From the IMG/VR virus record IMGVR_UViG_2585427750_000031: 10,792 nt of DNA, one strand, 5' to 3'. This document shows positions 1 to 10,792 of the stretch, one piece after another. Positions within the stretch are counted from its first letter, which is position 1. Each line of letters begins with the position of its first letter. Origin of the DNA: a virus. Lineage: Duplodnaviria > Heunggongvirae > Uroviricota > Caudoviricetes. The notes under the pieces are model-generated. The model saw only the letters and a list, made by a program, of their open reading frames with translations, was not told the DNA's origin and did no database searches. The translations under genes were made by a program, and so were the position numbers.

Positions 1-285
1 ACACGGCAGTTTGCCCGGATGTTGGGGCTTGAACCGAAGAACACGGCGGTGCGGAGTCCGGAGAGTAACGGCATAGCAGAGAGCTTCGTGAAAACGATAA
101 AGCGTGACTACATCAGTATCATGCCCAAACCAGACGGGTTAACGGCAGCAAAGAACCTTGCAGAGGCGTTCGAGCATTATAACGAATGGCATCCGCATAG
201 TGCACTGGGTTATCGCTCGCCACGGGAATATCTGCGGCAGCAGGCCAGTAATGGGTTAAGTGATAACAGGTGTCTGGAAATATAG
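1..285 (+). CDS. insD: IS2 transposase OrfB (InsD-like), C-terminal fragment; 5' end lies outside the window
   Basis: Frame 1 is open from base 1 (no stop before the listed Met at 19) to TAG at 283-285. The translation ...[20 protein letters not shown]...[18 protein letters not shown]... is a typical rve/DDE integrase-core C-terminus of IS3-family transposases. Confidence 0.8.
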
Positions 286-296
286 GGGCAAATCCA
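256..296 (+). repeat. IS2 right terminal inverted repeat (IRR)
   Basis: Terminal ~40 bp of the element, ending TAGGGGCAAATCCA at 283-296. The exact inner boundary is approximate. Confidence 0.6.
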
Positions 297-537
297 ATAC
301 ACCAAAACTGAGTCAGATTCACGTTATGTGAGAGACATGCGGCTGGGCGGTGCATCTACATATAAACCAGCAAATAATGGTACTACATGGACGCATCAGG
401 CTCCGTCAGGTTGCGTATATACCGGCATTATTGTTCAGGATACCGGCTCAAACTCTGCCGATAACATTGGTGGCGTATATTACAGACCGGTGCAGAAATA
501 CATTAACGGGACATGGTATAACGTGGCGCAGGTATAA
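297..537 (+). pseudogene. H: 3' remnant of a phage tail-fibre gene (P2 H-like), truncated by the IS2 insertion
   Basis: Frame 1 stays open straight out of the IS2 end to TAA at 535-537. The translation (...GASTYKPANNGTTWTHQAPSGCVYTGIIVQDTGSNSADNIGGVYYRPVQKYINGTWYNVAQV) looks like a tail-fibre C-terminal receptor-binding region. It sits immediately upstream of a tail-fibre assembly gene, as H-G does in P2. Confidence 0.6.
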
Positions 538-540
538 TTT

Positions 541-1068
541 ATGCAGCATTTAAAAAATATTACGGCGGGGAATCCAAAAACGGTTGAACAATATCAATTG
601 ACAAAGGACTTTGATGTTGTCTGGTTTTTTTCAGAAGATGGTAAGAACTGGTACGAAGAACAAAAGTATTTTGCTGATGACACGATAAAAATAGCGTACG
701 ACAAAGATAATATCATCCACTATGTGGAAAAGGATGTGACAGCTATCAGACCGGATGGATTAAGTGTTGTTGAAGTGGCGGATATTACTGCTAACCGACG
801 GGCGGACATTTCAGGGAACTGGATGTTTAAGGACGGCAAAGTGATTAAACGCATTTATACGGCAGAGGAATTACAGCAGCAGGCAGAAATTCGGAAAGCC
901 AGACTTCTTGCAGATGCTGAATCCGTGATTTTGCCGCTGGAGCGCGCGGTCAGACTGAACATGGCAACAGATGAGGAGCGTAGCCGACTGGAATCATGGG
1001 AACGCTACAGCGTTCTGATCAGTCGTGTGGATCCTGCAAATCCTGAATGGCCGGAAATGCCGCAATAA
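541..1068 (+). CDS. G: Tail-fibre assembly protein (P2 gpG-like Tfa chaperone)
   Basis: 175-aa ORF. The C-terminal half (...[42 protein letters not shown]) is the characteristic conserved tail-fibre-assembly motif. Position directly after the tail-fibre gene. Confidence 0.9.
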
Positions 1069-1129
1069 GTTGTATGAACTCTTGTGTGAGCTTACATACC
1101 TATAGAACAGAGTAAAGCCTAATCTGACA

Positions 1130-1153
1130 GTCCGCTCTGTGCCAGGAGCGGAC
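1130..1153 (+). other. Stem-loop (8-bp stem GTCCGCTC / GAGCGGAC, 8-nt loop) about 60 bp downstream of G; possible end of the fibre operon transcript
   Basis: Perfect inverted repeat read directly from the sequence. There is no U-tract after it, so it is not a canonical intrinsic terminator. Confidence 0.25.
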
Positions 1154-1388
1154 ATAACGACACGTTAGTTAGAAATCTCAAGACCAATTAGGTTGGATAC
1201 TTACATGTATACTATTGCCTAACGATACTACCCTATCAACCTCATGGTTTATAGGCGGGGGGGAGAGCCAATCGAACGCTATCGTACGTTTTTATGCTGT
1301 CTACCCTAGACCCCAAGTAGACATGAATCTTACCTGATTTCCATACGAGGGCGACGTTGATCATCCAGCTTTAGTGCGAGCACTGAAC

Positions 1389-1417
1389 TTAACATTTACC
1401 AGCAATAGTGATATTTT
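1389..1417 (+). promoter_or_regulatory. Candidate sigma70 promoter for the cargo protease gene (TTAACA - 17 bp - TG-n-TATTTT)
   Basis: -35-like TTAACA at 1389-1394 and extended -10 TGaTATTTT at 1409-1417 with 17-bp spacing, in an AT-rich stretch about 45 bp upstream of ATG 1462. By-eye motif match only. Confidence 0.3.
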
Positions 1418-1461
1418 CTACAAAGAAAAATATATGGAATAACGTCATCGCGGGTACAAAA

Positions 1462-2454
1462 ATGACTATAAAAAAAACATATGTAACACCAACAGAAATA
1501 GTGAAATATTTTTATGACAAACCGGAAAACGATAACGTAAAAGAGAGAAAAACAATTGAGAGCCTGACCCGTCTCAAACCTGAGTGGGAAAATACTCTCG
1601 ATATGATGAAGTTAATACGCAATTGTGAAAAGCTAGCAACTGAAGGTATTTTAATGGAATTATCTTCAGGACATACTCTTTTGGACCGTTGCTATTTCGC
1701 ACCGAATTTCAATGAATCAGATGCGAAATATGGAAAGTATGATTTTATAGCTGATGGATTTGAGTCAATCATAGACCGCCTTAGTCCTTCCGTTTTACCT
1801 GTTGTTGTTGAAAAAAGTGATGGTTCACATGATCTTGGTACTAGTTTTATTGTTGGGAATAACCACACGATATTTACAGCCAGACATGTTATTGAAGACA
1901 TGAAGAGTATCAGGATACTTAGAGCTGGTGGTGAGGCTTTACCAATACATAAAATCTTTGTATCTAACGATGAACGTATTGATATCGCTTTAGTTTTCAC
2001 AACCATTCCGAATGAAGATAATATTCAACCACTTAAGGTCTCAACCAAAGCCTCGGTACTGGATGAAATTTTATCAATAGGATTTCCACCCATTCCAGGA
2101 TTTGATGCATTAAAGTTATATGACGTTTCGCATATAAATTCGTTTGTCCGACTGTCAAAGGGGCGAATTGTTGGTTCTGGTCACTCTTACTTAGATTCAC
2201 AAGACTTTTTATTATTCAATGCTAGGGTTAAGGGGGGGAATAGCGGTGGCCCTATAATTAACAAATACGGCTTTGTTGTTGGTATGCTTGTACAAATACC
2301 AATATCATCTGAGGACAGTTCAAAGATTGATAACCTTGGATATGGTATAGCTGTAACAGGAAAAAGCCTGCTGGATGCCATTACATTTACAGAAAATGGC
2401 CGCGAATTAACACTCACCGACCGAGGAAATGGAGAATATTCAACTCTAGCATAA
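1462..2454 (+). CDS. Two-domain protein: N-terminal domain of unknown function (~120 aa) plus C-terminal trypsin-like (S1 / chymotrypsin-fold) serine protease; candidate cargo/defence gene
   Basis: Long ORF (track 1408..2454). The C-terminal half carries an ordered His/Asp/Ser triad in the usual motifs: TARH(142)VIED, ERID(174)IALVF, GGNS(261)GGPII, numbered from ATG 1462. No N-terminal signal peptide and no PDZ domain. Start chosen at ATG 1462 because GTG 1408 overlaps the candidate promoter; 1408 remains possible. The gene is strongly AT-rich compared with the flanking phage genes. Confidence 0.8.
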   Translation: MTIKKTYVTPTEIVKYFYDKPENDNVKERKTIESLTRLKPEWENTLDMMKLIRNCEKLATEGILMELSSGHTLLDRCYFAPNFNESDAKYGKYDFIADGFESIIDRLSPSVLPVVVEKSDGSHDLGTSFIVGNNHTIFTARHVIEDMKSIRILRAGGEALPIHKIFVSNDERIDIALVFTTIPNEDNIQPLKVSTKASVLDEILSIGFPPIPGFDALKLYDVSHINSFVRLSKGRIVGSGHSYLDSQDFLLFNARVKGGNSGGPIINKYGFVVGMLVQIPISSEDSSKIDNLGYGIAVTGKSLLDAITFTENGRELTLTDRGNGEYSTLA

Positions 2455-2929
2455 ATGATATTATTAATTAAGTTGTACTAACTCAGTTTAAATGAATCAA
2501 GCATCCCCGTAACTTTGCCTGAAAAGGCTCATCGAGGGATGCACATTGTACGGATGTGTGAAAACTAAATCGGCTTTGTCACTTGGATTCGAGGGGAAAA
2601 CTGAACTGAAAGCGATAAAAACGTCTAAAAAATCGTTTCGCAGACAGATGCACCCGATTCAAGCCATTTTGAGGAAGGCTTTCTGCCTTTTATATTTATA
2701 TTAATCATAAGCTTATTCCATTGGTGTACGATATCGTGCTTTGCCCCTCATCTCCCAGATAACTAATTAGCCTTAAAATTACTCATGTGTTTCTGCCGGT
2801 TAAAATTATATGGTTTTCATTTACAATAGTCTCAAGTCCGCTCTTCGCTCAAAGCAGACTGTCAGATTTGATAGCATTTGGGCTATGTAAATTGTCAGGC
2901 GGAAAATGAGTGAGTACAAATCAGGACAG

Positions 2930-2957
2930 GCGGGCGAATTGCCCGCATTTTCTTTAT
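2930..2957 (+). terminator. Rho-independent terminator closing the cargo segment, upstream of the FI late promoter
   Basis: GCGGGC-gaatt-GCCCGC hairpin (2930-2946) followed by ATTTTCTTTAT. Confidence 0.5.
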
Positions 2958-2958
2958 C

Positions 2959-3030
2959 TGTTGTTTCATCCCCTGACCAGCCAGGTCAAATAGCGTCTCA
3001 TGCTCTGCACAACAGAAAATAGTTGCACCC
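2959..3030 (+). promoter_or_regulatory. Region expected to hold the Ogr-activated late promoter of the FI-FII-E-T-U-D operon (P2 PF equivalent)
   Basis: P2 synteny predicts a late promoter here. It contains a perfect dyad TGACC-agcca-GGTCA (2974-2988) and the distal pair TGTTGT (2959-2964) / ACAACA (3009-3014). I could not find an exact TGT-N12-ACA match, so the precise site is unresolved. Confidence 0.3.
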
Positions 3031-3051
3031 ATTAACCACGGAGTTAAACGG

Positions 3052-4242
3052 ATGAGTGACTATCATCACGGTGTGCAGGTGCTGGAGATTAACGACGGCA
3101 CCCGCGTCATTTCCACCGTATCCACGGCCATTGTCGGCATGGTCTGCACGGCCAGCGATGCGGATGCGGAAACCTTCCCCCTCAATAAACCGGTGCTGAT
3201 TACCAATGTGCAGAGCGCAATTGCAAAGGCCGGTAAAAAAGGCACGCTGGCGGCATCGTTGCAGGCCATCGCCGACCAGTCAAAACCGGTCACCGTTGTC
3301 GTGCGTGTGGAAGACGGCACCGGCGACGACGAGGAAACGAAACTCGCGCAGACCGTTTCCAATATCATCGGCACCACTGACGAAAACGGTCAGTACACCG
3401 GACTGAAAGCCCTGCTGGCGGCGGAGTCGGTAACCGGTGTTAAACCGCGTATTCTTGGTGTGCCGGGGCTGGATACCAAAGAGGTGGCTGTTGCACTGGC
3501 ATCAGTCTGTCAGAAGCTGCGCGCTTTCGGATATATCAGCGCATGGGGCTGTAAAACCATTTCCGAGGTGAAAGCCTACCGCCAGAATTTCAGCCAGCGT
3601 GAGCTGATGGTCATCTGGCCGGATTTCCTCGCATGGGATACGGTCACCAGTACCACCGCCACCGCGTATGCCACCGCCCGTGCGCTGGGTCTGCGTGCCA
3701 AAATCGACCAGGAGCAGGGCTGGCATAAAACGCTGTCCAACGTCGGGGTAAACGGTGTTACCGGCATCAGCGCATCTGTATTCTGGGATTTGCAGGAGTC
3801 CGGCACCGATGCTGACCTGCTTAACGAGTCAGGCGTCACTACGCTGATTCGCCGCGACGGTTTCCGATTCTGGGGTAACCGTACCTGCTCTGATGACCCG
3901 CTGTTCCTCTTTGAAAACTACACCCGCACCGCGCAGGTGCTGGCCGACACGATGGCTGAGGCGCACATGTGGGCGGTGGACAAGCCCATCACTGCAACGC
4001 TGATTCGCGACATTGTTGACGGCATCAATGCCAAATTCCGTGAGCTGAAAACAAACGGCTATATCGTGGATGCGACCTGCTGGTTCAGCGAAGAATCCAA
4101 CGATGCGGAAACCCTCAAGGCCGGAAAACTGTATATCGACTACGACTATACACCGGTGCCTCCTCTTGAAAACCTGACCCTGCGCCAGCGTATTACCGAT
4201 AAATACCTGGCAAATCTGGTCACCTCGGTTAACAGCAATTAA
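3052..4242 (+). CDS. FI: Contractile tail sheath protein (P2 gpFI)
   Basis: 396-aa ORF, the same length as P2 FI. GGAG Shine-Dalgarno 8 nt upstream. Gene order FI-FII-E-T-U-D follows. Confidence 0.95.
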   Translation: MSDYHHGVQVLEINDGTRVISTVSTAIVGMVCTASDADAETFPLNKPVLITNVQSAIAKAGKKGTLAASLQAIADQSKPVTVVVRVEDGTGDDEETKLAQTVSNIIGTTDENGQYTGLKALLAAESVTGVKPRILGVPGLDTKEVAVALASVCQKLRAFGYISAWGCKTISEVKAYRQNFSQRELMVIWPDFLAWDTVTSTTATAYATARALGLRAKIDQEQGWHKTLSNVGVNGVTGISASVFWDLQESGTDADLLNESGVTTLIRRDGFRFWGNRTCSDDPLFLFENYTRTAQVLADTMAEAHMWAVDKPITATLIRDIVDGINAKFRELKTNGYIVDATCWFSEESNDAETLKAGKLYIDYDYTPVPPLENLTLRQRITDKYLANLVTSVNSN

Positions 4243-4254
4243 GGAGCCTGACCG

Positions 4255-4773
4255 ATGGCAATGCCGCGCAAACTCAAGTTAATGAACGTCTTTCTGAACG
4301 GCTACAGCTATCAGGGCGTCGCGAAGTCCGTCACGCTGCCAAAACTGACCCGTAAGCTCGAAAACTATCGCGGTGCGGGGATGAACGGCAGCGCACCGGT
4401 AGACCTCGGCCTTGATGACGATGCGCTGTCAATGGAGTGGTCGCTCGGTGGCTTCCCGGATTCGGTTATCTGGGAGCTTTACGCCGCAACCGGTGTGGAT
4501 GCCGTACCGATTCGTTTTGCAGGCTCTTACCAGCGCGACGATACCGGCGAAACGGTGGCCGTCGAGGTGGTCATGCGTGGCCGTCAGAAAGAAATCGATA
4601 CCGGCGAGGGTAAACAAGGAGAAGACACCGAGTCGAAAATCTCCGTGGTCTGCACCTATTTCCGGTTGACGATGGACGGTAAGGAGCTGGTCGAAATCGA
4701 CACCATCAACATGATTGAGAAGGTGAACGGCGTCGACCGGCTGGAGCAACACCGCCGCAATATCGGCCTGTGA
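4255..4773 (+). CDS. FII: Tail tube protein (P2 gpFII)
   Basis: 172-aa ORF, the same length as P2 FII, directly after FI with an AAGGAG Shine-Dalgarno. Confidence 0.95.
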   Translation: MAMPRKLKLMNVFLNGYSYQGVAKSVTLPKLTRKLENYRGAGMNGSAPVDLGLDDDALSMEWSLGGFPDSVIWELYAATGVDAVPIRFAGSYQRDDTGETVAVEVVMRGRQKEIDTGEGKQGEDTESKISVVCTYFRLTMDGKELVEIDTINMIEKVNGVDRLEQHRRNIGL

Positions 4774-4780
4774 TTTTCAT

Positions 4781-4801
4781 CCGGTCAGCCTGGCTGACCG
4801 G
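4781..4801 (+). other. GC-rich stem-loop (9-bp stem CCGGTCAGC / GCTGACCGG, 3-nt loop) between FII and E; possible attenuator or RNA-processing element
   Basis: Perfect inverted repeat starting 8 nt after the FII stop. No U-tract follows, so it is not a canonical terminator. Confidence 0.35.
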
Positions 4802-4829
4802 TTAACCCCGATTCAGAAGTGAGAAAACC

Positions 4830-5105
4830 ATGAACAAAGAAAACGTCATTACCCTGGATAATCCGGTCAAGCGTGGTGAACAGGTTATCGAACAGGTCAC
4901 GCTGATGAAACCCAATGCCGGGACGCTGCGCGGTGTCAGTCTGGCTGCGGTCGCGAACTCTGAAGTCGATGCACTGATTAAGGTGCTGCCGCGCATGACG
5001 GCACCGATGCTGACCGAGCAGGAAGTCGCCGCGCTGGAACTGCCTGACCTTGTGGCGCTGGCCGGTAAGGTGGTCGGTTTTTTGTCGCCGAACTCGGTGC
5101 AGTGA
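4830..5105 (+). CDS. E: Tail assembly chaperone (P2 gpE)
   Basis: 91-aa ORF, the same length and position as P2 E. The slippery heptamer lies six codons before its stop. Confidence 0.9.
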   Translation: MNKENVITLDNPVKRGEQVIEQVTLMKPNAGTLRGVSLAAVANSEVDALIKVLPRMTAPMLTEQEVAALELPDLVALAGKVVGFLSPNSVQ

Positions 5106-5257
5106 CGTTTCCGAAAAATCTCTCGGTCGATGACCTGATGGCGGATGTGGCAGTGATATTTCACTGGCCGCCATCAGAACTGTATCCCATGAGCCTGACC
5201 GAACTCATCACATGGCGCGAAAAGGCGCTCCGGCGAAGCGGAAACACGAATGAGTAA
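4830..5257 (+). CDS. E': Tail assembly chaperone frameshift product E+E' (programmed -1 ribosomal frameshift at 5078-5084)
   Basis: After a -1 slip on T-TTT-TTG the reading frame is open from 5084 to TAA at 5255-5257 (57 codons: VAELGAVTFPKNLSVDDLMADVAVIFHWPPSELYPMSLTELITWREKALRRSGNTNE). That gives a 142-aa product overlapping the T start, as described for P2 E'. Confidence 0.75.
5078..5084 (+). promoter_or_regulatory. Slippery heptamer TTTTTTG for the E/E' -1 frameshift
   Basis: Six T then G at 5078-5084, in the E frame as T-TTT-TTG. Confidence 0.75.
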
Positions 5258-7697
5258 CAATGTAAAATTACAGGTATTGCTCAGGGCTGTTGACCAGGCA
5301 TCCCGCCCGTTTAAATCCATCCGCACAGCGAGCAAGTCGCTGTCGGGGGATATCCGGGAAACACAAAAATCACTGCGCGAGCTGAACGGTCACGCATCCC
5401 GTATTGAGGGATTTCGCAAGACCAGTGCGCAGCTCGCCGTGACTGGTCATGCACTTGAAAAGGCACGGCAGGAAGCCGAAGCCCTTGCCACACAGTTTAA
5501 AAACACCGAACGTCCGACCCGTGCTCAGGCGAAAGTGCTGGAATCCGCAAAGCGTGCGGCGGAGGACTTACAGGCGAAATATAACCGCCTGACGGATTCC
5601 GTTAAACGCCAGCAGCGGGAACTGGCCGCTGTGGGAATTAATACCCGCAATCTTGCACATGATGAGCAGGGGCTGAAAAACCGTATCAGTGAAACCACCG
5701 CACAGCTTAACCGGCAGCGTGACGCGCTGGCGCGTGTCAGTGCACAACAGGCAAAACTTAACGCAGTCAAACAGCGTTATCAGGCAGGAAAAGAACTTGC
5801 CGGAAATATGGCCTCAGTGGGCGCTGCCGGTGTGGGGATTGCGGCGGCGGGAACGATGGCCGGAGTTAAGCTGCTGATGCCCGGTTATGAGTTTGCGCAG
5901 AAAAACTCAGAATTGCAGGCCGTGCTCGGTGTGGCAAAAGATTCCGCCGAAATGGCCGCGCTCCGCAAACAGGCGCGCCAGCTCGGCGACAATACCGCCG
6001 CCTCAGCGGATGATGCGGCCGGTGCGCAGATTATCATTGCGAAAGCGGGTGGAGATGCTGCGGCTATTCAGGCGGCAACGCCGGTCACGCTGAATATGGC
6101 ACTGGCGAATCAGCGGTCGATGGAAGAAAACGCGCAACTGTTGCTGGGGACTAAGGCATCCTTTCAACTGTCAAATGATGATGTCAGCCATGTGGGCGAC
6201 GTGTTGTCGGCAACGATGAATAAGTCGGCGGCTGATTTTCAGGGACTCAGTGATGCACTGACTTACCTCGGTCCGGTTGCGAGGACGGCAGGTGTAAGTC
6301 TTGAACAGGCAGCGGCCATGACAGGTGTGCTGCATGACAATAACATCAGGGGGTCAATGGCGGGGACGGGTGGCAGTGCCGTTGTCACCCGATTACAGGC
6401 ACCGACTGGAAAAGCATGGGATGCACTCAAAGAGCTTGGCGTTAAAACCTCGGACAAAAAGGGAAATATGCGTCCGTTGTTCACCATTCTGAAAGAGATT
6501 CAGGCCAGCTTTGATAAACACAAGCTGGGAACGTCTCAGAAGGGGGAATACCTTAAAACCATTTTTGGTGAGGAAGCCCTGAAATCAGCGAACGTTTTAC
6601 TGGCAGCGGCTGCAAGCGGAAAACTGGATAAGCTGACCGCCACACTGAAAGCCTCAGACGGTAAAACGGAAGAGCTGGTTAAAATCATGCAGGACAACCT
6701 CGGCGGTGACTTTAAGGAGTTTCAGTCCGCTTATGAAGCGGTGGGGACTGACCTGTTTGACCAGCAGGAAGGCGCACTGCGTAAGCTCACGCAGACGGCC
6801 ACAAAGTATGTGTTAAAACTCGACGGCTGGATACAGAAAAACAAATCACTGGCGTCAACCATTGGCCTAATTGCCGGTGGCGCGCTGGCGCTTACTGGCA
6901 TCATCGGTGCCATTGGTCTTGTAGCCTGGCCGGTTATCACCGGCATCAATGCCATCATCGCGGCAGCAGGCGCAATGGGGGCAATCTTCACGACGGTTGG
7001 CAGTGCTGTTATGACCGCCATCGGGGCGATTAGCTGGCCGGTTGTGGCCGTGGTGGCCGCCATTGTCGCCGGGGCGTTGCTTATCCGTAAATACTGGGAG
7101 CCTGTCAGCGCATTCTTTGGCGGTGTGATGGAAGGGCTGAAAGCGGCATTTGCGCCGGTGGGGGAACTGTTCACGCCACTTAAGCCGGTGTTTGACTGGC
7201 TGGGCGAAAAGTTACAGGCCGCGTGGCAGTGGTTTAAAAACCTGATTGCCCCGGTCAAAGCCACCCAGGACACCCTGAACCGTTGCCGTGATACTGGCGT
7301 CATGTTCGGGCAGGCACTGGCTGACGCGCTGATGCTGCCGCTTAATGCGTTCAACAAACTGCGCAGCGGAATTGACTGGGTACTGGAAAAACTCGGTGTT
7401 ATCAACAAAGAGTCAGACACACTTGACCAGACCGCCGCCAGAACTCAAGCCGCCACGTATGGCAGCGGTGGTTATATTCCGGCGACCAGCTCTTATGCAG
7501 GCTATCAGGCTTATCAGCCGGTTACGGCACCGGCTGGCCGCTCTTATGTGGACCAGAGTAAAAACGAATATCACATCAGCCTGACGGGTGGTACTGCGCC
7601 GGGGACACAGCTTGACCGCCAGTTACAGGATGCGCTCGAAAAATACGAGCGGGATAAACGTGCGCGCGCCCGTGCCAGCATGATGCATGACGGTTAA
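5250..7697 (+). CDS. T: Tail tape measure protein (P2 gpT)
   Basis: 815-aa ORF, the same length as P2 T. N-terminal coiled-coil-like, Ala/Gln-rich sequence and a C-terminal hydrophobic Gly/Ala-rich segment typical of tape measure proteins. Its start overlaps the E' end. Confidence 0.95.
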   Translation: MSNNVKLQVLLRAVDQASRPFKSIRTASKSLSGDIRETQKSLRELNGHASRIEGFRKTSAQLAVTGHALEKARQEAEALATQFKNTERPTRAQAKVLESAKRAAEDLQAKYNRLTDSVKRQQRELAAVGINTRNLAHDEQGLKNRISETTAQLNRQRDALARVSAQQAKLNAVKQRYQAGKELAGNMASVGAAGVGIAAAGTMAGVKLLMPGYEFAQKNSELQAVLGVAKDSAEMAALRKQARQLGDNTAASADDAAGAQIIIAKAGGDAAAIQAATPVTLNMALANQRSMEENAQLLLGTKASFQLSNDDVSHVGDVLSATMNKSAADFQGLSDALTYLGPVARTAGVSLEQAAAMTGVLHDNNIRGSMAGTGGSAVVTRLQAPTGKAWDALKELGVKTSDKKGNMRPLFTILKEIQASFDKHKLGTSQKGEYLKTIFGEEALKSANVLLAAAASGKLDKLTATLKASDGKTEELVKIMQDNLGGDFKEFQSAYEAVGTDLFDQQEGALRKLTQTATKYVLKLDGWIQKNKSLASTIGLIAGGALALTGIIGAIGLVAWPVITGINAIIAAAGAMGAIFTTVGSAVMTAIGAISWPVVAVVAAIVAGALLIRKYWEPVSAFFGGVMEGLKAAFAPVGELFTPLKPVFDWLGEKLQAAWQWFKNLIAPVKATQDTLNRCRDTGVMFGQALADALMLPLNAFNKLRSGIDWVLEKLGVINKESDTLDQTAARTQAATYGSGGYIPATSSYAGYQAYQPVTAPAGRSYVDQSKNEYHISLTGGTAPGTQLDRQLQDALEKYERDKRARARASMMHDG

Positions 7698-7711
7698 GGA
7701 GGTGACGAAAA

Positions 7712-8191
7712 ATGATGCTCGCGTTAGGTATGTTTGTTTTTATGCGCCAGACGCTGCCACACCAGACCATGCAGCGTGAATCAGATTATCGCTGGCCGTC
7801 AAATTCCCGTATCGGTAAACGGGATGCCTTTCAGTTTCTCGGTGTGGGTGAGGAAAACATCACACTTGCCGGCGTGCTTTATCCCGAACTGACCGGCGGG
7901 AAGCTGACGATGACCACGCTCAGGCTGATGGCAGAGGAAGGCCGGGCGTGGCCGTTGCTGGATGGCACCGGCATGATTTACGGCATGTATGTCATCAGCA
8001 AGGTGAGTGAAACAGGGAGTATTTTCTTTGCAGATGGCACACCCCGAAAAATTGATTTTACGCTGTCGCTCACCCGCGTTGATGAATCACTGGCCGCGCT
8101 TTATGGCGATATCGGTAAACAGGCGGAATCGCTCATCGGTAAGGCTGGCAGTATGGCGACTAAATTCACGGGTATGACGGGGGCGGGATAA
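7712..8191 (+). CDS. U: Tail protein (P2 gpU)
   Basis: 159-aa ORF, the same length and position as P2 U. Strong AAGGAGGTGA Shine-Dalgarno upstream. Confidence 0.93.
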   Translation: MMLALGMFVFMRQTLPHQTMQRESDYRWPSNSRIGKRDAFQFLGVGEENITLAGVLYPELTGGKLTMTTLRLMAEEGRAWPLLDGTGMIYGMYVISKVSETGSIFFADGTPRKIDFTLSLTRVDESLAALYGDIGKQAESLIGKAGSMATKFTGMTGAG

Positions 8192-9354
8192 TGCTGGATG
8201 CGCTGACATTTGATGCAGGCAGTACGCTGACGCCGGATTACATGCTGATGCTCGACAGCAGGGATATTACCGGCAATATCAGCGACCGTCTGATGAGCAT
8301 GACCCTGACGGATAACCGGGGCTTTGAGGCTGACCAGCTTGATATTGAACTGAACGATGCCGACGGGCAGGTCGGGCTGCCGGTTCGTGGCGCTGTCCTG
8401 ACGGTGTATATCGGCTGGAAAGGTTTTGCCCTGGTATGCAAAGGGAAATTTACCGTTGATGAGGTTGAACACCGGGGCGCACCGGATGTGGTCACCATCC
8501 GCGCCCGGAGTGCAGATTTTCGCGGGACGCTCAATTCCCGCCGTGAAGGCTCCTGGCATGACACCACGCTCGGTGCGATTGTTGAGGCGATAGCCTCCCG
8601 TAACTGGCTGGAAGCCAGTGTCGTTCCATCACTGGCCGGAATTAAAATCCCGCACATCGACCAGTCGCAGGAGTCTGATGCAAAATTCCTGACCCGCCTT
8701 GCTGAACGCAACGGCGGTGAGGTGTCGGTAAAAATGGGAAAACTGTTGTTTCTCAAAGCGGGGCAGGGGGTGACGGCCAGCGGTAAAAAAGTCCCGCAGG
8801 TCACCATAACCCGCAGCGACGGCGACCGCCATCATTTTGCGATTGCTGACCGTGGAGCCTATACCGGCGTAACGGCAAAGTGGTTACACACCAAAGACCC
8901 GAAGCCGCAAAAGCAGAAGGTAAAACTGAAACGCAAAAAGAAAGAGAAACACCTGCGCGCACTGGAGCACCCGAAAGCGAAACCAGTCACGCAGAAGAAA
9001 GCGCCAAAAGTACCGGAAGCGCGCGAAGGTGAATACATGGCCGGTGAGGCTGACAACGTTTTTGCACTGACCACGGTATATGCCACGAAAGCACAGGCCA
9101 TGCGCGCCGCTCAGGCGAAGTGGGATAAACTGCAACGGGGTGTGGCGGAGTTCTCCATCAGCCTGGCTACCGGTCGGGCAGATATTTACACGGAAACACC
9201 GGTTAAAGTGTCAGGCTTTAAGCGCGTCATAGACGAGCAGGACTGGACAATCACTAAGGTGACACATTTTCTGAATAATAGCGGCTTCACGACGTCCTTA
9301 GAGCTTGAGGTCAGGCTTTCTGATGTGGAGTACGAAACCGAAGATGATGAGTGA
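8191..9354 (+). CDS. D: Tail protein D (P2 gpD)
   Basis: 387-aa ORF, the same length and position as P2 D. Its ATG overlaps the U stop codon (TAATG). Confidence 0.93.
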   Translation: MLDALTFDAGSTLTPDYMLMLDSRDITGNISDRLMSMTLTDNRGFEADQLDIELNDADGQVGLPVRGAVLTVYIGWKGFALVCKGKFTVDEVEHRGAPDVVTIRARSADFRGTLNSRREGSWHDTTLGAIVEAIASRNWLEASVVPSLAGIKIPHIDQSQESDAKFLTRLAERNGGEVSVKMGKLLFLKAGQGVTASGKKVPQVTITRSDGDRHHFAIADRGAYTGVTAKWLHTKDPKPQKQKVKLKRKKKEKHLRALEHPKAKPVTQKKAPKVPEAREGEYMAGEADNVFALTTVYATKAQAMRAAQAKWDKLQRGVAEFSISLATGRADIYTETPVKVSGFKRVIDEQDWTITKVTHFLNNSGFTTSLELEVRLSDVEYETEDDE

Positions 9355-9372
9355 TGTTTTTATTTTATCTGT

Positions 9373-9401
9373 TTGTTTTATAAGGATAAATTAACTAAAA
9401 T
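9373..9401 (+). promoter_or_regulatory. Candidate ogr promoter (TTGTTT - 17 bp - TAAAAT)
   Basis: -35-like TTGTTT at 9373-9378 and -10-like TAAAAT at 9396-9401, 17-bp spacing, upstream of ogr ATG 9436. By-eye motif match. Confidence 0.35.
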
Positions 9402-9435
9402 GGCACCATCAACAAAACCGGAAGAGGTGCTCGCG

Positions 9436-9654
9436 ATGTTTCATTGTCCTTTATGCCAGCATGCCGCACATGCGCGTACAAGCCGCTATATCACTGACAC
9501 GACAAAAGAGCGTTATCACCAGTGTCAGAACGTGAATTGCAGCGCCACGTTCATCACTTATGAGTCGGTACAGCGATACATCGTGAAGCCGGGAGAAGTC
9601 CACGCCGTAAGGCCGCACCCGTTACCATCAGGACAGCAAATTATGTGGATGTGA
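9436..9654 (+). CDS. ogr: Late-gene transcriptional activator Ogr (zinc-finger protein)
   Basis: 72-aa product MFHCPLCQHAAHARTSRYITDTTKERYHQCQNVNCSATFITYESVQRYIVKPGEVHAVRPHPLPSGQQIMWM with the C-x2-C ... C-x4-C zinc-binding pattern; it matches P2 Ogr as I remember it. GGAAGAGG Shine-Dalgarno upstream. The track ORF (9373) is an upstream TTG extension that I discount. Confidence 0.9.
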   Translation: MFHCPLCQHAAHARTSRYITDTTKERYHQCQNVNCSATFITYESVQRYIVKPGEVHAVRPHPLPSGQQIMWM

Positions 9655-9664
9655 TCACAAAAAT

Positions 9665-9690
9665 AGCCCCTCAGTTGAGGGGCTTATTTA
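9665..9690 (+). terminator. Rho-independent terminator after ogr (end of the prophage late region)
   Basis: AGCCCCTC-agtt-GAGGGGCT hairpin followed by TATTTA, 11 nt after the ogr stop. Confidence 0.65.
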
Positions 9691-9782
9691 TGGTCGATGT
9701 GGACGCTATGTGGACAGTGCTTGATATAAATCCATTTATATCATCAGGTTAGGTGCTTTTTTGTGACACCATCCCTGTCTTC
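9691..9782 (+). other. Prophage right junction (attR side): the phage/host boundary and att core are expected within this interval
   Basis: In an integrated P2-like prophage ogr is the last gene before attR, and host DNA (fieF) follows within ~200 bp. The exact core cannot be determined without the attL end. Confidence 0.4.
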
Positions 9783-9808
9783 CCCCACATGATGTGGGGT
9801 TTTTTTTT
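9751..9808 (+). ncRNA. cpxQ: Possible 3' end of host cpxP mRNA / CpxQ 3'UTR-derived sRNA, including its terminator
   Basis: The sequence GTGACACCATCCCTGTCTTCCCCCACATGATGTGGGG-T9 resembles what I recall of the conserved cpxP 3'UTR/CpxQ. cpxP lies immediately upstream of fieF in E. coli K-12. This is from memory and not verified. Confidence 0.25.
9783..9808 (+). terminator. Rho-independent terminator (CCCCAC-atgat-GTGGGG followed by nine T)
   Basis: GC-rich hairpin plus a T9 tract, read directly from the sequence. Confidence 0.7.
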
Positions 9809-9836
9809 ATCCTCAATTTGCCTGCTGCTTAATGCA

Positions 9837-9863
9837 TTGCAGATGATTTGCTTCCGTTATACT
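9837..9863 (+). promoter_or_regulatory. Candidate fieF promoter (TTGCAG - 15 bp - TATACT)
   Basis: -10-like TATACT at 9858-9863 and -35-like TTGCAG at 9837-9842, about 27 bp upstream of the fieF ATG. The spacer is short, so this is a weak call. Confidence 0.3.
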
Positions 9864-9889
9864 AGCGTCAGTTGATAGCGGGAGTATTT

Positions 9890-10792
9890 ATGAATCAATC
9901 TTATGGACGGCTGGTCAGTCGGGCGGCGATTGCTGCGACGGCGATGGCTTCGTTGCTATTGCTGATTAAAATTTTTGCATGGTGGTATACCGGGTCGGTG
10001 AGTATTCTCGCCGCGCTGGTGGATTCGCTGGTGGATATCGGCGCGTCGTTGACGAATTTATTGGTGGTGCGATATTCCCTGCAACCTGCCGACGATAATC
10101 ACTCGTTTGGTCACGGTAAAGCTGAGTCCCTCGCGGCGCTGGCGCAAAGTATGTTTATCTCCGGTTCGGCACTATTCCTGTTTTTGACGGGTATTCAACA
10201 TCTGATATCTCCAACACCGATGACAGATCCAGGCGTCGGGGTTATCGTGACAATTGTGGCGCTAATTTGTACGATTATCCTTGTCTCGTTTCAGCGTTGG
10301 GTGGTGCGGCGGACGCAAAGCCAGGCGGTGCGGGCTGATATGCTACATTACCAGTCTGATGTTATGATGAACGGCGCAATTCTGCTGGCGCTGGGGTTGT
10401 CCTGGTACGGCTGGCATCGCGCCGATGCTCTGTTTGCATTGGGAATCGGCATCTATATTTTATATAGCGCGTTACGCATGGGATATGAGGCGGTACAGTC
10501 ATTACTGGATCGCGCATTGCCTGATGAGGAACGGCAAGAAATTATTGATATCGTGACTTCCTGGCCGGGTGTTAGCGGCGCTCACGATCTTCGCACGCGG
10601 CAGTCAGGGCCGACCCGCTTTATTCAGATTCATTTGGAAATGGAAGACTCTCTGCCTTTGGTTCAGGCACATATGGTGGCGGATCAGGTAGAGCAGGCTA
10701 TTTTACGGCGTTTTCCGGGATCGGATGTAATTATCCATCAGGACCCCTGTTCCGTCGTACCCAGGGAGGGTAAACGGTCTATGCTTTCATAA
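9890..10792 (+). CDS. fieF: Cation-diffusion-facilitator family Fe(II)/Zn(II) efflux transporter FieF (YiiP)
   Basis: 300-aa product starting [49 protein letters not shown]..., recognisable as E. coli FieF/YiiP, with transmembrane segments and the CDF signature. GGAG Shine-Dalgarno 5 nt upstream. The stop codon is the last three bases of the window. Confidence 0.95.

Follow-up and report, generated by a model that had tools for sequence, protein, structure and literature searches.

Probable insertion of IS2 in the tail-fibre gene H of a P2-like prophage from a single Escherichia coli isolate

The right end of an IS2 element standing directly against the end of a phage tail-fibre gene may mark an ordinary insertion, the edge of a larger rearrangement, or a prophage retained by its host for other purposes. 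This question is raised by a stretch of 10,792 nucleotides, referred to as the window, which comprises bases 1-10792 of the draft contig JOQD01000045.1 (GCA_000713895.1, 33,433 bp; short-read draft). IS2, P2-like prophages, and the disruption of prophage genes by insertion sequences are all well known already. The reading that we consider likely is that IS2 was inserted, in a single isolate, in the tail-fibre gene H of a P2-like prophage that is intact in other respects.

The right junction between IS2 and H

The left part of the window contains the following features:
1..296, + strand: 3′ end of IS2 (IS3 family), by alignment with K-12 IS2A; cut by the contig start
1..285, + strand: C-terminus of the IS2 transposase OrfB/InsD, 94 codons and stop, by translation and Pfam rve_3
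256..296, + strand: IS2 right inverted repeat (IRR), 41 bp, the length being taken from PMC3299598 and PMC3219604
297..301, + strand: predicted right-hand copy of a target-site duplication, ATACA, by analogy with the 5-bp duplications at two complete IS2 copies
297..537, + strand: C-terminal remnant of H (distal tip domain), 79 codons from 298 and stop, equal to residues 671-749 of the intact 749-aa allele

Positions 1-296 align at approximately 97% identity with the right end of IS2A of strain K-12, an annotated mobile element (NC_000913.3 381260-382590). Window position 296 is the same terminal base as in IS2A (...GGGGCAAATCCA), both elements end in ...ATATAGGGGCAAATCCA, and the flanks of the two copies diverge directly past this base; the right terminal inverted repeat and its last base thus agree with reference IS2. 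The OrfB frame closes with a stop codon at 283-285 and matches Pfam rve_3 (E=1.8e-19), the integrase-core (rve) domain; the RefSeq name in matching genomes is ‘IS3-like element IS2 family transposase’. Complete IS2 copies with 5-bp duplications were found in two cases, namely K-12 IS2A (ATTAC) and E275a (GGTAC).

From 297 onward, the window follows the prophage of enterotoxigenic E. coli (ETEC) strain 602354 (locus L002) from its position 12001 onward, base for base and without indels, and window 297-537 is identical to L002 12001-12241. In strain 602354, H is an uninterrupted ORF of 749 aa at 9992..12241, and at the insertion site the intact allele reads ...GGTGC ATACA CCAAA... (uninterrupted reference ...GGTGCATACACCAAAACTG). 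The insertion point lies between codons 670 and 671 of 749; the remnant frame opens at 298, position 297 is the third base of a split GCA codon, and the stop codon TAA occupies 535-537. The cut falls at a conserved ...KPSAGDVGAY/T... boundary, and the tip is removed exactly. The remnant shares 45% identity with the C-terminus of P2 gpH, the final 15 aa being identical. The sequence-only reading had placed the right end of IS2 against an in-frame C-terminal remnant of H, and the alignments with IS2A and L002 bear this out, coordinates included, for the right junction only. Both partners of the junction are directly identified, and on sequence grounds the match is far beyond chance.

Joining of the IS2 end to the H remnant by the assembler was considered, since the assembly is a short-read draft and the contig starts in a multicopy repeat. 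However, the identical IS2/H right junction is present in two assemblies, the one at NCBI and the separately assembled Logan contig L039 (run SRR1186626, 9,526 bp), which begins at window 269 with 28 nt of the IRR followed by the H remnant, and which differs from the window by 3 mismatches in 9,526 bases. The break furthermore coincides exactly with the last base of IS2, which transposition predicts and a chimera would not. Such a misjoin is therefore extremely unlikely. The gpD variant encoded in the window is rare: by exact look-up it was found on 2 contigs only, JOQD01000045.1 and the Logan contig of SRR1186626.

Two short ORFs of 69 and 66 aa at 328/337-537 were considered as genes and rejected. 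In exact look-ups they occur, beyond the source contig, only on short contigs without an IS2 end, and these contigs read continuous H across the insertion site, which makes the ORFs gene-calling oddities; they should be annotated as remnant and not as a gene. The resemblance of CCAAAAC to a Din-invertase crossover site prompted a further candidate, that of the IS2 site as such a crossover site, which was likewise rejected because the crossover repeats of locus L012 lie near H codon 271.

Intact H contains 44-residue tandem repeats (TAQDATTARKGLVQLSSATNS.SETLAATPKAVK.AYDLANGKY), which are present in 4 copies (749 aa) or 3 copies (705 aa) among near-identical prophages; the copy number may truly vary, or short-read assembly may have collapsed some of the repeats. 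Annotation of the gene varies as well. In the RefSeq annotation of strain 120899 (L001, NZ_CP025916.1; 9992-12241), H is split into two partial fragments labelled as pseudogenes. The reading frame there is open all the same and encodes exactly the 749-aa protein of strain 602354, so the label looks like an annotation inconsistency with no lesion behind it. In locus L022, the ORF of H is open, yet no H gene is annotated.

The left side of the element

The first base of JOQD01000045.1 falls within IS2, 296 bp from its right end, and the right limit of the window is exactly the fieF stop codon. The left boundary of the window is an assembly break and has no biological meaning. The same 94-residue OrfB fragment is also the first gene of other draft contigs listed, whose flanks are unrelated; a contig edge inside IS2 is the usual repeat-induced contig break. 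Because the contig begins inside IS2, the record holds neither the rest of IS2 nor the 5′ part of H nor the target duplication, and for the same reason a simple insertion and an IS2-associated deletion or rearrangement are indistinguishable from the record.

A simple insertion would predict a left junction of the form ...GGTGCATACA/TAGACTGG..., which over other sequence spans would read ...GATGTTGGTGCATACA/TAGACTGGCCCCC... or ...GGGAGATGTTGGTGCATACA/TAGACTGGCCCCCTGAATCTCC. The H frame would then read through into IDWPPESPDNQYHLNK and a stop, 16 codons into the left end of IS2. Three chimeras of H(1-671) with IDWPPESPDNQYHLNK, whose H part was taken from the alleles of the closest relatives, were absent from a collection of 15 billion proteins by exact look-up. 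When the junction peptide was used for a homology search, only short fibre fragments were found, with no full-length match and none with the IS2-encoded tail. The 32-mers of the left and right junctions gave 0 matches in the genome_contigs and metagenome_contigs collections; both of these DNA collections also lack the right junction and hence this isolate's record.

These negatives, together with the start of the record inside IS2, are what might be expected if the beginning of H, perhaps along with further prophage DNA, had been deleted, inverted, or moved, leaving a prophage fragment; recombination between IS2 copies or intramolecular transposition could have produced such a structure. However, the left-junction negatives are weak because the 44-aa repeats of H can break or collapse short-read assemblies and because the DNA collections do not hold this isolate's record, so that they are trivially explained. 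Furthermore, the DNA from 297 to fieF is undisturbed and near-identical to that of complete prophages, and IS2 transposition usually yields a simple insertion that duplicates 5 bp of the target. A deletion or rearrangement linked to IS2 is accordingly rated as rather unlikely. Simple insertion, with an ATACA duplication at the left, is most likely.

A comparable event is recorded in E275a (NZ_CP035865.1; L005 6340-7670), in which a complete 1331-bp IS2 flanked by a GGTAC duplication lies in G of a different P2-like prophage. The element is the same, as are its orientation relative to the fibre genes and the H-G module that it entered; its target is G, whereas in the window it is H at the tip-domain boundary, with only the right junction recorded. 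The two hits of IS2 in the H-G module, in E275a and in the window, are independent. The hotspot cargo of the E275a prophage is a HEPN-domain protein.

Downstream genes, cargo, and the age of the lesion

Downstream of the remnant, the window contains the following genes:
541..1068, + strand: gpG, tail-fibre assembly chaperone, 175 aa, intact (Pfam Caudo_TAP, E=1.8e-33; P2 G length)
1462..2454, + strand: cargo gene for a trypsin-like serine peptidase, 330 aa, predicted cytoplasmic (Pfam Trypsin_2, Trypsin)
3052-4242, + strand: FI (Pfam; P2 NC_001895 length)
4255-4773, + strand: FII (Pfam; P2 NC_001895 length)
4830-5105, + strand: E (Pfam; P2 NC_001895 length)
to 5257, + strand: E′ (precomputed Pfam; P2 NC_001895 length)
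5250-7697, + strand: T (Pfam; P2 NC_001895 length)
7712-8191, + strand: U (Pfam; P2 NC_001895 length)
8191-9354, + strand: D (Pfam; P2 NC_001895 length)
9436-9654, + strand: ogr (precomputed Pfam; P2 NC_001895 length)

The F operon and its regulator (3052..9654, + strand) are intact, with fieF beyond ogr. The claim made from the sequence, that no other tail gene is shortened, is correct: each of G, FI, FII, E, E′, T, U, D, and ogr matches its P2 counterpart exactly in length. The likeness to P2 extends to the gene order (H-G-Z/fun-FI...ogr), to the E/E′ slippery site TTTTTTG, which lies inside a 56-nt stretch identical to P2, and to the DNA upstream of FI, which is 86% identical to P2 and includes the P2 pF activator site and start site. 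The window thus carries a P2-like (Peduovirus) tail module, H-G-hotspot-FI-FII-E/E′-T-U-D-ogr, and P2-type phage records share approximately 93-97% DNA identity with the H remnant and G. The prophage is integrated next to fieF/pfkA, and matching prophages are found in enterotoxigenic E. coli genomes. It differs from P2 in the length of H (669 aa in P2 and 749 aa in the intact allele here, with 44-aa repeats), in the interruption of H, and in the replacement of fun(Z) by the trypsin-like peptidase, which lies on the strand opposite to that of fun(Z). An Rfam scan of the window gave 0 matches. In L001 and L002, a 261-aa hypothetical gene lies between S and V (6697-7482, minus strand) and may represent a second cargo slot.

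The Z/fun hotspot between G and FI is enriched in defence genes (PMC9519451; bioRxiv 10.1101/2024.10.15.618418), and look-ups of FI and of the peptidase gave varied cargo at this G/FI hotspot among relatives. Homology to P2 extends approximately 85 nt beyond the G stop (1069-1153), is lost across the cargo, and returns at approximately 2893; these break points, after 1153 and at approximately 2893, mark the edges of the hotspot cassette. A conserved hairpin without a T-run lies at 1130-1153 (GTCCGCTC-N8-GAGCGGAC), and a terminator-like hairpin at 2930-2946 is followed by the pF region before FI (approximately 2893-3051). The peptidase (RefSeq ‘S1 family peptidase’ WP_000152899.1) shows by eye what looks like a His/Asp/Ser triad (FTARHV, IDIALV, GGNSGGP) and lacks an evident signal peptide, and its N-terminal ~110 residues gave 0 Pfam matches. 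PADLOC matches were limited to the protease domain (RT-Protease_XI, LmuA, HamA). The protein is, from its sequence, a candidate single-gene defence protein and a member of no described system. The identical protein is present on 191 contigs, and its cluster has 137 members. An alternative GTG start lies at 1408. In a consensus scan, a promoter-like site (TTAACA-17-TATTTT with an upstream TG, 1389-1417) was found 45 nt before the ATG at 1462.

The cargo is preserved, as had been stated: window 1263-3003, which spans the promoter-like site and the cargo gene, has 0 base differences from L001 and L002. From this preservation a domesticated element had been proposed. In a fuller form of that reading, a fibre-less prophage would be kept under selection for the peptidase or as a tailocin-like particle, and an outward or hybrid promoter of IS2 may contribute to expression of G or the cargo. 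The intact cargo in a defence-enriched hotspot (PMC9519451) and the capacity of the outward -35 of the IRR to form fusion promoters (PMC3219604, PMC9330008) are in its favour. The distribution of the lesion argues otherwise. The junction occurs only in GCA_000713895.1 and one Logan contig; it was found in 0 of 5,426 complete RefSeq E. coli genomes, in which the matches to the H/G part all begin at exactly 297, and it is absent from every other retrieved contig with the cargo and the H region, H being open (749 or 705 aa) in all 9 of the 9 other retrieved loci with the identical cargo protein and the H region. A lesion common to a diverged lineage in which the retained genes stay intact, as domestication would leave, was not found.

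The window is collinear from 297 to 10792, without indels, with prophages that carry uninterrupted H. Locus L018 differs from it at 4 of 10,496 compared bases, and L022 (CP189657.1) at 4 positions before window 9814; H is uninterrupted in both. In L022 (strain 602687), an IS66-family element between ogr and fieF (18458-20793) shifts the register at window 9814. Because relatives at 4/10,496 differences keep an intact H, the event is recent, and the pattern points to a single isolate. Such a small number of differences leaves no time for a signature of selection. The cargo is intact because the event is recent, and its preservation therefore shows recency alone; intact G, cargo, and FI...ogr are expected straight after any IS hit and are no evidence for selective retention. 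Domestication is thus very unlikely.

The proposed effect of IS2 on transcription of G and the cargo can be examined in the same DNA. The right end of IS2 carries an outward-reading -35, which gives rise to a strong junction promoter only if the mandatory spacer of 17 bp is kept (PMC3299598, PMC3219604), and fusion promoters made by IS2 have been described, ampC being one case (PMC9330008). Placed by geometry, the outward -35 would be TGGAAA at 275-280. At 17 bp past it lies TACACC (298-303), which has 3/6 matches to the -10 and lacks the critical final T; the matches are 1/6 at 16-bp spacing and 0/6 at 18-bp spacing. An acceptable -10 at 17 bp, as in a fusion promoter generated by an IS, is hence not present. 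Upstream of 1389, the consensus scan lists no + strand site resembling a promoter, and between IS2 and G none resembling a terminator. A hybrid promoter had been suggested in the sequence-only reading; the mechanism is plausible in general and is not supported here, given that TACACC is the only hexamer at the 17-bp spacing and that the + strand upstream of 1389 is free of promoter-like sites. These results, together with the cargo's own promoter-like site, also weigh against a contribution of IS2 to a domesticated state. That the interrupted H represents a selected state, with the element kept for the peptidase or as a tailocin precursor and with IS2 transcription feeding G or the cargo, is very improbable indeed.

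Expected consequences for the fibre and the prophage

The detached segment of H is homologous to the tip of the Mu fibre S (5YVQ_A 435-503) and to 8JU3_A and 9CUY_c, and over its entire 175 residues gpG aligns with U (5YVQ_B), the tail-fibre assembly protein of Mu (E=7.7e-84). A tip-homologous remnant followed by a gene for a cognate Caudo_TAP chaperone is the arrangement of a tip of the P2 gpH/Mu S type. In Mu, the chaperone binds the distal fibre, ensures its folding and trimerisation, and contributes to receptor recognition (PMC9608196). The likeness to Mu (PDB 5YVQ) is a homology of the module only, between S tip and H remnant and between U and gpG; unlike Mu, the locus has no invertible G-segment or invertase, and the invertase crossover sites of related prophages lie elsewhere than the IS2 site.

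On the preferred reading of a simple insertion, IS2 would have transposed, in a single E. coli isolate, into the H gene of a P2-like prophage that lies beside fieF and is otherwise undamaged, and the transposase genes are oriented as H is. The last 79 codons, i.e., the distal tip that corresponds to the chaperone-bound part in the Mu homologue, would be split from the body of H, and the predicted product would be a fibre shaft without its tip. A fibre defect is likely because the detached segment matches the Mu tip that was solved in complex with its chaperone; by this analogy, a fibre lacking the receptor-binding tip would probably be defective, and the truncated shaft should not form functional fibres. 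In the annotation of P2 (NC_001895), H and G belong to the V operon, with a putative terminator past G, and FI-D are transcribed from the separate, Ogr-dependent pF. Within the V-W-J-I-H-G late operon, G would now be preceded by 1.3 kb of IS2 and would be reached by read-through transcription only; no effect is expected on the F operon and the cargo, each of which has a promoter region of its own. Heads and contractile tails would still be made and adsorption-competent virions would not; from the gene arrangement, we infer polarity on G and a loss of infectivity. Mitomycin C is a poor inducer of P2-like prophages. Fibres could also come, in trans, from a second P2-like prophage, should the genome carry one.

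The interruption of H by IS2 is a real, ordinary mutation and not a new kind of element. The prophage of GCA_000713895.1 should be scored as probably defective and its H as a pseudogene, and the importance of the finding beyond annotation is little. Two cautions follow for similar records: when a window opens in a repeat at the edge of a contig, it cannot reveal whether an IS insertion is a simple one, and the intact neighbours of a fresh IS insertion do not argue for domestication. Of the features in the neighbourhood, the peptidase cargo is of the most interest, and it does not depend on the IS2 event.

Follow-up and report, generated by a model that had tools for sequence, protein, structure and literature searches.

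Between the tail genes G and FI of P2-like prophages lies a cargo that varies from isolate to isolate, and the locus analysed here raises the question of what fills this interval, how the filling arrived and what it does. The interval was reportedly described as the variable locus of P2-like coliphages by Nilsson, Karlsson and Haggard-Ljungquist in 2004. In our window, by which we mean the whole analysed stretch of 10,792 nucleotides (IMG/VR record IMGVR_UViG_2585427750_000031), it spans positions 1069–3051. The left conserved flank is P2 gene G for the tail fibre assembly protein (541–1068, + strand; Pfam Caudo_TAP, E = 1.8e-33), named 'tail fiber assembly protein' by PGAP in an identical locus. 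The right conserved flank is P2 gene FI for the tail sheath (3052–4242, + strand; Pfam Phage_sheath_1, Phage_sheath_1C and Gp18_domIII_N), downstream of which come FII, E, T, U, D and ogr, arranged as in P2. The prophage is apparently defective, its tail fibre gene being broken by an IS fragment. The G–FI hotspot has also been documented elsewhere (PMC9122126; bioRxiv 10.1101/2024.10.15.618418; PMC13586616). We read its content here as a foreign cassette encoding a putatively latent cytoplasmic protease with a proposed role in phage defence, and put the probability of that statement as a whole at roughly 0.55.

Composition and extent of the foreign segment

According to the initial annotation, all of 1069–3051 is foreign DNA of about one-third GC set between GC-rich genes on both sides. 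The AT-rich character was confirmed, at values slightly above that estimate: GC is 0.391 for 1069–3051 and 0.377 for the cargo proper (1154–2835, + strand, 1682 bp). The description of the surroundings holds on the right, where the backbone genes FI, FII, T, U and D have a GC of 0.535–0.568 (GC3 0.59–0.71), but not on the left, where gene G has a GC of 0.445 overall and 0.38 in its 5' half. When a 1682-bp window was moved across FI..D, its GC was 0.543–0.568 at all positions, never lower. Codon usage also set the cargo apart from these structural genes: the protease gene within it (1462–2454; GC 0.371, GC3 0.281) gave an RSCU correlation with the structural genes of –0.20, where FI reached 0.84 and G 0.41. 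The foreign part proved narrower than the whole interval. Positions 1069–1153 and 2836–3051 are P2 backbone, with 90–95% identity to P2, P2-EC67, L-413C, pro147 and others; they contain inverted repeats, the region upstream of FI and a terminator, seen in a consensus scan as an intrinsic-terminator-like hairpin (GCGGGCGAATTGCCCGC plus T-run; 2930–2955, + strand) that is conserved in all P2 relatives.

The arrangement of conserved flanks around variable cargo at the P2 Z/fun position, as first annotated, was borne out by comparison with relatives. The flanks align with those of P2, P2-EC67, L-413C, pro147 and P24C9, each of which has another cargo between junctions at the corresponding positions, and 31 unrelated cargo types (787–5836 bp, GC 0.32–0.45 in all) were found at the G–FI interval in 65 P2-like contigs. 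Invariance of the cargo in P2 relatives is excluded: 41 of 5426 complete E. coli genomes contain the protease cargo (≥99% identity), compared with 1693 genomes that carry the FI-side flank. Between P2 prophages with flanks of only ~92% identity, the cargo reaches 99.7%. A search of 50,697 phage records returned matches to the flanks and none to the cargo itself. The locus thus shares with the P2 Z/fun region its G–FI position, its left and right inverted repeats and an AT-rich, non-essential cargo that varies by isolate; it differs in that the cargo is a winged-helix/S1 protease gene, which is neither Z/fun nor any other cargo in the searched phage records. Composition shift, conserved flanks, variable cargo and rarity of the cargo all support horizontal acquisition, and we conclude that 1154–2835 is a foreign cassette at the G–FI hotspot.

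The AT-rich 5' half of G and the apparent defectiveness of a prophage with an IS fragment in its tail fibre gene could be taken as hints that the AT-richness arose by chance or that the segment is a functionless dead remnant. However, no structural-gene window of 1682 bp had a GC under 0.543, the protease ORF is intact, the gene is 99–100% conserved in the 41 genomes, and the family has retained its catalytic residues across phyla. That reading is refuted.

The protease gene and its product

Judged from its sequence features, the cargo is a moron-like unit made up of a putative sigma-70-type promoter, one gene and a non-coding tail, with 300–380 bp of non-coding DNA on either side of the protease gene. 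The promoter-like site (1389–1417, + strand) has TTAACA, a 17-nt spacer and a TG-extended TATTTT, and the tail contains a terminator-like hairpin with a T-run (2673–2700, + strand); the promoter and terminators of the cassette are consensus matches only. The –35 hexamer and the TGATATTTT element are kept in five enterobacterial copies with common upstream sequence, and one copy (L009) retains the –35 hexamer alone from the predicted promoter. Both the MFE and the centroid fold contain a stem-loop in the 3' untranslated region (2501–2542, + strand; GCATCCC...GGGATGC with an inner GCC-GAAAA-GGC hairpin), which is partly conserved, with one compensatory pair, in another copy (L008). Folding z-scores of the non-coding parts were unremarkable (–1.7 and –1.05), and Rfam at E ≤ 1 gave no structured RNA match in 1069–3051. 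No other ORF of ≥60 aa was found in the cassette outside the protease gene. A 52-aa ORF at 2546–2704 was considered as a partner and rejected: it had no PADLOC match, and it is not a conserved partner because the tail is absent from the L009-type and Klebsiella copies. Within E. coli, the tail (2500–2835) was found solely with this cassette.

The single gene (1462–2454, + strand; start and product as in PGAP, WP_000152899.1, 'S1 family peptidase') encodes 330 aa, and homologues start at the same Met. Its N-terminal domain (residues 1–115; 1462–1806, + strand) is acidic with a winged-helix fold, and is followed by an HtrA/DegS-like trypsin-fold protease domain (residues ~126–297; 1837–2352, + strand; Pfam Trypsin_2, E = 1.8e-17). 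The catalytic residues on the same strand are His142 (1885–1887), Asp174 (1981–1983) and Ser261 (2242–2244), a triad that is invariant in 46 sequences. For the protease domain, the PDB profile search gave HtrA (2.3e-14) and Foldseek gave DegS/DegP (1.5e-13); the AlphaFold2 model of the 330-aa protein, a monomer as are all the structure models, had a pLDDT of 84 and a pTM of 0.84. The protein resembles the HtrA family (DegS, DegP, DegQ), its best sequence and structure matches, in the trypsin fold, the His-Asp-Ser triad and the GNSGGP active-site motif. Unlike that family, it has neither signal peptide nor PDZ domain; in their place it carries the winged helix at its N-terminus, and its predicted location is the cytoplasm. 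No signal peptide or hydrophobic N-terminus was detected (highest 19-residue Kyte-Doolittle mean 1.21), no PDZ domain was found in Pfam, and the chain terminates ~30 residues past the protease domain. A secreted or periplasmic protease, considered as a candidate, was rejected for want of a leader sequence. From these features it is quite probably an active protease of the cytoplasm. The winged-helix domain looks protein-binding rather than DNA-binding.

The only family label obtained was phrog_18002 (PHROGs v4, 'unknown function'), matched at 330/330 positions (E = 3.6e-235); this full-length match shows that the family has been seen before in phage genomes. All NCBIfam scores were far under the family cut-offs, and a BFVD fold search yielded nothing more specific than generic trypsin-like proteases of viruses. 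Among 1.84 billion representative proteins the family forms ~170 clusters at 50% identity, and the two-domain 330-aa architecture is full-length across phyla with an invariant triad. A profile search of the same representatives found no N-domain outside this protease. The domain was therefore rejected as a shuffled sensor. Defence sensors are typically shuffled between effectors; this domain occurs on no other one, which counts against a defence role.

Proposed anti-phage role and its alternatives

We asked how far the cassette could be connected with known defence systems. That anti-phage genes are exchanged at this hotspot was part of the initial annotation, and for the present cassette PADLOC matched nothing beyond the generic protease domain: the best matches were RT-Protease_XI (7e-13), LmuA (5e-10) and HamA (2e-7), confined to residues 133–297. 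Among the further cargos of the G–FI slot are PADLOC candidates (PDC-S15) as well as OLD/Gabija-like ATPases. Defence annotation is missing for most common cargos of the slot, so the G–FI location alone is weak evidence for defence.

Trypsin-like protease modules are known from defence systems (PMC12799240; bioRxiv 10.1101/2025.09.03.673762). The present protein shares with the retron XI RT-protease and with the trypsin-MBL pairs of Hachiman, Lamassu and Avs the protease domain (these being the closest PADLOC models) and, in individual loci, a location on mobile elements and near defence genes. In contrast to these systems, it stands alone with a private N-domain and has no MBL pro-nuclease partner and no RT, HamA, LmuA or STAND fusion. 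The identity of the best PADLOC matches, together with the long non-coding stretches on both sides of the gene, might suggest a leftover of such a larger system, either a type XI RT-protease retron or a trypsin-MBL module, that is non-functional by itself. However, the cassette contains no reverse transcriptase, MBL or sensor ORF, and no msr/msd RNA of a retron was matched in the Rfam search; the PADLOC matches are limited to the protease domain, and the two-domain architecture and its triad persist at full length across phyla. Across 44 loci there was no conserved neighbour gene, the 25 Pfam families most often seen as neighbours did not include Lactamase_B, and other copies lack the non-coding tail. 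We consider this explanation largely refuted and its remaining probability very small.

Relatives of the protease are rare and patchy, being found in 44 of 185,579 species representatives, and, going by individual loci, they lie mostly on mobile elements or beside defence genes. Among the genes closest to homologues are pAgo, QatA, a retron-VII reverse transcriptase, TIR-APAZ, AbiEii, HipA, Mrr and nSTAND3; other copies adjoin AbiU2 and DUF4238, a P4-type integrase, or TacAT on an IncF plasmid. Because of this distribution, our best guess is that the protease is a single-gene anti-phage module, a function to which we give about even odds. In the literature we found no paper that mentions the protein and no reported phenotype or phage-resistance test.

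The protease could also be a real, expressed cargo whose work is not anti-phage, such as counter-defence (cutting host immune proteins or the repressor of a rival phage), protein quality control or another lysogenic-conversion trait. In GenBank AJ512685 the G–FI cargo of P2-EC67, at the same site, is annotated 'putative lysogenic conversion protein', and P2 hotspots also carry toxins, partition systems and, occasionally, anti-defence genes (PMC9122126; PMC13586616). The acidic, seemingly protein-binding N-domain would suit one specific protein target, and for some homologues, as in Nitrospina, the surrounding genes are housekeeping ones. However, the patchy, mobile-element-linked distribution and the defence genes that adjoin several homologues fit defence genes better than housekeeping proteolysis, and a secreted virulence protease is unlikely because neither a signal peptide nor a membrane segment is present. 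We regard a role other than defence as rather unlikely, though well worth weighing.

If the anti-phage reading is right, the prophage would express the cassette as a module of abortive infection or exclusion. The protease would be produced constitutively and held latent until the winged-helix domain senses a ligand that the phage makes or infection induces; allosteric activation of the HtrA type might then lead to cleavage of a phage protein or of an essential host protein, by which a competing phage would be blocked. Defence function, trigger and activation mechanism are all three our inferences.

Palindromic cores and movement of the cassette

The cargo is bounded by the inverted repeats of the Z region, which belong to the P2 backbone. 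The left repeat (1041–1153) corresponds to the 'left inverted repeat' at 3–115 of AJ512685 (P2-EC67) and the right repeat (2836–2926) to the 'right inverted repeat' at 1255–1345 of the same record. The left repeat aligns to the reverse complement of the right one, and the repeats are kept in P2 relatives with other cargos. Their 33-nt arms next to the cargo (1121–1153 and 2836–2868), homologous to the AJ512685 repeats, are 85% complementary and include a 24-nt palindromic core on the left (1130–1153; GTCCGCTC TGTGCCAG GAGCGGAC) and on the right (2836–2859; GTCCGCTC TTCGCTCA AAGCAGAC). Across the 31 distinct cargos the left core is 90–100% conserved, and within ~3 nt past it similarity falls to that of random sequence; at both cores the break comes within a few nt. 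An 11-nt stretch bears what we take to be a likeness to ERIC. ERIC-type dispersed repeats were rejected as an identity, since the left repeat has ≤5 copies per genome and is therefore not a high-copy element.

We asked whether the cargo could be exchanged through homologous recombination of the usual kind in the flanking G and FI sequences, with the palindromes serving only as transcription terminators. This is the usual explanation for hotspots between conserved core genes (PMC13586616); long homologous flanks are available among P2 relatives, and the cores are hairpins downstream of an operon. Against this, the same cassette recurs at 99% identity in unrelated mobile elements of E. coli, at least four of them, and its junctions fall within the cores. 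The contexts beyond the P2 hotspot are a thrW island, a lambdoid prophage and an e14-like prophage, and the four contexts have no common flanking homology. Megablast matches in 28 genomes end at 1130–1134 and 2859–2865, within the cores. When the four genomic contexts were compared, the outer 8 nt of each core changed with the context and the inner 16 nt followed the cargo: in the left core the first 8 nt were context-dependent and the last 16 nt constant, and in the right core the first 16 nt were constant and the last 8 nt context-dependent. Another enterobacterium carries an 82%-identical gene between the same repeats, adjoining a P4-type integrase, and a DUF2971 cassette in a pathogenicity island of E. 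coli 536 is bounded by the same cores. Acquisition through homologous flanks thus appears unlikely, if still a serious contender; this estimate concerns the route of acquisition and is separate from those for gene function.

Because the same cassette occurs in these unrelated elements with its junctions within the cores, site-specific cassette exchange is indicated, and the sequence comparisons point to it as the way in which the cassette may move. Such exchange was reportedly put forward in outline in 2004. The arrangement resembles integron attC cassettes and Xer-dependent dif modules in that a discrete gene cassette is bounded by imperfect palindromes and one cassette occurs in unrelated elements with hybrid junction sites. 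An integron cassette is an ORF that lacks a promoter, carries a single attC and enters attI through the action of IntI, whereas the present cassette has its own conserved putative promoter and a core at each end. The palindromic core does not appear to resemble dif or attC. No integron integrase was found among the ORFs of the window or in the PGAP annotation of a near-identical locus (L002).

A bolder proposal has two separate parts. The two 24-nt cores might be sites of an unrecognised, integron-like cassette exchange without a known recombinase, shuttling promoter-bearing accessory and defence genes among the P2 tail hotspot, lambdoid and e14-like prophages, tRNA/tmRNA islands and pathogenicity islands; and the winged-helix/HtrA-like protein might be a new single-protein, protease-based abortive-infection system. 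That both parts hold together is a speculation we would bet against.

The G–FI hotspot is textbook P2 biology, and AT-rich cargo is expected there. The protein family is compact and rare, joining a private winged-helix domain to a predicted cytoplasmic HtrA-like protease. Should it serve in defence, the system would consist of a single protease protein without a nuclease partner, unlike the recently described protease-nuclease pairs. How cargo is swapped is a question left explicitly open by the latest survey of P2 and P4 hotspots (PMC13586616), and a 1.7-kb cassette shared by these unrelated E. coli elements, with its junctions in 24-nt palindromes, offers a concrete handle on the swapping.

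Composition and limits of the segment between G and FI

Judged by its ORFs and Pfam matches, the window covers the right half of an E. coli prophage of the P2-like type, with a C-terminal fragment of an IS3-family transposase (rve_3, 19-285), a tail-fibre remnant (69 aa of the C-terminus, 328-537), G (541-1068) and FI (3052-4242), after which come FII, E/E', T, U, D and ogr, and then the host gene fieF from 9872. Over 2601 bp around the cargo it matched E. coli strain 602687 (NZ_CP189657.1) at 100% identity. The transposase end abuts the tail-fibre remnant at 19-537; tail fibre gene H is thus broken up, which probably leaves the prophage defective. In a near-identical locus, the tail fibre is a pseudogene according to PGAP. 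Between ogr and fieF, near the right end of the prophage, 9742-9807 (minus strand) matched the Hrs1 sRNA of Rfam with 28.8 bits, below the gathering score of 56.4 (E = 0.028); the stretch resembles a terminator hairpin with an A-run, and the match is most likely a chance one.

The initial annotation described 1069-3051 as a foreign segment of roughly one-third GC, flanked on both sides by GC-rich genes. GC content was 0.391 over this interval and 0.377 over 1154-2835, compared with 0.543-0.568 in every 1682-bp window within FI..D. Codon usage also differed from that of the structural genes: GC3 of the protease gene in the segment was 0.281 (structural genes, 0.59-0.71), and its RSCU correlation with them was -0.20 (FI, 0.84). 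These contrasts demonstrated a genuine composition shift, much larger than local fluctuation would give. The AT-richness therefore stood, with a value nearer 0.38-0.39 than one-third; the GC-rich flank held for the FI side but not for the left, where G has only 0.445 GC; and the foreign part narrowed to 1154-2835, since 1069-1153 and 2836-3051 belong to the conserved backbone. Within G, the 5' half (541-800) has a GC content of 0.38, as low as the cargo, which fits the known modular swapping of genes for tail fibres and their assembly at this same locus (bioRxiv 10.1101/2024.10.15.618418).

Varied cargos between palindromic cores

The G-FI interval has been described as a hotspot (PMC9122126; bioRxiv 10.1101/2024.10.15.618418; PMC13586616). 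Matches to phage records were confined to both ends of the interval, and its middle was covered by none. The best match, AJ512685 (P2-EC67 'Z-region'), is annotated with left and right inverted repeats that correspond to ~1041-1153 and 2836-2926 of the window. The cargo between the same junctions is a different one in each of P2 (Z/fun), P2-EC67, L-413C, pro147 and P24C9, placing the segment in the variable slot as initially proposed. A scan of IMG/VR for the left-repeat core returned 80 loci, and intervals with both junctions numbered 65 (64 IMG/VR loci and the window). They held 31 unrelated cargo clusters between conserved flanks, 787-5836 bp long and with a GC content of 0.32-0.45 throughout; the protease cargo was found in 3 of the 64 loci besides the window. 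Over the 31 distinct cargos, similarity was 90-100% on the left up to GTCCGCTCTGTGCC..GAGCGGACAT, random between the two sides, and back on the right at GTCCGCT..TCGCTCAAAGCAGACTGTCAGATT. An invariant presence of the same cargo in P2 relatives was excluded, as it occurred in 41 of 5426 complete E. coli genomes versus 1693 (1962 places) for the FI-side flank.

The commonest cargos in the slot (IMG/VR loci L064-L143) are single genes of 175-447 aa. Six of nine sampled from the commonest clusters had no PADLOC match, and other sampled cargos matched PDC-S15 (FRG-like), a pAgo-associated REase domain and PDC-S33; one singleton cargo matched OLD/Gabija-like ATPases. The G-FI slot is largely unexplored.

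Two 24-nt palindromic cores bracket the cargo (left, 1130-1153; right, 2836-2859). Of the 41 E. coli genomes, only 13 had the cassette in the G-FI slot; for the remaining 28 the megablast match extended only from 1130/1134 to 2859/2865, at 99.2-99.4% identity. Three of these 28 were examined and gave three different contexts: the thrW island (locus L184), with a P4-like satellite and genes of the DUF4236 and DUF2971 families alongside; a lambdoid prophage, with a DUF2254 gene on one side and hokD on the other; and the end of an e14-like prophage, adjoining the vat island. In all four contexts, the P2 slot included, markers just inside the cargo ends had an identical spacing of 1662 bp, the left core consisted of 8 context-dependent nt plus TGTGCCA(A/G)(A/G)AGCGGAC and the right core of GTCCGCTCTTCGCTCA plus 8 context-dependent nt, and the sequence outside the cores was unrelated. 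Other cassettes were similarly bounded: in another enterobacterium, an 82%-identical gene that follows a P4-type integrase is flanked by the same ~100-bp inverted repeats, and in E. coli 536 the same cores bracket a DUF2971 cassette of the pathogenicity island. Between different P2 prophages, the cargo was 99.7% conserved versus ~92% for the P2 flanks. Taken together, these sequence comparisons favour the palindromic cores over long flanking homology as the route of exchange. The title of Nilsson et al. 2004 reportedly makes a claim that agrees with this. A simple one-site exchange model is not compatible with the different loops of the two cores.

A lambdoid prophage of E. coli EcPF7 (L063, 5030-5075) has a lone complete hairpin, GACAGTCCGCT-N10-AGCGGACTGTC, that no cargo follows; it may be an unoccupied site of the P2-core type. 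The thrW island contains a second palindrome, CCGCA(G/T)ACACGT...ACGTG(C/T)TGCGG (L184 6345-6405 and 8820-8880), as a direct repeat on either side of the DUF2971 and DUF4236 gene pair, suggesting that further hairpin-bounded cassettes adjoin the protease cassette there. A second right-core-like sequence, CCGTCCACTTCGCTCCAACAGAAGAC, located ~17 bp past the right core (L184 ~10743-10768), may have been left by an earlier cassette or may begin an array.

A single-gene cassette encoding an HtrA-like protease

The cargo contains one real gene (1462-2454), annotated by PGAP as 'S1 family peptidase' (WP_000152899.1) with an ATG start at 1462, a start position common to all homologues. Upstream lies a sigma-70-type promoter-like site (1389-1417; TTAACA, 17-nt spacer, TG-extended TATTTT), which is kept in ~80%-identical copies from four other contexts, counting L012 and the Klebsiella plasmid copies as one; a further copy, L009, retained only its -35 hexamer. 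The ~380 bp downstream of the gene held no credible ORF, and a 52-aa TTG ORF in the tail had no database match. The tail contains a stem-loop (2501-2542) with one compensatory pair relative to the copy at L008 and a terminator-like hairpin (2673-2700); no Rfam match was found in the G-FI interval. In E. coli the tail was present only together with the protease cassette, and ~320 bp of it (2455-2773, non-coding) was matched in no other copy of the gene, so it was rejected as a conserved partner.

Pfam Trypsin_2 (1.8e-17) covers the C-terminal two-thirds of the 330-aa product, and the AlphaFold2 model had a pLDDT of 84 and a pTM of 0.84. The protease domain is like that of HtrA, DegS and DegP in sequence and fold, but the PDZ domain of HtrA-type proteases is absent (Pfam), and no hydrophobic leader was found. 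Homologues of ~330 aa numbered 74; in an alignment of 46, H142, D174 and S261 were invariant and the N-terminal region was conserved. The N-terminal winged-helix domain (residues 1-115) is acidic (pI 5.2; family median 5.55), which would favour protein binding over DNA binding. Its profile matched only 170 clusters among 1.84 billion representatives; the 150 listed were nearly all 300-370 aa, like the two-domain protein, or shorter, and the longer or N-terminally offset matches tested among them again combined this domain with Trypsin_2. A CTD12 (ABC-3C systems) match to the first ~115 residues was sub-threshold (E 0.0039, 18.1 bits vs cut-off 25) and was treated as noise, and a weak repeat-protein match (P0205) to the profile was ignored. 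The exact family in PHROGs is phrog_18002, 'unknown function', and PADLOC matches were limited to the protease part of RT-Protease_XI, LmuA and HamA.

Distribution and proposed function

With one representative per species, the family was found in only 44 of 185,579 genomes, scattered over Bacteroidota, Cyanobacteria, Verrucomicrobia, Nitrospinota and Proteobacteria. No neighbour gene recurred at the family loci, so the protease acts alone or with host factors. The 150 nearest neighbours include pAgo, QatA, a retron-VII reverse transcriptase, TIR-APAZ, AbiEii, HipA, Mrr and nSTAND3. Other copies adjoin AbiU2 and DUF4238 in a primase-bearing element, directly follow a P4-type integrase at ssrA, lie inside a rearranged P2-like remnant or, on Klebsiella IncF plasmids, adjoin TacAT; one copy, in Nitrospina, is surrounded by housekeeping genes. 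This pattern is no more than suggestive of a defence or addiction-type accessory gene. We give an anti-phage function a probability of about one half; other roles, for example counter-defence or another conversion trait, are possible but rather unlikely.

HtrA proteases are activated allosterically, by ligand binding and oligomerisation. For an anti-phage function, the protease would be expressed constitutively from the prophage and would thus have to be latent. The winged-helix domain, in place of the PDZ sensor, would bind a phage protein or an infection-induced ligand, and the activated protease would cleave a protein of the phage or an essential one of the host, blocking the superinfecting phage. 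The recently described trypsin-MBL scheme (PMC12799240; bioRxiv 10.1101/2025.09.03.673762) is inapplicable here because the window protease has no MBL partner.

The initial observation was confirmed, and its interpretation as a foreign cassette at the P2 hotspot is supported. An AT-rich moron in the G-FI slot is no surprise to a specialist, since loci of this type are known; this particular cargo is an uncharacterised member of the type, and the useful leads are the protease family and cassette junctions that are cleanly defined.

Follow-up and report, generated by a model that had tools for sequence, protein, structure and literature searches.

Where the phage ends and the chromosome begins between the late-gene activator ogr and the host gene fieF, and what becomes there of the small RNA CpxQ, is the question raised by a stretch of viral DNA of 10,792 nucleotides (IMG/VR record IMGVR_UViG_2585427750_000031), referred to here as the window. 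CpxQ is an sRNA of the cpxP 3' UTR that depends on Hfq and RNase E; it was reportedly described in 2016 by Chao and Vogel and is said to carry a second, internal seed. A preliminary description of the window had placed a prophage/chromosome junction at 9655-9889 and proposed that a P2-like phage integrates there at the 3' end of cpxP. Our analysis leads us to conclude with high confidence that 9655-9889 is the attR of a WPhi-type prophage of the P2 family that lies inside cpxQ and arose by ordinary site-specific integration.

Organization of the ogr-fieF interval

The right end of the window contains the following features, given in window coordinates.

8191-9354: gpD, in the right end of the window
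9436-9654 (+): ogr, P2-family late-gene activator and last phage gene before the junction (Pfam Ogr_Delta, E 1.1e-21)
9655-9764 (+): P arm of the phage attP, very probably the phage side of attR; not in unlysogenized E. coli
9665-9684: two-way intrinsic terminator past ogr, 8-bp GC-rich stem with T-rich tails on both strands (scan and fold)
9698-9716 (+): putative arm-type integrase repeats TGTGGACG and TGTGGACA
9722-9751: AT-rich palindrome with overlapping IHF-like site, of putative function
9765-9811 (+): 47-bp att core, common to phage attP and host attB
9765-9808 (+): 5'-truncated copy of CpxQ, nt 15-58 of 58 (alignment to K-12 cpxQ)
9783-9808 (+): predicted Rho-independent terminator of CpxQ, hairpin and T9, between prophage and fieF (scan and fold)
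9800 (+): T in place of the G of attP, attL, and attB, at position 36 of the core
9812-9889 (+): host cpxQ-fieF spacer with the fieF upstream region, identical to K-12
9890-10792 (+): fieF, host CDF metal exporter (annotation; Pfam Cation_efflux 8.6e-51, ZT_dimer 1.5e-26)

The end of ogr, which is labeled ogrK in the annotation of near-identical genomes, and the fieF start codon are separated by 235 bp; ogr and its terminator thus lie closely 5' of fieF, as had been described with an estimated spacing of about 200 bp. The ogr terminator scored on both strands in the terminator scan, and its predicted fold has an energy of -18.0 kcal/mol (z -4.4 relative to shuffled controls). The scan also detected a second hairpin at 9783-9799, with a stem of 7-8 bp and a 3-nt loop, followed by the T-tract to 9808; the 57-nt stretch that holds it folds at -16.9 kcal/mol (z -2.6 relative to shuffled controls). 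The strong intrinsic terminator proposed earlier for 9783-9808 was therefore recovered by both scan and folding, and a GC-rich hairpin followed by a U-tract is the pattern predicted for such an element.

Breakpoints and the 47-bp att core

The breakpoint was approached from both sides of the junction. On the host side, 9655-9889 was compared with 5426 complete E. coli genomes, every one of which (5426/5426) matched its cpxQ-fieF part with E values of about 1e-54 to 3e-56, well outside what chance would produce. Most matched query bases 111-235 only, corresponding to the window from 9765 onward, and the whole query was matched in 790/5426. On the phage side, window 9300-9830 was compared with phage genomes and matched 94 records, including WPhi, the Yersinia phage vB_YpM series, and several Salmonella phages; in nearly all of these the match ends at query base 512, which is window position 9811. 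Since host homology begins at 9765 and phage homology extends to 9811, the 47-bp overlap represents the att core, GACACCATCCCTGTCTTCCCCCACATGATGTGGGGGTTTTTTTTATC, which around its variant base reads GACACCATCCCTGTCTTCCCCCACATGATGTGGGG(T)TTTTTTTTATC. The predicted junction between prophage and chromosome is thus real, with genomes that carry only host sequence matching from the left edge of the core and phage genomes matching to its right edge.

The two flanks of the core have clearly different origins. To the right, 9765-10792 shows only 3 mismatches in 1028 bases relative to K-12, and the spacer 3' of the core is one in which the fieF promoter has been placed (PMC4817254). To the left and through the core, the 512 nt at 9300-9811 are 96.7% identical to WPhi, which together with arm repeats of the P2 type supports the earlier assignment to a P2-like phage. 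Alignment with the K-12 cpxP-fieF region located the breakpoint at 9765, inside the CpxQ gene, with 9765-9889 aligning from cpxQ nt 15 through to fieF, and so confirmed the suggestion of a breakpoint in the cpxP 3' UTR. The resemblance to the cpxP 3' end noted earlier for the sequence preceding the terminator was confirmed, with the correction that this sequence matches K-12 cpxQ from 9765 onward and that the 110 bp at 9655-9764 are phage DNA.

When the four types of site are listed side by side, the core is flanked by host sequence on both sides in K-12 (attB), by the P and P' arms in WPhi (attP), by host sequence and the P' arm at attL, and by the P arm and host sequence at attR. The window core agrees with the WPhi attP core at 46/47 positions; agreement is 47/47 at the attL of strain 120899, and 47/47 at both attL and attR in an O145 strain and in strain 14EC020. 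The one difference is the T at 9800, where attP, attL, and attB all have G, and because of it the attR core of the window is not identical to attL. It leaves the terminator stem one pair shorter, with a small effect on the terminator in the predicted fold. An exact 101-mer with T at 9800 was found in 17/786 lysogens, many of them labeled ETEC or sibling isolates.

The phage arm of attR

The segment between ogr and the core contains two TGTGGAC repeats, one at 9698-9705 and one at 9709-9716, whose starts are 11 bp apart. Both fit the P2-type arm consensus tgTGGaCa (PMC3448106), and WPhi and the lysogens have a matching pair, GTGTGGACACTATGTGGACAC, next to int in the P' arm (at about 3096-3116 in locus L004, and in locus L003). 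Single TGTGGACA motifs occur in the window at chance frequency and are not enriched; it is their tandem arrangement and their position that would mark these repeats as arm-type sites. From their sequence and by analogy, they would be bound by the N-terminal domain of Int. A third motif, TATGTGGA, occurs at 9642-9649, at the very end of ogr and 65 bp 5' of the arm-type repeats, and may represent either a further arm-type site or a coincidence.

Between the repeats and the core lies a perfect 10-bp AT-rich palindrome at 9722-9743, overlapped at 9739-9751 by an IHF-consensus-like sequence, TATCATCAGGTTA, which has 1 mismatch and whose pattern is as frequent in the window as expected by chance. 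The comparison with P2 attP suggests 9722-9751 as a putative DNA-bending region of the P arm. In the core itself, the inverted repeat of the terminator, CCCCCA/TGGGGG, is a candidate for the pair of core-type Int sites flanking strand exchange, again by analogy.

CpxQ is truncated at attR and intact at attL in relatives

In K-12, the cpxQ ncRNA (b4716; RefSeq NC_000913.3 4106330-4106387; L001:1831-1888 in our numbering of the K-12 locus) begins 9 nt past the cpxP stop and ends 81 nt before fieF. The att core starts at CpxQ nt 15 and ends 3 bp beyond the last U. What remains of CpxQ in the window is thus its terminator and its conserved C/U-rich interior, with 2 differences from K-12; phage sequence, GGTGCTTTTTTGT, stands in place of the first 14 nt, UUUUCCUUGCCAUA, and of the RNase E site upstream of them. 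The 5' end of CpxQ serves as the seed for nhaB and cfa (PMC6755755). The window copy follows ogr and the P arm rather than cpxP, whereas at attL in relatives CpxQ does follow cpxP. What the window carries is a truncated relic and not the gene; the functional cpxQ is that of attL, beyond the window.

Related lysogens provide the other end of the prophage. At the attL of strain 120899, the cpxP stop is followed by 9 nt, TTTTCCTTGCCATA, the 47-bp core, and the P' arm, an arrangement that yields a complete 58-nt CpxQ. The same order of TTTTCCTTGCCATA and core constitutes attL in 3 lysogens, with the same CpxQ as the majority E. coli allele, and the 14-mer UUUUCCUUGCCAUA is present at every attL examined. 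Comparison with the attL end of relatives thus showed a core shared by both ends of the prophage and an intact CpxQ at attL. Because the attP core duplicates the 3' three-quarters of cpxQ, the gene is regenerated upon integration, as with phages that insert in tRNA genes. The sRNA locus had been described as split between phage-supplied and host-supplied copies at the two att sites; a partial copy is indeed present, but at attR only, and attL in relatives carries a full cpxP-cpxQ made of the 14 host nt and the core.

These observations are best explained by a simple course of events. The phage tyrosine integrase would recombine the 47-bp attP core with the identical host sequence, consisting of the last 44 nt of cpxQ (terminator hairpin and U-tract) and 3 further bp. 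With the duplicate of the cpxQ 3' segment carried by attP, the cpxP-cpxQ unit would be made whole again on the int side, at attL. The ogr side, attR, would be left with a copy of cpxQ that lacks its 5' part, for which no promoter was detected, directly 5' of an unchanged fieF control region. There the relic hairpin would do no more than add a terminator that shields fieF from transcription coming out of the prophage.

It was also suggested in the preliminary description that integration might alter envelope-stress signaling, a reading under which insertion damages or changes CpxQ and thereby the Cpx response of lysogens. The breakpoint does lie inside the sRNA gene, and at attL the DNA 3' of the CpxQ terminator is phage DNA in place of the fieF spacer. 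However, the attL CpxQ of the 3 lysogens is the 58-nt allele of most E. coli, its predicted structure is the same as that of K-12 (-17.4 kcal/mol for both), and its sole difference from K-12 is one loop base, A instead of C, that occurs in unlysogenized strains too. The predicted mature CpxQ at attL is thus unchanged, so that the sequence provides no ground for altered signaling; the attR copy, for its part, has neither the seed, nor the RNase E site, nor a promoter-like site. We consider damage to CpxQ very unlikely and retain the interpretation of an integration that restores the gene.

The loop base deserves further comment. The C of K-12 (L001:1872) corresponds to window position 9792, and A is found there in most E. 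coli and in all attP copies examined. An attL query matched at 100% through the core in unlysogenized O157:H7, ST131, ECOR29, and many other strains, and with 1 mismatch in K-12 derivatives. The A was considered as a phage-derived scar that would mark the crossover, and this was rejected because most unlysogenized E. coli carry A. If strand exchange spans the loop, K-12 would represent a slightly mismatched attB for WPhi-type phages.

In Rfam scans, neither the window nor K-12 showed a CpxQ family, or any significant family match to cpxQ, on the plus strand. The only notable hit was the family Hrs1 (RF02628, "Hfq-regulated sRNA 1"), which matched the opposite strand in both, at window 9742-9807 (-) with 28.8 bits and at L001:1816-1888 (-) with 41.4 bits (E 4.6e-7), both scores being below the gathering score of 56.4. 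The reverse complement of the Hrs1 consensus resembles CpxQ, including CCCUG/UUUUaCCUUGCCA, and the Hrs1 family may be a CpxQ homolog kept in antisense orientation.

Transcription at the two junctions

The promoter scan detected no promoter-like site between ogr and the core, and for this reason independent transcription of the relic at attR, which had been considered, was abandoned. The relic might instead be expressed by other means, such as transcription that continues past ogr or out of the late operon, and act as a seedless Hfq decoy or, via its C/U-rich region, as a partial CpxQ. It is located downstream of ogr on the same strand, and it keeps the invariant central 21 nt as well as a terminator hairpin and a U-tail of the type common among sRNAs that bind Hfq. 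Against this, transcription arriving from ogr would meet the strong terminator immediately past that gene, no promoter lies beyond it, and phage sequence occupies the place of the RNase E site and the 5' seed (PMC6755755). We accordingly give an expressed relic very little credence and continue to treat the attR copy as a byproduct of integration.

A different possibility concerns attL, where transcription of the prophage C-int operon may cross into the host and produce RNA antisense to cpxQ and cpxP that could dampen CpxQ or CpxP. The int gene converges on cpxP, and a consensus scan of the int strand from the int stop to cpxP showed no terminator-like site; once the phage is circular, this RNA would run into the two-way terminator of ogr. 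However, the scan compares sequence with a consensus only crudely, polymerase arriving from the int side may still be slowed by the CpxQ hairpin, and WPhi-type lysogens are common, at ~15% of genomes, with no Cpx phenotype mentioned in the literature cited. Antisense interference is therefore regarded as unlikely. Taking the two routes together, that WPhi-type lysogeny is non-neutral for the noncoding arm of the Cpx response, through antisense C-int read-through at attL or through an induced relic that competes for Hfq or targets, seems distinctly improbable to us. If true, it would mean that the phage tunes envelope-stress control via its chosen site.

Distribution and state of the prophage

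The site is empty, with an uninterrupted cpxP-cpxQ-fieF, in 4591/5426 complete E. coli genomes. The attR join was found in 790/5426 and the attL join likewise in 790/5426, the two sets having been counted separately, so that WPhi-type lysogeny involves ~15% of complete E. coli genomes. For the ~45 remaining genomes, an IS insertion such as that of strain 602687 is one possible cause. In this strain (NZ_CP189657.1), which is 100% identical to the window over 297-10792 apart from an extra ISEc22, the IS66-like ISEc22 lies between ogr and fieF (at about 10860-13555 of locus L127, in the region corresponding to window 9655-9889).

The closest fully examined relative is the prophage of strain 120899, which shares 99.47% identity with the window over 297-10792 and extends from int, next to cpxP, through ogr, next to fieF. 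Its Int is identical to WPhi Int at 325/326 residues and carries the Pfam domains Int_N and Phage_integrase. One further sequence in the E. coli set, NZ_JBQJRQ010000002.1 (32,330 bp), matches the queries in its core region alone (16233-16286); its size and pattern of matches suggest that it is the genome of a P2-family phage, carrying attP and assembled as a replicon of its own.

At the other end of the window, positions 1-310 are the end of an IS3-family (IS2-like) element abutting the tail-fiber region. This element is multi-copy in 4476/5426 E. coli genomes. Given this end and the annotation of the tail fiber gene as truncated in the closest relatives, the prophage lineage is probably defective. 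The window also contains a cargo gene at 1462-2454 (+), situated between the tail-fiber assembly gene and the tail sheath gene, that encodes a 330-aa S1/trypsin-like peptidase (Pfam Trypsin_2, 1.7e-17). Comparison of the peptidase with PADLOC gave weak matches, to the protease domains only of RT-Protease_XI, LmuA, and HamA. In other lysogens of the same att site, the cargo position is occupied by a SMEK-domain protein (in one) or a hypothetical protein (in another).

A lineage that looks defective might suggest a junction left over from an illegitimate or one-off rearrangement, and not a site-specific att site. The same two junctions, however, recur in 790 genomes, free phage genomes carry a matching attP, and Int homologs adjoin cpxQ in several other genera; we count this reading as refuted. 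Its probability is negligible, and the junction is best understood as a true attR.

The cpxQ site beyond E. coli

The left 21 nt of the core are found exactly in at least 120 Enterobacterales species representatives, in genera including Salmonella, Klebsiella, Citrobacter, Enterobacter, Serratia, Pantoea, Erwinia, Rahnella, and Edwardsiella. The 14 nt upstream of the core are TTTTCCTTGCCATA in 119/120 species loci, among the matches listed. With both the 14 nt and the 21 nt conserved across genera, the first 35 nt of CpxQ are invariant among these representatives. The CpxQ hairpin varies by paired changes, e.g., CCCCCTCATGATGAGGGGG and CCCCGCC...GGCGGGG. A search of species-representative genomes with the exact pattern of the P-arm/core junction gave no match, and the scan with the left 21 nt of the core returned host-type or attL-type copies only, among the matches listed.

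Homologs of WPhi Int at 60-88% identity, several of them partial, were detected by tblastn in 12/120 cpxQ loci of 8 kb, among the matches listed, including loci of Kosakonia, Yokenella, Salmonella enterica, Pseudocitrobacter, Rosenbergiella, and Serratia. At the junctions inspected, phage DNA begins directly 3' of cpxQ, and in Kosakonia and Yokenella the P' arm starts alike (ATC aatcacttac). This integrase lineage thus uses cpxQ as an attachment site in several genera. The invariance of the first 35 nt of CpxQ across Enterobacterales may explain the wide host range of the WPhi-type Int/att module, and it fits the usual logic of phage insertion at 3' ends, with small RNA genes under extreme conservation as targets.

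Relation to previous work

The attachment site itself is already known, and no new mechanism is implied. The WPhi site was reportedly mapped before 2011. In the E. coli W genome, the list of insertion sites includes "cpxP-fieF: Wphi1 (P2)" (PMC3032704), and the WPhi site has been given as MG1655 coordinate 4104392, with phage L-413C and prophage PhiECO7 sharing the site or the core (PMC3448106). A 31-kb prophage between cpxP and fieF was described in a study of O157:H7 (PMC7609406), and a preprint on Salmonella Infantis describes the 31.7-kb PhiESI between fieF and cpxP. These published descriptions of the cpxP-fieF prophage site do not mention CpxQ (PMC3032704, PMC3448106, PMC7609406, Infantis preprint), and a 2022 review of 3' UTR sRNAs mentions no prophage site in CpxQ. 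In the open literature that we could search, no publication was found that links CpxQ with a prophage or att site. The overlap of the core with CpxQ thus appears to be an unremarked point of annotation within the open literature searched, and it joins the literatures on the WPhi site and on CpxQ, which do not cite each other in the publications examined.

This point has practical consequences. About 1 in 7 complete E. coli genomes possesses a second, truncated cpxQ-like sequence before fieF, and this attR relic should not be taken for the cpxQ gene when RNA-seq reads are mapped, sRNAs predicted, or genomes aligned for comparison.

Comparison with known systems

The closest known system is coliphage WPhi (Peduovirus Wphi, AY135739), which the window prophage resembles in 46 of the 47 core positions, in the P arm, in the cpxP-fieF locus, and, as seen in a relative, in Int. 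It differs from WPhi in the G-to-T change within the core, the S1 peptidase cargo, and the IS2-like insertion. Like P2 attP, the WPhi-type site presents in order ogr, a terminator, two TGTGGACA-type arm repeats, an AT-rich and IHF-like region, the core, the P' repeat pair, and int. Unlike the WPhi-type site, P2 uses another core and other host sites (locI/locH), at another MG1655 coordinate (PMC3448106). A further P2-type prophage, Wphi2, and the K-12 remnant ogr-D' are found at the cyaR locus (PMC3032704).

The system also resembles the phages that integrate at the 3' ends of RNA genes, in that the core duplicates the 3' part of a conserved small RNA gene and the gene is rebuilt. Among such phages, 186 integrates in tRNA-Ile, Fels-2 and SopEPhi integrate in ssrA, and P2-like prophages occupy rybB and cyaR. 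The rebuilding of a gene after insertion at its 3' end is an established principle (PMC3448106), and the list of prophage sites in E. coli W includes rybB, cyaR, and ssrA (PMC3032704). In contrast to these free-standing genes, the target here is an sRNA processed from the 3' UTR of an mRNA, and the WPhi-type core covers the CpxQ terminator and internal conserved region and leaves out the 5' seed. Relative to the CpxQ gene, the copy in the window therefore shares nt 15-58, without the cpxP upstream region, the RNase E site, or the 5' seed.
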